Source: Candidatus Tayloriibacteriota bacterium
Lineage (GTDB): Bacteria > Patescibacteriota > Minisyncoccia > Phycocordibacterales > PALSA-1337
Assembly (NCBI GenBank): GCA_003151615.1
Contig: PLXZ01000001.1
Coordinates: forward strand, 3,795-67,794
Direction: 5' to 3'
Length of the DNA stretch: 64,000 bases
Under the pieces are notes generated by a model. That model saw only the letters and a list, made by a program, of their open reading frames with translations, did not search any database and was not told the DNA's origin. Each line of letters opens with the position of its first letter. Position 1 is the first letter of the stretch. Shown piece by piece: positions 1 through 64,000 of the stretch. A program made the translations under genes and the position numbers.

Positions 1-1416
1 TTGACCGTAATTATCGCTTATTACCGCAGGAACAGAACTAACCGGCCCAAAATAAATCACCGACTGCGAATTTGCAAAGCCTTGAGATCCGTCGGCATTG
101 TTATAGAAGGTTCCGCCGGCATTATTCTTGTAGACATTTACACCCTGACTTCCCCCGTTTACCGTGACATTGAAAGTACCCGTAAGCAGAGACTCCTGCC
201 GTTTCGAATTATATGACAATTGCAGAGTCGGATAGTTGGCGACGGAAGCCGAAGCAGGCACGTTCGTAACGGGCGTTGAAGTTGCAATCGGAGCAGTTAT
301 CCAATTCGAATTGCCACAAGGGCCAATCGAGGATGTTCTCCATGCTGTATTATTTGCCATCGAATTCGAAAGCGCCGTCACTTTGCCGGCGGCGGTGGAC
401 CATGCAATACCCGTCAATTGAACGGCGCAGACATCCGCATTCGTTCCTGCGCTCAGGAATTGATATGTCACCGGAATGGTTACACTCTGATTCTGGGCGA
501 TAGTAAATGATGCGCCGTCACTCGAGAGCGTCGTATTCGACGGCTGTGAATAGCCTGCGACAAGATTAGGGCCGGAGATCACGGGTGCGCCGTCTCGATA
601 CACCTGAGCGAGATTCGTAGGCGTCGCTGAATTGCCGAAAGCAGGAGAAGTCGAATTAGGCAATCCAAGTGTTACATTCTGACCGATAGCCTGAACATTA
701 ACGTTGAAAGTAGCCCTATTTAGAATGACGCTGCTCGTAGCATTACCGAGAGGAGTTATATTTGTCGTCGTAATAGTCGGTGTTCCGGCAAGCGAAAACG
801 CGGGACCCGGGCCGGCGACGGTAATGGCATTTCCGTTTGCGGAACCGGTAAGCGCCGTAACTGCATTGTCTCTCGAATCGTATACGGCGAGATACCCTGC
901 CGCATTCGACATTGAAGCGGTTACAACCTCTTGCGAACCTGGCGTTGTCAGACCTGAGACGTCAACCTTAACCGTGAAAGGAACCGTCGTATTGATAGGA
1001 ATAGTTGCGCCTGCCGCATTGTCGCTGATCCGGAATGTAGCGACATTATTGACTACCGCGGACGACGCAATAGGCGTAGAGCCCTGATAGAGGTACGCGG
1101 CATTCACTGTTCCATTACCTGAAGGAAATATACTTACAAGAACATTGTGAAGATGAAGAGTGTCGCCCTGTGCATTAACGTCAAACACCAAAACTGGTAG
1201 ACCGAGATACTGGCCCTGTGCCGTGTTTGTTACCGGCACCGTATCTGAAAGAGGGCTTGATCCGTCGAGTGACAAAGTTGCTGAAGATGCCGAAACCGGA
1301 GTTATCGGAGTACATACCCAACCTGCCGGACAAACGACTGTCTGTGCGGAAGCCACAATCGGCGAAAATTGAAAGACGGCAAGTACGGAAAATGCTGAAA
1401 TAAGAAATCGTTTCAT
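1..1416 (-). CDS. Secreted cell-surface protein, partial (C-terminus beyond the window start). It is a paralog of the 9177-11135 gene. N-terminal signal peptide MKRFLISAFSVLAVFQFSPIVASA.
   Basis: I checked by hand that the reading frame is open across 1-1416 on the minus strand, with ATG at 1414-1416. It is absent from the ORF track because no stop lies in the window. It shares blocks with the 671-aa protein: QGQYLGLPV(L/M)VFDVNA(Q/N)GDTLHLH, AAYLYQGSTPI, PINTTVPFTVKVDVSGLT, and the C-terminal WST...AWRT motif. Confidence 0.75.
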   Translation of the reverse strand, partial: MKRFLISAFSVLAVFQFSPIVASAQTVVCPAGWVCTPITPVSASSATLSLDGSSPLSDTVPVTNTAQGQYLGLPVLVFDVNAQGDTLHLHNVLVSIFPSGNGTVNAAYLYQGSTPIASSAVVNNVATFRISDNAAGATIPINTTVPFTVKVDVSGLTTPGSQEVVTASMSNAAGYLAVYDSRDNAVTALTGSANGNAITVAGPGPAFSLAGTPTITTTNITPLGNATSSVILNRATFNVNVQAIGQNVTLGLPNSTSPAFGNSATPTNLAQVYRDGAPVISGPNLVAGYSQPSNTTLSSDGASFTIAQNQSVTIPVTYQFLSAGTNADVCAVQLTGIAWSTAAGKVTALSNSMANNTAWRTSSIGPCGNSNWITAPIATSTPVTNVPASASVANYPTLQLSYNSKRQESLLTGTFNVTVNGGSQGVNVYKNNAGGTFYNNADGSQGFANSQSVIYFGPVSSVPAVISDNYGQ

Positions 1417-1528
1417 TTGTATTATTTTCTATAATTAATTGTAATAGCGTCATTATACCCCCCCCGCACAAGTCCATCCACAACTTATCCCCAGTTATAT
1501 CCACAAAAATGCTATAGTTAAGCCATAT

Positions 1529-2416
1529 ATGCCCCGAAATAAGACTTTTATGAAGAAAATACTAACTATAATTGTCTGTATTTTTGCTGTTATCGGTTTT
1601 GTTTTGGTCGCCGTTTATGCCGCGGTCGAGCTCGGATGGACGCGAACGCCCGGAATCATCGACAATCAGCACGATTTTTTCAAAAATCAGGTTCTGAGTT
1701 CATCCTCGTCGGCTCCAACGTCATCGACGGCGACAACTGAAAACGATTCTACTTGGATTCAGTCGCCGCAATGGCAAGTTCTCAAAGTCGCCATCGCAAA
1801 AGACGCGAACGCCATCAATTTGGCCGCCAGTTCCACCGGGATTCCGGCTCGAATGATAGTGGCGCCGCTCGTTGTCGAACAATTGCGTCTTTTTTACACC
1901 GACCGCGAAGTTTTCAAGGAAGTGTTCGCGCCACTGCAGATTCTCGGCAACCAGAGTCAATTTTCCTGGGGTGTTATGGGCATAAAACAGGATACTGCCG
2001 TAGAAATTGAAAATAATCTGAAAAATCCGCAGTCTCCATACTATTTGGGAACTGATTATGAACATATTCTCGATTATACGCCTCAAAATATGACTACCGC
2101 GAGTACCTCAACCGATCCAGATACCGAACGATTCTACCGTTTGACCGACGAACATAACCGTTACTATTCATATTTATATGCGGCAGTAATGATAAAAGAG
2201 CTCGAAACCCAATGGCAAAACGCGGGCGACCCAATTGCCGACCGGCCAGACATCGTCTCTACCCTCTTCAACATCGGTTTTGAAAATTCGCATCCAAATG
2301 CCAACCCCCGGGTCGGCGGTGCGGAAATCGACATTGGTTCAACTACATTTAGTTTTGGCGGACTAGCCGGAAGTTTTTATACCTCAGACGAATTGACAAA
2401 TATTTTTCCGAGGTAA
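1529..2416 (+). CDS. Hypothetical membrane-anchored protein (N-terminal TM helix, Ser/Thr-rich linker).
   Basis: 295-aa ORF with a hydrophobic N-terminus (ILTIIVCIFAVIGFVLVAVYAAV). I recognised no catalytic motif. Confidence 0.5.
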   Translation: MPRNKTFMKKILTIIVCIFAVIGFVLVAVYAAVELGWTRTPGIIDNQHDFFKNQVLSSSSSAPTSSTATTENDSTWIQSPQWQVLKVAIAKDANAINLAASSTGIPARMIVAPLVVEQLRLFYTDREVFKEVFAPLQILGNQSQFSWGVMGIKQDTAVEIENNLKNPQSPYYLGTDYEHILDYTPQNMTTASTSTDPDTERFYRLTDEHNRYYSYLYAAVMIKELETQWQNAGDPIADRPDIVSTLFNIGFENSHPNANPRVGGAEIDIGSTTFSFGGLAGSFYTSDELTNIFPR

Positions 2417-2504
2417 GGCACGCAAATCTACTTAATACTAAAACGCGCGGGTGCATGTCGCAGAGGAACTCTCAGACATGCACCCGCGCGTTTTGTGTAT
2501 CGTG

Positions 2505-2888
2505 CTATTTATATTCCACTTTTCCGCCCGCTGTTTCGATCTGTTTCTTAACAACGTCGGCATCTTCTTTCTTCATGCCTTCCTTGATGAGAGACGGAGC
2601 TGCGTCAACGAGGTCCTTCGCTTCCTTGAGGCCGAGTCCGAGGACTTCCTTGACTACCTTGATGACTGCAATTTTCTGGGCGCCTGCATCAGCGAGATGG
2701 ATGCTCACCGTGCTCTTTTCCTCAGTTGCCGCTGCCGCCGCAGGAGCCGCCGCGACCGTAGCCGCCGCTGACACTCCGAACTTGCCTTCGAGGAACTTTA
2801 CGAGTTCGTTGAGGTCAAGCACTGACATTTTTTCAATCGCCTCGACGACTGATTTGAATTTTGCTGGAATTTCTGCGTGTTCTGACAT
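2505..2888 (-). CDS. rplL: 50S ribosomal protein L7/L12.
   Basis: Ala-rich hinge [14 protein letters not shown] and the conserved C-terminal domain [24 protein letters not shown]...GGKVEYK. Confidence 0.95.
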
Positions 2889-2940
2889 GTTTTTTATAAA
2901 TTAAATTGATAAATAATAAGTTTGTGATTGTAGACCGCGA

Positions 2941-3432
2941 TTACGCCGTCTTTTTCTTCGCAATCTGATCGAGAGCGACGACAAATCCCTGAATCGGAGA
3001 ATTGATGACGTTGAGGAACATACCCCGGAGAGTATCGAGAGAGGGAATAAGCGCAATGCCTTCCATCTCTGCCTTTGTCATGAATTTTCCTTCAAAGACC
3101 CCGCCGACAATCGAAACACCCTGCTTGAATTTCTTCTGGAACGCGTATATTTCGCGGGCCGGAGCGATGAGATCGATTCCGTAAGCGATGCCCACTTCCC
3201 CTTCAAGGACCGGCATTTCACCGGTTATTTTCTTTCCCTCGAGAGCCTTGCGGGTGATGCTTTTCTTCGCAACGAAATAGCCGATGCCTTCGCTTTTCAG
3301 TTTTCTGCGGACTTCCGTCGCGCCGGAAACCTTCAAGCCGTGGAAATTGACGAAGACGAGGGACTGCGAATCATCCGCAATCTTGCTCACCTTGTCCAGA
3401 ATTTCCTTCTTCTGTACTTTTGTTCGTGCCAT
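2941..3432 (-). CDS. rplJ: 50S ribosomal protein L10.
   Basis: MARTKVQKKEIL...FVNFHGLKVSGATEVRRKLK is typical L10 and sits immediately upstream of rplL. A first in-frame AUG at 3453 lies inside a hairpin, so the second AUG is preferred. Confidence 0.9.
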   Translation of the reverse strand: MARTKVQKKEILDKVSKIADDSQSLVFVNFHGLKVSGATEVRRKLKSEGIGYFVAKKSITRKALEGKKITGEMPVLEGEVGIAYGIDLIAPAREIYAFQKKFKQGVSIVGGVFEGKFMTKAEMEGIALIPSLDTLRGMFLNVINSPIQGFVVALDQIAKKKTA

Positions 3433-3453
3433 TATTTGATTGTTATGCGCCAT

Positions 3454-3631
3454 GCAAAATGCACGGCGCTTCTGATAAAACTTGTGAACGACCTTTTATA
3501 AAGGCGAGTAGTGTGTCGAACGAAGCCGACTAACCTGGAAAGGACTTGTTCGCCGTCGTTTCGACGACGATGCCTTTCTTCTCGGGCCTTATGCGATATA
3601 ACATATCATAGGTGCGTTTTTTGGGCAAATA
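3454..3631 (-). promoter_or_regulatory. rplJ 5' leader with a hairpin (gcgccatgc..gcacggcgc, 3454-3476) overlapping the first AUG. Possible L10(L12)4 autoregulatory leader.
   Basis: Imperfect 9-bp inverted repeat seen in the sequence. The leader function is inferred by analogy with known L10 leaders. Confidence 0.3.
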
Positions 3632-6562
3632 TTATTGCGCCGTATCGACATCGTCGATAAACGCCTCGAATATATCCTCGAGTTTTTGTTTGCGGGTTGA
3701 ATCCAGATTTTTGAACACCCAATGCTGGTTCTGCAAATCGGCAATAGCCTTCTGCGCCCCGGCAATCGCCTGTTTGTTTGGATTCTTCACCTCTTTAATC
3801 GGCTTTTTCTTTCTCAAGCAATCAATGATGGAATCAAGTTTGTCATGCATCATTTTTTCCTTGTACGGAGAGAGACCGAGCGAAGAAACAATTGACTGAT
3901 ATGATTCCATGTCGAGAACCGGATCATATTCGTCGTGCGGGGTCGAGGTTGCGTCTGTCGTTCCGTCGCCATTGAAATCAAACAGCATCATTTGCGTTGT
4001 TGATGCCGTCGTCGAAGTCGCGGAAAACCGCGTCGTTGTCGCCAAAACAAGTTCGGCTTTCAAAAGCGGCGTCACCGGCATATCCGCGAACATCGTATTG
4101 GTCGCATCGACGCCGTTGACGTCATGCTCCGTATCAACTTCGAACGAACCCATTCCCGTTCCGGTAAATGTCACGCGATAATCCGTTCCGTACGGAACTC
4201 TGACATAGGTATCTTCGTCATTAGGAACGTAATCACTGCCCGGAATGCCCGTTTCAAACATCCCAAGATCCGATCCGGGAATGGGATTCGGTATTGGACC
4301 GGTATGATTACCCCTACTGTCGTAGACATTTAATTCGACGGGAGAATGGATCGAGATAACGAGAGCATCCTCGTGCACATCCGCCATGGTAGGAGCCCTG
4401 TTAGAAATATATGGCGGTAATGTTTCATCTTGGTCTCCCGGCGTAGAATTAGTCGATGACGCAACTAACTTTTCCTTCACGAATGCGACTCCTGAATCCG
4501 TGCTCAAGATATCAGCATGATCATCGCCAATGATTTTGCCTTTGCTTTCCGAGCCAAGATCGAAATAATAGTCGGACGAACTGGAAATCGCGGCCGCGGC
4601 GCTCTGCAATATCACGGTTCCGTCGCCAAAGATTGTCGTGGATGCCGAATGCTCAAGGGCATTTGTGCATGTCGGGGTTGTGCCAAAAAATACCGTCATG
4701 GCGCTGTCAGAGCAAACTTTTTTTGCATAGTAGGATATTCCGGAGAGCGTTGGATTGCCCCATCCCGCGAGAATGATTGCCTTGGTCGTCGAAGCGAACG
4801 AAAAAGTATCGATCGTATCGTGGATTTTTTGCGCAGCATCAATCATTGCGGTATGAAGAATTGCCGGCAAATCCGTATCGCCGGCGGACGGTTCGGCGCG
4901 GTGATCCGAAATACCCGTCAAAAAACTGCGCAAGGCGTCATAACCGGAAACCGTCTGTTTTTCGCCTGCCAAATTGAAGTCGGCAATCGCAGACGACGTA
5001 AACGAAACGATCGAACCGAACAGACTGCTCGTGGCGTTTGAAAAATATCCGCGCGACGGCAGCAATCCGTATCCGCCCGGCATATTGTCGCCAAGTTCCC
5101 GCGCAATGCCCTGCGTTGTTATTGCTCCTCCCAGAATGCTCTGATTATCGCCGTGAAGAAGTCCGGCAATCGCTTGCGGCGTGCCCAGTTGTGGCACTGC
5201 CACCAGAATCACTTTATCAAGCAAACCTGATTCGCCTTTGTCGGCGAGAGCTTTCGCCAAGACTTTTGCAACCAAGCCGCCATTGCTATGCGCGACAATG
5301 GTAACTTTTCCTGTTTTTGAAGTGGATGCGAGCGATTGAATTGTCTGAATCAATTTTTGCGAAACCGCTGCAGTGACGTCAAAGCGCCAGTCATAAGGAT
5401 ACGCCGTCCACGAATTGATAGTCTTGTCCGCAACCACGCCATTCATCATGGCGATAAAACCTTTATAAATCGGAAACAAGCCGAGAGCGCTGTCGATAAT
5501 ATCCTTCGTATATATTCCTGAATTGACGCTCTGCCCCGTCGGCGTCATGAAAAGCTTTTGCACGTCGGCGTTTCTGTTGGGTTCCCACAATTCATTCGTC
5601 GACGTTCCAAAGAGCGATTTTTGGTCAAGATAAAGCCTACTTGATTCGATACCGGGCAAGAACAAGACATTTGAACAGCATGCGGCCGATTGCGCGTGAA
5701 TTACCGTATCCTGCGTAAGCCATGGCGCATAATCGACGTTACCGAAAATCGCGGCGCCGGTCGCGCTCGCGGGCCCTGCCGAACTTCCCCACCAATTGTT
5801 TTCGGCACTGATCGGATTATCAATTGAATTATAAATGCCGTATAAACTATTGTTCGTGATTGAACTGCTTGAAATGACAATATTGTTCACAGCCGGAGGC
5901 GTCGGAATTGTCAGGGCATGCGCTATCTCCGGCGCAAAAAGTGCCCTAAAAAATCGGGACGCGAAACCTGCGCGGGGCGTGCCGAAAGTATTTTCAAAAG
6001 TGTTTCCAGGGGTGTTTACCGCCTGAAACACCGGCGGCGGCATGGGACGTGAATATATGCCGTACCTGTTTCCGGAAATGACACTGTCGGTGATAGTGAT
6101 TGAACTTCCCTGCGCGTCAACAGCCGTGTCAGCATCGGTTATGGTGGTCGAGGAAATCCAGACATTGCTTTGGGTAATGCCCAATCCCGTCGGCACGTCA
6201 ATATGCGCATTCGAAAATGTCGACGTCGCAAACGAAATCCAAAAACCCGTCAAATTATTCAGGATTACCGGCTGGCTCGCCGTTCCGTTTACGGATAAGG
6301 TTCCACCGACGGAAAGCGAACCGGGACTGGACGAAGACGTCGTGACAGTTACGCCCGGCCCAATCGAAAGAAAAACTCCGAACGGAATATAAATATCAGC
6401 GTCGAGAATATAGGGACTGCCCGTCTTGGTCCAACTCACAGTTTGGCCAAATGCCGTGTCGGCCGTGATATGCGTCTCGGCATGGACGACCGGGGCGATA
6501 AAAATAAACGTCGCAAAAACAACAGAAACAAAAACGCGAAAAAGATTCTTCATATGATGCAA
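3632..6562 (-). CDS. Secreted multidomain protein. It has a signal peptide, parallel beta-helix-like repeats (NNWWG), an LCAT/PGAP1-like alpha/beta-hydrolase lipase domain (PYDWR, GxSxG = AHSNGG), and a C-terminal DFNGDG-containing region.
   Basis: 976-aa ORF. N-terminus MHHMKNLFRVFVSVVFATFIFIAPVVHA. Motifs YPYDWRFDV and TIVAHSNGGLVAKVL match the LCAT-like phospholipase/acyltransferase family. NRYGIYS and NNSLYGIYNS...NNWWG are beta-helix-like. Confidence 0.7.
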   Translation of the reverse strand: MHHMKNLFRVFVSVVFATFIFIAPVVHAETHITADTAFGQTVSWTKTGSPYILDADIYIPFGVFLSIGPGVTVTTSSSSPGSLSVGGTLSVNGTASQPVILNNLTGFWISFATSTFSNAHIDVPTGLGITQSNVWISSTTITDADTAVDAQGSSITITDSVISGNRYGIYSRPMPPPVFQAVNTPGNTFENTFGTPRAGFASRFFRALFAPEIAHALTIPTPPAVNNIVISSSSITNNSLYGIYNSIDNPISAENNWWGSSAGPASATGAAIFGNVDYAPWLTQDTVIHAQSAACCSNVLFLPGIESSRLYLDQKSLFGTSTNELWEPNRNADVQKLFMTPTGQSVNSGIYTKDIIDSALGLFPIYKGFIAMMNGVVADKTINSWTAYPYDWRFDVTAAVSQKLIQTIQSLASTSKTGKVTIVAHSNGGLVAKVLAKALADKGESGLLDKVILVAVPQLGTPQAIAGLLHGDNQSILGGAITTQGIARELGDNMPGGYGLLPSRGYFSNATSSLFGSIVSFTSSAIADFNLAGEKQTVSGYDALRSFLTGISDHRAEPSAGDTDLPAILHTAMIDAAQKIHDTIDTFSFASTTKAIILAGWGNPTLSGISYYAKKVCSDSAMTVFFGTTPTCTNALEHSASTTIFGDGTVILQSAAAAISSSSDYYFDLGSESKGKIIGDDHADILSTDSGVAFVKEKLVASSTNSTPGDQDETLPPYISNRAPTMADVHEDALVISIHSPVELNVYDSRGNHTGPIPNPIPGSDLGMFETGIPGSDYVPNDEDTYVRVPYGTDYRVTFTGTGMGSFEVDTEHDVNGVDATNTMFADMPVTPLLKAELVLATTTRFSATSTTASTTQMMLFDFNGDGTTDATSTPHDEYDPVLDMESYQSIVSSLGLSPYKEKMMHDKLDSIIDCLRKKKPIKEVKNPNKQAIAGAQKAIADLQNQHWVFKNLDSTRKQKLEDIFEAFIDDVDTAQ

Positions 6563-6670
6563 AAATTAAATTACTAATAATTGCACCTACGATATCAGAG
6601 TGCGATAAAATCCTGATAAAATTATCGCGATAAATTATTTCCGAGATTTTGTAAAGAGAAACGAGAAAAA

Positions 6671-7114
6671 CTACTGTATCGTAAAAGCCTGAGTTCCGAC
6701 CAAAACATGATTATTAGCCGAATTAACGAAATAGATTTGATAATTGGTTTTTGGGAATGTATTCGAAGGCACTTTGAAAGTAAAGCTCTGCTGGGTCGAT
6801 GTTGCCGTCCCGAGAACCTGTCCGATGTAAAAGCCCTTGTTTGTGACAAATTCCAAATCGAGAATGTACTTTATGGCATTCGGGTTTTTATTCTTCCACG
6901 TAAGGGTATACATCTGACCGGCGTGCAAAACAGTGGAACCGATGGCGGAGGTAATGACCGGCGGAAGCCGCAGATCGTCGGAAATAAAGGTCGACGACGC
7001 CGAAATGGATGACGAAGCAACGGCCGAAATATTCGCGGGAGTATGAATCGCAGGCGAATAGACCCCGAATAGTGTTCCGAGATAAATCAATATTGTTGCA
7101 AAAAGTGATTTCAT
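6671..7114 (-). CDS. Small secreted hypothetical protein with a signal peptide.
   Basis: 147-aa ORF with N-terminus MKSLFATILIYLGTLFGVYS. Confidence 0.5.
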   Translation of the reverse strand: MKSLFATILIYLGTLFGVYSPAIHTPANISAVASSSISASSTFISDDLRLPPVITSAIGSTVLHAGQMYTLTWKNKNPNAIKYILDLEFVTNKGFYIGQVLGTATSTQQSFTFKVPSNTFPKTNYQIYFVNSANNHVLVGTQAFTIQ

Positions 7115-7279
7115 AAAAGTATGTGGTTCGAAATTATCTACTTCAGATATACCTGTGAAGCATACATGACGGCGAAACTCATTGCAAGAATGAGCGTGAA
7201 GCCGATGAAAAACTTGAAAAACGTGCGATCAAAAGGGTTTACCATTGACGTAAGTATACACCGAAATTAAAACTATATC

Positions 7280-9016
7280 CTATATTCCCTTGTTGAGAAG
7301 CGCTCGAGTCGCGGGACCAACGACGCCCAATTGATCAAGGCTGTGTTTTTTCTGATACGCCTTCACGCCAGCTTCGGTTAAATCGCCGAATGTTCCCGTT
7401 ATAGGCCCTGAATAAACACCGTCGGCGGTAAGTCGTTTCTGAAGGGCCGTCACCTGCGCCCCGGTCGAGCCGTTATACAAATATTGCGTGAATACAATCG
7501 ATCCCGCGGAAGAGGAAACATCCGACGACACGTTCGAAGAAGGCGTCGCCGCGGCATTTCCAACCCAGAAGTAGGCGCTTGCGGCGCTTCCCGCCGGATT
7601 TGAGAATGTTATTGAAACCGGCATTGGCATGCTTTCATTTCCCGTCATTGAGTAACTTGCCATATACGGGCCGTTGCCGTTCCCTGTAATCGAAACAGCC
7701 GCGCCCGCAACGAGCATCGACGGAATGCTGATGCTTTGATTCGCCGTGAACGTCAGCGTCAAGGCATTCCCCGCTCCGAGAAACTGCCCGTTTTGATCAT
7801 TTGAAGAAACCGAAAACGAAGTTATGGCCGGAGCGACCGTCGTACCCGAAACCGTCGTTGTTGAACCGTTCGCGGTCGTCAACGGCAATGTCGAAACATA
7901 CGCATAGAGAATTCCGCACTGACCGTTAATTGAACAAATCTGGATATTATCTCCACCGAACGCGAGACCCGTTACGGCAACACTCGTACCGTTTACATTT
8001 GCCGTCGCAACCCCTCCGGCGGAATTAGTTGAAACATAATAAGGGCTCGTTCCACCGAGAATTGAAACGGATTGGCTCTGCCCGACTGTCAAAGTGAGAT
8101 TCGACGGACTGAAAGTGAGCGTTGTGGTTGTATTCGTCGTCACCGCAGAAGTATTCGATTGCGACACACTGACGTTTACCTGACCACACGAAGTGCTGTT
8201 ATTAGCCGAGGAACACACGCTAATAAGCGATGAACCGGGATTGACGCCCCCAACCGTTAAAATCGAACCGCTTAAATTCGCCGACACGAAACCGGAATTA
8301 GCATTGGATGAAATATAATAATTCCCCGAACCTGTTATAGCCACGGTTTGACTCTTCCCTACCACAACATTTACCGTACTCTGACTGAAGGAAATGTTCG
8401 CCGCCGAAGCCGCTGATGTCTGCACCGTAACCTGTATCGTAGCGCATCCCAACCCCGACGCACAAATCGTCAAATTCGTCGTACCCGTATTGAATGCCGT
8501 CACGGTAATTTGGTTCCCGGAAATTGAAGCGGTAGCTATCGAAGGATTTGTATTGGTCGAGAGAGTTAGAGGAGCGGAAACTGATGCGGAAATAGTCGAC
8601 GATTGTCCCGATGTCATAATGAGATTCGTCTGGCTCAATGGCAACGTTCCGGAGCTCGTAAAGCTCGGCCATGCGGAGGCCGCAGAAGCCTGACCGTCAA
8701 CCATCACATAAACTAACGCACCCGACGTTATGCCATAGGTACTAGCATCAACAGTCGTCGTCAAATAACCGCTTGAATTAGTCGTGCCGATATTGGTCGA
8801 ACTAAGGGATGATGCACCGGGATAATACAAAAGGGTCGAAGCATTCGGATCAGCCCCGTAAACCGTAATCTGCACCTGGCTACTGCCGGATGTCACCGTA
8901 TAGAGCGACATAGTCGGAATATTGGCGGCATAGGCGGGAATGGCAACTAAACCCGCGATTACAGCGACACCAATAGTTCGCAAAAAATTACGTATCATAG
9001 TTTGATATATGTTCAT
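7280..9016 (-). CDS. Secreted protein with tandem Ig-like (Big_2-like) repeats and a C-terminal peptidoglycan-binding (PG_binding_1-like) domain. Paralog of 55342-56427.
   Basis: Signal peptide. The N-terminal block NIPTMSLYTVTSGSSQVQITVYGADPNASTLLYY matches TIPTLTLSVQNTGSTQITVYGDPNSAVLLYY in the other gene. It has ITVTA...ICASGLGCATIQV Ig-like motifs. The C-terminus is YLYNGSTGAQVTALQKRLTADGVYSGPITGTFGDLTEAGVKAYQKKHSL. The start could be the internal M at 8998. Confidence 0.75.
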   Translation of the reverse strand: MNIYQTMIRNFLRTIGVAVIAGLVAIPAYAANIPTMSLYTVTSGSSQVQITVYGADPNASTLLYYPGASSLSSTNIGTTNSSGYLTTTVDASTYGITSGALVYVMVDGQASAASAWPSFTSSGTLPLSQTNLIMTSGQSSTISASVSAPLTLSTNTNPSIATASISGNQITVTAFNTGTTNLTICASGLGCATIQVTVQTSAASAANISFSQSTVNVVVGKSQTVAITGSGNYYISSNANSGFVSANLSGSILTVGGVNPGSSLISVCSSANNSTSCGQVNVSVSQSNTSAVTTNTTTTLTFSPSNLTLTVGQSQSVSILGGTSPYYVSTNSAGGVATANVNGTSVAVTGLAFGGDNIQICSINGQCGILYAYVSTLPLTTANGSTTTVSGTTVAPAITSFSVSSNDQNGQFLGAGNALTLTFTANQSISIPSMLVAGAAVSITGNGNGPYMASYSMTGNESMPMPVSITFSNPAGSAASAYFWVGNAAATPSSNVSSDVSSSAGSIVFTQYLYNGSTGAQVTALQKRLTADGVYSGPITGTFGDLTEAGVKAYQKKHSLDQLGVVGPATRALLNKGI

Positions 9017-9102
9017 AGAATATTTAAGTTAAAACCTCTATGCAGATATTATACACCCAGAAAGGTTATTTTGTGACATGTTTTTAACATATTTAACCAA
9101 AC

Positions 9103-9142
9103 AAAAAACCACCCTTTTGAGGGGGTGGTTTTTTGTTTTTCA
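9103..9142 (-). terminator. Rho-independent, bidirectional-type terminator downstream of the 671-aa surface-protein gene.
   Basis: aaaaaaccaccc-ttttga-gggggtggttttttg: a GC stem flanked by an A-tract and a T-tract. Confidence 0.7.
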
Positions 9143-9176
9143 GACTAACCTAGCGAAGTCGAAGACTTCGTTAAGA

Positions 9177-11135
9177 CTAGAGAGAAGGTGTTCTCCACGC
9201 TGTCTGACCTCGCATGAACGTCGCTGACGACGTACCTGTGAAGCTAGCAGTAGACCAATTGATACCAGTGAGCTGAACAGCATACTGACCTGCAGTTGGA
9301 CCATTTACCAAGAACGAGTAAGTAACTGGAATAGTTACACTCTGGTTCTGAGCAAGAATGAAGTAATTACCGTCTGACGACAATGTTGTATTCGTAGGCT
9401 GTGAATAACCAACCTGTAATCCAGTAAGATTCTGTTGAAGAACTCCGCCGAGATAGACTGCAGCGCTGCTTGTTGCAGTACTTGAGCTACCAAACGCATT
9501 ATTTACAACTGAAGGAAGACCGAACGCTACGCCTTCACCAATAGCAGTAGCATTGATGTTGAATGTTGCTATGTACTTGATTGTTGAAGTTCCAGCAGTT
9601 GTATTGTTCGAAACAACCGTGTTTGTAATCGTAGGTGTTCCAGAAAGAGCAAACACTGGACCCTGACCGAATACATTCTGAGTGTTAGCTATCGCACCGC
9701 CAGAAATAGAAGCATTGCTGTCAATCGATGTGTAAATCGATAGATCTGCGCTTCCTGTTGTAGAAGCAGTGATAATCGCTGGGGATGTAACTGTAGATGT
9801 CAAACCAGAAACATCAACCTTAACCGTGAAAGGAACGGTTGTGTTAACTGGAATAGATGCACCCGGTGTACCATCGCTGATGTTCAAGAATGTAGCAACA
9901 CCACTTGTGTTAACTGAAGCTGAAGAGATAGGTGTTGAACCCTGGTAGAGGTAAGCAGCACCAACTGTTCCGCTTCCGCTGTTAGCAATGTGTACTGTTA
10001 CGCTATGAAGATGAAGCGTATCACCGTTAGCGTTAACATCGAATACCATGACTGGAAGGCCGAGGTACTGACCCTGTGTAGTGTTTGTAACACCAACAGA
10101 ACCTTGAAGAGGGCTCGAACCATCGAGAGATACGTTAGCCTGAGCACTTGTTATTAAGCTCTGACCAATAATCATTGTCTGATTGATACTTAGGTCACCT
10201 CCATAGAGATTGACACCAGCACCATCAACCGCTCGAACACCAAGATTAGCTACACTGACAGTGTAAGCACCCGTACCTGCTGTCGGCGTACCTGTCTGAC
10301 AACCTAAGGTACATCCACTTGTGTACTGAGTATTAATTTGGTTGTAAAGGTTTGCCTCAACAACGAGATCTTTGTATGTTCCCTTTGGAACGATGAAGCT
10401 GAATCCTGCGAGACCTACAACATAGTTAGAACCGTTCTGAACTACTGTTGAATTATTCAAAGGAACAGTCGTGAGGACTGCGCCTGTTGAAGGATCAACG
10501 AGTGAAACAGAGCTGTAAACGAAGTTGTAAACTGCTGTTGAAGAACCGAGAACGAGCTGCATGCTCTGGACTGAAACGTCAGAGTACTGAGCCTGAACGC
10601 GGACATCGAGGATAGGAACATTAGACTGACCGGCATTTGCAACTGAAGTAGAAACTGGACCCTGTGTTACAGAGATGATTCCCTGTACGCCTGGAGTCGT
10701 GATTCCCGTCTGAGTTCCGGTCGTTGTCGTAACTGTCGTTCCTCCCGTGATTGCAGGAGCTGTACATGTCCAACCTGTAGGACATGCGAATCCTGTCGGT
10801 GCCATTGCTGTGCCAGTTACTCCGGCATTCAATTTTGCAACTGTAAGAGGACCTACATATCCTGTGTTAGGAAGACCTACGCTTGTCTGATAAGCAACAA
10901 CTGCTGCCTTTGTGAGGCTACCGAAGTATCCTTCAGCAACGCCTGCTGGCATTGTAAGGAAGCCCTGTGATACCAACCAAGACTGGAGAGCTACAACCTC
11001 TGCACCTGTGCTGCCTACTGAAAGGTAACCAGTGAAAGTGTATCCTGTAGCTGCGTTTGCGCTTCCGATTGTCATCGCGAATGAACCGATGGCAAGAGCT
11101 GAAGCCGCGAGACTTGCGATTAATGCTTTCTTCAT
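9177..11135 (-). CDS. Secreted cell-surface protein with an N-terminal peptidoglycan-binding domain. Paralog of the 1-1416 gene.
   Basis: Signal peptide MKKALIASLAASALAIGSFAMTIGSANA. PG_binding_1-like segment LSVGSTGAEVVALQSWLVSQGF...GYFGSLTKAAVVAYQTSVGL. The ORF extends to 11192, but the MKKAL start at 11135 is the more plausible one. Confidence 0.75.
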   Translation of the reverse strand: MKKALIASLAASALAIGSFAMTIGSANAATGYTFTGYLSVGSTGAEVVALQSWLVSQGFLTMPAGVAEGYFGSLTKAAVVAYQTSVGLPNTGYVGPLTVAKLNAGVTGTAMAPTGFACPTGWTCTAPAITGGTTVTTTTGTQTGITTPGVQGIISVTQGPVSTSVANAGQSNVPILDVRVQAQYSDVSVQSMQLVLGSSTAVYNFVYSSVSLVDPSTGAVLTTVPLNNSTVVQNGSNYVVGLAGFSFIVPKGTYKDLVVEANLYNQINTQYTSGCTLGCQTGTPTAGTGAYTVSVANLGVRAVDGAGVNLYGGDLSINQTMIIGQSLITSAQANVSLDGSSPLQGSVGVTNTTQGQYLGLPVMVFDVNANGDTLHLHSVTVHIANSGSGTVGAAYLYQGSTPISSASVNTSGVATFLNISDGTPGASIPVNTTVPFTVKVDVSGLTSTVTSPAIITASTTGSADLSIYTSIDSNASISGGAIANTQNVFGQGPVFALSGTPTITNTVVSNNTTAGTSTIKYIATFNINATAIGEGVAFGLPSVVNNAFGSSSTATSSAAVYLGGVLQQNLTGLQVGYSQPTNTTLSSDGNYFILAQNQSVTIPVTYSFLVNGPTAGQYAVQLTGINWSTASFTGTSSATFMRGQTAWRTPSL

Positions 11136-11528
11136 AATTATGATTTGATAAATTAATAAAACGAAACTAATAATGTTACTAATAATTTTCAACTATCCTC
11201 CCTGCCCAATTGTTTTCGACGCTGGCCAAGGAAGTTAGCTTGCGAGAGTGAGAACCGAATTCAGCCGTTATCAACCGTGAAGGAAAAAGGCGTGGCGGAA
11301 TGATATGACCTAATGGAATCTATTGAGTTGTCAAAGTTCGGGCAAATACCGAATATGGCCATTATACCCTTGCCATAAAATCGGTGCAAAAAGCCCAATG
11401 TGGATAACTCTGGGCCTTATGGCGTTTAATACTATACTAAGGCCATATTTATGTCAATTTCAGGCCCTTACCAGGCTCTACCTGCAGGTACAGACGTATA
11501 AATGAGGGAATTTTGACAAATGGCGGCT

Positions 11529-12302
11529 CTATTTGAGCGAGTAGGTACTCCAACGCCGCTCCCCTTCTTTTTTCACTATTCCCTTATCAACAAGATCCAA
11601 AAGTTCCCGCTGTATGGTTTTTTCACTGCATCCGCTGATGGCTTTCGCAAAGTCCTTTATAGTGAGGTTCGACTGCTTCTTGAGAAGTTCTATGATAGCA
11701 GTCTTTCGACTGTCCTTTTTGTCCTTTACGGCAATTTTTGGCTTCAACTCTGTTTTATCTTTCCTAGTGCTTTTATCTGATTGATTTGGACGATCATTTG
11801 TCCTTGAAAAAAGAGAACGGTCCTGAGAAGGTATTTCATCTGTCCTTGAAGATTCTGTCTTAAAAAATGAATCGGACAAAACATAACCGGCGCGGGCTGC
11901 GTCTTCAAAGACTTTTGTTTTCAACAACATCACCACCCCTTCTATTTCATCCTTCAAAACCGAGTGATTCATTTCAGAAACAAGTCCGGCAACATGCGCT
12001 ACCCTCAAAAGAGAAAGGGTTTCCAGGGAGGCCGAAAAAAAAGTGTGAATGTCGGTATTTCGATCGCGCGGTTCAATACCGTTCATCGACAATGCCGAGG
12101 ACAAAAGACTGATGCCTTTTTCACGCAACTCCCATTTGATCGGTTCCGTGTCCTTTATAAGGCTGGAGACGAGGTAGAGAGCTGAAGTTATTTTTTCAGT
12201 CTTTTTGAATGTAAAAGCCAGGTGGCCTTCGCCGTTAAAGAAACCTATGGATTTCCATATATTATTAGCCTCGTTATTAGGTTGTCCTATATCGTTATTC
12301 AT
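11529..12302 (-). CDS. Hypothetical protein with a C-terminal winged-helix DNA-binding domain.
   Basis: C-terminus TIKDFAKAISGCSEKTIQRELLDLVDKGIVKKEGERRWSTYSL is HTH-like. The N-terminal 150 aa are unassigned. Confidence 0.5.
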   Translation of the reverse strand: MNNDIGQPNNEANNIWKSIGFFNGEGHLAFTFKKTEKITSALYLVSSLIKDTEPIKWELREKGISLLSSALSMNGIEPRDRNTDIHTFFSASLETLSLLRVAHVAGLVSEMNHSVLKDEIEGVVMLLKTKVFEDAARAGYVLSDSFFKTESSRTDEIPSQDRSLFSRTNDRPNQSDKSTRKDKTELKPKIAVKDKKDSRKTAIIELLKKQSNLTIKDFAKAISGCSEKTIQRELLDLVDKGIVKKEGERRWSTYSLK

Positions 12303-12424
12303 AATGTCTTTTACAAAAAATACCCGAAAATTCCTAAAGGACGATAAAAAATATTATGTCCATTATATAGGGAGTGTCGCCTAAAAGTAAAGCTTCACGC
12401 CATTTATGATATGATTATCGAATC

Positions 12425-14728
12425 ATGGCAAGAAACAAGGAAAAGAACAAAGACGCGCCCGAAAAGAAGAAACAAAAAAGCCTCTGGGGGGATGTAAAGA
12501 CGGAAACCGTGCAGGCGGTCCTCGCCATCATTTCATTCATTATCGCATTGCTCGCAATACTGGCATCCATCAAAAGCGCAGGGCCGGTTGGCGCAATTGT
12601 ATACGCCGGTTTGGATGCCCTGCTCGGAGTCGGATATTTTCTTTTGCCTATCCTTTTCCTGATGCTCGGCGGATCCTTTTTGCGCGGCCTCGAGAGGCGT
12701 TTTCAGATCTCAAAAACACTCGGTTCGCTTCTCTTTTTTATTTCAGCGCTCGGCCTCATCAATATGTTCCCGGGCGGACACGGCGGCATACTCGGACACT
12801 TCATATCTGCGCCTTTGGTTCACCTGTTCGGACCATACGCGACTGCCGTCCTTCTTGTTGCGGGCGTGGCAATTTCGATATTGATTATTTTTGAAACGCA
12901 TTTCACTCTTGAGAGCCTGATGTTCTGGAAACGATTCGGGACGGAAGAAAAAACTTCAAAAAAACCGGCCGAGCTTTCCGCGAAAGAGGAAGCGGCAATG
13001 GATGACGCCGTCGAAGGTGCCGCATTGGCCGCCGCAATTGAGGAAAAGAAAAAGACAGACGCGGAGAAATTTGCTAAGGAAAAAGACAATACAAAAAAGC
13101 CGCCGGAGAGGAAACCTCAGCAACCGGCACTCACCCAATCCGAAGACGACGGTTTTGTCCCGGCCGGCATTGCCAGACCTCGCCGCGAAACGGCAAGCGG
13201 CAAACCTTTCGTCCCTCCCCCGCTTGTGCTTCTTGAAAAGGACAGCGGCAAACCGGAAACCGGCGACATAAAAGCCAACGCAAACATAATCAAGCGCACA
13301 CTCCAAAACTTCGGCATCAATGTCGAAATGGATGAGATTTCAATTGGGCCGTCGGTAACGCGGTATGCATTGAAACCGGCGGAAGGCGTAAAGCTTTCGA
13401 AAATCGTCGCTCTTAATAATGACCTTGCTCTCGCATTGGCGGCCCACCCTATCCGCATTGAGGCTCCAATTCCCGGCAAATCGCTCGTCGGTATCGAAAT
13501 TCCAAACTCAACGAAGACGACGGTTGGTCTGGCGACATTGCTTGGCTCCGAAGAATACCAGAAGTCGGATAAACCCCTTCTCGTTTCGCTCGGCAAAGGA
13601 GTCACCGGCAAGTCATACTTCGCAAACCTGGCGAAAGCTCCCCACATGCTGATTGCCGGCGCTACCGGTTCGGGAAAATCGGTCACCATTCACGCAGTCA
13701 TCAATTCCCTGCTTTTCAGAAACTCTCCTGAAAACCTGAAATTCATCATGATCGACCCAAAACGCGTCGAATTAACCCTTTACAACAACATTCCTCACCT
13801 TCTGACGCCTGTCATTACCGACCCAAAGAAAGCCATTCTTGCATTGAAATGGGCCGCGAAGGAAATGAGCCGACGATACGACATATTGGAACAAAGCAAG
13901 GTGCGCGATATTGATTCGTACCATAAGGCTGCTTTAGCGGCAGTTGCAAAGGGAGCAAAGACAGATGACATTCCTGAAACAATGCCATATATAGTGGTGA
14001 TTATTGATGAGCTGGCCGATATCATGCAAACATACCCGCGCGAGTTGGAAAGCGCCATCGTGCGCCTCGCCCAAATGAGCCGTGCAATCGGCATACACCT
14101 TATTATCTCCACGCAGAGGCCGTCGGTGAATGTCATCACGGGTCTCATCAAAGCGAACATCCCTACCCGCGTCGCATTGCAGGTGTCCTCGCAAATTGAT
14201 TCACGCACCATTTTGGACGCTCCGGGCGCCGAAAAACTTCTGGGAGCCGGAGACATGCTCTATTTGGGCGGCGAAATGGCAAAACCTGCCCGCCTTCAGT
14301 CTGCCTTCATTTCGGAAAGCGAAGTCAAGAAAGTGGTCAAATATCTTGTTGCGGAATACAAGGACGAGGTCATGGGCGAAATCAATCTGACGAATTCGAA
14401 TGGACCGCAGGGTGCGGGTGCTCCGGGTGAATTGGCGCGTGACGCTATATTTTCAGCCGATGTCGGAAGCGATGATGACATGAACGAGGAAGACGACATG
14501 TATGATGCGGCGAAAGAGGCTGTCATATCGGCCGGGAAGGCTTCGACCTCATATATTCAGCGAAAGCTTGGCGTTGGATACTCGCGTGCCGCAAAACTGA
14601 TGGACATGCTTGAAGAAAAAGGTGTTATCGGACCGGCAAACGGTTCGAAGCCGCGGGAAGTAATGGGCGGAAGCGATACCGCAGGAGCCGCTCCGGAAGC
14701 TGCTGAACAAAAAGAGCCGAACCTATAG
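12425..14728 (+). CDS. ftsK: DNA translocase FtsK/SpoIIIE.
   Basis: N-terminal TM helices, Walker A motif AGATGSGKS, and a C-terminal gamma (winged-helix) domain ASTSYIQRKLGVGYSRAAKLMDMLEEKGVIGP. Confidence 0.92.
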   Translation: MARNKEKNKDAPEKKKQKSLWGDVKTETVQAVLAIISFIIALLAILASIKSAGPVGAIVYAGLDALLGVGYFLLPILFLMLGGSFLRGLERRFQISKTLGSLLFFISALGLINMFPGGHGGILGHFISAPLVHLFGPYATAVLLVAGVAISILIIFETHFTLESLMFWKRFGTEEKTSKKPAELSAKEEAAMDDAVEGAALAAAIEEKKKTDAEKFAKEKDNTKKPPERKPQQPALTQSEDDGFVPAGIARPRRETASGKPFVPPPLVLLEKDSGKPETGDIKANANIIKRTLQNFGINVEMDEISIGPSVTRYALKPAEGVKLSKIVALNNDLALALAAHPIRIEAPIPGKSLVGIEIPNSTKTTVGLATLLGSEEYQKSDKPLLVSLGKGVTGKSYFANLAKAPHMLIAGATGSGKSVTIHAVINSLLFRNSPENLKFIMIDPKRVELTLYNNIPHLLTPVITDPKKAILALKWAAKEMSRRYDILEQSKVRDIDSYHKAALAAVAKGAKTDDIPETMPYIVVIIDELADIMQTYPRELESAIVRLAQMSRAIGIHLIISTQRPSVNVITGLIKANIPTRVALQVSSQIDSRTILDAPGAEKLLGAGDMLYLGGEMAKPARLQSAFISESEVKKVVKYLVAEYKDEVMGEINLTNSNGPQGAGAPGELARDAIFSADVGSDDDMNEEDDMYDAAKEAVISAGKASTSYIQRKLGVGYSRAAKLMDMLEEKGVIGPANGSKPREVMGGSDTAGAAPEAAEQKEPNL

Positions 14729-14734
14729 TATTGT

Positions 14735-15124
14735 ATGAACATGACCCGGGAAACGACAAAGCGCGCAATCACCATAGGAACAATTATTTTTGTCATCCTG
14801 GTTATTATCGGATATGCATATATTACATCCCATAGCCTCATAAGCGGACCGAGCATTGTCGTAACAAATATTTCCGGCACGGCTGCGCCGGCTCCAGTAA
14901 AAGGCGTTATTTACGGATCATTCGCAACATCGACCGTAACGATAACGGGAGTTGCGTTGCGAATACAGTCAATAAGCCTTAACGGATCCCCTATCGAAAT
15001 CGACGAGGCTGGTAACTTCTCCCAGATAATAGCGCTCTTTCCTGGTTTCAACGCCGAGACGCTGATTGGAAAGGATGCTTTTGGCCATACAACGCAGGTT
15101 GAACTTGACCTAAACCGAGAATAG
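14735..15124 (+). CDS. Small membrane-anchored hypothetical protein.
   Basis: 129-aa ORF. It has a TM helix IGTIIFVILVIIGYAYI followed by a beta-rich domain. It lies 7 nt after the ftsK stop. Confidence 0.45.
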   Translation: MNMTRETTKRAITIGTIIFVILVIIGYAYITSHSLISGPSIVVTNISGTAAPAPVKGVIYGSFATSTVTITGVALRIQSISLNGSPIEIDEAGNFSQIIALFPGFNAETLIGKDAFGHTTQVELDLNRE

Positions 15125-15259
15125 TTTTCGAGCACTTAATTTATCGAAATTTTAGAACTTTTTTAGAGGAATTTCATAACCGTTTGTTAGAATAGTCAGG
15201 TGAACGAATTGCCCAAATCGGGTGTAATAGTATATAATTAGCAGATAAAAAATAAATAC

Positions 15260-16369
15260 ATGGCCAAAAAAACAAACAAAAAATTTCCAGAAGCCCCAAA
15301 GGAAACCGTCTCGGCGAAAGTAGCGAGCATCGCCCCGCCGCGCGCGCCATCGGGACGCGAAGCCAAAAAAGACGATAACCGAAAGGATCCTTCAGTAAAT
15401 ATAAAAGATACTTTGGATGCCATCCGAATGAAATTCGGTGACGATTCAATTATGAAGCTCGGTGAGAAACCAAAGGTCAACGTCAATGCGATTCCAACGG
15501 GATCTATCGGCCTGGACGCGGCACTCGGTGTCGGCGGTATTCCCCGCGGCCGCATCATTGAAATCTTCGGTCCTGAATCATCGGGCAAAACTACACTTTC
15601 GCTCCATATAATTGCCGAAGCTCAAAAAACAAACGGCATTTGCGCTTTTATTGACGCCGAACACGCAATGGATCCGGAATATGCGAAACGAATCGGAGTG
15701 CGTACCGACGAACTTCTCATTTCACAGCCTGATACTGGAGAGCAAGCCTTGGAAATTGTTGAATCGCTCGTCCGATCCGGCAAAATGGACGTTATTGTTA
15801 TCGACTCTGTCGCGGCGTTGACGCCAAAAGACGAAATCGAAGGTGATATGGGTGCCCATCACGTCGGCAAGCAGGCTCGTCTGATGTCCCAGGCTCTCCG
15901 CAAACTCACAGCCATCGTGGCAAAGAGCAAAACCGTGGTTATTTTCATCAACCAAATCCGCATGCAGATTGGAGTCATGTTCGGAAATCCGGAAACAACG
16001 CCGGGAGGAAAAGCTCTCAAATTCTACACATCCGTACGTCTCGACATCCGTCGCATCGCCCAAATTAAAAAAGGCGAAGAAGTCATGGGTGGCCGCGTCC
16101 GCGTAAAGGTGGTAAAAAACAAAGTCGCCGCTCCTTTCCGTCAGACGGAATTCGATCTCATGTACAACGAAGGCATTTCACAGGAAGGCGAAATCATCGC
16201 ACTCGGCGAAAAAATGGAACTTATCAAAAAATCGGGTAACTCATACGAATACGGCAGCACGAAACTCGGCAGAGGTTACGATGCGACGCGGCAGTTTTTG
16301 AAGGAAAATGAACCGATACGCGAGGAAATTCTCGCAAAGATCCGTGAAAAACTGAGTGAGGGTCTCTAG
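15260..16369 (+). CDS. recA: Recombinase RecA, with a ~35-aa Lys-rich N-terminal extension.
   Basis: Walker A motif [13 protein letters not shown] and near full-length RecA core conservation ([16 protein letters not shown]). Confidence 0.95.
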
Positions 16370-16435
16370 TCCTCTTTTGGCCAAAATAGGCCTAAAGTTG
16401 CGTCTTTTCCGGACTTCGTATAGAATGTCCCCACT

Positions 16436-17008
16436 ATGGCAATGCTTGAATATAACGAAGTTGTTGAGCGAAAGTTTATCGTAATGGACGGACAACCGTA
16501 CGAAGTTCTCGCTTCGCATGTTTTCCGCAAACAGCAGCGAAAACCGGTCAATGCGACGAAGCTGAAAAACCTCATCACAGGCAAAGTTACTGAATATTCC
16601 TTTCACCAGTCCGAAAAAGTGGTCCAGGCCGAGATTGAAAGCCGCGAGGTTAAATATCTATACAATAACCGCGGCGAATACTGGTTCTGCGAAGTGAGCG
16701 ACCCGAGCAAGCGTTTCTCCGTCACTGGGGAAAATATCGGACCTCAGGCAAAATATTTGAAGACAAATGCAGTTGTCACGCAGTTGACATTCGATGAAAA
16801 ACCGATGGGCTTTAAATTGCCGATCACGGTTGATCTCAAAGTGACCGAAGCTCCGCCGAACGTAAAAGGCGACAGCGCCACTTCAGGCGGAAAAGTTGTC
16901 GTCCTTGAAACTGGTGCGACAATAACAGCCCCCCTCTTCGTCAATGTGGGCGATGTCATTCGCATCAACACAGAAACTGACGAGTATCGAGAACGCGTGG
17001 GCAAGTAG
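16436..17008 (+). CDS. efp: Elongation factor P.
   Basis: 190 aa with EF-P domain order and blocks (GKVTEYSF..., KGDSATSGGKVVVLETGA...PLFVNVGDVIRINTETDEYRERV). The modification-loop region is non-canonical (FRKQQRKPVNAT instead of KPGKGQAFA). Confidence 0.85.
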   Translation: MAMLEYNEVVERKFIVMDGQPYEVLASHVFRKQQRKPVNATKLKNLITGKVTEYSFHQSEKVVQAEIESREVKYLYNNRGEYWFCEVSDPSKRFSVTGENIGPQAKYLKTNAVVTQLTFDEKPMGFKLPITVDLKVTEAPPNVKGDSATSGGKVVVLETGATITAPLFVNVGDVIRINTETDEYRERVGK

Positions 17009-17044
17009 CACAAAAAAACCGCAGATGCGGTTTTTTTGTTGTGA

Positions 17045-17245
17045 CTATCTCGCGACGAACGGCAAGAGACCGATATAACGAGCGCGCTTGACTGCTTCTG
17101 CGAGCTGGCGCTGGCTTTTTGCGGAAACGCCCGTCTTCTTGCGGCTGATCATGCGGGCATGGGGATTGAGAAATTTCTTGAGGATTTCTGTATCCTTGTA
17201 GTCGATGTGCTTTATATTGTTTTCAGAAAAGTAACACTGTTTCAT
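17045..17245 (-). CDS. rpsR: 30S ribosomal protein S18.
   Basis: KKTGVSAKSQRQLAEAVKRARYIGLLPF is the S18 signature. Confidence 0.92.
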   Translation of the reverse strand: MKQCYFSENNIKHIDYKDTEILKKFLNPHARMISRKKTGVSAKSQRQLAEAVKRARYIGLLPFVAR

Positions 17246-17311
17246 TTTTTTATATTTTGTAATTGATTTTGCTAATTTGTTTGATTTTTTTTCGAACGAT
17301 TTGGCGTTTAA

Positions 17312-17833
17312 CTAGAACGGGATGTCGTCGGGATTTATTTCTTCTTCGGGATACGCGATGGCATCCGCCGGAGGAACATCCTTGTCGGACGGAGCGTTGT
17401 CGAACTTTGTCGCGCCGTCGGCACCGCCGAACGAGCCTGCTGAAGCGCTGTTGGCGCCTGCCCCTGACGGACCTCCGCCCACTCCTGATCCCGCGCCCGC
17501 ACCGCCTGCGCGATTGCCGAACTGGACGCGGTCAGCAACGATTTCAGTGCGGTATTTCTTGGTACCGTCCTGAGCGTCCCATGACCGGGTCTGCATGCGG
17601 CCTTCGACGAGGGCACTGGAACCTTTTTTGAGGTACTGCGCCGTTGTTTCCGCCTGGCGGCCGAAAACGACGATATTGTGATAATCGGCGCTTTCCTGGC
17701 GAGCACCGTTTTTATCCTTCCAGACACGATTTGTGGCAAGGCTGAAGGTGCAAACCTTTATACCCGAGGGAAGAGCCCGCATTTCCGGATCCCGTGTCAG
17801 ATTCCCTATGACTAATGCTTTGTTTAGATACAT
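17312..17833 (-). CDS. ssb: Single-stranded DNA-binding protein.
   Basis: OB-fold N-terminus (LNKALVIGNLTRDPEMR), a Gly-rich linker, and an acidic C-terminal tip DDIPF. Confidence 0.92.
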   Translation of the reverse strand: MYLNKALVIGNLTRDPEMRALPSGIKVCTFSLATNRVWKDKNGARQESADYHNIVVFGRQAETTAQYLKKGSSALVEGRMQTRSWDAQDGTKKYRTEIVADRVQFGNRAGGAGAGSGVGGGPSGAGANSASAGSFGGADGATKFDNAPSDKDVPPADAIAYPEEEINPDDIPF

Positions 17834-17878
17834 ATGTATATTGTATTAAACTGATAATGCCTCGGAAACAGCCATGCG

Positions 17879-18412
17879 CTACGCCCCCTTTACCATCGCG
17901 TCGATGCTCTTGTCCATGTCCTCCACGTTCGCGGCTGCAACGACTACGGGTTCGCCTGATTTTTCAATCGCGGCATCCACGGCCGGAACAGGAGCCGCGC
18001 CTTCCGGAGCGATCATTCCCATATCCCGTGCGGCAACCGTAAACGTAGGCGCGCGCTTGCCGAGATACGTGTTTTCCTTTACGGTCGTCACGAGAATGTG
18101 ACGGAGAATATTTTCTGTCGCATCAAGTGACTTTTTGACTGATTCGATTGCCTTCGAAGGAAGTTCGAACTTTACCCATCCGAAATACGCCTCATCGAAG
18201 CGCTGATACGAACCGTTGATTTTCTTTGTCATCTGATACGCGAGCGTAATGAGCTCGGGATTTTCTTCACCGATGATAACTGCGCCGGCTTTCGCGAGCA
18301 CATCTTTCAAAGAAGCCGTTTCAGCGGCCACTTTTTCCTTCGGAATCGAGGACAGAAACAGATAGCCTATTTCATATACCTTAACCCCTTCTTCATGAGT
18401 ATTATTTTGCAT
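17879..18412 (-). CDS. rpsF: 30S ribosomal protein S6 with a C-terminal extension.
   Basis: VYEIGYLF...LAYQMTKKINGSYQRF...ILRHILV is an S6-like pattern, and the rpsF-ssb-rpsR order is conserved synteny. Confidence 0.8.
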   Translation of the reverse strand: MQNNTHEEGVKVYEIGYLFLSSIPKEKVAAETASLKDVLAKAGAVIIGEENPELITLAYQMTKKINGSYQRFDEAYFGWVKFELPSKAIESVKKSLDATENILRHILVTTVKENTYLGKRAPTFTVAARDMGMIAPEGAAPVPAVDAAIEKSGEPVVVAAANVEDMDKSIDAMVKGA

Positions 18413-18628
18413 AATAAGTGGTGAACAGTAATCCGCCCAAATAGCGGAGCGAGGCAGTGCGAGCCTGGACTGGTCACGTAATTAATTAATAAGTTGCACT
18501 CACTAGAAACTATCATATATGTTCCCGAGGCGCAAGGCGTGGGCTTTTTATGGCCCTCATACCCTGCCATTCCACTATACGGCCTGGATGATAGAGAAAC
18601 ACATAAGATTTCCTAAAATTTTGATAAA

Positions 18629-19435
18629 TTAAACGCTGAAAAACTTTTTTGCGTTTTTGACAAGGGCTGAGAGGATAACTGAAGGGTCTTCGCCTTCCTT
18701 TTGGCGAATTTTAGCTATTTTCTTGGCCACTTCTATGACATATGCCGGTTCATTACGCTTGCCGCGATGCGGTGTTGGTGAGACAAACGGAGCATCAGTT
18801 TCGGACATAATCCGGTCAAGCGGAACCGTTTTGACGAGTTCATCGTAATCACGGACAAAAGTAATGACGCCGGTAAATGAAACGCTCCCTCCGGCATCAA
18901 TGATATTTTTCAAATCAACCGCTGTTCCCGCGAAAAAATGAAAATCAAAAGGGACTTTGGCATGTTCCCTCAAAATTGCAACTGCTTCTTCGTAGGCATT
19001 TCCGGTGGCTCCGGCAATGCCGGTTTTTTTGGCATTGCGCACGTGGAGCATAAGAGGTTTTTTGACTTCGTTGGCGAGCTTGATGTGTTGTATGAAAATT
19101 TCGCGCTGGCGGCCGGCGTCAAAGGGCGCATGAAAATAATCCAGACCGCATTCGCCGATGGCGACGACTTTCGGATGAAGCGCGAGCTTTTTGAAGGCGT
19201 CATAATCAAAAATAGCGCCGATATTCGATTCATTTGCGTCGACCGGGTGCAATCCAACCACAGCCCACATGTTTTCGTGTTTCTCGGCAAGAGCGATGGC
19301 TTTGGTCGAAGATTCGAGGTCGGTGCCGACTGTGATTACGCCGACATCGGCATCGCGTGCGCGGGAAATCGCTTCTTCCCTATCGGCATCATAATCTGGA
19401 AAATAAACGTGGCTGTGGATGTCTATGTATTTCAT
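18629..19435 (-). CDS. tatD: TatD-family metal-dependent DNase/hydrolase.
   Basis: IDIHSHVYF...GECGLDYF...SETDAPF are TatD motifs. The stop/start overlaps metG by 1 nt. Confidence 0.88.
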   Translation of the reverse strand: MKYIDIHSHVYFPDYDADREEAISRARDADVGVITVGTDLESSTKAIALAEKHENMWAVVGLHPVDANESNIGAIFDYDAFKKLALHPKVVAIGECGLDYFHAPFDAGRQREIFIQHIKLANEVKKPLMLHVRNAKKTGIAGATGNAYEEAVAILREHAKVPFDFHFFAGTAVDLKNIIDAGGSVSFTGVITFVRDYDELVKTVPLDRIMSETDAPFVSPTPHRGKRNEPAYVIEVAKKIAKIRQKEGEDPSVILSALVKNAKKFFSV

Positions 19436-20877
19436 TATTTACGCATGAAAAGCGGAGCGACGAGCACGATATCGCGAACGGCAAGGGCGATTTTTTCCGA
19501 AGTCTCCGGCATGATTGGTGCAAGAATAGCGCCAATACCGGCTACTTCGCCCAACAGATAAGAAATATCGGCTTTGCCCGCGGCCGGATCCGTTTTCACT
19601 TTCTTGAACGGCTCGTTTTCCTGGACAAATTTGTCGGCGGCGGCGATTTTTTTCCAAATTTCGTCGCAGACTTTGTTAAGCTCAAACTTTTCGTAGTATT
19701 CTGAAAAAAGTGAAACCATGCCTGAAACATTTGTCTTTTCGCCGGCACCGTCAGGCAAGGAAACCCCGTTTGTCTGGGCCATTTTAATGACGCGGGAAAC
19801 CAGATTGCCGAGGCCGTTGGCCAGATTGGCATTGTAGGCCTCCTTGAATTTTTCCATAGTGAAATCGCTGTCCTCAAACGGATGAATATGCCGCGCGAGA
19901 TAATAGCGCAGAGCATCGGTGCCGTATTCAGCGACCACAGCCAAAGGATCCACGACATTGCCCAGGCTTTTGCTCATTTTCTGGCCGTCGCTTGTGATGA
20001 AACCGTGAATAACAATGCCTCGCGAAGGTTCGCCCGCGCCTGCTGACATGAGCATAGCTTGCCACATCGCTGCCTGCTGACGAATCTGGTCCTTGCCGGC
20101 AAACTGCAAGACCGGCCAGTAGCGTTCGAAACTTTTCATGTCGATCGGCCATCCAATCGTCGAAATATAATTGACGAAAGCATCGAACCAGACATACATT
20201 ACATGATCGGAATCATCAGGGACATCGACACCCCAGGGCATTTTGCTTTTCAGGCGGGAAATGCTGAAATCCTCGAGTCCCCTTTCGACAAAAGCCTTGA
20301 TTTCGTTGAAACGAAAATCGGGGACGACCAAGTCCGGACGCTTTGCGTACAAATCAAGCAGCGGTTTTTGATATTTTGAAAATTTGAAGAAATAATTTTC
20401 CTCGTCGATCACTTCAATGGCCAAATTCGGATGGATTGGACATTTTCCGTCGACAAGTTCCGAATCGGTTTTTTCTAACTCGCAGCCAACACAGTATTTG
20501 ACCTGATAATTTTTTTTGTAAATGTCACCTGCTTTCAAACAGCGTCTCCAAAATTCCTGGACGGCGGCCTTATGCTTTGGATCCGTCGTACGAATAAAAT
20601 GAATGTCGGACGACAAACCGAGCGGTTCGCGCAAGTTCCTGAATTTTTCAGCATACATGTCGACATACGCCTGCGGGTCCATTTTCTGGTCGAGGGCATT
20701 GCGGTAAATTTTAATGCCATGCTCGTCGGAACCGGTGCTGAAAAAAACGTCGAAGCCCATGGCTTTTTTATAGCGCGCGAAAATATCCGCCTGAACGATT
20801 TCAAGGGCAAAACCGATATGCGGATCGGCATTCACGTACGGAATGGTCGTTGTTATGTAGAAAGGCTTTTTTTCCAT
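19435..20877 (-). CDS. metG: Methionyl-tRNA synthetase.
   Basis: Class I aaRS with KMSKS and the MetRS anticodon-binding region. The N-terminus is TTTIPYVNADPHIGFA. Confidence 0.92.
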   Translation of the reverse strand: MEKKPFYITTTIPYVNADPHIGFALEIVQADIFARYKKAMGFDVFFSTGSDEHGIKIYRNALDQKMDPQAYVDMYAEKFRNLREPLGLSSDIHFIRTTDPKHKAAVQEFWRRCLKAGDIYKKNYQVKYCVGCELEKTDSELVDGKCPIHPNLAIEVIDEENYFFKFSKYQKPLLDLYAKRPDLVVPDFRFNEIKAFVERGLEDFSISRLKSKMPWGVDVPDDSDHVMYVWFDAFVNYISTIGWPIDMKSFERYWPVLQFAGKDQIRQQAAMWQAMLMSAGAGEPSRGIVIHGFITSDGQKMSKSLGNVVDPLAVVAEYGTDALRYYLARHIHPFEDSDFTMEKFKEAYNANLANGLGNLVSRVIKMAQTNGVSLPDGAGEKTNVSGMVSLFSEYYEKFELNKVCDEIWKKIAAADKFVQENEPFKKVKTDPAAGKADISYLLGEVAGIGAILAPIMPETSEKIALAVRDIVLVAPLFMRK

Positions 20878-20892
20878 AATGCGCAGAGTCGA

Positions 20893-21936
20893 TTAGGCCG
20901 TCGGAACGTGCTTGCCCTTTTCGACATCATGAACAAATTCCATGAGGGCGGCGGCAATCGGAACGGCAAGAATAGCGCCCAAGACGCCCGCCAATTTCAA
21001 GCCGATAACGATTGCGAGAATGACCAGAATCGGCGAAATGCCGACGATTTTTTTGACCACGAGAGGATAGAGCAAATTATTTTCAAACTGATGGATGATG
21101 AGGTAGAGACCCGCAATGACAAGGGCTTTGGTGAAACCGCTGGCGCCGAATACCAAAAGTACGGCCGGAATGGCGGAAAGAATCGGACCGAAAACGGGAA
21201 TGATTTCAAACGCTCCGGCAATGAAGGCCAAAAGAAGCGCGTGCTGGACCTGCAAAATCATCAAACCAAGATATACCAAAACGCCGATCATGACGCCCAG
21301 AAGAAGCTGGCCCTGAAGCCAATGGCCGATCTTGCTTTGCGAACGTTTCCAGAGATCCGTGACATAGGCATGGCTTTTGACCGGACTTATGAGGCGCAGA
21401 AAGTTGCCGACTCCGTCTTCCTGCACGGCGAGATAAAACGACAATACAATGATAAGGAAAAGCGACAGTGCTCCTCCGAATAAAACGCTGGCCGCCTGGA
21501 ACGCACCGCCCGTGCTTCCGGAAATAAAACCGCGCAGGCCATTGACCGCATCCTGCAATGAGAACGAGGAGCTTGTCAGGAAACCGCTGTCCTTCAGAGG
21601 GTTCCAGAAATCGGAAAGATTGATGGTCGCCGGAATATTATTAAGGAAATTCAGAAGTTGGGTGACGAGCGACGGCACGAAGAAAATGAAAAAAGAAGCA
21701 AGTATCAATATAAGAACAATATAGACGAAAACAGTCGCGGGCAGGCGTTTTATTTTGTATTTGCCGAACCATTTTATCGCAGGTTCGATAGCGGAAGCGA
21801 TGACAACAGCCGCGAGCACCACTACAACAATGTCACGGATATAATAGAGAAAAAGGAGCAGGACGACAAAAAGAATGCCCCGAATGATGGAACCCGATGT
21901 AATGCTTATGTATACTTTGCCATTTTCCTTGTTCAC
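20893..21936 (-). CDS. AI-2E family transporter (PerM/UPF0118-like membrane protein).
   Basis: Multi-TM protein of typical AI-2E family length and topology. Confidence 0.7.
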   Translation of the reverse strand: MNKENGKVYISITSGSIIRGILFVVLLLFLYYIRDIVVVVLAAVVIASAIEPAIKWFGKYKIKRLPATVFVYIVLILILASFFIFFVPSLVTQLLNFLNNIPATINLSDFWNPLKDSGFLTSSSFSLQDAVNGLRGFISGSTGGAFQAASVLFGGALSLFLIIVLSFYLAVQEDGVGNFLRLISPVKSHAYVTDLWKRSQSKIGHWLQGQLLLGVMIGVLVYLGLMILQVQHALLLAFIAGAFEIIPVFGPILSAIPAVLLVFGASGFTKALVIAGLYLIIHQFENNLLYPLVVKKIVGISPILVILAIVIGLKLAGVLGAILAVPIAAALMEFVHDVEKGKHVPTA

Positions 21937-23198
21937 AAATGCAGTATAGCACGCAGGTCCTCTTCTTTGAAGCGTCCAACGAGGGCCAGATTCAGCCGTT
22001 CATTGGTGAAAATGTTGTTGGCGATTTTTTGGATGTTTTCGGCAGTTACGGCTTCTATTTGGGCGGTGAGTTCGTCGGGATTTTTTACCTGCTTCTTCAT
22101 TATTTCCTGGCCCGCGCAGAATTCAGCGCGTGAATCGGAAGATTCGAGGGAAAGCATGAGCGAACCCTTGAAATGGTCTTTTACTTTACGCAGTTCTTCT
22201 GGTGAAATTTTTTCTTCTTTCAATTTCCTGAATTCGCCGAGAATCGCCGCGATGACTTCAGCCACGCGCGAATTATCGACTCCGGTCGATACCGCAAAGA
22301 CACCGTGATCCGTGGAAGGGTCATTATCCGCGCTGACATAATAGCCGACACCCATTTCATCGCGAAGTTTCTGGAAAAGGCGCGAGCTCATGCCTCCGCC
22401 GAGGATATCCGCGAGCACGCTGAGCGTCGGAGTTTCCGGAGAAAGAATCGGGAATGACCGAACGCCTAAAACAAGATGTGTCTGGTCAGTTTCCTTGAAG
22501 TGGGCTTTTATAGCAGGCTCTTTTTGCGATTCGGATACCGATGTCTTCCCCGCTTTCGGGGTCTGCGGCAGATTTGCAAATGTTTTTTCGATTTTCGCAA
22601 TCGTTTCAGCTTCGTCAAAATCTCCTGCCACGACAACAACCGTCGCATCGGCTACATAATGCTGTCCACGATATTTCAAAAAATCAGCACGCGAAAAACC
22701 TTTTACATTTGCCTCCGTTCCGGCAATGTTCCATCCGGCAGGCTGATCTCCATAGAGAAGTTCAATGAACAGGTTTTGGACATGACGCTGAGGCATGTCC
22801 TGATACATGCGAATTTCTTCGACGATAACACCTTTTTCTTTCGAGATTTCGGCTTCATCAAAAAGTGGATTCAAATACATGTCAGAAACAACGTCGAGGG
22901 CCGTATCTAATTTACGCGCATCCACTTTCGCATAGTAACCGGTATATTCCTGACCCGTAAAAGCGTTATATTGAGCGCCAATTGAATCAAGCTCGCGCGA
23001 AATGTCGATGGCTTTCGGCCTCCGAGGCGTGCCTTTGAAGACCATGTGCTCGAGAAAATGCGAGATGCCGTTGGAGGACTTATCCTCGTATTTCGAGCCG
23101 GTTTCAACCATGACCAAAACCGTCACCGCCGGATTATCCTTCATCGGTATCGTTATGACGCGCAAGCCGCTTTTTAAAGTCGTTTTTTTGAATTGCAT
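21933..23198 (-). CDS. M16-family zinc peptidase (insulinase-like).
   Basis: Inverted zinc motif HFLEHMVFKGT. The start is taken at MQFKKTTLKSGLRV. It overlaps the upstream gene by 4 nt. Confidence 0.85.
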   Translation of the reverse strand: MQFKKTTLKSGLRVITIPMKDNPAVTVLVMVETGSKYEDKSSNGISHFLEHMVFKGTPRRPKAIDISRELDSIGAQYNAFTGQEYTGYYAKVDARKLDTALDVVSDMYLNPLFDEAEISKEKGVIVEEIRMYQDMPQRHVQNLFIELLYGDQPAGWNIAGTEANVKGFSRADFLKYRGQHYVADATVVVVAGDFDEAETIAKIEKTFANLPQTPKAGKTSVSESQKEPAIKAHFKETDQTHLVLGVRSFPILSPETPTLSVLADILGGGMSSRLFQKLRDEMGVGYYVSADNDPSTDHGVFAVSTGVDNSRVAEVIAAILGEFRKLKEEKISPEELRKVKDHFKGSLMLSLESSDSRAEFCAGQEIMKKQVKNPDELTAQIEAVTAENIQKIANNIFTNERLNLALVGRFKEEDLRAILHL

Positions 23199-23348
23199 AA
23201 TGTGTTTTTTATTTTTGAGACGTTTGTGCGCGCCATTATGCGCTCCCATGTTGCCTGATTGTAGCAAATTATGGCTTAAATAGAAAATTGAACAAAATTT
23301 TAACTTTTCTTTATCAGAATTTCATAACCGGTCTGGTACAGTGAAAAT

Positions 23349-23777
23349 ATGTCACCCGAATATATAAAAAGCTTTGACGTATGGAATGAGAAAATGAAAC
23401 TGCTCGAAAAAAGAATCCTGCCGGATGATTTCTTTTTCTTAGAAGGAGAAATTTGGTGGGTAGCCCTCGGGGTCAATATAGGTCATGAAATAGACGGCAA
23501 AAATGATATGTTTGAAAGACCTGTCGTTGTGCTGAAAAGAATTACAGACGATCTATTATGGGCCATACCAATTACGAGCACCATCAAATCAAGTGTTGAT
23601 TTTCAATTGATGAAACACTCGGGTAAACAACAAACGATTCTTGTATCTCAAATAAAATTAATAAGTAATAAGCGTCTATTACGACTCATCTTCAGAATGA
23701 AACAAAGCGAATTTTCTCTCATAAAAGAGAGTATAATTGATAAGGTTTCCTGCATAAAAACGATTCCCTCCGATTAA
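23349..23777 (+). CDS. MazF/PemK-family endoribonuclease toxin-like protein, with no adjacent antitoxin.
   Basis: GEIWWVALGVNIGHE...ERPVVVLK...AIPITS...QQTILVSQIKLISNKRLLRLIFRM aligns with E. coli MazF GDLIWVDFDP...HRPAVVLSP...CVPCTT...DQVKSIAWRARGA. Confidence 0.65.
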   Translation: MSPEYIKSFDVWNEKMKLLEKRILPDDFFFLEGEIWWVALGVNIGHEIDGKNDMFERPVVVLKRITDDLLWAIPITSTIKSSVDFQLMKHSGKQQTILVSQIKLISNKRLLRLIFRMKQSEFSLIKESIIDKVSCIKTIPSD

Positions 23778-23868
23778 GGAGGGAATCTCGATGGACGTAA
23801 CCGTAGTGTGAGTCTATTGTACCTTTCAGAAAAATAATTGCAAGACTTTACAAGATTGAAAAAATAAA

Positions 23869-24048
23869 TTATTTCGAAAATTCTGTAAGTGCGCGCATGA
23901 GCGGAACACCGAGGGAAATGGCAAGCAAAGAGAAACTTGCAGCCCATCCATATGAACATATTCCCGAAGCATTCGCGACCAAGATTCCCGCTGCGACTAT
24001 CGAAACCGTCCAAACAAACAGCAACATTTTTCTTCGTGTTAATTTCAT
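23869..24048 (-). CDS. Possible 59-aa small membrane protein (MKLTRRKMLLFVWTVSIVAAGILVANASGICSYGWAASFSLLAISLGVPLMRALTEFSK).
   Basis: Found by manual translation. It is below the 60-aa cutoff of the ORF track. It has a basic N-terminus and two hydrophobic segments but no clear SD. Confidence 0.25.
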   Translation of the reverse strand: MKLTRRKMLLFVWTVSIVAAGILVANASGICSYGWAASFSLLAISLGVPLMRALTEFSK

Positions 24049-24068
24049 TTTATTTTTTGGCTACATTT

Positions 24069-25484
24069 TTATAACTTAATCCTCTTTAACAGATCCTTGA
24101 TCGCCACCCTCTCCTGTTTGCCGAAGTCGCGGTCACGGACAGTTACCGTCGGTCCAGTTTTTTCGTCAACTTTTTCAATGGTTTCGAAGTCGACGGTGAC
24201 GCAATACGGCGTACCGATTTCGTCCTGGCGGCGGTAGCGCTTGCCGATATTGCCGTTGTCGTCGAACTCAATACCGTGGATGCCGATTGCACCGAGCTCT
24301 TTTTTGAGCATTGCGTAAATTTCGCGGGCTTTTTCGACGAGCACTGGCTTGTTTTTGAGCAAAGGAAAAACGGCAACTTTTATCGGCGCGACTTTCGGAG
24401 AAAATTTCAGATAGACGCGGGTTTCTTCCGTTGCCGCTTCGCCATCCTTTCCGACTTCACCTTTTATTATCTCTTCATGATATGCATCCGACAAAATAGC
24501 CAAAACGGTACGGTCGACGCCGAATGAAGGCTCGATGCAGTGCGGAATAAAACGCTCCTTTGTTTCTTCATCAAAATATGAAAGATCAGTGCCGGAAGCG
24601 GTCGAATGCTGGCGCAGGTCGAAATCGGTGCGATATGCGAGACCGTAGAGTTCCTTGCGGCCGAACGGGTAATCGAACTCAAAATCGATGGTGCGCTTTG
24701 AATAATGAGCTCGGTCGCCGTCGGCTACTTCCAATTCGTGGACTTTCGCCTTCGGGAGACCAAGGTCCTGCTCCGTAAAATCATGCATTTGCTCGCGAAA
24801 ATGATTGAAGACGTATTTCCAGCCGCCTTCCTTGTCCGCGTCAACGTTCGGATTGACGAAATATTCGATTTCCATCTGCTCCAGTTCGCGCAAACGGAAA
24901 ATGAAATCGCGCGGAGCAATTTCATTTCGGAAAGCTTTTCCAATCTGCGCCAAACCGAACGGCAGTTTTGGATGAAGCGAATCGAGCACATTTTTATAAT
25001 TCACGAACATGCCTTGCGCCGTTTCCGGACGCAAATATGAAATTGCTTCGTCCCCTTCCGACGCACCTACATGCGTTTTGAACATCATGTTGAACTGCTT
25101 CTCCGGACCAAGCTCGCCGCCGCAATCGGGGCATTTCTTGCTGCCGTCCTTTCCTGCCTCAATATGATCCGAACGAAAACGATGATGACATTTCTTGCAC
25201 TCGACGAGAGGGTCGGAGAAACCGCCGACATGTCCGCTCGCCTTCCAGACATTCTGATTCATTAGAATTGCGGCGTCGACGCCGTACATGTCCTCGCGGT
25301 CCTCGACAAAACGCTTCCACCACAATGTCTTGATGTTATTTTTGAGGGCGACGCCGAGAGGGCCGAAGTCGTACGTGCCAGCCAAGCCGCCGTAAATTTC
25401 GGAACCTTGATAGATGAAACCGCGGCGCTTTGCGAGCGACACTATTTTTTCCATCACGTCTGTGTTTTTTTCTGTGGTTTTCAT
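24069..25484 (-). CDS. glyQS: Glycyl-tRNA synthetase (class II, alpha2 type).
   Basis: N-terminal RRGFIYQGSEIYGGLAGTYDFGPLG and class II motifs. Length is 471 aa. Confidence 0.9.
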   Translation of the reverse strand: MKTTEKNTDVMEKIVSLAKRRGFIYQGSEIYGGLAGTYDFGPLGVALKNNIKTLWWKRFVEDREDMYGVDAAILMNQNVWKASGHVGGFSDPLVECKKCHHRFRSDHIEAGKDGSKKCPDCGGELGPEKQFNMMFKTHVGASEGDEAISYLRPETAQGMFVNYKNVLDSLHPKLPFGLAQIGKAFRNEIAPRDFIFRLRELEQMEIEYFVNPNVDADKEGGWKYVFNHFREQMHDFTEQDLGLPKAKVHELEVADGDRAHYSKRTIDFEFDYPFGRKELYGLAYRTDFDLRQHSTASGTDLSYFDEETKERFIPHCIEPSFGVDRTVLAILSDAYHEEIIKGEVGKDGEAATEETRVYLKFSPKVAPIKVAVFPLLKNKPVLVEKAREIYAMLKKELGAIGIHGIEFDDNGNIGKRYRRQDEIGTPYCVTVDFETIEKVDEKTGPTVTVRDRDFGKQERVAIKDLLKRIKL

Positions 25485-25508
25485 ATGTTTAGTTTCGCGC
25501 GCCTTTGC

Positions 25509-27464
25509 CTACTGCCCGACAATTTCATCGCCGGCGACGAACGTCGGATCGGTGCTGAAGCTCGTGGTCATCTGTTCAATTGTGCTCTGCAAATTAGCTC
25601 CCGTAAAGTCGTCGCGCGCCGTCAGCGTCGCCTGCCCTACTGTCGTCGGCGTCTGGCCGACGAAATTGACGCCCGGATTGACCCCAATCTGGAAATCAAC
25701 CTGCTGTTGGTTCGCACTGCTGCCCGTCTGTGCCTGTAGATTACCAAGATTCCAGGTGATTTGTCCATTGACCGGGTTATAGGTGATATTTGCCGTGGAA
25801 GGACTGATTTGTCCGAGCCAGCCGACGTACGGAGGCAATGTTGCGCTGACGGTGACGCCATCAACGGTCGAAGAAGTATTGTAGACAGTCCATATGACCG
25901 TGTACGTCGTCGTGGCCTGGGCTTTCGGAGGTATTGGACCGCTGTTGGCGAAAGGTCCCGTCGAACGAACAAGGCTTCCCGCCAATTGAATATTGGACGA
26001 AACCTGCACCTGACGCTGTACGGTCGAATCCACTTCCTCAGGCACATTTGTTTGCGAAATGCGGTTGGCTTTCGCGGACACGGCAACCATAATGTTCGGA
26101 TCGTTTATGGGATTTGCCTGAGTGCTCAAATTTCGCGGAGTGAAAGAGAAAGAAAGCGTCCCGCCGGCGCCGGCCGCAATGGAAGCAAGTTCCGGATTGG
26201 TAACCGTATTCCAGACGATCTCCTTATTTGTCGAATCATAATATCCCTGATTCGGATTTACCGAAGCGAGATCAAATGCATTGCCTGAAAGCTTCACGTC
26301 AACTTCGCCGTTAATGACCGCGTCGGAAGTATTGTTGAAATAGGAGACGGTCGCCGAAACAGGTTTGTTGAAAGATCCGACGTACGGACCGGTGCTGTTG
26401 TCGTTGCCCAAACTGAGAGCAAGAGAGACGAACGGCTGGGCGATTGCAACCTGCTGTGTCGTCGAAATATATTGGGTGCTGATGGTTTGCCGGGAAATAT
26501 TGGTTGATGCGTCGGAAGCAGGCACTCCGACATTGAATGAAAAGGTGCTGGTCGCCGCGTTTTGTCCCTGAAGCGTTCCTTTTATATGTATCGTGGCCGA
26601 TCCCCCGGGCGCGATGTTGCCGATATTCCAGATTGAATTGGCGCTGTCGACCGGAGCCGGCGTTGCGGAAGTGAATGTGTAGCCGAACGGATAGACTGCC
26701 TGCAGTAAAAGATCGTTGAGCGTTTCCTTCGAATTCGAAGAGACCTTGACGTCCATTTCGAAAGCTTGTCCCGAAGTGACTTGCGTAAACGAGTCGACGG
26801 AGACCGCCAGAGGCGAAGATGTTATGAGAAGGTTAAAGGCTTCCTGTTTTGAAAAAGTGGCATTCGATCCCGCGACCCGGTAATTGACCGTGACCTCGAC
26901 TGTTTTCTGGCTGTTGGTCTCTCCGAAAAATACGGCATTGATTGCCTGCTGTCCGATGCCGCCCGGCGCAATGTCGGGCAAGGTCTGCTGAAGCTCCTTC
27001 AGCTGTTCGGTCGGATTATTCGGATTTGCCGTTCCCGAAGGAAAATCGACAGTGACATCGACGACTTGAAGGGCGACGCTGTTTTTATTCTGAATCTGAA
27101 CCGTGAAATTTTCCGGAGTTCCCCCTTCCACCGATACCGGACCGGCGAGATTAATGGCAATGTTGTCGGCAGAGACGATGTCATTTCCCTTCAGCACCAA
27201 GTAGACTCCGGCCGAAACGCAGACAATGAAAAAGACCACCGAAGCGATGAGCACTTTCTTGAAAAAAGACATGCCAGGCTTTTTGTATCTCTCATTAAGC
27301 CCTTCCTCATCGCCAAAATCGTCGGCGGGATGCTGCCAGTCGGACTGGACCTCATATTGTTCGGGCTTCAGGCGAAGATGATGTCCGGCATGGACATCCG
27401 GCGCGTTTCGGGAATAAAGGTTTTCCTGCAGTTCATCTATTTTACTTTCCTCGCCATTATTCAT
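25509..27464 (-). CDS. Hypothetical single-pass membrane protein with a large extracytoplasmic beta-rich domain.
   Basis: It has a cytoplasmic acidic N-terminus, a TM helix VLIASVVFFIVCVSAGVYLVL, and ~550 aa of extracellular sequence. The start is taken at MNNGEES, because the longer ORF would overlap ndh. Confidence 0.55.
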   Translation of the reverse strand: MNNGEESKIDELQENLYSRNAPDVHAGHHLRLKPEQYEVQSDWQHPADDFGDEEGLNERYKKPGMSFFKKVLIASVVFFIVCVSAGVYLVLKGNDIVSADNIAINLAGPVSVEGGTPENFTVQIQNKNSVALQVVDVTVDFPSGTANPNNPTEQLKELQQTLPDIAPGGIGQQAINAVFFGETNSQKTVEVTVNYRVAGSNATFSKQEAFNLLITSSPLAVSVDSFTQVTSGQAFEMDVKVSSNSKETLNDLLLQAVYPFGYTFTSATPAPVDSANSIWNIGNIAPGGSATIHIKGTLQGQNAATSTFSFNVGVPASDASTNISRQTISTQYISTTQQVAIAQPFVSLALSLGNDNSTGPYVGSFNKPVSATVSYFNNTSDAVINGEVDVKLSGNAFDLASVNPNQGYYDSTNKEIVWNTVTNPELASIAAGAGGTLSFSFTPRNLSTQANPINDPNIMVAVSAKANRISQTNVPEEVDSTVQRQVQVSSNIQLAGSLVRSTGPFANSGPIPPKAQATTTYTVIWTVYNTSSTVDGVTVSATLPPYVGWLGQISPSTANITYNPVNGQITWNLGNLQAQTGSSANQQQVDFQIGVNPGVNFVGQTPTTVGQATLTARDDFTGANLQSTIEQMTTSFSTDPTFVAGDEIVGQ

Positions 27465-27483
27465 GGAAAATAGTATAACACGT

Positions 27484-28761
27484 TTATTCGCCGGTGATTT
27501 TCGTAATATCCCGAGGAAAAAACACCGCGAGACTCCATTCAAACATGATGCGAACGCGCTTTTTGAAGGAGGCGAATTTAAAAAGATACACCGTGCGCCA
27601 GAGCCACCAGGTCAACCGTCCGCTGATTTTAAGCGAGAAAATTTCGCCGATTGCGAACCATTGGCCGAGCGAAACCATGCTGCCTTTTGAATTGTAAATA
27701 AATCCTGAAAGCGGTCTGCCGGCAATTGAAGCGAGAAGATTGCTCGCCACGACTTTCGCCTGATTTTCGGCGACTTGGGCAAGCATTGGAACGGGAGTCG
27801 GATATCCCGCGGCGTCGCCAAGGACAAAAATAGTATTGAAAGTATTCGAAGCGGATGCGTCCGTCAAAACAAAATGATTGTCCACGGTCATTCGGCCTTT
27901 TACAAGAACAGGCTGCGTTCCCTCAAATTTTGGAATGATGGCCTTCACGCCGGCGGACCAGATAACGGTTGCGGCGGGAATGCTTATGTTGCCGGAAAGC
28001 GTCAAGCCGTCAGCCGAAACGGACGTGACCGAAGAATTCATGTGAAGCGCGACGCCTTCCTTTTGAAGATGCTTCATCGCGGTCTTGCGCAATTTTGGCG
28101 CAAACATTTGAAGAAGTTCCGGACCGGTGTCGACGATTGAAATTTGAACTTCGTCGGCGGGCCAGTTCATTTCGCGATAGTAACGCTTGGCAATGGCTTC
28201 GGCAAATTCGGAAAGTTCAGCAGCCATTTCAACGCCGGTTGCTCCCCCGCCGACAACGGCAAATGAAAGCAGCCGCGCGCGTTCCGCCGGATCATTCGAC
28301 AAAGCCGCTTTTTCAAAAGAATCAATCACGCGTGAACGGATCCGCGCGGCGTCAAGAAGATTTTTGAGCGGGAGCGAAAATTTTTCAGCTCCGGAGATGC
28401 CGTAATAATTCGTTTCGGCTCCGGTGGCAATGACGAGATAGTCATACAAAATCGGAGTCCCGGAAATAGTTGCGGTTTTTTTGGCGGCATCAATCGAATC
28501 GATATTCCCTTGGATGACCTGAACATTTGTTTTATGGAAAACTTCGCGGAGAGGCTCGGCGACCGATCCGGGCGTCAATGCTCCCGTCGCCACTTCATGC
28601 AAAAGAGGCGTAAAGAGAAAATAGTTTGTGCGATTGACGATTGTCAGGTCAATTTTCCCGGCGCGGACCTGCTTGAGCAAGCGCTTCGCGACGTACACCC
28701 CGCCGAAACCGGCGCCGAGAATGAGAATATGGGGTTTTGACTGCGGCATTTCTTTTGACAT
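27484..28761 (-). CDS. ndh: Type II NADH dehydrogenase / FAD-dependent pyridine nucleotide-disulfide oxidoreductase.
   Basis: Two Rossmann GxGxxG motifs (HILILGAGFGGV, AVVGGGATGVE). Confidence 0.85.
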   Translation of the reverse strand: MSKEMPQSKPHILILGAGFGGVYVAKRLLKQVRAGKIDLTIVNRTNYFLFTPLLHEVATGALTPGSVAEPLREVFHKTNVQVIQGNIDSIDAAKKTATISGTPILYDYLVIATGAETNYYGISGAEKFSLPLKNLLDAARIRSRVIDSFEKAALSNDPAERARLLSFAVVGGGATGVEMAAELSEFAEAIAKRYYREMNWPADEVQISIVDTGPELLQMFAPKLRKTAMKHLQKEGVALHMNSSVTSVSADGLTLSGNISIPAATVIWSAGVKAIIPKFEGTQPVLVKGRMTVDNHFVLTDASASNTFNTIFVLGDAAGYPTPVPMLAQVAENQAKVVASNLLASIAGRPLSGFIYNSKGSMVSLGQWFAIGEIFSLKISGRLTWWLWRTVYLFKFASFKKRVRIMFEWSLAVFFPRDITKITGE

Positions 28762-28773
28762 GCGAACAGTGTA

Positions 28774-29397
28774 TCACAAATGGCTCTCCTGCAAAGCGGT
28801 ATTGATTTCCTTGATTGCTTTTGTTTTCATGCCGGGCATCGCCATAGTTTTAAAAAGTTCCGGAGTAAACGAATTGTTAGTTAAAAACGGAGCAAGGTCG
28901 GGTATGAGTCGAACATATCCCAGATGATGGAGGATGCGCAGCATAATAATCGGTTCGGCGACGTCAACGGAATCTTTTGCTTCGGGCGTGTCCAAAAATT
29001 GACATGCTGCATCGACGGCTTCGAACAACGTGGCGTTTTTTTCTTCGCCCTGCAACAGACGCGACAAGACTGAAAACATTCGGACGCGCAACGCATATGC
29101 GGGAGTGGACGTTGGAACCGATGTTGAAACAGTTTGCGACTGCCGGTCTTTCATCGGCTCTTTCATCGGCTCCGCGCCGACGACACGCCAGAAATCTTTG
29201 CCGCGAACGAGGGAAAAATTTGCCATGGAATAATCCTGGGCGTGATAGCGCAATTTCGACTTCGAAAGGCGTATTCCTTGCGCGATTGAAGATACCTGAC
29301 CAAGCTCCTGCGTGAAAATAAAGAGAATTTTTCCGCCCTCGCCGTGAGGCCGGCTCCCGACGACAAATCCGGGTGTTGTGTAAATGCGGTGCGACAT
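28774..29397 (-). CDS. recO: DNA repair protein RecO-like.
   Basis: The N-terminal OB-fold pattern (FVVGSRPHGEGGKILFIFTQELGQVSSIAQGIRLSKSKL) resembles RecO. Call is at family level only. Confidence 0.5.
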   Translation of the reverse strand: MSHRIYTTPGFVVGSRPHGEGGKILFIFTQELGQVSSIAQGIRLSKSKLRYHAQDYSMANFSLVRGKDFWRVVGAEPMKEPMKDRQSQTVSTSVPTSTPAYALRVRMFSVLSRLLQGEEKNATLFEAVDAACQFLDTPEAKDSVDVAEPIIMLRILHHLGYVRLIPDLAPFLTNNSFTPELFKTMAMPGMKTKAIKEINTALQESHL

Positions 29398-29420
29398 AAT
29401 GGAAATGTTTAAGAAACTAC

Positions 29421-32400
29421 CTACGAAATCGACAGCCCAAAACGATACGAGTCGACGGCAATTTCCTCTCCGCCGAAAAATTCAACGGAACACGTGATGC
29501 CGGAAAGTCCCGTCGTTTTCATCAGTTCGGTTTTGTTGCGCTCGATGAAGGCTTTGCCCGTTTCGTCGGTCATGACCTTGAGTTCGGCCATATCGGATAT
29601 CGTCAAATTTTCCTTTTTGCGGAGATCCTGAATCGCGCGGATGAGTTCGCGGACATTTCCCTCTTCCTTCAATTCCTGCGTCATCGTCGTGTCGAGTTCG
29701 ATTTCATTTTCCGATGCCGCAACCGCCGACAATGAATCGACCACGCCGACCGCTTTCACGTTTATTTCATCGAGAATAAGATTCAAAAATTCCTGAGTAA
29801 GTGCGGAAGACGCCGGCGTTTTTTTGATTGAAAGTTTTGCGAGCGGCTGGCGAACATTTATTTTCGCCTTCATGCGCGCTTCAAGCGCGACAGACGCCAA
29901 GCGCCGCGTCTCGGCCATATTTTTCAGCACATTTGCGTCGATTTTTCCGGCAGAAGGCCATTGCTCGAGATGCACACTTTCTTTGATTGAATTGTGTCCG
30001 TCATTTTGCGACACATTACCCTTCACGCGCTGATATATGTCTTCGGCAAGAAACGGCATGAATGGGGCAAGCAGCTTCGCGGTCTGGAGAAGAATGTGCC
30101 GGGTCGTCGCGAGAGCCGCTTCTTTTTCCGGACCATCTTCCTTGAACCTGTCGCGCGAACGGCGAAGATACCAGGTCGAAAGGTCATCGATGAAATCGGC
30201 AAACGGACGGGCTGCGCGATCCAATTCATACGCTTCCAACCCGCGCGTAACTTCGTCGGTCAATTGCGCAAGGCGCGCCATGATCCAGCGGTCGAGAACA
30301 TGCGGCGAATCGGCAGTCGACTTGTTGTTCGCTGCAGATTCACCGGACGCCGCGGAAACATACATTTCATAAAAAGTGACAACATTTGCCAGACGGCCAA
30401 TGTGTTTTTTCGCCACTTCGTCCACGCCGCGCTCCGCAAAGGCAAATTCTTGTGCGCGGACGAGCGGTGATGCGAGCAAATAGAAACGCAATGCATCCGC
30501 GCTGTATTTTTCAACGACTGGCATCAAATCCGGATAATTCTTCTTCGACTTTGAAAGTTTTTGGCCGTCTTCGGCAAGAACGATTCCGTTGACGATGACA
30601 TTTTTGTACGGCGACTTGCCAAACAGCGCGACGCCCAAAACAAGCATCGAATAAAACCAGCCGCGCGTCTGGTCCTGGCCTTCGGCGATAAAATCGGCCG
30701 GAAAGCCTTTTGATTTTTTGAAGAGGCCGGATTTCGGTTGGAACATTCCACGCTCAGCCGGGGCCGCAGTCGCATCATTGCAAAACGGGTAATGTGCCTC
30801 GCCAAACGGCATCGAACCGGATTCGAACCAGCAATCAAAAACTTCTTCGATGCGGAGCAGGTCCCGGCCATCGGCTGTTTTCATTTTGAAATCGTCGATG
30901 TACGGTCGATGCAGATCGAGCTCGTATTCTTCATTGTGCGGAAGCGGAGTGAAATCGATACGGAACGGCTTTGCATTGAAAATAAAATGATCGGTATGTC
31001 CGCGCACATCAATAGTCTGGGCACGATTGAGACCTTGCGATGCCGCAACCAAAAGAGCAAGCGGCGAATCGTGCGAGACGATCAAAATGCGCTTGCCGAA
31101 ATATTTTTTTTCCAAATCATAAATGAAGTCGCCCATGCGCTTCTTCAAACCGACATAGTTTTCGCCATGCGGCAGCTGCGTGTCAAAGCGTTCCCCAAAT
31201 TTAAATTTTTTGAGAAATTCCTGAAATTCCATTCCGTTATAATCCCCCGCATTAAGTTCGCCAATGCGCGGGTCGACAATGATGCGGTCGGCCGGGATGC
31301 CGATTTTTTTGGCTATGATTTCAGCGGTCTCGCGCGTGCGAAGAAACGGCGATACATATATATAGTCAAATGCCTTTTTGACATTTTGCGCGGCGAGCCA
31401 TTCAGCGGCTTCAGCCACTTGTTTGCGACCGGTTTCGGTGAGATGATGCGGATTTTCGGCTTTCGAACTGATGATTCCTTTCGTATTATTTTCTGCCTCG
31501 CCGTGGCGGACCGCAAAATATTCGTTGACCGGTTTGCTGTATTTTTTGAGGTCGGCAAGAGAACCAATGACCACCGTTTCGGGCTTTTCTCCGGCCGGTA
31601 AATCACTTTCCTTCGTTCTCCACACCGGCAGAGGCGCACCCCAAAATCGCGACCGTGAAATCGCCCAATCACGCGAACCCAGAAGCCAGTTGCCGAAACG
31701 GCCCTCCCCCACTTCCTGCGGAACCCAATTCACTTTTTTATTTTCCGAAACCAATTTGTCGGTCAATTTCGAAACGGTAACAAACCACGACGAGGTGGCG
31801 TAATTCAGAAGCGGAGTTTCGCAACGCCAGCAATGCGGATACGAGTGCACGATTTTTTCCTTCGCAAACAGCGCCGGACCGAGCTTTTTGATTATCTCGA
31901 CATCGCCTTTCTGATGAGCGTCTTTTTCTTCAGGAGACGATTTTGGCTTCACCATGATGCCCGCGAAATCTGTGACTTCCTTTTTGAAGCGGCCGTCCAT
32001 GCCGACATGCTGAACGAATGGCAAATTATATTTTTTACCAAGCTCCATATCGTCTGCGCCAAATGCCGGAGCAATGTGCACGATACCACTGCCGTCAGTC
32101 GTCGTAACGAAATCAGCCGCATATATTTTCCATCCATTTTCGCGATTTTTGAGAGTTGCGTCTTTTGAATAATAACTGAAAACAGGTTTGTATGATTTCC
32201 CGGCGAGTTCGGAACCTTTCATTGTTGTGATAATTTCATGGGGCATATCCTTCAACACATGCGCCATCCGATCCTTTGCCAAAATGAATATGCCTTTTTC
32301 GGTTTTCACTTTTACATATTCAACGTCGGCGCCGACTGCCAATGCGACATTCCCCGGCAGTGTCCACGGCGTCGTCGTCCATGCAATCAGATAAACAGGC

Positions 32401-33086
32401 TGCTCCCCTAGCGTGCCTTTTTCCGCAAATTCGAATTTCGCATACACAGAAATGTCAGTGATGTCCTTGAAACCTTGATTCACTTCAAAATTGGCGAGTG
32501 TCGTTTCGCAATGCGGACAGATTTGCATAGCCTTGAAGCTTTCCGAAATCAGATTTTTGTCGTAAAGATTTTTAAAAGCCCACCAGACCGATTCGGTGTA
32601 GGTCGCGTCCATCGTGCGGTAGTCGTCCTCCATATCAACCCAGCGTCCGAGGCGTGGAATAATGGTCTTCCAATCCTGCGCATACCGCAAAACACTGTCG
32701 CGGGCGGCGGAATTGAAACGTCCGATGCCGTAATCAATGATGTCTTTTTTTGTCTTGAGACCGAGCTCTTTTTCAATCAGATTTTCTACCGGCAAGCCGT
32801 GGCAATCCCAGCCCCAGCGGCGGCGCACCCGAAAGCCCTGCATTGTCTTGTAACGCGGAATCGCATCCTTTATCGAAGTCGGCAGGACGTGGCCGAAGTG
32901 CGGCAAACCGGTCGCAAACGGCGGCCCGTCATAAAAGACAAAATCGCCCCGCGGTTTTTGAAGCGAAGCCGGCGTCTCCACCGATTTCCGGAAAATATCC
33001 TTTTCGTTCCAGAATTTCAGGATTTTTTCTTCGCGTTCGGCGTGGGCGGATTTTGGAACGGCTTGTTTTTTGTTCTCTTCGGCCAT
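29421..33086 (-). CDS. ileS: Isoleucyl-tRNA synthetase carrying a ~250-aa insertion with a histidine-phosphatase (PGAM-like) domain.
   Basis: HIGH-type motif PHFGH, editing CP1 motif WTTTPWTLP, WAISRSRFWGAPLPVW, and ...CWFESGSMPF. Between the last two lies YFAVRHGEAENN...LTETGRKQ...SPFLRTRETAEI...LIVSHD. The protein is 1221 aa, against about 940-1050 aa for typical IleRS. Confidence 0.9.
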   Translation of the reverse strand: MAEENKKQAVPKSAHAEREEKILKFWNEKDIFRKSVETPASLQKPRGDFVFYDGPPFATGLPHFGHVLPTSIKDAIPRYKTMQGFRVRRRWGWDCHGLPVENLIEKELGLKTKKDIIDYGIGRFNSAARDSVLRYAQDWKTIIPRLGRWVDMEDDYRTMDATYTESVWWAFKNLYDKNLISESFKAMQICPHCETTLANFEVNQGFKDITDISVYAKFEFAEKGTLGEQPVYLIAWTTTPWTLPGNVALAVGADVEYVKVKTEKGIFILAKDRMAHVLKDMPHEIITTMKGSELAGKSYKPVFSYYSKDATLKNRENGWKIYAADFVTTTDGSGIVHIAPAFGADDMELGKKYNLPFVQHVGMDGRFKKEVTDFAGIMVKPKSSPEEKDAHQKGDVEIIKKLGPALFAKEKIVHSYPHCWRCETPLLNYATSSWFVTVSKLTDKLVSENKKVNWVPQEVGEGRFGNWLLGSRDWAISRSRFWGAPLPVWRTKESDLPAGEKPETVVIGSLADLKKYSKPVNEYFAVRHGEAENNTKGIISSKAENPHHLTETGRKQVAEAAEWLAAQNVKKAFDYIYVSPFLRTRETAEIIAKKIGIPADRIIVDPRIGELNAGDYNGMEFQEFLKKFKFGERFDTQLPHGENYVGLKKRMGDFIYDLEKKYFGKRILIVSHDSPLALLVAASQGLNRAQTIDVRGHTDHFIFNAKPFRIDFTPLPHNEEYELDLHRPYIDDFKMKTADGRDLLRIEEVFDCWFESGSMPFGEAHYPFCNDATAAPAERGMFQPKSGLFKKSKGFPADFIAEGQDQTRGWFYSMLVLGVALFGKSPYKNVIVNGIVLAEDGQKLSKSKKNYPDLMPVVEKYSADALRFYLLASPLVRAQEFAFAERGVDEVAKKHIGRLANVVTFYEMYVSAASGESAANNKSTADSPHVLDRWIMARLAQLTDEVTRGLEAYELDRAARPFADFIDDLSTWYLRRSRDRFKEDGPEKEAALATTRHILLQTAKLLAPFMPFLAEDIYQRVKGNVSQNDGHNSIKESVHLEQWPSAGKIDANVLKNMAETRRLASVALEARMKAKINVRQPLAKLSIKKTPASSALTQEFLNLILDEINVKAVGVVDSLSAVAASENEIELDTTMTQELKEEGNVRELIRAIQDLRKKENLTISDMAELKVMTDETGKAFIERNKTELMKTTGLSGITCSVEFFGGEEIAVDSYRFGLSIS
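30852..31619 (-). other. Inserted histidine-phosphatase (phosphoglycerate-mutase superfamily) domain within the ileS ORF, about aa 490-745.
   Basis: RHGEAENN matches the PGAM phosphohistidine signature [LIVM]-x-RHG-[EQ]-x-x-x-N. A downstream SHD/His-containing segment is also present. Confidence 0.65.
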
Positions 33087-33164
33087 AAGAATATGGCTAT
33101 TCTAGCATATTATCGGGAATAATTTGACGGGAAAATCGGATGTGCTAGAATTGAAACACAACAG

Positions 33165-33312
33165 AATACATATCAAGAGTACAGGGAGGGACCTAGCCCG
33201 ATGAACTGTCAGCAACCCTTGCGAAAGCGAGAAGGTGCTACCACTAGCCCGGCAACGGGAATGATAGTTTCATCTCCACAAACTCGCATTCCCGCCGGAA
33301 GCGGGTTTTGTT
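33165..33312 (+). promoter_or_regulatory. SAM-I (S-box) riboswitch with an intrinsic-terminator expression platform, upstream of sat-cysH.
   Basis: ATCAAGAG-TACAG-GGAGGGAC-CTAGCCCGATGAA-CTGTC-AGCAACC...GGTGCTACCACTAGCC matches the S-box core (ATCAAGAGAGGTGGAGGGACTGGCCCGATGAAACCCGGCAACC...GGTGCTAATTCC). It is followed by the hairpin cccgc-cggaa-gcggg plus TTTTGTTGTT at 33281-33312. Confidence 0.75.
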
Positions 33313-33340
33313 GTTATTAGCAGAGTTAACAAAAAATGAT

Positions 33341-34426
33341 ATGTCAAAAGTAAAAAACAGCATTACGCTCACCGAGCGGCAGCTCTACGATCTGGAGCTC
33401 ATAGCAAACGGAGGATTCGCTCCCCTCTCCGGTTTTCTCAACAAGGACGATTACGAAAATGTGGTCAGCGACAGCCGATTGAAAAACGGCGAACTGTGGC
33501 CAATTCCGGTTGTTCTCGATGTCGATAGCGAAATATTTGCTTCAAAAGTCGGCGATATAATCGATCTTAAAAATAGCCGGGGCAAAAAACTGGCGACACT
33601 TACGATCGAATCAATATTCGTGCCGGATAAAAAAGTCGAAGCGAAAAATGTATACGGCACGACGGATATTTCGCATTTCGGCGTAGATTATCTCTTCAAC
33701 AGGACAAAAGACACTTACGTCGGCGGAAAAATTACGGTCACCGAAAAACCGGAGCATGCGGACTTCGCGCACATAAGAAAAAGTCCGGCCGAATTAAAGA
33801 AAATTTTCGTGGAGAAAGGTCTGAAATCGGTCATCGCCTTCCAAACGAGAAATCCGATTCATCGAGCGCATTTTGAAGTAATTACGCGCTCTGCAAAAAA
33901 GCATAATGCGCATATTCTGATTCACCCCGCCGTCGGACCGACAAAGGACGGCGACATTGATTATCCGACTCGCGTGCGGAGCTATGAAAAATTGGTCGCG
34001 CAACGCCTTCCCGATGCGACACTCTCGCTTCTGCCGATAGCAATGAGAATGGCTGGCCCGCGCGAAGCCCTCTGGCATGCAATCATCAGAAAAAATTACG
34101 GTGCGACGCATTTCATCATAGGACGCGACCATGCCAGTCCGGGAAAAGACCTCGCGGGCAAGGCTTTTTATGGCCTGACCGAAGCCCAGGAATTCGCGAT
34201 ACAATACGCCCGGGAAATTGGCATTGAAATCGTCACTTCGCCTGAACTTGTGTATGACGAAAGCCAGAACGAGTACATATCGCCGGAAGACGCGAAAGCC
34301 GTTTCAAAAATCGTCTCGATTTCCGGAACGGAATTCCGGCGGCGCCTGCGCGAAGGAGAAGAAATACCCGGCTGGTTTTCTTTTCCCGAAGTGATTGAAG
34401 AATTAAGCAAAAATAAAATAAATTAA
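33341..34426 (+). CDS. sat: Sulfate adenylyltransferase (ATP sulfurylase).
   Basis: QTRNPIHRAH and GRDHA(S)PG motifs. The start is taken at MSKVKN, since the upstream TTG lies inside the terminator T-tract. Confidence 0.88.
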   Translation: MSKVKNSITLTERQLYDLELIANGGFAPLSGFLNKDDYENVVSDSRLKNGELWPIPVVLDVDSEIFASKVGDIIDLKNSRGKKLATLTIESIFVPDKKVEAKNVYGTTDISHFGVDYLFNRTKDTYVGGKITVTEKPEHADFAHIRKSPAELKKIFVEKGLKSVIAFQTRNPIHRAHFEVITRSAKKHNAHILIHPAVGPTKDGDIDYPTRVRSYEKLVAQRLPDATLSLLPIAMRMAGPREALWHAIIRKNYGATHFIIGRDHASPGKDLAGKAFYGLTEAQEFAIQYAREIGIEIVTSPELVYDESQNEYISPEDAKAVSKIVSISGTEFRRRLREGEEIPGWFSFPEVIEELSKNKIN

Positions 34427-34432
34427 AAAAAT

Positions 34433-35098
34433 ATGATACAAAAAGAAATAGAAAAAATCAATGCGGAACTGAAAGATAAATCCCCTCTTGAAATAATTGA
34501 ATGGGCGGTCGCGCATGCGGACGGCAATGCCATTGTTTCCACAAATTTCCGGCCTTTTGAAGCGGTAATCCTGCATCTCGTCACAAAAATAAAGCCTGAC
34601 ATTCCGGTTTTATGGGCTGACCATGGATATAACCGACCCGCGACATACAGACACGCGGAGGCTCTGAAAAAATTGTTAGGGCTCAATATAAAAGCCTATG
34701 TTCCACGCATAACCGCGGCCCACCGCGACGCAATCGACGGGCCGATTCCTACTCCGGAAAATGAAGCGGAATTGAAAAAATTCAGCACCATATTCAAGTT
34801 GGAACCTTTTCAGCGCGGCATGAAGGAACTGGCACCCAAAGTTTGGATCACCGCCCTTCGCAAAGATCAAAACCCAAACCGCGCCGAAATGGATATCGTC
34901 AGCGACGACAAAAATTTCGGAGTTTTGAAGGTGAATCCCCTTTTTTACTGGAACAATCAGGATCTAGAAAAATATTTGAAGGAAAATAACCTCCCGAACG
35001 AATGGAGTTATTTCGATCCGGCCAAAGCCGACGAAAAACGCGAGTGCGGACTTCACGCCGCATGGGGCGGTGATGCAATTGCGAAAACGGAAAAATAA
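34433..35098 (+). CDS. cysH: Phosphoadenosine-phosphosulfate reductase family protein (CysH-like). It lacks the Fe-S cysteine cluster, so it is PAPS-reductase-like.
   Basis: C-terminal ECGLH motif (KRECGLH) and a PAPS_reduct fold. No CC...CxxC cysteine pairs. Confidence 0.8.
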   Translation: MIQKEIEKINAELKDKSPLEIIEWAVAHADGNAIVSTNFRPFEAVILHLVTKIKPDIPVLWADHGYNRPATYRHAEALKKLLGLNIKAYVPRITAAHRDAIDGPIPTPENEAELKKFSTIFKLEPFQRGMKELAPKVWITALRKDQNPNRAEMDIVSDDKNFGVLKVNPLFYWNNQDLEKYLKENNLPNEWSYFDPAKADEKRECGLHAAWGGDAIAKTEK

Positions 35099-35111
35099 TC
35101 GGCGGAAAAAA

Positions 35112-36809
35112 TCACATCCTCTCCGGCACGGGAATACCGAGCAATGTCAGGCCGTTGCGCATGACGATTTCGAAGGCATGCGTCAAAGCCACGCGATATG
35201 GCGAGAACTCATCATCGGCGGCCACGATTTTATTATTCGCATAATAATTGTTGAAGAGAGCCGAAACAACGATAAGATACGTCGCGATATAGTGCGGCTC
35301 GCATTTTCGCGCGGAATATTCGACGATTTCGGGGAATCGATACAGAACGCGCTCAATGTCGGAGGCTTCGTCCGGATATGAATTGAATTTTTTGACGATT
35401 CCGGCAGCTGCGGCTTTTTCGCGGATCGATTTGGCCCGGACGGTTGCGTATTGCAAATAGGGGCCAGAATCACCTTCGAGAGAAACTGATTTCGTGACGT
35501 CATAAATAATGTCCTCGTCGCTTCCCTGACGGAGAATTGAATATTTAATGGCGCCGATGGCGACTTCTTCGGCAATTGTGTCGGACATTTTTTTGGCGGA
35601 ATCGCCCGTGCCCACTTTTTCCATGATTGCTTTCTTCGTATCCTCAATCAGCGACTCACCGGAAATGATGCCGCCCTTTCGCGAGGACATTTTTCCCGTC
35701 GACAGACGCAGCATGCCGTGCGGAATGTGCTGAATTTTTTTGATGTGCGAATCGGTAAATATTTTGTCGACGGCATCCATCAATACGCGGAAATAATCCC
35801 TGATTTCATTGCCGGTGATGACCACCGACAAATCATAATGGTATGTTTCAAATTTTTTCTTGACCAGGCCGAGTTCCTTCGCCTCATATGTCGGCAAACC
35901 TTCGGAATTAATGAAAACACGCGTATGGAGACCGCGATCTTCGTCGCCTTTGAAAACAATCGCACCTTCGCTTTTTTCAAAAATACCCTTATTCAAGCCT
36001 TCCTCGACAAGTTTCGCCCCGATCGGCGCAGTCTCGCTTTCGAAAAAATAATAGTCGAATTTCGTGCCGAGTCTTTTATACATTGATTCAAAACCGTTGA
36101 GCGAATCCTCCCTTCCCTTCGCGTAAATCTCATTTATTTTCGGATCTTCCTTGGAATATATTTTTTTGTTTATCGCAATTATTTCCTTTTTCGCCTCTTC
36201 ACTTTCGTCATATGCCGCGGCGCCGGCGACATAATATTCGCCGAAATGCGCGCCGGGAGTTCCTTGCAAATATCCCCAAATCGCCTTCGCAACATGCAGA
36301 CCAACATCACCTTGATAACAGGCGCGCTTGACTTCGGCTCCGGAAACATGAATGATACGCGCAATCGATTCGCCAATCGTGTTGCTCATCAAGTGGCCGA
36401 TGTGGAATTCCTTGAACGGATTAGGGTCGGTGTATTCTACGATGACTTTTTTTACGCCTGATTTTGAATATAATTCGTTGTGCCCGAATTTTTTGTCGGC
36501 GGAAATAATGTCGGAGACGCTTTGCGAGAAAAACTCGCGGGAAATGAAAAAGTTGATGAAACCGGGACCGGCGATTTCGACTTTTTTTACGTGATTGATT
36601 TGTGCCAATTGTCCGGCGATTTTTTCAGCCAACGCGCGCGGAGACATTCCGGCCTTCCGGGCGTACACAAGGGCCACATTGGTCATATAATCTCCATGTG
36701 ACAATTCTTCCGGATGTTCAACGGTAAAGGTCGCCGCATCGCCGATCGTTTCGATGCCGAGATTGCCCAATGCCTGGATGATATTTCTCTCGAGAAGCTG
36801 GCGTATCAT
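35112..36809 (-). CDS. argS: Arginyl-tRNA synthetase.
   Basis: HIGH-type motif FHIGHL, the class I ArgRS layout, and an anticodon-binding C-terminus. The start is taken at MIRQLLERN. Confidence 0.9.
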   Translation of the reverse strand: MIRQLLERNIIQALGNLGIETIGDAATFTVEHPEELSHGDYMTNVALVYARKAGMSPRALAEKIAGQLAQINHVKKVEIAGPGFINFFISREFFSQSVSDIISADKKFGHNELYSKSGVKKVIVEYTDPNPFKEFHIGHLMSNTIGESIARIIHVSGAEVKRACYQGDVGLHVAKAIWGYLQGTPGAHFGEYYVAGAAAYDESEEAKKEIIAINKKIYSKEDPKINEIYAKGREDSLNGFESMYKRLGTKFDYYFFESETAPIGAKLVEEGLNKGIFEKSEGAIVFKGDEDRGLHTRVFINSEGLPTYEAKELGLVKKKFETYHYDLSVVITGNEIRDYFRVLMDAVDKIFTDSHIKKIQHIPHGMLRLSTGKMSSRKGGIISGESLIEDTKKAIMEKVGTGDSAKKMSDTIAEEVAIGAIKYSILRQGSDEDIIYDVTKSVSLEGDSGPYLQYATVRAKSIREKAAAAGIVKKFNSYPDEASDIERVLYRFPEIVEYSARKCEPHYIATYLIVVSALFNNYYANNKIVAADDEFSPYRVALTHAFEIVMRNGLTLLGIPVPERM

Positions 36810-36923
36810 AGGAAAACTATAGCATTTTTTGGTGAGTTGGCCAAAAGAAGTCCGCGCTGTCCAAGAAAAAGCGCATCGGTTATTGAAACCGACGCGCTCA
36901 TGAAAAACCACAGGGCGAAAAAA

Positions 36924-37322
36924 TCAAACGAGAAGAAACTGTTCGGGCAGAATCGCCTGGCCGTTAACCAGAACGCTCGTCAGACCGAAATTGTTTCCTG
37001 CGGCAAAGTCCGCCTGACTGCCGGCGAAAAAGAACTTCCGATGAACGTCATGCTCCATGCAAATCAGACGGATCAAATTGGCCAAGAGACGGAAACAATC
37101 ATCCCGCGATTGGGTGGTCGAAATGCAATGGCCTAAAAATAAGGTGCGCGAGCCGAGCATGAAAACTTTGGGCCATTCAAAACACGGTTCGCTGTCCGAA
37201 GCTATGAACACTTTCAAGACTTTCTCGGAATCGAGAATCGGATCGGCCCATGAAGCGATAGCTGAACTGTCGGGCGTGAACAGCGTGTCAAATCCGAAAA
37301 CGACAAGATTCTTTTTTGCCAT
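36924..37322 (-). CDS. Hypothetical protein (132 aa).
   Basis: ORF only. No recognised motif. Confidence 0.4.
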   Translation of the reverse strand: MAKKNLVVFGFDTLFTPDSSAIASWADPILDSEKVLKVFIASDSEPCFEWPKVFMLGSRTLFLGHCISTTQSRDDCFRLLANLIRLICMEHDVHRKFFFAGSQADFAAGNNFGLTSVLVNGQAILPEQFLLV

Positions 37323-37433
37323 GTGAAAATCCTCCCGGTTGGTTGAATTGTTGACTGTTGAGTTTCGAAAACTGCGACAAACTACCCTGCACTACTGCGC
37401 TCATTGTACCACGTCCGTAAGCTACGTAAAATA

Positions 37434-38669
37434 TTAGCCCCGCAAAATCGAATCTATTTTTTTGGCCAGTTTGACGAAGTCTTTTTCAAGTTTCCCGCGC
37501 GTCGTTTCTGCGGCGGAACCGAGGCGAATACCGGATGGGTCGGTCGGAGGGCGCTTGTCAAAAGGAATTGCATTTTTATTGACGATGATGCCGGCTTTTT
37601 CCAATTTATCACTCGCCTCCTTGCCTGAAACCGCGCCGGCTCCCTTCGCATTTTTCTGACCGTTCATCCATGTGTCAACGAGAACCAAATGCGAATCCGT
37701 TCCGCCGGAAATGATTTTCCACCCGCGTTTCGTCAATTCGCCGGCAAGAGCCGTAGCATTTTTCTTGACCTGTTTCGCATATTTTTTGAAAGCCGGAGCG
37801 GCTGCTTCTTTCAAAGCCACCGCGACAGCGGCAATTTGATTGATGTGAGGACCGCCCTGGAGACCAGGAAAAACAGCCTTGTCGATTTTTGATGAAATCG
37901 AAACCGGACCATTGGTGCCATCGACATGCCGGTCGAGCCGGCTGAAAATCATAGCCGCGCGCGGACCGCGCAGTGTTTTGTGGACCGTTGTCGTGACGAT
38001 ATCAGCATATTCAAAAGGCGACGGATATTCCTTCCCCGCAACGAGTCCGGCAAAGTGCGACATATCCACCATCAAAAGCGCGGACTGACCCGTTTCATTT
38101 TTCGCCGCGTCGGCAATGTCGCGGAATTTTTTGAAATCAATGGCGCGCGGATATGCCGTAAATCCGGCGACAATGATGACCGGTTTCTCCCGCATCGCAA
38201 TTTCGCGCAATTCCCCGTAATTGAGCTGCTCCAATTTCGCATCAACACCATATGGAACCTGAACCCAGAATTTTCCGGTAGCGGAAACTTTGTGACCGTG
38301 GGTCAAATGACCTCCATGGTCGAGCGACATGCCCATGATTTTTCCTCCGGGCGGAACGAGTGCTGTGTAAACGGCCAAGTTGGCCGGCGAACCCGACAAA
38401 GGCTGCACATTCACATGCCATTTATCAGCCGACAAACCGAAAGCTTTCAATGCACGCTCAATCGCCAACATCTCGATTTTATCCACCACTTCATTGCCGC
38501 CATAGTAGCGCTTGCCCGCATACCCTTCCGCATATTTATTCGTCAGTTCCGAGCCGAGCGCATCCAAAACATCCTGCGACACATAGTTTTCCGACGCAAT
38601 CAGATTCACGACTTTTTTCTGCCGCTTTTTCTCCGCATCAATCAGTTTTTTAATGGCGGCGTCTTTCAT
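37434..38669 (-). CDS. glyA: Serine hydroxymethyltransferase.
   Basis: IASENYVS...LTNKYAEGY...GGHLTHGHKVS is the SHMT signature. Confidence 0.95.
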   Translation of the reverse strand: MKDAAIKKLIDAEKKRQKKVVNLIASENYVSQDVLDALGSELTNKYAEGYAGKRYYGGNEVVDKIEMLAIERALKAFGLSADKWHVNVQPLSGSPANLAVYTALVPPGGKIMGMSLDHGGHLTHGHKVSATGKFWVQVPYGVDAKLEQLNYGELREIAMREKPVIIVAGFTAYPRAIDFKKFRDIADAAKNETGQSALLMVDMSHFAGLVAGKEYPSPFEYADIVTTTVHKTLRGPRAAMIFSRLDRHVDGTNGPVSISSKIDKAVFPGLQGGPHINQIAAVAVALKEAAAPAFKKYAKQVKKNATALAGELTKRGWKIISGGTDSHLVLVDTWMNGQKNAKGAGAVSGKEASDKLEKAGIIVNKNAIPFDKRPPTDPSGIRLGSAAETTRGKLEKDFVKLAKKIDSILRG

Positions 38670-39633
38670 GTGAATAGCTTATCATATTTTTAATCTTGAA
38701 AGTATTTCCGTGCGTTAACATACCCAAATAAGATGCAACAGTTTCTATCTTAGGCTGATGATCAAGATTCTTAAACATTCTCTTCTTTGTAGCCGTTCTT
38801 AGAACTCTATGGTCAGGAAAATGTATCCACCCAAGGAAATCGACACCTGACGAGAACGTTTTAATGAAAACTTTATCGGGATGAAGTTTCAGGGCCAGTT
38901 TTTCTTCCAAAAATAGTGACATTTTCGGCAATATATCGAGAAGCCAATCCTTGTTCCCGCTCATCACCACAAAATCATCGGCGTATCGGATATAGTATTT
39001 TGCTTTAATCGTGTGCTTCATAAAATGGTCAAAAGCATTCATGTAGACGTTAACCAGAAGCTGCGAGGTGAGATTGCCAAGCGGTAATCCCTTTCCGTCT
39101 ACTGTACTGTGGAAACTTTTAGCCACACGTCCGATAAGCCAAATGACATCAGGATCGGTAATGTACTTTCCTACAGTATCAAGGAGTATTTTTTGATCGA
39201 TTGAAGCAAAAAACTTCCGAATATCGCACTTTAAAATCCAAAGCGTCTTTGTGTTATTCTTGCTCTCCTTTAAAGCAAAATGCTTGAATCGTTCCACTGC
39301 TCGATGTGTACCCCGTAGCTTACGGCATGAGTATGAATCATAAATAAAAGTGCGGTCAAAAAAAGGATAAAGTTCGCGATAGATTGCATGATGCAAAAGT
39401 CTGTCTCGCACACTTGCCTTATGGATATTTCGTGGCTTTGGATCAGAGATATTAAAGGCATAGTAGCCTCCATGGGTATAAGTTTTATTTTTTAAATCAG
39501 TATGTAAATCAAGAATGTTATCGGATAAACGATATTGAAACTCCTGCACATCTTTCTTGCTTCGCTTCCCTTTTAGGAATTCTTTCCACGCTTCGAGCAA
39601 ATTTTCCATAGAAATGATATTGTTGTACATCAT
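38650..39633 (-). CDS. DGR reverse transcriptase.
   Basis: RT motifs PKPRNIHKASVRDR and YADDFVV. Motif 4 is GLPLGNLTSQLLVNVYM; the xGxxxSQ form is diagnostic of DGR RTs, where group II and retron RTs have QGxxxSP. Length is 327 aa. The 3' end overlaps the glyA start by 20 nt. Confidence 0.85.
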   Translation of the reverse strand: MMYNNIISMENLLEAWKEFLKGKRSKKDVQEFQYRLSDNILDLHTDLKNKTYTHGGYYAFNISDPKPRNIHKASVRDRLLHHAIYRELYPFFDRTFIYDSYSCRKLRGTHRAVERFKHFALKESKNNTKTLWILKCDIRKFFASIDQKILLDTVGKYITDPDVIWLIGRVAKSFHSTVDGKGLPLGNLTSQLLVNVYMNAFDHFMKHTIKAKYYIRYADDFVVMSGNKDWLLDILPKMSLFLEEKLALKLHPDKVFIKTFSSGVDFLGWIHFPDHRVLRTATKKRMFKNLDHQPKIETVASYLGMLTHGNTFKIKNMISYSHERRRH

Positions 39634-39696
39634 GATTGATACAAAAATTAAGACTGATAAAGTAGCCCCCCCCCGCAGAGATTAATACCTGTTGTT

Positions 39697-40047
39697 TTGA
39701 AGCTCAAGGACACCTATGCCATATGGCAGGACTATTTAACCCATTTTCCCAAAGCTAACCGTTTTACGATTGGTTCAAAGATAGATATCCTCTTCCTCGA
39801 AGCGATCGAATACGCTTTCATCGCAAGCTATACCCATACGGCCGACAAGCATATATTCTTAAATAAAAGCATCTCTAAAGTGGATCTCATTAAGCTCCTT
39901 CTACAACTTTCGTGGGAGATAAAAGCACTCGATAACAAGAAATATATCGTGCTGTCAGAAAAATTCTCTGAAATCGGTAAGATGCTTGGAGGCTGGAAAA
40001 AGCAATTACTTAGCAAAACTCCTGAGACAAAATCTCAGGAGAAATAA
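39697..40047 (+). CDS. avd: Avd-like accessory variability determinant (four-helix-bundle / 23S rRNA intervening-sequence protein family). TTG start.
   Basis: 116 aa and basic. HFPKANRFTIGSKIDILFLEAIEYAFIASY...EIGKMLGGW resembles the Avd/TIGR02436 pattern (FPKEERYGL.SQLRRAA.S...NIAEG...L.GL). It lies between RT and TR but on the opposite strand. Confidence 0.7.
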   Translation: MKLKDTYAIWQDYLTHFPKANRFTIGSKIDILFLEAIEYAFIASYTHTADKHIFLNKSISKVDLIKLLLQLSWEIKALDNKKYIVLSEKFSEIGKMLGGWKKQLLSKTPETKSQEK

Positions 40048-40055
40048 TGATAGTG

Positions 40056-40181
40056 GCGAACAGCCAGGAAACGATAGTTGGCATTCCAATCACCGTCCCA
40101 GTTGTTGAGGTTGAGGTTCCGCTTGGAATCGTCCTTGTTGAGGTTCGGCACGTTGCGGTTGCCATTGACCTTACCAACGGA
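40056..40181 (-). repeat. DGR template repeat (TR): 126 nt, 33 adenines, AAC/AAT Asn-codon rich.
   Basis: Identical to VR except at TR-adenine positions. In-frame translation gives ...NGNRNVPNLNKDDSKRNLNLNNWDGDWNANYRFLAVR. Confidence 0.88.
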
Positions 40182-40420
40182 CCTTGTGTGAAAAACCACC
40201 CATGGCACTGCTCCCCGATAGCTTCGCGAAAGCTGCATCGAATTCGTGACATTAATCTATCACTTGGTTTCTCACACCAACTGTCTCTCTATTTTTTGAG
40301 ATCAATCCTCGAAATACTCTTTGGAAAACCTTGGTCTTCCAAACTCTCATTCCGAGGGTTGCGGACAAATTACCCAAAGCCGTGACCTTGGATTTATCAC
40401 TTGTCACTTTTCATTATATA

Positions 40421-40466
40421 TGAAAATAAAAAACCTCGCGCGACACAACTTGTGTACAACGCGAGG
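40421..40466 (-). terminator. Nested GC hairpin plus T-tract downstream of the DGR target gene. Terminator and candidate DGR target-recognition stem-loop.
   Basis: cctcgcg-[acacaa-c-ttgtgt]-cgcgagg. On the minus strand it is followed by TTTTTTATTTT. Confidence 0.6.
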
Positions 40467-40529
40467 TCTGAATTTGATGCGACCAAGGGTCCAAGATTCC
40501 AAGTGGCAAAGCGCAAGCGATGCCGATGA

Positions 40530-41288
40530 TCAAGAAACCGAGATCTGAGAGACTTTTTTGCGAACAGCCAGGAAACGATAGCTGGCACCCCAACCACCGT
40601 CCCAGCGGATGAGGTCGAGGTCCCGCCCGGAAACGCCCTCGTAGAGGTAAGGCACGTGGCGGCCGAGGCGGAGGTGCCGCTCGGAAACGTCCTTGTTGAG
40701 GTACGGCACGCAGCGGAAGCCATAGACCTTACCAACGGAGCCCAACGCAACGATCGGATACTTCCGCTGTTCTTCAGGGTTATTTTTCCCGTAAGTCAGC
40801 AGATGCTCGATCGCGGCCGGTTGCCATGGATTGGCAGTATCGTCGGTTGTAATGCCACTGACGGCATTTTCCGACGAGATGGAGCGATCGAAATGGAACA
40901 TTTTAAATTCCCACTCGTCCGCGCCGGTGTTCTTCAATGGAAATCGCTTCGCAGTGATGTCGCTGTTAGTCCAGTCGTAATTGCCGGCCTTGATCATCTC
41001 TTCGAGAGACAAGGTGCAGTCTACGACATAGACCACGATTGCGCCGACGACGGCATTGACAGTGTTCGTCACCCAGCAGGGCTCCTTGCGCAGAAATTTT
41101 TTGAGCATTTCCCACCAGGTGTTTCCGTCCTTGCCGTTCAATTTGGCGAAGAGGTCCTTGAGGACGCCGATTGCGGATTGGGCTTCTTCATTGACAATCT
41201 GGTCGAGTGATTCGAGCAGATTCAGTAACAGTCCGAGCATGATTTTCATGGTCAGTTTCCTTTCATCGCCGACTTTAGAAGTCAGCAT
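40530..41288 (-). CDS. DGR target (variable) protein with a C-terminal VR in a C-type-lectin/FGE-like context (...GFRCVPYL...WDGGWGASYRFLAVR).
   Basis: 252-aa ORF. VR is at 40559-40738. The start may be the internal MKIML at 41249. Confidence 0.8.
   Translation of the reverse strand: MLTSKVGDERKLTMKIMLGLLLNLLESLDQIVNEEAQSAIGVLKDLFAKLNGKDGNTWWEMLKKFLRKEPCWVTNTVNAVVGAIVVYVVDCTLSLEEMIKAGNYDWTNSDITAKRFPLKNTGADEWEFKMFHFDRSISSENAVSGITTDDTANPWQPAAIEHLLTYGKNNPEEQRKYPIVALGSVGKVYGFRCVPYLNKDVSERHLRLGRHVPYLYEGVSGRDLDLIRWDGGWGASYRFLAVRKKVSQISVS
40559..40738 (-). repeat. DGR variable repeat (VR): 180 nt, equal to TR plus a 54-nt internal tandem duplication.
   Basis: About 31 substitutions against TR at TR-A sites, and one elsewhere (ccg to cct). 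Confidence 0.88.
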
Positions 41289-41325
41289 TTGTTTTTTGTT
41301 GAGCTAGAGGGCTACCTTATCGCCA

Positions 41326-41385
41326 TAGCTTAGAGACGCCCATCTTTTTGAGCAGCTTTAAGCTATGGCGATCGTTCGCAAAATC
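41326..41385. promoter_or_regulatory. 14-bp perfect inverted repeat (atcgccatagctta ... taagctatggcgat) with a ~29-nt spacer, upstream of the DGR target gene.
   Basis: Seen directly in the sequence. Function unknown; it could be an operator or a 5'-UTR structure. Confidence 0.35.
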
Positions 41386-41439
41386 AAAGAACTTACAGGT
41401 GTATTGTACACCATTAGTATGGCATCTGTCAATGGTAAG

Positions 41440-41470
41440 AAAAAAGCCCTTAATGAAGGGCTTTTTTGAT
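41440..41470 (-). terminator. Bidirectional rho-independent terminator after rplE.
   Basis: aaaaaagcccttaatgaagggcttttttg. Confidence 0.7.
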
Positions 41471-41490
41471 TAAAAACGCTTTTTTATAGT

Positions 41491-42063
41491 CTATTTCGCC
41501 TTTCCTGCCTTCACCTCTTCTTTCTTGAACGGAAAACCGAGATGTTCCAAAAATGCGAGTGTCTGAACCTTGTCGTTTGATGAAGTCACGACCGTGAGAG
41601 CCATTCCGAAAACATCGCGGAGATCTTCGTCTGATGTTTCAGCGAAAATGGTGTGCTCGCGGATGCCGAGGGTGTAATTGCCCATTTCGTCGACTGCGGT
41701 TCGCGTTATGCCGCGGAAGTCCTTTGTGCGGGGCAATGAAATGTGGACAAGCCGGTCAAGAAAATCATTCATGCGTTTGCCGCGGAGGGTTATCTGGAAA
41801 CCAACAGGGTCGCCGGTGCGGACCTTGAATGTTGCGATCGATTTCTTCGCGCCGCGAAGAGCAGGCTTTTGGCCCGTGATTTTCGCCAATCGGTCTGCGA
41901 CGAGTTCGATTTTCTTTTTGTCCTTGATCGAGCCGATACCCGCGGAAACGACGACTTTCAAAAGTCGAGGCGACTGCATTGGATTTGTATAGCCGAATTT
42001 CGGCTGAAGCGTTTTGTATGCGCTCTTTTCCAAATCTTTGATTGTTGTGTGTGATGTTTTCAT
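41491..42063 (-). CDS. rplE: 50S ribosomal protein L5.
   Basis: Typical L5 sequence (LLKVVVSAGIG...GAKKSIATFKVRTGDPVG). Confidence 0.93.
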   Translation of the reverse strand: MKTSHTTIKDLEKSAYKTLQPKFGYTNPMQSPRLLKVVVSAGIGSIKDKKKIELVADRLAKITGQKPALRGAKKSIATFKVRTGDPVGFQITLRGKRMNDFLDRLVHISLPRTKDFRGITRTAVDEMGNYTLGIREHTIFAETSDEDLRDVFGMALTVVTSSNDKVQTLAFLEHLGFPFKKEEVKAGKAK

Positions 42064-42064
42064 A

Positions 42065-42283
42065 TTATTTCTTCAGCGCGACGTTTGAAACGTCAATCGG
42101 CATAGCCTGGTCGACAACCTGACCTTTCTGGCCTTCCTTGCGGGGTCGCATATGCTTTTTGACGAGGTTAAGACCTTCGACGATGACTTTGCCGTCGCGA
42201 GGAAAAGACTTCGAGACCTTTCCCGTCTTGCCCTTGTCCTTTCCCGTAAGGATTATTACATTGTCGTTTTTCTTGATGGTCAT
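42065..42283 (-). CDS. rplX: 50S ribosomal protein L24.
   Basis: [20 protein letters not shown], with KOW motif. Confidence 0.93.
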
Positions 42284-42289
42284 AAATTT

Positions 42290-42661
42290 TTATACAATCT
42301 CCGGCGCTTTTGAGGCGATGGTCTGGTAACCGCGTTCCGACAATTCGCGAGGAATCGGGCCGAAGATGCGTCCGGCAATCGGCTCCTTCGTACCCTTTGT
42401 CAAAATGACGACTGAGTTTTCATCGAATCGCACGTATGATCCGTCCTTGCGGCGGAATGGCTTGCGCTGGCGGACGACGACGGCCTGGAGAACATCCTTC
42501 TTTTTGATGGTCTTGCGGGGTTCGGCCTTCTGAACGGAGAGGACCACGAGATCGCCGATTTCAGCATAGCGCTTCTTCGAAGAGCCAAGCACCTTGAAAA
42601 TACGGCCGATTTTGGCGCCGCAGTTGTCAGTTATTCGTACGATTGAGCGTGGCTGTATCAT
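42290..42661 (-). CDS. rplN: 50S ribosomal protein L14.
   Basis: MIQPRSIVRITDNCGAK... Confidence 0.95.
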   Translation of the reverse strand: MIQPRSIVRITDNCGAKIGRIFKVLGSSKKRYAEIGDLVVLSVQKAEPRKTIKKKDVLQAVVVRQRKPFRRKDGSYVRFDENSVVILTKGTKEPIAGRIFGPIPRELSERGYQTIASKAPEIV

Positions 42662-42665
42662 AAAT

Positions 42666-42941
42666 TTATTCTGCTATTTTAAAAGACTTGTGTCGTGAAA
42701 TAGGTCGGCATGATTCGATCGTAACCTTGTCCCCCACCTTTTTGGTGTTTCCGGGATTGTGGACCTTGTAGCGCTTCGAAAGATTCATGAACTTGTGATA
42801 TTTCTCGTTTTTCACATAGCGTTCGACCAAAACAACAACCGTATCCTTCATTTTGTCGGACACGACAACGCCACTCAAAGTTTTTCGCTTTGGAGCTTCC
42901 GCCTGCACGGTCGTTTTTGTTGTCTTTTTAGTGTCAGTCAT
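42666..42941 (-). CDS. rpsQ: 30S ribosomal protein S17.
   Basis: LSGVVVSDKMKDTVVVLVERYVKNEKYHKF... Confidence 0.93.
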   Translation of the reverse strand: MTDTKKTTKTTVQAEAPKRKTLSGVVVSDKMKDTVVVLVERYVKNEKYHKFMNLSKRYKVHNPGNTKKVGDKVTIESCRPISRHKSFKIAE

Positions 42942-42982
42942 TGGTGTTGATTTATATCACGTATCCTCTATCTATTCAAGTT

Positions 42983-43420
42983 TTACGCTCCCATTACCGC
43001 TCGGTTGATAATTTTCGTCTTGACGGAAATTTTCGTGCCGGCCTTTCGCAATGCTTCCAACGCCGTTTTGTCGTCCACGCCGTCGATTTCAAAAAGAATT
43101 CGGCCGGCCTTTACCGGAGCAACGAATCCGACCGGATCTCCCTTACCCTTTCCGAGCTTTACTTCGGCTGGTTTCTGGGTGAATGGTCGGTCCGGAAAGA
43201 CGCGAACCCATACTTTTCCGGACTTTGTGGCATATCGAGCCATGACTTTTCGCGCAGCTTCGATTTCATTCGACGACAAACGTCCGTACGCGAGAGCCTT
43301 CAATCCGAATGATCCGAACGAGAGGTGCGTACCACGCGTTTCAACAGCCACCGCGAGTTTCTTCGCGTTCTTGCGGCCGGTATGCCATTTTCGGAATTTT
43401 ACTTTTTTAGGGAATAACAT
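42983..43420 (-). CDS. rplP: 50S ribosomal protein L16.
   Basis: MLFPKKVKFRKWHTGR...FGSFGLKA... Confidence 0.95.
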   Translation of the reverse strand: MLFPKKVKFRKWHTGRKNAKKLAVAVETRGTHLSFGSFGLKALAYGRLSSNEIEAARKVMARYATKSGKVWVRVFPDRPFTQKPAEVKLGKGKGDPVGFVAPVKAGRILFEIDGVDDKTALEALRKAGTKISVKTKIINRAVMGA

Positions 43421-43440
43421 GGTAGTGATTTATATGAAAA

Positions 43441-44163
43441 TTATTTGAATTTTTGCGTCGGAGCGGCACCTGTTTGCGTCGTTTTCGCGAGATTCGCAGC
43501 CATGTCCTTCGCGAAAATCTCTCCTTTATATATCCAGACCTTTATACCGATGTCGCCGTAGGTCATGTGGGCCTTTTCGCGTGCGAATTCGATGTCTGCA
43601 CGCATTGTTTGAAGAGGAATACGACCCTTTTTGAGGTCTTCCTGACGTGCCATTTCAGCACCACCGAGTCGTCCCGACAATTTGATGCGGGCACCCTGGA
43701 CTTCGCGGTTTGCCATGACTTTCTCCAATGCCTGCTTCACAACGCGGCGGAATGGAAGGCGCTTTTCGAGACCTTCAGCGACCATCAAACCGACGATAGC
43801 CGAGTTTGCTTCAGGATTTCGGACTTCCTCGATGTCCATCTTCAATTCTTGGCCTGAGAGGTCAACTCCTCGCTTTTTGAGCTGCTTCATGACTTTCTCG
43901 CGGAGCTTTACGATACCGTCACCCGCGCGGCCGATGATCATACCCGGTCGTGATGAACGGATAATGATGCGGAGGGCCTTCTGATTTCGCTCGATTGCAA
44001 TGTCGGAAAGATAGAATGCGCGCAATTCCTTCGTCAAAAACTCACGGATAACAATGTCAGCCTTCAAATAGTTGCGGTATTGCTTGTCCACGCCGAACCA
44101 GCGGCTCTTCCAGTCGCGAATGATTCCAAGTCTATGTGCATATGGGTGTACGGAGTGTGACAT
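43441..44163 (-). CDS. rpsC: 30S ribosomal protein S3.
   Basis: KH domain and S3 C-terminal blocks (GIIRDWKSRWFG...). Confidence 0.95.
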   Translation of the reverse strand: MSHSVHPYAHRLGIIRDWKSRWFGVDKQYRNYLKADIVIREFLTKELRAFYLSDIAIERNQKALRIIIRSSRPGMIIGRAGDGIVKLREKVMKQLKKRGVDLSGQELKMDIEEVRNPEANSAIVGLMVAEGLEKRLPFRRVVKQALEKVMANREVQGARIKLSGRLGGAEMARQEDLKKGRIPLQTMRADIEFAREKAHMTYGDIGIKVWIYKGEIFAKDMAANLAKTTQTGAAPTQKFK

Positions 44164-44164
44164 G

Positions 44165-44566
44165 TTATTTTTTTTGTGTTTTTTCTGTTTTTACAATCGC
44201 CGGTCGTCCCCATCGTCGGAGCTTCGCGGGCTTTTCAGCAATCGGAGCGAGAGTGATCATGACGTTGCTTGAACGCTTGTTGATTCGTGAAGCACTGCCG
44301 CGTGCTCGTGGCATCGATCGCTTCAACGTAACTCCCCCGTCAACGCGGATTTCCTTTATAAAAAGACCGGCTGATTCGATATTAAAATTGTTTTTTGCGT
44401 TGGCGATTGCCGATGCGAGGAGCGCGCCGAGAGGACCGGTTGCCTTCTTCGGAAGGAATTTAAGCATGCTCGCCGCCTCGACGACTGATTTGCCGCGCAT
44501 GAGGTTAGCCGTGCCGCGGACCTTGCGGGGAGACTGTCGATAGTTGTGGAGTGATGCTGTGATCAT
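44165..44566 (-). CDS. rplV: 50S ribosomal protein L22, with a C-terminal basic extension.
   Basis: SPRKVRGTANLMRGKSVVEAASMLKF...KRSMPRARGSASRINKRSSNVMITL. Confidence 0.9.
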   Translation of the reverse strand: MITASLHNYRQSPRKVRGTANLMRGKSVVEAASMLKFLPKKATGPLGALLASAIANAKNNFNIESAGLFIKEIRVDGGVTLKRSMPRARGSASRINKRSSNVMITLAPIAEKPAKLRRWGRPAIVKTEKTQKK

Positions 44567-44579
44567 ATATATATATAAA

Positions 44580-44948
44580 TTATTTGGCGCCAGGCTTAGC
44601 TGTCGCACCCGGTGCGGATCCGGCCGCTTCCTTCGCTGATTTTGCGGCATTGATTTCAGCTTCCTTCTGCTTCATTTCCAATTCCTTCTGCATCTTTCCT
44701 CCGTGTCGGTTGAATTTGCGCGTAGGCGAAAATTCACCGAGGCGGTGTCCAACCATGTCCTCGGTGATCAAAACTTCCAAATGTTGTCGTCCGTTATACA
44801 CGCCGAATGTGAACCCAATCATTTCCGGCGCAATCTGGGATCGGCGATACCATGTTTTAATAACCCCTGTTTCCAGAGGTTTTTTGCCTGAAATCTTTTT
44901 GAGGAGTCGTTCTTCAACGAACGGACCCTTATACAGTGAACGTGACAT
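44580..44948 (-). CDS. rpsS: 30S ribosomal protein S19, with a C-terminal Lys/Ala-rich extension.
   Basis: [18 protein letters not shown]...[18 protein letters not shown]. Confidence 0.93.
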
Positions 44949-45111
44949 TTTATATTAAAGCCTATTTTCCTTTAGTATCCTGTGTTTATAAATGCCCGTG
45001 GAATCGGCAGAAGACCGGCTCGCACTCAGACAAAATCCAAACACTGGTTAAAAAGGAACTCGTTAGAGCTTGGTTATCCATACTAGCAGACCTGTGTTTA
45101 AAGTCAACATT

Positions 45112-46716
45112 TTATGCAGAAATCCCGACGTTTGCCGGAAACTCGACATAAAACTGCGACCCCTTCCCCGCACCCTGCGATTCGGCCCAGACTTTGCCGC
45201 CGTGCGCGTCGACGATATTCTTTGCGAAGAAAAGTCCGTAGCCGGTGCTGTGCACGTTGACCTTGACCGATTCCTTGCCGCGGCCACCTTCGGTGAACAG
45301 ATGTGACATGTCCTCGGGAGTGATGCCGACGCCGGTGTCTTTTATCGAAAGAAGTACGACAGATTTCGCGGCCTTTAAATTTTTAGGATCCTTGATTCCG
45401 CCGAGCAAAATGACGGTGACGCTTCCTGACGGCGTGTAGCGGATGGAATTGTCGACCAAATTGCGGATGACATGCTGGACAATTTTCTCGCGATCGCCGT
45501 CAATCGTGTAATTCACGCCCCCGGGAATTTCTATGTTCAATGCAAGTCCCTTTTTCTGCGCTTCGGACATCAATGACGCGACGACTTCTTCCGTTGCCAC
45601 CTTCATATCAAAAGGTTTCTTGTACATTGCGAGCGTGCCATTTTTCGCATTCGAGGAATTCAAAATATCCATGACCATTTCCACCGTATGTTTCGTACTG
45701 TCATCCGCAACCGCGACTATTTTCTTCATCGGTTCCGTTGCCTCGCCCAAATCCCCTTCCAAAATCGCCGCGAACGCATCACGGTTTTTTCCAAGCGCAC
45801 CCTTGACTTCATGACTGACCAAATGCACCAGGCTGTCGAGCTGTTTGGCGAGCGACTCGATTTTTTCGCGCTGTTTGACTTCCCGGTAAACCGTCTTTAT
45901 CAAAAGAACGCCGAAAATCATGGTGAGAATCAGAACAATGCCGCTGATTATCTGGTCCTCAATATTTTGGGCGAGAACCGTTCGAAACAAGAGAATAATC
46001 CACAACGTACCCGTCAGGAATTCTGTCGCAACAATCTTCACGTTAAACAAACTGTACTTCAGCATCGCATACGCGATGATGAGCGGATAGAATGAGAAAA
46101 GAACAATCGGAAACGGATAAATAGGAACATTGAATGTCAAAAAGAAAACACTGCCGCCGCCGAGAAATCCGGCGATCGATGAGAGAAGGACAAATCGGAG
46201 CCTGATTGCGTCGCTTTTCTCGGACCTGCGAATTTGCATGAAAAGTATGACCAAGGAAAAGATGACAATGCCAAAAAAATAGGCTGTGAAATAAATGTAA
46301 AGGGGGCCAGCGTCAGGCGCAAAATTAAACGGCCCCTTTTGAAAAACATCTCGGACAAAAGCGGGCAAAGGGCTGACGACCAAGAAAAACAAGCCCGCCA
46401 CTGAAAACGTATAGAAAAAATCCTTGTATTTCTGATAAACTTTTGTCAGAGATATTATGAAAAGAAAATAAAAAATTGGAATAAGTATCGCTCCAACATG
46501 CAAAGTTTCGTCACTAAAGACTGCAAGGCCTTTTGTGTTTGAAATACTCATAAGCTGGTAGCCAAAGCTCCATATTGCAGTCGAAAAGTTCAAAAGAAGC
46601 CATGCAATATTTTCGCGTTTCTTCGAATCATCCAAAAAGACAAAAAGTCCCGCAAACAATGACACAACCCCACCCAAGAACAATGACAGACTGTAATAAT
46701 TGATTACGAACGACAT
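45112..46716 (-). CDS. Sensor histidine kinase, membrane-bound with ~7 TM segments. No response regulator nearby.
   Basis: HisKA (LVSHEVKGAL) plus HATPase_c (N, G1 DTGVGI, G2 GYGLFFAKNIVDAHGG), and an N-terminal polytopic domain. Confidence 0.85.
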   Translation of the reverse strand: MSFVINYYSLSLFLGGVVSLFAGLFVFLDDSKKRENIAWLLLNFSTAIWSFGYQLMSISNTKGLAVFSDETLHVGAILIPIFYFLFIISLTKVYQKYKDFFYTFSVAGLFFLVVSPLPAFVRDVFQKGPFNFAPDAGPLYIYFTAYFFGIVIFSLVILFMQIRRSEKSDAIRLRFVLLSSIAGFLGGGSVFFLTFNVPIYPFPIVLFSFYPLIIAYAMLKYSLFNVKIVATEFLTGTLWIILLFRTVLAQNIEDQIISGIVLILTMIFGVLLIKTVYREVKQREKIESLAKQLDSLVHLVSHEVKGALGKNRDAFAAILEGDLGEATEPMKKIVAVADDSTKHTVEMVMDILNSSNAKNGTLAMYKKPFDMKVATEEVVASLMSEAQKKGLALNIEIPGGVNYTIDGDREKIVQHVIRNLVDNSIRYTPSGSVTVILLGGIKDPKNLKAAKSVVLLSIKDTGVGITPEDMSHLFTEGGRGKESVKVNVHSTGYGLFFAKNIVDAHGGKVWAESQGAGKGSQFYVEFPANVGISA

Positions 46717-46717
46717 A

Positions 46718-48364
46718 TTATTTATAGAGATACAGGTATTTATTACCGAGAACTGATATTTGTGGATTATTCCTTAACAAATGGGCCAGATCGGTTATCG
46801 AAGTAAAGTTGATGTTTGTTCCGTGATGCGGCTCTATGTGCACGTCACCATTATACTCCATATTATCCGCAAAGGCTTTTTCAAAGATATTCAGCTTTCC
46901 GTCAAGGGCAAATATGGCCGACTGGGCCGTCGAACAGGCAACGTGAGGATTCAAATTTCCATGGAAAAGCCAACCTTTCGGAAGATACTCGGGATTGAAG
47001 TAACCATGCCAATGGGCAATGCCGAAACCTTTTTCCTTTGCCTGCTTGGCATAGCCAGAAGCAGGTTTTACATGTTCCAAAATTGAGGCGGAGATGGCAT
47101 TCCCCACCGCATGCGCCAAAATCACCTTCGTGTCGAATGACGGACGGTAATCTTTCGTCAATTTCATTCCTCGCGGCATTTGCAAATACATTTTTCCATC
47201 AACGAGACCGAGCTTTAATATATCAGTTTCAGGATGAACGTTCGTCTTGTCGGACCCGGATTTCTGGCTCAACACCCATATAGGAGGAACTTTCATGCAG
47301 AATTTTTTGCCGTTCAATTCAATGACAATAAAGAGTTTTCCGCCGGACCAAAAATAATCTTTTCCGGAAGAAATTTCAGGATATTGTTTCATGGCTGATT
47401 CGATTGGCACAAGTTTTTCAATTTCAACCGGCATTTGTTTCGCGAGAAATCCGTAACTCATGCCGCTTCTGTTATCCAAATGAATTTTGCCAATCCATCT
47501 GTAAAATCCGTTACGGAAAGGCATATCGGCAATTTTCTTGCCTTTCGGATACAAACCGGTGGCATCAAAAGCTTTCGCGCCAATCACGATGTCGGCGATC
47601 TGCGACTGATAGTCCTTCGCGGTAACGTCAAAATGCTCGTCGAGGACCACAAATTCGGTAAATTTATGCGGACGTATCGGTGCAACAATTTTTGGCACAA
47701 GGGCATCAAGAACATGTTCTTTGAAATCTTCATCAATTGAATACACGGGATGCGAAGCGTTGAAGTTATACAGAATCCATTCCTTTTTACTGACCAAAAT
47801 GACAATCTGGGTCATATGATACGAGAAAAGATCCATCGCCGTGTCAAAATGCTTTTGAAACTCGCTTTTTTCATCGATATCCTTTGGCTGGTCCAAAATG
47901 GTTATGATGGAATTCTGCGTAAAGCTCGAAGTGTAATCAATCGGCAATTTCCAGGTCTTGTTTTTTCCGAGGGCAATTACGGATATTCCCCTCTTGATGC
48001 GCCACCTTTTCAAAAGATTCCTCAACGCCGAAAAATTAATGAAATAATACGGATGTTCTTTTCTAAAAAGCTCATAGACTGCAAACAGAAAATTATTGGC
48101 AATGATATTAAAAAAACGTTTTGCAATTTTGCGGAAAGGAACTTTTTCCAAAGTATCGGCATATGGGACGACAGATACGCCGAGTTCATGAAATGTCTTC
48201 GTCAATTTTTCCGCGAAAACCTGAATTTCCGGACTTATATTCGCTGTATCATAGGGAAAAAAAGAGACTTTCATCATGGTCGCCATTTCACGGGGTGAAA
48301 GACATGTCTTTTCCTTTATACCGAGTATTTCCTGAATGGCGTCTTGACTGAGCATATGTGCCAT
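46718..48364 (-). CDS. Hypothetical 548-aa protein, directly upstream of and co-oriented with the HK (1-nt gap).
   Basis: Long ORF with no motif I could assign. Confidence 0.5.
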   Translation of the reverse strand: MAHMLSQDAIQEILGIKEKTCLSPREMATMMKVSFFPYDTANISPEIQVFAEKLTKTFHELGVSVVPYADTLEKVPFRKIAKRFFNIIANNFLFAVYELFRKEHPYYFINFSALRNLLKRWRIKRGISVIALGKNKTWKLPIDYTSSFTQNSIITILDQPKDIDEKSEFQKHFDTAMDLFSYHMTQIVILVSKKEWILYNFNASHPVYSIDEDFKEHVLDALVPKIVAPIRPHKFTEFVVLDEHFDVTAKDYQSQIADIVIGAKAFDATGLYPKGKKIADMPFRNGFYRWIGKIHLDNRSGMSYGFLAKQMPVEIEKLVPIESAMKQYPEISSGKDYFWSGGKLFIVIELNGKKFCMKVPPIWVLSQKSGSDKTNVHPETDILKLGLVDGKMYLQMPRGMKLTKDYRPSFDTKVILAHAVGNAISASILEHVKPASGYAKQAKEKGFGIAHWHGYFNPEYLPKGWLFHGNLNPHVACSTAQSAIFALDGKLNIFEKAFADNMEYNGDVHIEPHHGTNINFTSITDLAHLLRNNPQISVLGNKYLYLYK

Positions 48365-48423
48365 GATTATAGCAGAAAAAAGACCTACTCATGCGTTTGA
48401 AACGCACTTTCGGTCTTGTGTTA

Positions 48424-48997
48424 CTACCACGATCGTGCCGTGATTGTAATATGGGGCAGACAACAGCTCCAGCCCGGTTTTGCAATTGTTGCGTCCGAGC
48501 CGGAAACAGGAATCAGTTTCCCGTTATTGCACACTGGGCAGCACCTATCGTCCGCTGATTTTCCGCTGATGGAATCAACTCGAGGAATTCCTGCCGTCCG
48601 AATGTCGCATTTCGGGCAAAAATACAAAGAATTACCACGCATGCCAGGGACAGTCCCGTTCTTTAAAGAAAGCGCCCAAGCCTCCACGCGACAACTTCTT
48701 TTGCCTGACTTTTTCGGTCAGGAGATGCGGTCGCGTGGCGTAAAATTCGCGGTTCTTCCGCCGTTCGTCGGCTTTTTGAGTGCGATATGTTTCAACACAA
48801 ACCCATTCGCCGGTGCCGGAACTGGAAACGCAAAAAATAAGCTCTTCCAGTCCGCCGGCATCATTACGCCTCCAACCTGCAATTCCTTTTTTTTCCAAAG
48901 CCGGAGTCGTCATTGCCTTTGAAGCAAACACTGTTGATTTCATTGCTGTCCTTTCTCTTTTGTTTTTGTTGTTACTGTTTGTACTGTCGTTACCCAT
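48424..48997 (-). pseudogene. Possible frameshifted small Cys-rich (zinc-ribbon-like) protein gene: two overlapping minus-strand ORFs (48632-48997 and 48424-48687).
   Basis: CPWHAW...FCPKCD...CCPVCNNGK is split across two frames. A T8 homopolymer sits at ~48887. Confidence 0.25.
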
Positions 48998-49199
48998 TCG
49001 TCCACAAGGACGATATAACGAAAAACGAGCCCTGGATTTGTTCCAAGACTCGTTTTTGAGATATTTTCCGTTTACTTACCGGGAGAAAATCGCAAAGCCA
49101 GCCTTGGAACTTTTGGTCCAGAGCCAGATAAAGACGCTCACGTTTATTGCCTGCAATGATGTATGCGTTTTTTGCATGCGAATAGTATAGATTGAAACT

Positions 49200-49895
49200 T
49201 TATGCAATGCAATCCCTCACTTTCCCCATGATATATTCGGCTTCTTCTTTATAAACATTGCCGCCAGGTTCGACGCTACGCGCAACATTTTCGTGGAGTT
49301 CGGTGACAGTGATAGAGGGGCCAAATGTTATTTTGATGTGCCGACGGCGAAGAAAAAAATCGCTGAATTTCATTTTATGCGCGCCGGAAATGCCGACGGG
49401 AATGACTGGCGCGCCGGTGCGTTCCGCGAGATAACCGACTCCGCCGCGTGCGGTCTGGATTGTGCCATCGGGAGTAACCCCGCCTTCCGGAAAAACGAAA
49501 ACGCTTTTGCCCGCTTCGACGATTTTCACGTGATTGACGAGCGATTTTTCATAGTCTTTTTTGCCAGTCATGACCCGGTGTGCACCCCACAATTGAAAGA
49601 TGAACCCTCCGTATATGAGCTGGAGAATGCCGCTCGTGTCATAGAATTTTTTCTCGCGCGACGTGTAGAAAATCGGCATGAACCGCGACAAAAACGGCAA
49701 ACCGGCGGGCAAAAGTATCGCATCAAGCTCGCTTGTATGGTTTGAAGCAAAGATAGCGCCTTTTTTTGTCGAAACGGGCGTCAGGTGTTCGAGACCATGT
49801 ACTTCAAAATGGCCGAAAACTTTCAGAAGCAAACGCGTTCCCGGCCAAATAAAGGTCTGGAGAATGAGCGGGGAAATTAAAAAGAAGGGATTCAT
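49200..49895 (-). CDS. plsC: 1-acyl-sn-glycerol-3-phosphate acyltransferase.
   Basis: NHTSELD (HX4D) and FPEGG motifs. Confidence 0.88.
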   Translation of the reverse strand: MNPFFLISPLILQTFIWPGTRLLLKVFGHFEVHGLEHLTPVSTKKGAIFASNHTSELDAILLPAGLPFLSRFMPIFYTSREKKFYDTSGILQLIYGGFIFQLWGAHRVMTGKKDYEKSLVNHVKIVEAGKSVFVFPEGGVTPDGTIQTARGGVGYLAERTGAPVIPVGISGAHKMKFSDFFLRRRHIKITFGPSITVTELHENVARSVEPGGNVYKEEAEYIMGKVRDCIA

Positions 49896-49933
49896 ATTAT
49901 TTTGTGGAAATAACTGCGCGGTATGAGAATTGA

Positions 49934-51226
49934 TTACGGATTGAGCCGCTTTACGTCGCGCGGCAAATAGGTAGCCTCGCGCACGTTCGGAAGGTCGAGA
50001 ATTTTCATGATCAAACGTCCGGGACCGATGCCAGCGCCGCCGTGCGCCGGAACTCCGTAGCGGAAAAAGTTCAAATAATCATGGAGTGATTCGAGGTTCA
50101 TGCCTTTTTCTTTCGCCTGCTTTTCCAAAATGTCGATGCGATGCTCGCGCTGGGCAAGCGTCGTTACTTCGATTCCGCGATAAATGAGATCAGCGCGTCG
50201 CGAACGGTCATTGTCCTCGGGATGACGCATATGATAGAAGGCGCTTTTTGATTTGTGATAGTCGGTTATGAAAACGAAATCGTGATTGTGCGTTTTTTTG
50301 ACGTATTCCGAAATAGCACGCTCTTCCTCGGGCGACAAATCATGTTCTTCGCCGCTCGCAACGCCTTCCTTCGCCAAAATTTTCTTGGCTTCAACCATTG
50401 AAATTCGCGGAAACGGTCGCGAAGGAATTTCGATGTTCACGTCGGGAAATTTTAACGGAGCATCTTCTTTCAACTGAGTGAAAGCAGATACAAGCATTGC
50501 CTCCTCCGCATCCATCAAATCGTGATGGTCATTGATGTCGGAAATTTCGAAGTCGAAGCCGGTGAATTCGGTGAGATGACGCGTCGTGAATGATTCCTCG
50601 GCTCTGAATACTGGACCAGCGATGAAGACCTTGCCAAAGCCCGACGCCATGGCCATCTGCTTGTAGAATTGCGGCGACTGGGCGAGGTACGCTTTTTTAT
50701 CGAAATATTTAACCTCGAAAACTTCGGCACCGGTTTCCGACGGAGTGCTCATGAATGATGGAGAATAAATCTGGATGTAATCATTTTCATTCCAGTATTT
50801 GCGAAGGCCTTTTTCAAATGAAGTCCAGACTTTGAAAATTTTCGCCTTTTCCGGCTTTCGTAGATCGATCCAACGATAGTCGAAGCGGACGGGGGCTTCG
50901 GTGTCTTCCCCTCCTTTAATGGTGACAACAGGAATGGCCAATTCAGGAAGAGCCGCGCTCACTATTTCCATTTTCGCGACCTGAATTTCGACGCCGCCCG
51001 GCGCCTGTTTCGCCGCCACCAGTTTTCCTTCGACCGAAACATACGATTCCGTGCTAATTTTCTTGAGCTCGCCAATCAGAGCCTCGCCCAAAAATACGCA
51101 TTGCACCATGCCGGTGATATTGCGTAGGGTAATAAAGCCGACCTTTCCCTGAGCGCGGACGGATTGCACGAAGCCTTTGACCGAAACGTCCTTGTCGATA
51201 TGTGATGGTAAATCGTTGATTTTCAT
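49934..51226 (-). CDS. Class IIb aspartyl/asparaginyl-tRNA synthetase (archaeal-type, no GAD insertion).
   Basis: N-terminal OB anticodon-binding domain and FRAEES.TTRHLTEF motif 2. Length 430 aa. Asp versus Asn specificity is not resolved. Confidence 0.85.
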   Translation of the reverse strand: MKINDLPSHIDKDVSVKGFVQSVRAQGKVGFITLRNITGMVQCVFLGEALIGELKKISTESYVSVEGKLVAAKQAPGGVEIQVAKMEIVSAALPELAIPVVTIKGGEDTEAPVRFDYRWIDLRKPEKAKIFKVWTSFEKGLRKYWNENDYIQIYSPSFMSTPSETGAEVFEVKYFDKKAYLAQSPQFYKQMAMASGFGKVFIAGPVFRAEESFTTRHLTEFTGFDFEISDINDHHDLMDAEEAMLVSAFTQLKEDAPLKFPDVNIEIPSRPFPRISMVEAKKILAKEGVASGEEHDLSPEEERAISEYVKKTHNHDFVFITDYHKSKSAFYHMRHPEDNDRSRRADLIYRGIEVTTLAQREHRIDILEKQAKEKGMNLESLHDYLNFFRYGVPAHGGAGIGPGRLIMKILDLPNVREATYLPRDVKRLNP

Positions 51227-51233
51227 TTGTTTG

Positions 51234-51914
51234 TTACGGAAATAGTATCATTTTCCAGACAATATCCAAAACTTCACGCTGAACCTCGGCGATTGGCCGA
51301 TGGCCGTCAACGACAACGCTTTTTATTTCCTTGTTGCCAAAAAATTTCTTGTAGCCGTCTCTGACCGAATTATGAAAAGCGATTGCACGGTTGTCAAAAT
51401 GATTTCCGTCGAGAAGCGACTGGTTGCGCGAGTTTGCCCGGCGAAGGCCTTCCTCGGAACTGACATCTATATATATGTACAGGTCGGGTAATACATTGAG
51501 TTGTTTTCGCAAATGCCAGAAAACTTCCTCAAGCGCGCCTTCGGACTGCGCGATAACGTTGTATGCAAACGAAGAGCCGTCAAAACGATCGGTTATGACC
51601 GATTTTCCCGATTTCATCGCGGGCAGTATGGTTTTCGCAACATGCTCAAAACGCGACGCGAACATCAGGGAGAGCATCGTTTGCGGCAAAGCCCCTTCCG
51701 CCAAAGGGTCTTTCAGTGCGGTGTTTCGTATGACCTCCGCAAAAGGCGATCCGCCCGGTTCGCGGGTCGTGACAACGGCATCGCCCAAGGCTTCCCGGAG
51801 CGCAATCAGAACGGACGATTTCCCCGAGCCTTCCCCGCCCTCGAGGACGATGAATTTTGGCTGCGGCTTGGGCTTTATTTTCACTTCTGATTTTTTTGCA
51901 GTGTTTTTTTGCAT
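51234..51914 (-). CDS. tmk: Thymidylate kinase, with a Lys-rich N-terminal tail.
   Basis: FIVLEGGEGSGKSS P-loop, TREPGG, and DRF...S.AY. Confidence 0.9.
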   Translation of the reverse strand: MQKNTAKKSEVKIKPKPQPKFIVLEGGEGSGKSSVLIALREALGDAVVTTREPGGSPFAEVIRNTALKDPLAEGALPQTMLSLMFASRFEHVAKTILPAMKSGKSVITDRFDGSSFAYNVIAQSEGALEEVFWHLRKQLNVLPDLYIYIDVSSEEGLRRANSRNQSLLDGNHFDNRAIAFHNSVRDGYKKFFGNKEIKSVVVDGHRPIAEVQREVLDIVWKMILFP

Positions 51915-51915
51915 A

Positions 51916-52407
51916 CTATCTTTTGAATTGTTCGGTTGCACCTTCGACCAAATAGACATTTCGGATGCCGCCGGCAATCATGCTGTCCCAGCAGGGCTTG
52001 CAACACCACCAATGTCCCCAGTGATACAAATCAGAACCTGAAATATCGCCGATTTTATTTTGAGCGTCTTTTACAGCACGCGGCTCCGAATGCATTTTGG
52101 AAGAAGCACATCCGGGACACAAATAATATTTCGTTCCCGACTTTATATGAAACATTTTTCTGATGCAAAATTTGTTGTGGAGATTTTTCAGCCATTGTTT
52201 ACGAAGCCTTGATTGGTTCGCGCCGTACCCGATTATTTTTCCGTCTTTGACAACCGTCGCTCCCGTAGGCTGTTTGCTGTCGGTCGAAAATTCCAAAGTG
52301 TACCTTTTGGTTTCAGCCATAAAGGGATTACTGACTGGTACGTATATGAATTTTCTTCCTTCGGGAAGATATGGGTAGGGGTGAGTCATTATGAAAGTAT
52401 ACGACAA
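51916..52407 (-). CDS. dCMP deaminase (cytidine/deoxycytidylate deaminase family).
   Basis: HSEPRA zinc motif plus CKPC...GIRNVYLVE. Confidence 0.8.
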   Translation of the reverse strand: MSYTFIMTHPYPYLPEGRKFIYVPVSNPFMAETKRYTLEFSTDSKQPTGATVVKDGKIIGYGANQSRLRKQWLKNLHNKFCIRKMFHIKSGTKYYLCPGCASSKMHSEPRAVKDAQNKIGDISGSDLYHWGHWWCCKPCWDSMIAGGIRNVYLVEGATEQFKR

Positions 52408-52427
52408 TTATATATAATTAGGGGACT

Positions 52428-53288
52428 ATGACCAAATTTGATGAAATCTACCAGGGAATGGTCGAAAAAATAATGACCGAGGGACTGGAGGAGGTTAACC
52501 AGAGCAAGCAGGCCGGCAGCGAACGCTCGACTTACCTAACCAAGGCTATCCCCGGAATGCATTTTTCCATTGATATAGAAAAGGACGGCTTCCCTCTTTT
52601 GACTCTCAGAAAAATACCGGTGAAGGGAATGGTTGCGGAACAAGCATGGTTCATCATGGGTTCACGAAAACCGGAAGATTTTCTTCGGAGTTATACAAAA
52701 ATTTGGGACGCTTTCACCAATCCTGGCGATGTAGTCACCGTCGCCTACGGATACCGCTGGAGAAAACATTTCGGCCGCGATCAGTTAAAACTTCTCATCG
52801 ACTTACTCAAGAAAGAACCCGGTTCGCGGCACGGTGTTGTACTTGCCTGGGATCCAAGTCAGGACGGACTCTCGCTTCAGAAAAAGAAAAATGTTCCGTG
52901 CCCATATAGTTTCACCGTGAATATCATAGGTGGACGGTTGCACTTGCATAATATAGTGCGTTCAAATGACGTGATGCTCGGCGTGCCCTATGACGTTGCA
53001 GGATTCGCGCTCCTTCAATGCTTGCTCGCGCAAGAGCTCGGGGTAAAACCGGGAATATACAGCCATTCGATTTCAAACGCACATATATATGACACGCATT
53101 ACGAAGCGGCAAAGGAAATTTTGAAGCGAAAAAATGATCATGCAAAAATTACCGTCGTCTTGCCCGAAAAATCGTATGAAAATATCGAAAACAGGAAATA
53201 TGAAGTGGTCGACGCGATAATAAAAAACATTTCCGACCAGTATCAGCCGATGGAGCCGATACAGGGAATAAAAATAGTCGCCTACTGA
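52428..53288 (+). CDS. Thymidylate synthase (ThyA) family protein with Asp at the pyrimidine-specificity position. The substrate may be dCMP rather than dUMP.
   Basis: Aligns to E. coli ThyA across YG.RWR, DQ...L...P.SRR...AW and PC...(RSCD/RSND). LGVPYDVAGFALL corresponds to LGLPFNIASYALL, so N177 is Asp. H147 is Pro (VPCPY). Confidence 0.75.
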   Translation: MTKFDEIYQGMVEKIMTEGLEEVNQSKQAGSERSTYLTKAIPGMHFSIDIEKDGFPLLTLRKIPVKGMVAEQAWFIMGSRKPEDFLRSYTKIWDAFTNPGDVVTVAYGYRWRKHFGRDQLKLLIDLLKKEPGSRHGVVLAWDPSQDGLSLQKKKNVPCPYSFTVNIIGGRLHLHNIVRSNDVMLGVPYDVAGFALLQCLLAQELGVKPGIYSHSISNAHIYDTHYEAAKEILKRKNDHAKITVVLPEKSYENIENRKYEVVDAIIKNISDQYQPMEPIQGIKIVAY

Positions 53289-53327
53289 TGACTACTCAAG
53301 AGCGCCGCCTTAGTTTATAATTCCCCT

Positions 53328-53972
53328 ATGTCAATTATCACTAAACAAGAAATCATCGAGCGCGTGAAATCCGGTTCGATTGTGTTCAAACCAAACCTCG
53401 ACAAGTTCCAGCTCCAAGGACACTCGGTTGATTTGCGGTTGGGTTTTACCTTTATGATTCCGAAAATGTGGCATATGACGCCGAAGGGCCGCGAAACGCT
53501 CGACATAACGCATTTCGACAAGCGCAATCAGGATTATTTCGAAGTAATCGAGCTGGAACAAGGTCAGTACTTCGATCTGCTTCCCCAGGAATACATTCTC
53601 ATTTCGACTTTTGAATCGATGAAAATACCGAAAGACCTCATGGCTGTTCTCTATCCGCGTTCGTCGACAAATCGAAAAGGTCTTTCTCTCGACCTTACCG
53701 GAATAGTTGACGCGGGCTATGAAGGCCAGCTCATCCTGCCTGTTCGAAACAATACTCGCTCGCAGACAGTGCGTCTCTATCCCGGCGAACGCCTCTGCCA
53801 GATAGTGTTTGAAGAATTGAAACAGCCGGTTCCTGACGAAACTCGCGCGAGCAAGTATCATAAAAAAGACATCGTCGACGGAGTATACATGGAGAAAAAA
53901 GACGAGGTTGACCTCCTCATGTCCGGAGACATAAAAAAATTGAAAGCCGACTACGACATTTTGAAGGACTAA
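53328..53972 (+). CDS. dcd: dCTP deaminase (dUTPase superfamily).
   Basis: VDLRLG, PRSS..RKGLSL and GIVDAGYEGQL blocks. Confidence 0.8.
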   Translation: MSIITKQEIIERVKSGSIVFKPNLDKFQLQGHSVDLRLGFTFMIPKMWHMTPKGRETLDITHFDKRNQDYFEVIELEQGQYFDLLPQEYILISTFESMKIPKDLMAVLYPRSSTNRKGLSLDLTGIVDAGYEGQLILPVRNNTRSQTVRLYPGERLCQIVFEELKQPVPDETRASKYHKKDIVDGVYMEKKDEVDLLMSGDIKKLKADYDILKD

Positions 53973-53997
53973 TTAGGAATCAAAAATTTTAAAAATT

Positions 53998-54507
53998 ATG
54001 AATTGCTTCATCATAGCCGCCATAACAGCCGACGGATATATAGCGCAGAACGAAAGCCAGACTTCTTTTCTCTGGACAAGCAAGGAGGACAAGAAGCGTT
54101 TTATCGAACTGACAAAGCGCGCCGGTGTTATCGTAATGGGAAGCACCACGTATGCCAGCCTTCCGAAGCCGCTCAAAGACCGCGTAAATATTGTATACAG
54201 CCGGTCAAAAAATTTTGAAGGGGCGGAAACCACCCAGGATGCGCCGGCCGAATTATTGAAGAAACTCGAAACACGAGGCTTCAAGGAAGTCGCCATTTGC
54301 GGCGGCGCGCACATTTACAGCCTTTTCATGAATGCAAAAGTCGTGAACAAAATTTTTCTCACAATAGAACCTCTCGTATTCGGAAGCGGAATAAAACTTT
54401 TCAGTGAAGAATCACCCTTCAAATTAAAACTACTGAACATGGAAAAAACGGAATCGGGAACTCTGCTTCTCGAATATGAAGTTGACTATTTGAATCCCGT
54501 AAAATAA
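53998..54507 (+). CDS. folA: Dihydrofolate reductase family protein.
   Basis: FIIAAITADGYIA...VIVMGSTTYASLP...ICGGAHIY follows the DHFR/RibD-C fold pattern. Confidence 0.7.
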   Translation: MNCFIIAAITADGYIAQNESQTSFLWTSKEDKKRFIELTKRAGVIVMGSTTYASLPKPLKDRVNIVYSRSKNFEGAETTQDAPAELLKKLETRGFKEVAICGGAHIYSLFMNAKVVNKIFLTIEPLVFGSGIKLFSEESPFKLKLLNMEKTESGTLLLEYEVDYLNPVK

Positions 54508-54581
54508 ATTGACAAACCCGTTTTAAAAAGGTAAAAAGACGGAAGCAAAGAACAAACCGCAACAACCAACCCAAGGTATGT

Positions 54582-55226
54582 ATGGCCACGACCAAGGTCT
54601 CCCGAAATCCGGAAGAGGTCATCGTGCCTCGTCAGGAAATCGTCGGCATGCTCGAAAAGCATCAGGTGCCCTGGAAATCATGGGGCGCCCCCGGCACGAC
54701 AAGCAGAACTTTACACGATTTTTTCAAATATCACGAAACGGATCGCCTGTATTTGCGCAATGGCGCCCACGGTAAAAACGGTTCATCGGACAAATTCATA
54801 ATTGACGTGCACGCAGCGATCGTCATCGTCATGCACCGGATCAACCGGAAATGGCTTGAACTGTATGAAGACCGGCAGGTATTCGATGACAATCCGGAGC
54901 CTTTGATCAGAAGCGGCTTCAACGGAATCGCCGAAACAGCCAAACGGACGGAAACAATGAGTGAAACGGCAAAGCGATGCGTTACCGAAGAACTCAAATT
55001 CGCCGACCCGTCCAAATACGAAATGTCGGAATGTGTCAAAATCGAGCACCGTGAAATTGCGCCGTCGGAAAAATGGCCTGGAGTTTGGGCGGCATATCAC
55101 CGGCACATTTTCGAATGCGTCATATCCCGTCAATTGTTTCTTCCCGACGGGTATGTCGAACGGGAAGGCATCCGCACCATTTACTTCAAATGGAAGCAGC
55201 TCAATCAGTCCGAGCTTCGGGTTTGA
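54582..55226 (+). CDS. Hypothetical protein (214 aa) downstream of folA.
   Basis: ORF only. Confidence 0.45.
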   Translation: MATTKVSRNPEEVIVPRQEIVGMLEKHQVPWKSWGAPGTTSRTLHDFFKYHETDRLYLRNGAHGKNGSSDKFIIDVHAAIVIVMHRINRKWLELYEDRQVFDDNPEPLIRSGFNGIAETAKRTETMSETAKRCVTEELKFADPSKYEMSECVKIEHREIAPSEKWPGVWAAYHRHIFECVISRQLFLPDGYVEREGIRTIYFKWKQLNQSELRV

Positions 55227-55341
55227 TACCCCAGTTTCCCCATCAAGGCTCCCGCACGAAAATTGCGGGGCTTTTTTAATTACTTGTCTACAATTAGTCA
55301 CTGGGGTAGTATTTTTTCGTCTGAAGGTGTATATATACTAT

Positions 55342-56427
55342 ATGAAAATAAAAAACCTATTTATAGCCTTTATTCTCGCCGCGACCAGTGTTCTGGTTGT
55401 TGCTTCGCACGCCTCTGCCTCGACAATACCAACCCTCACCCTCAGCGTTCAAAACACCGGCTCTACCCAGATTACGGTATATGGGGATCCGAACTCGGCT
55501 GTTCTTCTCTATTACAATAATTCGACAATCGGGGGAACCGAAACGGAAACCACGGGATCGCTTGGAAGTACAAACGCGTATGGATATTTTTCAACGACGA
55601 TTAATAATGGAACATACAATATTCCCTACAATACTCTGGTATATGTGACGGTCGATGGGCAAAATTCCGCGCAGACCACGTGGCCGAATTATTTCGGCGG
55701 AACAACCATAGGTCCGGTCACGACTGGTGGAGTCGGAATTGCAAACGGACTTTCACTCAGCCAGACGAATATAAATCTTCAGGTCGCCCAAACCACAGCC
55801 GTAACACCCCTTTCTGGAGGCAATTACACAAATGGCTACAATTATCCTTACGGCTCTTACTATGGAAACTACGGGACGCTTGTTGTACAAAATAATACAA
55901 ACCCGACAGCAGTTTCGACAGCCATAGTCGGCAATCAGGTCAACATAACGGGAGTAAACAATGGATCAGCGATTATAACCATTTGCGAATCGGGAATAAA
56001 TCTCTGCGGCACCGTATATGTAACCGTTGGGTCACAGACAACTTTTCCTTACCCATCTTATCCGTCCTACCCTTCATATCCAACATATCCTACGTACCCG
56101 TCTTATCCTTACCCGGCATCATCTCCGGTATCTTTCGGGACAAATGGAAATAATGTTTCGGTCAATGCTGGCGCATCAAAAAACATCACTTTGTACGGTT
56201 CGGGAAATTATTATATCTATCAGAACTCAAATCCGGCAGTTGTGACCGCGACGCTCAATGGAAACTGGCTTTCTGTGCAAGGTATCCAGGCCGGAACATC
56301 CAATATAACTGTCTGTGAGAATAATGGGACCGCTTCCTGCGCGCAACTTTTTGTCGATGTCATCGCAAACCAACAGAGTTTCTACCAGCAATTTTCTTAC
56401 ATGTATCCCTATTCTTATCCTTGGTAA
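55342..56427 (+). CDS. Secreted Ig-like (Big_2-like) repeat protein with a PYPSYPSYPSYPTYPTYPSYPYP linker. Paralog of 7280-9016.
   Basis: Signal peptide MKIKNLFIAFILAATSVLVVASHASA and the block shared with the paralog. The longer 54961 ORF start was rejected because it overlaps the upstream gene. Confidence 0.75.
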   Translation: MKIKNLFIAFILAATSVLVVASHASASTIPTLTLSVQNTGSTQITVYGDPNSAVLLYYNNSTIGGTETETTGSLGSTNAYGYFSTTINNGTYNIPYNTLVYVTVDGQNSAQTTWPNYFGGTTIGPVTTGGVGIANGLSLSQTNINLQVAQTTAVTPLSGGNYTNGYNYPYGSYYGNYGTLVVQNNTNPTAVSTAIVGNQVNITGVNNGSAIITICESGINLCGTVYVTVGSQTTFPYPSYPSYPSYPTYPTYPSYPYPASSPVSFGTNGNNVSVNAGASKNITLYGSGNYYIYQNSNPAVVTATLNGNWLSVQGIQAGTSNITVCENNGTASCAQLFVDVIANQQSFYQQFSYMYPYSYPW

Positions 56428-56461
56428 TTGATGCAGAAGCGCTCTAACCGCGCTTAAAAAA

Positions 56462-56824
56462 TCAGTACGCGCCCATGTCGGCATTGATAGCGCTTACCGA
56501 TGACTGTATTTCCTGCTGGGTCCAATAAATGGCATACCAAATGGTAAAGACGGTCGAAAGCAGGAGCAGCCCGCAGGCAATCATGCCGATTTTCTTTGTC
56601 TTCGGATCGGCTGACTTGTAATATTTGAATCCCTGCCATTTTGTGACGGCCAAATAGCAGATCATTGGGAGAATCAAGCTGAAGAAATAAAGCCAGGCCT
56701 GCGCGCCAATTGAAGTGGAAAGAGGCGGCGCATTGAGCTTCGCCCCGCAATTCGGGCAAAAATAGTAGCTCGGCAAAACCGTCTGGTGGCAGGTTGGGCA
56801 CATTGTGGTTTGCGCGATTTCCAT
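56462..56824 (-). CDS. Zinc-ribbon domain membrane protein.
   Basis: N-terminal CPTC...CPNC followed by two TM helices. Confidence 0.6.
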   Translation of the reverse strand: MEIAQTTMCPTCHQTVLPSYYFCPNCGAKLNAPPLSTSIGAQAWLYFFSLILPMICYLAVTKWQGFKYYKSADPKTKKIGMIACGLLLLSTVFTIWYAIYWTQQEIQSSVSAINADMGAY

Positions 56825-56889
56825 ATATTTATATCATCCCATGTAACCATTTCAGTGCCAAGTCGTCCTAAATGGTGTAAAATAAACAT

Positions 56890-57882
56890 ATGAAACAAAA
56901 CAATACATCGCAAACGGGTCTTATCATGGTAATCGTCATAATAATCCTGATCGCGGCATATATATCGAGCATCGTCTTGAAACAGCCGGCGCCGGCCGCA
57001 ACATCGCCGGTGGCCACAACGACTATGCCGGTCGCAACTTCAACAATCAGCGCGACAACAACGCCTGTCGCTTCAACAACAACGGTAACGCCTCCGCCGA
57101 CATCAACGGGTCCGGCAATGATCTCGACCACGACTGCGGGAGTCTTTTACAAATATCCAGCGACGCTTTCCACAAATTACATCCAAACTGTCAATTGGCC
57201 GCCAATAGTGGTCGCAACCGACAATCAATTCATCTGCACGCAAACGGGATCGGCGACCGGACCAAACGGTAAAACTTCCCTTGTCACCATTAACACCAAT
57301 CCCTACTGCGTAACAGTGGAGGGCGACGGCGCGGCCGGTAGCAGCTATTACCAATACACATATGAATTTCCGAAAAGCGGCAAGACAATGGTGCTGACAT
57401 TTACACTCCGCTATCCGGTGTGCGAAAATTATGACCAGCCGAAATCGACCGAATGTACAAACGAAGAATCGACATTCAACGTAAACACAATCGGCGCTGA
57501 AATCGCGCAAAGCGTGCGCTACAATGTTCCTTTTGTTTCGTCACAGCCCGCGCCTGCGCCCGCCGGAGTGGTAATCAATTCCATTTCGCCCGGCTCCGGA
57601 CCGGTAGGAACCTCAATCACAATTACGGGAACAGGCTTCAACGCTTCCAATAAAGTCCTTTTTGACAACAGCGTGGCGGCTGCGAACGTGCCGCTCTCCG
57701 CGGCTTCATCCAATGGAGTGCTGGGTCTCACTTTCACGCTTCCATCGGGGATGGGTCCCGACTGCAAAGCCAACGAAGCCTGCCCAATGTATGAACTTCT
57801 CGTATCACCCGGCACCTATACCGTCACCGTCGAAAATACTGCCGGCGTAAGCAATGCGATTTCATTCGTCGTGACGAAATAA
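56890..57882 (+). CDS. Membrane-anchored protein with a Thr/Pro-rich stalk and a C-terminal IPT/TIG domain.
   Basis: TM helix LIMVIVIIILIAAYISSIV. TP-rich low-complexity region. C-terminal INSISPGSGPVGTSITITGTGF...TYTVTVENTAGVSNAISFVV. Confidence 0.6.
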   Translation: MKQNNTSQTGLIMVIVIIILIAAYISSIVLKQPAPAATSPVATTTMPVATSTISATTTPVASTTTVTPPPTSTGPAMISTTTAGVFYKYPATLSTNYIQTVNWPPIVVATDNQFICTQTGSATGPNGKTSLVTINTNPYCVTVEGDGAAGSSYYQYTYEFPKSGKTMVLTFTLRYPVCENYDQPKSTECTNEESTFNVNTIGAEIAQSVRYNVPFVSSQPAPAPAGVVINSISPGSGPVGTSITITGTGFNASNKVLFDNSVAAANVPLSAASSNGVLGLTFTLPSGMGPDCKANEACPMYELLVSPGTYTVTVENTAGVSNAISFVVTK

Positions 57883-57905
57883 AAAGGGAATAATTACTTA
57901 GCGTG

Positions 57906-57977
57906 TGTTCCCGGTAGGAATCGAACCTACATCAAGACCTTAGAAGAGTCCTGTTCTATCCATTGAACTACGGGAAC
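57906..57977 (-). tRNA. tRNA-Arg (anticodon TCT).
   Basis: A manual cloverleaf fold. Acceptor GTTCCCG/CGGGAAC, D arm GTTC-AATGGATA-GAAC, anticodon loop CTTCTAA, T arm GTAGG-TTCGATT-CCTAC. 72 nt. Confidence 0.75.
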
Positions 57978-58015
57978 GTGAAAAAACTATAGCAGACCAG
58001 GGGTAAAATGCCAGC

Positions 58016-58372
58016 TTATAAGGAAGGGTCTGCCGGACCGGGATAACCATGTTCGTATTGCAAAGCCGCTGATGATTTTTCAGACTGGACAGTAATGACC
58101 TTCTGAAGGTTTGCCGTATCGAGAGAAGGTTCCGAGACCGTTGAGGCGGCGGATGAAACATCCGAAGAATTAAGGGGTCCCGCGCTGACGATATGCCAGA
58201 GGGCAAAAGCAAAAGAAACGCACAGTACGGCGATGGCGATAAACAGTGCCAAAATGACCGTCCAGTCGAAATAAGGATCTTTGCCGAAGCGCATGCGGTG
58301 CGCAGCGGCTGAATTTTTCGCCGCGCGCGATTTTTTCATGAAAGGAAGTTTTAATTTGAATTTTGTTTCCAT
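58016..58372 (-). CDS. Small membrane protein, possibly a pilus-assembly accessory protein.
   Basis: 118 aa with one TM helix. It is co-oriented directly after the pilO-like gene. Confidence 0.4.
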   Translation of the reverse strand: METKFKLKLPFMKKSRAAKNSAAAHRMRFGKDPYFDWTVILALFIAIAVLCVSFAFALWHIVSAGPLNSSDVSSAASTVSEPSLDTANLQKVITVQSEKSSAALQYEHGYPGPADPSL

Positions 58373-58376
58373 ATAA

Positions 58377-58922
58377 CTATTCGTGAACCAACACGGCCGT
58401 CAGGTCAAAGCCGATCGTCCATTCTTTTGACGAAGCCGGCGACGCCCGAACGTTGTTGATGCTTTCCCCGTACGGCAGACTTTCGACCAGATGGAATGCG
58501 CGCATGGCGTCGGGCCATGTCCCCTGTATGTTGATATGCGCGTGTATGCTTCCGGTCGTACCCATGGCGGCGGCCGACAAATCATCGTCCGATATCGACG
58601 CTATCGTAACGGTTGCCTTGCCCGCTTCTTTTCCGACATTTTCGATCTGGCTTATGAATCCGACCGTCTGGGCGTCGCTGACGAAGAAAGAACTCAGAAG
58701 ATCGCGTTCGACCTGCGTATCGGAAAGAGTGTCGACGATCTGGCGAGCCTGGACTTCCTGCAGTTGAGCCTGGGCTATCTGGCCGTAGGCGGCGGAACTG
58801 TTCCTCATCTGCACTCCGACCTGGCCGTAAACAAACCAAAACGCAAGGACGCTGCAGATAAAAATACAGCCGGAAACGGCGAGTGCGAGATAATGGTTTG
58901 AATTGACGATTGCTTTTTTCAT
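58377..58922 (-). CDS. pilO: PilO-like type IV pilus assembly protein.
   Basis: N-terminal TM helix plus a periplasmic domain. It overlaps the pilN-like gene by 4 nt, and the operon context is pilM-N-O. Confidence 0.5.
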   Translation of the reverse strand: MKKAIVNSNHYLALAVSGCIFICSVLAFWFVYGQVGVQMRNSSAAYGQIAQAQLQEVQARQIVDTLSDTQVERDLLSSFFVSDAQTVGFISQIENVGKEAGKATVTIASISDDDLSAAAMGTTGSIHAHINIQGTWPDAMRAFHLVESLPYGESINNVRASPASSKEWTIGFDLTAVLVHE

Positions 58923-59458
58923 TGAATTCCCGTAATGCTTATGCTGAAACTTATGTTGGTATCCGACGCCAAATCCCCTACCGGCAAATCGACCTTTGAA
59001 AAACGGCTGTCCGACGCCAGGTTATTTTTAAAGGAAACAAGGGCGTCGCGGCTTGCGGCCTTTCCCTGAATGACAATGACGGTGCCGGCGGCTCCGCTGC
59101 GGCTGATTTCAAAATCAGTTATGGTCACTCCCGGAACGCGGCGGGAAGATATGTCTTCAATGATTGAAGAAATCATAAGCGTGTCCTGGCTTTTCTGGAG
59201 AGTCGTCACCGCTGAATTTGCCGCGCCGATTTGGGCGATCGCCGCAGTCGTGCTGGCAGATCGCGCGGTCTGTTCCACCGTACCGGCTTCCGCAAGAGCT
59301 CTTTTTTCCTGCGTCACGGAAATGACATATGAGGGGAAAAGCGTCACGATGCCAATCCATACGCCCAGCGACATGAAAAGCAATGCGAGAATGAACACGC
59401 GGATGCGGTATTCTTTTTTTAAATATGCGGCGGATTGTTCGGGGATGAGCGTATACAT
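58919..59458 (-). CDS. pilN: PilN-like type IV pilus assembly protein.
   Basis: Short cytoplasmic N-terminus (EYRIR), a TM helix, and a periplasmic domain. It follows pilM. Confidence 0.55.
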   Translation of the reverse strand: MYTLIPEQSAAYLKKEYRIRVFILALLFMSLGVWIGIVTLFPSYVISVTQEKRALAEAGTVEQTARSASTTAAIAQIGAANSAVTTLQKSQDTLMISSIIEDISSRRVPGVTITDFEISRSGAAGTVIVIQGKAASRDALVSFKNNLASDSRFSKVDLPVGDLASDTNISFSISITGIQ

Positions 59459-59462
59459 ATGT

Positions 59463-60455
59463 TTATGGATATTGGACGGGAAGGGCGAGACCTGCGGCGA
59501 CGGAATAATCCAACGAATCCCCGGCGGCTATCGGCGACACAAAATCTTCCGGCGAGAAAGCGTTGCCCCAGACGTTCGCAATTTCAACGCGGACGCCGGG
59601 CTCGGGCGAAATCCTCTCGACCAAATCCGCCGAAAGGGCGTCGCTTCCGGAAATGACGATGCGGTCTATTTCCTTTCGCCCTTCCCCGCGCTCCGCCCAG
59701 TAGTCGCTGATTTTTTTCGTTTCGGCGACGATTGTTTCGGCCACATTTTCGCCGCGCGAGATGGTTGACGTAAAGCAAGCGACTCCGTCATACACCATGT
59801 ACATGCCGATTTTGCGCTTAAATATATGGACGATGAGAACGGTTTCATGATCCGATTTTGCGACACGATTTTTTTGTATGAACGCGCGCGCCAATGCCCG
59901 GGCCTGCATTTCAAACGAGATGACCGTCAGCCCGGCATTGTTGAGTACCTCCAGATATGTCTCGACGACTTTCCGCGGCGCGACCGCGACGCTGGCGGAA
60001 ATAGTTCCCGCCGCCGGCACCTCTGTTCCCGGAATGGTGTCGAAATAAAAAATGGCGTTTGCCGGGGAAAGTGGCACATTTTCCTCCAGCCTGAACTCGA
60101 TATTTTGGGCCATCGTCTTCCTGTCCTTGTGCGCCGGGACCTGGGTTTTGAAAATATACATCTCTTCCTCGGGCAAGGAAGCCCGCACCCGCTCAATATT
60201 CAGTTCGCGGACCAATTCGGCGACAGTTGCCGTCAATTTCTCCTTTTCCTTCACAAAACCGGCTTCCACGATTCCCTGCACCAGCGGCCGCATGCCAAAT
60301 TTAGCAATGACGAGTCCGCCGTTCCTGCCGAATGTTCCCGGACCGCGCGCAAACTGTATGCAATGAACGGCACTGTCGGAAATATCAATCCCGGCATAGG
60401 GTTCGTCCAGAAATTTCGGCGGAGGAAAGAGCTTGAAGAAAGTCTTCGTAAACAT
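59463..60455 (-). CDS. pilM: Type IV pilus assembly ATPase-like protein PilM (actin-like fold).
   Basis: 330 aa. AGIDISDSAVHCIQF...ISGS is a PilM/FtsA-like pattern. Confidence 0.65.
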   Translation of the reverse strand: MFTKTFFKLFPPPKFLDEPYAGIDISDSAVHCIQFARGPGTFGRNGGLVIAKFGMRPLVQGIVEAGFVKEKEKLTATVAELVRELNIERVRASLPEEEMYIFKTQVPAHKDRKTMAQNIEFRLEENVPLSPANAIFYFDTIPGTEVPAAGTISASVAVAPRKVVETYLEVLNNAGLTVISFEMQARALARAFIQKNRVAKSDHETVLIVHIFKRKIGMYMVYDGVACFTSTISRGENVAETIVAETKKISDYWAERGEGRKEIDRIVISGSDALSADLVERISPEPGVRVEIANVWGNAFSPEDFVSPIAAGDSLDYSVAAGLALPVQYP

Positions 60456-60476
60456 GCGCCCATTATACTATAATTT

Positions 60477-61127
60477 TCAATTTGTTTCCCTGCGTTCATG
60501 GCGTTCCCGTACAAGATGAAAGACGGCGGGAATGAATGAAACTAAGATGATGAATACGACCAGCGGCGTAATATAGTTTTCAGCATTTGGTATGGTCTTG
60601 CCGAGAAAAAAACCGAGAAAAACGGTAAGCGCCGTCCATATGACTGCCCCGATTATATTGTATGAAAAAAACGTCCGGTAATTCATGGAGCCGACTCCCG
60701 CAATGATCGGGGCGAACGTCCGTACGATCGGCACGAAGCGCGCGAAGATAATCGTCTTTTTGCCGTGTCGGTCGTAAAATTTCTGCGCCGAGACCGGATA
60801 TTTTTTATCAAAAAAAAGCGAATCCTTTTTTGTGAAAATGGCCGGGCCGATTTTACGGCCGAACAGGAAACCGACGTTGTCTCCGGCAATGGCCGCGATA
60901 AGGGCTCCGATAAAAAGCACAATCACCGGAGGAACAATATGCCAAAGGGAAAAAGAAGGGAAAAAATTCTGCGAAGCCAGAAAGCCGGCGGTGAACAGAA
61001 GCGAATCCCCCGGCAGAAAAAAACCGAAAAAAAGTCCCGACTCGGCAAAGACAATGAGCCAAACTCCAACAAGGCCGACGGCGCCAATAATCGTGACGGG
61101 ATTTAAAATATCGTGGATGAGGTTCAT
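60477..61127 (-). CDS. DedA-family membrane protein.
   Basis: FFLPGDSLLFTAG...FGRKIG...ARFVPIVRTFAPIIAGV is the DedA signature. Confidence 0.8.
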   Translation of the reverse strand: MNLIHDILNPVTIIGAVGLVGVWLIVFAESGLFFGFFLPGDSLLFTAGFLASQNFFPSFSLWHIVPPVIVLFIGALIAAIAGDNVGFLFGRKIGPAIFTKKDSLFFDKKYPVSAQKFYDRHGKKTIIFARFVPIVRTFAPIIAGVGSMNYRTFFSYNIIGAVIWTALTVFLGFFLGKTIPNAENYITPLVVFIILVSFIPAVFHLVRERHERRETN

Positions 61128-61147
61128 GAAATTATTTACTGAGCAAT

Positions 61148-61534
61148 TTATTTCGCGCGCGTTCCCGGTGGAATGCCGGGACCCGGTTCAAGAAGCGAGA
61201 ATGCCCCGGCGACGCCTGCGATTACCCCATCGGTTCCGGCTTGTACCGGCGCGGGCGTCGAAACAGCAAACAGCATGCCGTTGCTTTCATATCCGCGGAT
61301 GGCCCGCGGTTCCAAATTCGTCACGAACATCGCAGTGCGTCCGACAAGCGCGGCCGGATCCGGAAAATACATTGCTATTCCTGAAACAATTTGCCGCGGC
61401 GCGGCTTCCGCAAAATCAACCGATAATTTCAGCAGTTTATCGGTATCAGGAATTTTTTCCGCGGATAGTATTTTGCCGGCTTTTATTTCTACTTTCGCGA
61501 AATCGTCGTAGGTGATTCTTTGGTTTTCATTCAT
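61148..61534 (-). CDS. tRNA-binding protein (CsaA/Trbp111-like EMAP domain).
   Basis: FAKVEIKAGKIL...DKLLKLSVDF...RQIVSGIAMYF...GRTAMFVTNLEPRAIRGYESNGMLFA. Confidence 0.7.
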   Translation of the reverse strand: MNENQRITYDDFAKVEIKAGKILSAEKIPDTDKLLKLSVDFAEAAPRQIVSGIAMYFPDPAALVGRTAMFVTNLEPRAIRGYESNGMLFAVSTPAPVQAGTDGVIAGVAGAFSLLEPGPGIPPGTRAK

Positions 61535-61548
61535 ATTTGAAGTATATA

Positions 61549-61989
61549 TTAGGCTTTCTTTTTATCCAAAAAACTTTGCAAAATAATGGCGGCGGCTGAT
61601 GCGTCAATCAATGCGGCGTCGCCTTTCAATCCTTCCATTTTTTCGCGCGGATTTCCGCGCGGCTTCCCTCCTGCTGACGGCTGGGACGCCTGCGCGCTGG
61701 TCATGAACTCAAGCTGGAAATGAACCGGCACTTTTATTTCTTCCTGCAGAACGACTGAAAAACTTTCGATTTCCTTCATGATTTCATTCGGCCTGTCGTG
61801 ATAGTCGCGCGAGTCGCCGATGACAATTTCATCGACTTTTTCTGCCGAGCACAATTCGCGAATTTCCCCGACCAAAGCCGCAATGCCTTTATTCGCAATG
61901 ACTTTTTTCGGAAACGCCATGGTGCCGCCGGAATCCGACAATGCGACACCTACCCTTTTCGAACCATAATCGATGCCGAGGTATTTCAT
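61549..61989 (-). CDS. ruvX: Holliday-junction resolvase-like YqgF/RuvX.
   Basis: MKYLGIDYGSKRVGVALSD motif. Confidence 0.85.
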   Translation of the reverse strand: MKYLGIDYGSKRVGVALSDSGGTMAFPKKVIANKGIAALVGEIRELCSAEKVDEIVIGDSRDYHDRPNEIMKEIESFSVVLQEEIKVPVHFQLEFMTSAQASQPSAGGKPRGNPREKMEGLKGDAALIDASAAAIILQSFLDKKKA

Positions 61990-62095
61990 CGTTCCAGTGT
62001 ACTTTAAGTTGAATGTTTGGGCAAAATGTGAGACTATGTCCACGGAATATATCTGATGAAGTTTTTGACATTGATTTTATGGTAAAATTGATTTA

Positions 62096-62605
62096 ATGTC
62101 AGAAAATTATACGAGAAAGCCAAATACAAAATGTTCAATATGCGATAAGCTTGTATATAAAAGACCCTCTCAAATTAAAAGGGGTGTTGAGAGAATATTT
62201 TGTAGCATGGCTTGCTACGGTGTTTCGTGCAGAAAAGAAATACCCTGTGTAGTTTGCGAAAAATTAATTTTATCGGGGAAAAACAGGAGGACCTGTAGCA
62301 GAAGTTGTGCAAATATAAACAGAGCCGGTATTCGTTATAAAATCAACAGTCCGCGTGATAAAGCGAAATCACAAAAGACGCTTAAAATCAGATTGCTCAG
62401 CACAAGAGAAAGGAAATGTGAACGATGTTCGTATGAAAATTATCACATACTGCAAGTTCATCACAAAGACAGGAATCGAAACAACAATAGTATTAATAAT
62501 TTGGAATTAATTTGTCCAAATTGCCACTGCGAGGAGCATTATGGACAAAAAGCAATACAAGGTGTACTATTGACAAAATCAGGGATGGGTGTCGGAGTGG
62601 TCTAA
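62096..62605 (+). CDS. HNH endonuclease with N-terminal Cys-rich zinc-finger repeats. AT-rich. The 3' end overlaps tRNA-Ser by ~23 nt.
   Basis: HNH core CERCSYENYHILQVHHKDRNRNNNSINNLELICPNCHCEEH. Local GC is ~37%, against roughly 45-50% elsewhere. Confidence 0.75.
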   Translation: MSENYTRKPNTKCSICDKLVYKRPSQIKRGVERIFCSMACYGVSCRKEIPCVVCEKLILSGKNRRTCSRSCANINRAGIRYKINSPRDKAKSQKTLKIRLLSTRERKCERCSYENYHILQVHHKDRNRNNNSINNLELICPNCHCEEHYGQKAIQGVLLTKSGMGVGVV

Positions 62606-62672
62606 CGAAGCAGTCTTGAAAACTGCCGTCCTCGCAAGGGGACCGTGAGTTCGAATCTCACCCCATCCGCCA
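62583..62672 (+). tRNA. tRNA-Ser (anticodon TGA), with a long variable arm and encoded CCA.
   Basis: Acceptor GGATGGG/CCCATCC. Anticodon stem-loop GCAGT-CTTGAAA-ACTGC. Variable arm CGTCCTCGCAAGGGGAC. T arm GTGAG-TTCGAAT-CTCAC. Ends G-CCA. Confidence 0.85.
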
Positions 62673-62741
62673 ACACGGTAACAAAAAAGCTCCGGAATAA
62701 TCCGAAGCCTTGATATAAATGTGCCGCAGTCATAGCATTCT

Positions 62742-63203
62742 TCAATCCCAGTCTCCGCGTTCCAGTTCATAGCGGAAATCGGGATCAAGCGCGGCGCGCA
62801 GTTCGAGACTGAATGTCCGCCACTTCATTAGGAGCGACCAAAATTCCGGTCGCTGCGTGCTGCAATATTCGGCGAAAAACATGGTGCCGTCGGGCAAGTC
62901 ATCGGTCCACACTCTTCCATGAGGCCGATGTCTTCGCCGCGCCTGCTGTGTTTCCAGCATCATGTTGTTCGGAATCGTTTCCGTCATTTTCTCGTCGAAT
63001 GCAATGACTCGTTCGAGAGCCGCGCGCCGATCGGCGTCGCGGTCTATTTTTGTCAAAAGCCGTTCGATGTAGGAGGGCGGATACGGGCGATGACCGTAAA
63101 GGCCGTCGGCGGAACCGTCGTCCCGCCACTTCCCCGGAAACAACTCGTCCTGCCGGGTGAAATCGCACGGCGGTTCAAAGATGTCCACAAGTGAAGCGCT
63201 CAT
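62742..63203 (-). CDS. Hypothetical protein (153 aa, Arg/Asp-rich, GC-rich).
   Basis: ORF only. Its composition differs from the bulk of the window. Confidence 0.45.
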   Translation of the reverse strand: MSASLVDIFEPPCDFTRQDELFPGKWRDDGSADGLYGHRPYPPSYIERLLTKIDRDADRRAALERVIAFDEKMTETIPNNMMLETQQARRRHRPHGRVWTDDLPDGTMFFAEYCSTQRPEFWSLLMKWRTFSLELRAALDPDFRYELERGDWD

Positions 63204-63284
63204 ATGGTTAGGTTTTTATTTCGATAAACATCAAATTACAAAAATCTTTACTGGAAATATAATACATTTTATATCGTATTTTGT

Positions 63285-63318
63285 CAATAAAAACACTATC
63301 GCCTGTCACGCGATAGTG
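63285..63318 (-). terminator. Hairpin (cactatcgc-ctgtcac-gcgatagtg) plus T-tract spanning the stop codon of the desaturase-family gene.
   Basis: 9-bp perfect inverted repeat. On the minus strand it is followed by TTTTTATT. Confidence 0.55.
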
Positions 63319-63980
63319 GTTGTTTTGAGACTTTTTAAGGAAGTGCCTTTGCGGCGTTTTCTTTCGCGGAACGCGGCGATTGCCGGTTCGACGAACGTGT
63401 CAAAATAACGGATGAGCGCAAAACGCGGTCGAGGCACCAATAAATCGGCAGCCGTCACGGGCTTGCCGTTCACGGGAATATCCGTCGAAAGCTTCAACGT
63501 TCCGAACAGCCAGTCCGCCAGAGGCAAACCACAGACGAACCCGCTGACCGCTTCATTGCATTTGATATGCGCATGGTGAAAAACGTGAAAGGAATAAACT
63601 TTTTTCGCGAAATTCTCCATCCGAAACCGGCGGGCTATTCTGAAAATATTGTCTTCCCAGAATATTTTTTCGTCCCGATGCTCGACGGCGTGGATGAGCT
63701 CGTATGATACGAGCGACCATCCGATTGATCCGACCATGACGACTGCGATCGGCCACGTCGGCAGAAGCCATTGGAGCGAGACGATGATCGGCGAACAAAC
63801 GACGACAAATCCGATATACGAATATGACGGAAAGAATGATGCCGGATATTGCCGGAAATGCACGATGGCAAACTTGTTCAGCCAATGCGTCGGATTGTCC
63901 TTCGGCACCGCATTGATCGGAGTCAGATTGTGGTGCACATCGTGATGCTGTTTGAAGAGACGGCCTAAACCCGGAACCAC
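63306..63980 (-). CDS. Fatty-acid hydroxylase / sterol desaturase superfamily membrane protein. Partial: the N-terminus lies beyond the window end.
   Basis: Histidine boxes HAVEH, HVFHHAH and HHDVHH. TM-rich. Confidence 0.7.
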   Translation of the reverse strand: MVPGLGRLFKQHHDVHHNLTPINAVPKDNPTHWLNKFAIVHFRQYPASFFPSYSYIGFVVVCSPIIVSLQWLLPTWPIAVVMVGSIGWSLVSYELIHAVEHRDEKIFWEDNIFRIARRFRMENFAKKVYSFHVFHHAHIKCNEAVSGFVCGLPLADWLFGTLKLSTDIPVNGKPVTAADLLVPRPRFALIRYFDTFVEPAIAAFRERKRRKGTSLKSLKTTTIA

Positions 63981-64000
63981 GGGAGCATGCAGGACATACC

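Follow-up and report, generated by a model that had tools for sequence, protein, structure and literature searches.

Does a bacterium whose thymidylate synthase homolog carries an aspartate at the uracil-reading position still methylate dUMP, or does it methylate dCMP and deaminate the product afterwards? Synthesis of thymidylate from dUMP, by ThyA or by ThyX, is treated as universal in cells, and in ThyA the residue Asn177 reads the uracil O4/N3. The ThyA homolog described here lies in a window (the whole 64-kb stretch of DNA that was analysed) of chromosomal Patescibacteria DNA, Paceibacteria/Taylorbacteria-like, and genes for ribosomal proteins, aminoacyl-tRNA synthetases, RecA and FtsK are found around the locus. 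On balance, the evidence leans towards a folate-dependent dCMP C5-methylase, which would form the core of a housekeeping module in Paceibacteria with the thymidylate steps reordered. This reading is inferred from sequence alone, and its substrates and products are untested.

Active-site residues of the ThyA homolog

The gene starts with ATG and encodes 286 aa, matched by the PF00303 profile over residues 7-261 with 178 bits (E 2.7e-52, cutoff 24.3). In phmmer alignments with the solved thymidylate synthases 3ix6, 6auj and 4dq1, 'RSNDVMLGVPYDVAGFALL' stands opposite 'RSADVFLGVPFNIASYALL' without gaps, which places an Asp at the position of E. coli N177; in the same alignments 'VPCPYSF' stands opposite 'PCHCLFQ', and therefore a Pro occupies the H147 position. 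A MAFFT alignment with E. coli ThyA agreed on both residues. The numbering of the E. coli sequence was checked by the letters R21, E58, W80, W83, Y94, R126, R127, C146, H147, R166, S167, D169, N177, H207 and Y209. The original prediction had claimed an Asp at the N177 equivalent and the replacement of His147 (VPCPY); both claims held with phmmer and with MAFFT, and realignment did not put an Asn at position 177.

The homolog resembles canonical ThyA (EC 2.1.1.45) in its fold, the nucleophile Cys146, the phosphate-binding arginines, Y94, E58, W80 and the C-terminal tail ('QGIKIVAY' versus 'GIKAPVAI' in E. coli). R21, R166, S167, R126', D169 (within 'RSND'), H207 and Y209 are also retained, and outside the specificity positions the only catalytic residue changed in the MAFFT alignment is R127, which is replaced by His. 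In contrast, four residues of the pyrimidine pocket differ from the canonical enzyme (L143N, H147P, N177D and W83F), and the predicted substrate is dCMP.

This signature is not confined to one sequence. Asp177 was present in all 118 motif-matched copies among the 120 closest database homologs (69-100% identity; two did not fit the motif pattern) and, across 80 GTDB species genomes, in all 76 copies that fitted the motif, the pattern having missed the other four. Such uniformity marks Asp177 as a lineage signature and not as a chance substitution. Position 147 is Pro or Leu in all 80 copies from the GTDB species genomes. Among 141 family representatives the four positions co-vary, with the pair P147/D177 in 92 and the canonical H147/N177 in 20. 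Of 116 D177 proteins, 104 have Asn at position 143; 21 of the 23 remaining proteins have Leu there.

What such residues do is known from work on other enzymes. One substitution, N177D in E. coli or N229D in L. casei, is enough to make thymidylate synthase a dCMP methylase (Liu & Santi 1992; Hardy & Nalivaika 1992, as quoted in later papers), and it is on account of these mutants that dCMP methylation is predicted here. In the laboratory mutants this is the sole change, whereas the natural enzyme adds three co-varying pocket substitutions. Cytosine-modified phage DNA was also best discriminated by positions 147 and 177 (PMC8670742). Furthermore, the Xp12 enzyme and five related metagenomic homologs produce 5-methyl-dCMP in vivo, and every natural enzyme with this signature that yielded a product when tested gave 5mdC (preprint, bioRxiv 10.1101/2024.12.05.627091).

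Among solved and phage-encoded homologs, the Xp12/PaMx74 phage group is the nearest to the window protein, with 35-40% identity and tblastn E-values of 1e-44 to 1e-48, against 3e-32 for the best of the solved canonical thymidylate synthases. The phage group and the window protein share N143, P147, D177, F83 and D169, and the hexapeptide KNVPCP recurs unchanged in Xp12, Mallos, ZQG1 and JWX. A phylogeny with Xp12-type enzymes, as had been suggested at the outset, placed the protein in the same D177 clade as Xp12: in a neighbour-joining (NJ) tree, 122 of 124 D177 sequences, Xp12 and the CPR clade among them, split from the canonical enzymes with a bootstrap of 85. The CPR clade itself received a bootstrap of 99, and branching inside the D177 clade was unresolved. 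PHROGs does not separate D177 from N177 enzymes, as the window protein and Xp12 both match phrog_160 'thymidylate synthase'.

A conserved gene module

The genes that flank the ThyA homolog, together with a more distant SHMT gene, are listed in Table 1. The original prediction had placed the gene in a cluster of dCMP deaminase, dCTP deaminase, DHFR and tmk, and this held in part: the neighbours are as described, but the 'dCTP deaminase' lacks its catalytic Glu.

Table 1. Positions of the ThyA homolog and of the associated genes in the window.
Feature	Coordinates	Strand	Remarks
SHMT, methylene-THF supplier	37434..38669	-	PF00464 509 bits; 14 kb from module
Tmk (dTMP kinase)	51234..51914	-	Begins directly after the deaminase stop codon; TIGR00041 127.6 bits, cutoff 83.25
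dCMP-deaminase-family zinc deaminase, highly diverged	51916..52389	-	157 aa; divergent from the TS gene; PF00383 31.6 bits, cutoff 25
ThyA homolog, Xp12 type (N143/P147/D177/F83)	52428..53288	+	PF00303; predicted dCMP C5-methyltransferase, methylene-THF in, DHF out
Dcd-fold protein (dCTP deaminase/dUTPase superfamily)	53328..53972	+	PF22769 124 bits; TIGR02274 120.4 bits, cutoff 92.8
DHFR	53998..54507	+	PF00186 67 bits; PF01872 61 bits

The deaminase has invariant motifs H100-x-E102 and C130-x-x-C133, and the additional H71, C75, C91 and C94 are invariant too. Its best PDB profile matches are dCMP deaminases (4p9c, 1e-8; 2hvv, 1e-7), and the AF2 model (pLDDT 84) reached its best TM-scores, 0.51-0.56, with the dCMP deaminases of T4, S. 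mutans, PBCV-1 and human. From this, conversion of 5-methyl-dCMP into dTMP is only a prediction. A tblastn search of 50,697 phage records (E<=0.01) gave no match to the phage 5mC-selective deaminases (mSCD), and BLASTP against the Xp12 deaminase gave E>1; with these phage enzymes the bacterial deaminase has only the gene linkage in common. An alternative upstream start, TTG at 52407, is possible for this gene.

The Tmk protein aligns over its full length to the S. aureus and E. coli TMK and keeps, in 'LMFASR', the Arg that in TMK structures reads thymine O4.

In Dcd enzymes, the catalytic glutamate (E138 in E. coli) activates the deaminating water. In the Dcd-fold protein of the window, 'GQLILPVRN' stands opposite 'GQITLELFN' and 'GHITLELSN' of solved Dcd enzymes, with Pro at the place of E138; Pro was found at this site in 119 of 120 homologs, in which PRSSTNRKG is invariant. 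In a Foldseek search, its AF2 model matched the Dcd structures of Mtb, E. coli and Mj best (E about 1e-12). The loss of the glutamate is thus shown, and with the catalytic Glu missing the protein is probably not a deaminase, although its actual activity is inferred only. It might act as a (d)NTP pyrophosphatase, possibly converting dCTP into dCMP, but a dUTPase or a 5-methyl-dCTP-sanitising enzyme is conceivable as well. The dUTPase alternative arises because archaeal Glu-less Dcd-fold proteins (P. furiosus P45, 9ln0; T. pacificus, 8y1w) are dUTPases; these, and the bifunctional Dcd-Dut, have the same Dcd fold, and the deaminating Glu is absent from the archaeal dUTPases as it is from the window protein. 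However, the latter has some 55 additional residues and a Pro, not a Met, at the site; it scores higher with the Dcd model (120 bits) than with the archaeal dUTPase model (51 bits), and it often co-occurs with a classical dUTPase. No classical dUTPase was found inside the window. T4 gp56 dCTPase was also considered as a model for the Dcd-fold protein and set aside, no T4-like phage being among the 104 matching phage records. The gene-poor stretch at 48.3-49.25 kb gave no matches in an Rfam scan.

A scan of a one-genome-per-species collection returned at least 328 matching contig stretches; the 80 loci compared in detail all come from Patescibacteria MAGs, with 64-83% protein identity. The linkage of the genes is conserved across them. 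The TS gene has the deaminase as its immediate upstream neighbour in 80/80 loci and the Dcd-fold gene directly downstream in 75/80; DHFR is adjacent in 67/80, Tmk lies beside the deaminase in 49/80, and an SHMT homolog is found at most 8 kb from the TS gene in 66/80. The order of the module is conserved and the surroundings vary (ribosomal proteins, aminoacyl-tRNA synthetases, SHMT, NusG/SecE). At least 35 of the 80 loci also encode a classical dUTPase of 140 aa no more than 8 kb away, which means that the dUTPase and the Dcd-fold protein are not simply one and the same. Natural fusions were also observed, one joining the deaminase to the D177-TS and another joining a MazG-like pyrophosphohydrolase to the D177-TS.

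A similar set is known from phages. The Xp12/PaMx74 cassette comprises an NTP pyrophosphohydrolase, the ThyA homolog, a 5mC-selective deaminase of the dCMP-deaminase family and a DHFR, the last being in the same cassette in Xp12-type phages. It shares with the bacterial module the linked deaminase, the DHFR and a nucleotide pyrophosphatase, a role that is only predicted in the bacteria, and also the logic that 5-methyl-dC nucleotides can serve as precursors of thymidine nucleotides. In contrast, the bacterial copy is chromosomal and vertically conserved across a whole bacterial class, not viral; its deaminase belongs to an unrelated CDA-fold branch; its pyrophosphatase candidate is the Glu-less Dcd-fold protein where the phage one is a MazG/HAD enzyme; Tmk and SHMT belong to the module; and its end product is likely dTMP for ordinary DNA, as opposed to 5mC-substituted DNA in the phage.

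The proposed route and its rivals

In the route proposed here, every substrate and product being a prediction, the Dcd-fold protein, having lost the deaminating Glu, would serve as a pyrophosphatase that converts dCTP into dCMP. The ThyA homolog would then turn dCMP into 5-methyl-dCMP and dihydrofolate, with SHMT charging the folate and DHFR recycling it. The divergent enzyme of the dCMP-deaminase family would strip the 4-amino group from 5-methyl-dCMP to give dTMP, which Tmk would convert into dTDP. The bacterial neighbours come from the same families as the canonical ThyA pathway (FolA, Dcd/Dut, dCMP deaminase, Tmk), and the same folate chemistry is predicted; in contrast to that pathway, deamination would follow methylation instead of preceding it, and the Dcd homolog would have no deaminating ability. 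For the phage cassettes, the conversion of a 5-methyl-dC nucleotide into a thymidine nucleotide has been proposed, and the cis deaminases of Xp12-type enzymes yield thymidine nucleotides (bioRxiv 10.1101/2024.12.05.627091).

A methyl product is favoured over a hydroxymethyl or hydroxyl one because there is no acidic residue at position 143, D169 is kept, the tail is TS-like and DHFR is linked in most loci. The original prediction had argued that the adjacent DHFR favours reductive methyl transfer over hydroxymethylation; this held, DHFR being present in the phage cassettes and in the related bacterial loci, and the absence of hydroxymethylase and 5-hydroxylase marker residues is in line with it. 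It had also advanced a route from dCMP to 5-methyl-dCMP and, through the deaminase, to dTMP, which is supported as far as sequence reaches. Its alternative fate, a C5-modified cytosine in DNA, is not excluded, and the choice between dTMP and modified DNA is undecided.

The route is weakest where it assigns a substrate to the Dcd-fold protein and where it has the deaminase act on the monophosphate rather than the triphosphate. Against the latter step stand the lack of a sequence match to the phage deaminases and the fact that the single characterised phage cis deaminase acts on the triphosphate, 5-methyl-dCTP, and not on the monophosphate (bioRxiv 10.1101/2024.12.05.627091). Moreover, no biochemical or DNA-composition data are available for these organisms. 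A scan for the ThyX motif (RHRxxSxxxxSxR) in the window and the related loci (+/-10 kb) gave one out-of-context match, in L016, that was judged spurious. The scan being limited to the window and the loci, a second canonical thyA or thyX elsewhere in the genome is not excluded; if present, the module would be accessory and not an essential pathway.

The first rival, which is compatible with the proposed route but appears unlikely, is an Xp12-like use of the product: 5-methyl-dCMP would be phosphorylated and incorporated, 5mC would replace much or all of the genomic C, and the deaminase would divert part of the pool to thymidine. In its favour, the functional set matches the Xp12/PaMx74 cassette, which in Xp12 accompanies complete C-to-5mC replacement; a dCTP-removing pyrophosphatase would suit the exclusion of canonical C; and the triphosphate substrate of the sole characterised cis deaminase indicates that a triphosphate pool exists (bioRxiv 10.1101/2024.12.05.627091). 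Against it, the kinase in the module is a genuine dTMP kinase, with the thymine-O4-reading Arg, and no promiscuous dNMP kinase; in E. coli, the entry of 5mdC into DNA needed co-expression of T4 gp1 (bioRxiv 10.1101/2024.12.05.627091); and, as weak evidence, the G+C content of the window is 42-53%, with heavy 5mC-to-T decay not evident. No cellular organism is known to have wholesale replacement of C. The bolder form of this reading, in which Paceibacteria make thymidylate via 5-methyl-dCMP and also feed 5-methyl-dCTP to the replicase, their chromosomal C being largely or wholly 5mC, is doubtful too.

The second rival, also improbable, is that the protein is an ordinary dUMP thymidylate synthase, in which Asp, Pro, Asn and Phe would be a lineage-specific version of the same pocket, next to a deaminase that converts dCMP into dUMP and an archaeal-type Dcd-fold dUTPase. 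It is supported by the intact catalytic residues for methyl transfer, by a score above the TIGR03284 thymidylate-synthase cutoff (122.8 vs 108.35), by neighbours from the classic dTMP-pathway families, by the dUTPase activity of the archaeal Glu-less proteins, and by the fact that dCMP deaminase, dUTPase, ThyA, DHFR and Tmk make a complete canonical pathway. It cannot be ruled out that Asp177 is offset by other changes and dUMP is still used. However, N177D/N229D is the classic single conversion of the enzyme to a dCMP methylase, the natural enzymes with the signature made 5mdC wherever a product was seen, and the window protein clusters with those enzymes, apart from canonical thymidylate synthases. 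In addition, the protein scored far below the cutoff of at least five of the six NF-series ThyA equivalogs in NCBIfam (e.g. 142 vs 327), and a classical dUTPase is already encoded near the Dcd-fold gene in many loci.

A third reading, very unlikely, holds that the product is another C5-modified cytosine nucleotide (5-hydroxymethyl-dCMP or 5-hydroxy-dCMP), a precursor of hypermodified DNA or of a nucleoside natural product. D177 is indeed common to T4 gp42, the CMP hydroxymethylase MilA and the RB69/DLP3 5-hydroxy-dCMP synthases, all of them members of the TS superfamily with cytosine nucleotide substrates, and new products have evolved repeatedly in this superfamily. However, hydroxymethylases are recognised by an acidic residue at 143 that admits water and 5-hydroxylases by D169N (PMC13326640). 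Hydroxymethylases carry Asp or Glu at 143 (Asp in T4 gp42), where the window protein has Asn like Xp12, and D169 is kept where RB69/DLP3-type enzymes have Asn; by these criteria both readings were rejected. T4 gp42 also lacks the C-terminal tail that the window protein has, and identity between the two is only 21.5% (E 1e-5). Besides, linkage to DHFR is needed only with folate oxidation, and the module is without glycosyltransferase or other tailoring genes.

Finally, the genes could form no housekeeping module but a phage or mobile cassette of recent origin in the chromosome, as a prophage remnant or with an anti-phage or counter-defence role; on gene context and conservation this was rejected as highly improbable. 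The nearest non-CPR relatives do lie on phage-like contigs, of which P0124 bears a terminase and P0121 the same divergent deaminase, and viral sequences dominate the D177 clade, but the module is present in all 80 Patescibacteria MAGs compared, in conserved order within varying housekeeping surroundings, the CPR clade is well supported, and neither integrase nor phage structural genes are nearby in the window.

Implications for Patescibacteria

The route via 5-methyl-dCMP has so far been described only in phages, and no paper was found that notes it for cellular organisms; a literature search for Asp-type ThyA, or for methylation of dCMP, in Patescibacteria/Parcubacteria returned only generic 'thyA' mentions. 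If the proposed route is true, a large bacterial lineage makes dTMP without a dUMP intermediate, by a chemistry that is otherwise known from just a few phages. The annotations and metabolic models of CPR bacteria would then need revision, including genes now labelled 'thymidylate synthase', 'dCTP deaminase' and 'dCMP deaminase', and the finding would bear on the evolutionary origin of the phage cytosine-modification pathways. These organisms would also be a source of new natural dCMP methylases and, possibly, of 5mC-selective deaminases for methylome-sequencing technology. Modified cytosine introduced into cellular DNA at the level of the nucleotide pool would become a directly testable question and, should the bolder 5mC-replacement reading be true, a non-canonical base composition made at that level would be a first among cellular genomes.

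Residues of the thymidylate synthase homologue

In gap-free phmmer alignments, RSNDVMLGVPYDVAGFALL of the window protein, the ThyA homologue under study, falls on RSADVFLGVPFNIASYALL of solved thymidylate synthases (TS), and its VPCPYSF pairs with their PCHCLFQ. The original prediction had claimed an Asp at the position of E. coli N177 and the replacement of H147. Both claims are correct, since the phmmer alignments to solved TS place the residues so, and both held when MAFFT was used against E. coli ThyA, with Pro found at position 147. The numbering of the E. coli ThyA reference was confirmed at 15 landmark positions, each of which has the residue expected there, and the key correspondences are independently backed by PDB alignments. 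By MAFFT, Cys146, R21, R166, S167, D169, R126, Y94, E58, W80, H207 and Y209 are intact, and the C-terminal tail is kept (QGIKIVAY versus GIKAPVAI in E. coli).

Positions 147 and 177 were those that best separated TS homologues of cytosine-modified phage contigs from those of unmodified ones in a metagenomic association study (PMC8670742). A 2026 paper described product-diagnostic residues, in which Asp177 denotes a dCMP substrate, an acidic residue 143 a hydroxymethyl product and D169N a 5-hydroxy product (PMC13326640). The window protein shares N143 with Xp12 and carries D177 and D169, so that every published criterion points to a likely dCMP methylase and away from a hydroxymethylase or hydroxylase, a prediction inferred from sequence and without biochemical evidence. 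Linkage to DHFR agrees, because folate is oxidised only by reductive methylation; the earlier argument from DHFR for a reductive methyl transfer thus held and fits the methylase residues.

Phage relatives and spread of the D177 signature

By tblastn against 50,697 phage records, the best matches to the window protein (E 1e-44 to 1e-48, 35-40% identity) were siphoviruses of Xanthomonas, Pseudomonas, Stenotrophomonas, Achromobacter, Rhodobacter and Roseobacter, which form the Xp12/PaMx74 group; the best solved canonical TS reached only 3e-32, weaker than these phages. Pairwise BLASTP gave E values of 1e-57 to 4e-62 for the Xp12 group (35-40% identity), 2.5e-49 for the best N177 representative (34%), 4.5e-29 for E. 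coli ThyA (27%) and 1e-5 for T4 gp42 (21.5%). The KNVPCP hexapeptide around the catalytic cysteine is the same in Xp12 and the window protein. A cassette of NTP pyrophosphohydrolase, ThyA homologue, dCMP deaminase and DHFR is carried by Xp12, PaMx74, Mallos, ZQG1, RcSimone and JWX. A 2024 preprint reported that the Xp12 enzyme and 5/7 metagenomic D177 homologues made 5-methyl-dC in vivo, that, on modified contigs, 70% of the dCMP-deaminase genes have a TS homologue no more than 3 kb away, and that one TS-linked phage deaminase selectively converts 5-methyl-dCTP to dTTP; its authors proposed that the thymidine nucleotides of these phages derive from 5-methyl-dC nucleotides (10.1101/2024.12.05.627091).

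The signature is a lineage trait of the relatives and not an isolated substitution. In a database search for the 120 closest homologues (69-100% identity), Asp177 was present in all 118 motif-matching sequences, and PCP[YF] in nearly all. The window protein was also searched against 1.8 billion representative proteins and the best 150 were aligned: 92 carry P147/D177 and about 20 more V/I/L147 with D177, while canonical H147/N177 enzymes (n=20) show up only from E about 1e-36 downward. Pocket position 83 co-varies, with Phe in place of Trp, as does position 143 (Asn in 104/116 D177 proteins, Leu in 21/23 others). In a simple neighbour-joining tree, unresolved within the D177 clade, 122 of 124 D177 sequences split from canonical TS (bootstrap 85), and the bacterial clade holding the window protein is supported at 99; the phylogenetic check proposed with the original prediction therefore groups the protein with D177 sequences, apart from canonical TS. 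Two natural D177 homologues are fusions, of the TS domain with a dCMP-deaminase domain (P0150, 433 aa) or with a MazG-like PRA-PH pyrophosphohydrolase (P0158, 424 aa), which supports functional coupling of the three activities. Another D177 homologue, P0173, has an HNH domain.

A conserved module in a cellular host

The TS gene belongs to a cellular and not a phage genome: FtsK, RecA, five aminoacyl-tRNA synthetases and a histidine kinase are encoded in the window together with SHMT and two tRNAs, a ribosomal-protein operon lies 6 kb from the locus on a 562,931-bp contig, and named homologues belong to Candidatus Taylorbacteria, Paceibacterota and Parcubacteria. By scanning one genome per GTDB species, relatives were found on 328 stretches of contig; the 80 fetched all come from Patescibacteria MAGs, labelled Taylor-, Kaiser-, Adler- or Colwellbacteria, Parcubacteria, Paceibacterota, Minisyncoccia or (uncultured) Saccharibacteria. 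In these 80 fetched loci, on which the module counts rest, gene order is strikingly conserved.

Features of the window and of related locus L008, with occurrence in the 80 fetched loci
Feature	Position	Strand	Description	Loci
TS homologue	52428-53288	+	ATG start, 286 aa; PF00303 full-length, 178 bits	
Deaminase	51916-52389	-	157 aa; very diverged CDA fold; PF00383 only 31.6 bits	80/80, directly upstream of TS gene, divergent
Tmk	51234-51914	-	Starts directly after deaminase stop codon	49/80, next to deaminase
Dcd-fold protein	53328-53972	+	Exceeds Dcd equivalog cutoff	75/80, directly downstream of TS gene; missing ones at contig ends
DHFR	53998-54507	+		67/80, adjoining TS gene
SHMT	37434-38669	-		66/80, within 8 kb of TS gene
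Classical trimeric dUTPase	L008 7032-7454		140 aa; full RGxGGFGSTG motif	At least 35/80 (L008 and 34 others), within 8 kb of TS gene
246-aa protein	L008 6230-6970		Between dUTPase and Tmk; two C-P-x-C-T...C-A-C-G motifs; no Pfam match	3/80
214-aa ORF	54582-55226	+	Just 3' of DHFR; no Pfam or NCBIfam match	1/80
Isoleucyl-tRNA synthetase	29421-33086	-	1221 aa; His_Phos_1 histidine-phosphatase domain at about residues 525-691	
SAM riboswitch	33167-33269	+	59.6 bits	
ATP sulfurylase and PAPS-reductase-family gene	33308-35098		Downstream of riboswitch	
Reverse transcriptase	38650-39633	-	RVT_1, 85 bits; adjoins SHMT; lowest-G+C stretch of window	
548-aa protein	46718-48364	-	No Pfam match	
About 830 bp	48365-49199		No convincing gene; no Rfam match at E<=0.1	

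The 214-aa ORF, kept in a single related locus, is probably outside the module. Elsewhere in the window, the histidine-phosphatase insert sits in the middle of the synthetase catalytic domain, an architecture shared with L008 (1-2028); the riboswitch precedes a pair of sulfate-activation genes, here in a CPR genome that is minimal; and the reverse transcriptase may belong to a group II intron, a retron or a diversity-generating retroelement. No classical dUTPase was found in the 64-kb window. The proposed check for a second thyA or thyX was limited to a ThyX-motif scan of the window and fetched loci, the rest of the genome not being covered; its one match, out of context, was judged spurious.

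A single-sequence search with the deaminase gave no significant PDB match. With a 13-member profile, dCMP deaminases come first (cyanophage S-TIM5 1e-8, S. mutans 1e-7, then T4 and human), and its AF2 model (pLDDT 84) has top TM-scores of 0.51-0.56, to dCMP deaminases. H-x-E and C-x-x-C are invariant in the family, and an additional H/C/C/C set could, judging from sequence, form a second zinc site. About 690 members make up the family, all from Patescibacteria where a source is named. The deaminase had no match in the 50,697 phage records, so the phage 5mC-selective deaminases are not its orthologues; it fills the same genomic role without orthology. Outside the bacterial clade, the closest relatives lie on small phage-like contigs (L090, L091/L092), possibly from phages of CPR bacteria. 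On L090 (3.9 kb), a 52%-identical D177 homologue and the same deaminase (E 1e-14) are arranged divergently like the window pair (751-2108), and on L092 a D177 homologue, a classical dUTPase and an ordinary dCMP deaminase lie beside a terminase-bearing region.

The downstream neighbour had been called a dCTP deaminase, which held for family and probably fails for function. Its AF2 model best matches Dcd structures, and in solved enzymes the counterparts of its GQLILPVRN are GQITLELFN and GHITLELSN, which puts Pro at the site of the catalytic Glu (E. coli E138). This Pro is found in 119/120 homologues (71-100% identical) and in at least 95% of 76 syntenic copies; PRSSTNRKG, which binds the nucleotide, is retained, as is the Asp in GIVDxGY. 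From the lost Glu it is inferred, without biochemical evidence, that the protein is probably not a deaminase. Glu-less archaeal Dcd-fold proteins are dUTPases (P. furiosus P45, 9ln0; T. pacificus, 8y1w), a precedent for a triphosphate pyrophosphatase, and since a classical dUTPase lies beside the module in many genomes, a distinct substrate is inferred.

A putative route from dCTP to dTMP

In the proposed pathway, dCTP would be converted to dCMP by the Dcd-fold pyrophosphatase, dCMP to 5-methyl-dCMP by the TS homologue with SHMT and DHFR, 5-methyl-dCMP to dTMP by the deaminase, and dTMP to dTDP by Tmk. It is backed by the agreement of two independent active-site changes, as, judged by their residues, the TS would no longer read uracil and the Dcd homologue would no longer make it. 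Methylation of dCMP, considered separately, is likely, though unsupported by biochemistry; each flanking step is rated lower. The least certain is the first, in which the Dcd-fold protein would by analogy fill the role of the phage MazG/HAD enzyme, its substrate being inferred; sanitising of 5-methyl-dCTP is a possible alternative role.

Tmk exceeds the dTMP-kinase equivalog cutoff and retains an Arg aligned with one that, in solved TMK structures, reads thymine O4. Both features fit dTMP as the monophosphate-level product and argue against Tmk as a kinase pushing 5-methyl-dCMP toward DNA. That 5-methylcytosine is built into the DNA, as happens in Xp12, is unlikely, although it could coexist with the main reading. 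An enzyme that conventionally uses dUMP in spite of the signature is also improbable. A different C5 product, set against N143 and D169, is very unlikely, and so is a mobile phage cassette, given the cellular host.

This type of enzyme, and the conversion of a 5-methyl-dC nucleotide to a thymidine nucleotide, are already known from phages. In the literature searched, candidate-phyla-radiation genome papers handle this gene as ordinary thyA, and for cellular organisms no paper was found to mention the Asp signature, the conserved module or the Glu-less Dcd partner. For these bacteria, the balance of evidence leans modestly towards the dCMP methylation pathway, with no biochemical evidence for their proteins; it would represent the canonical pathway with deamination shifted to after methylation.
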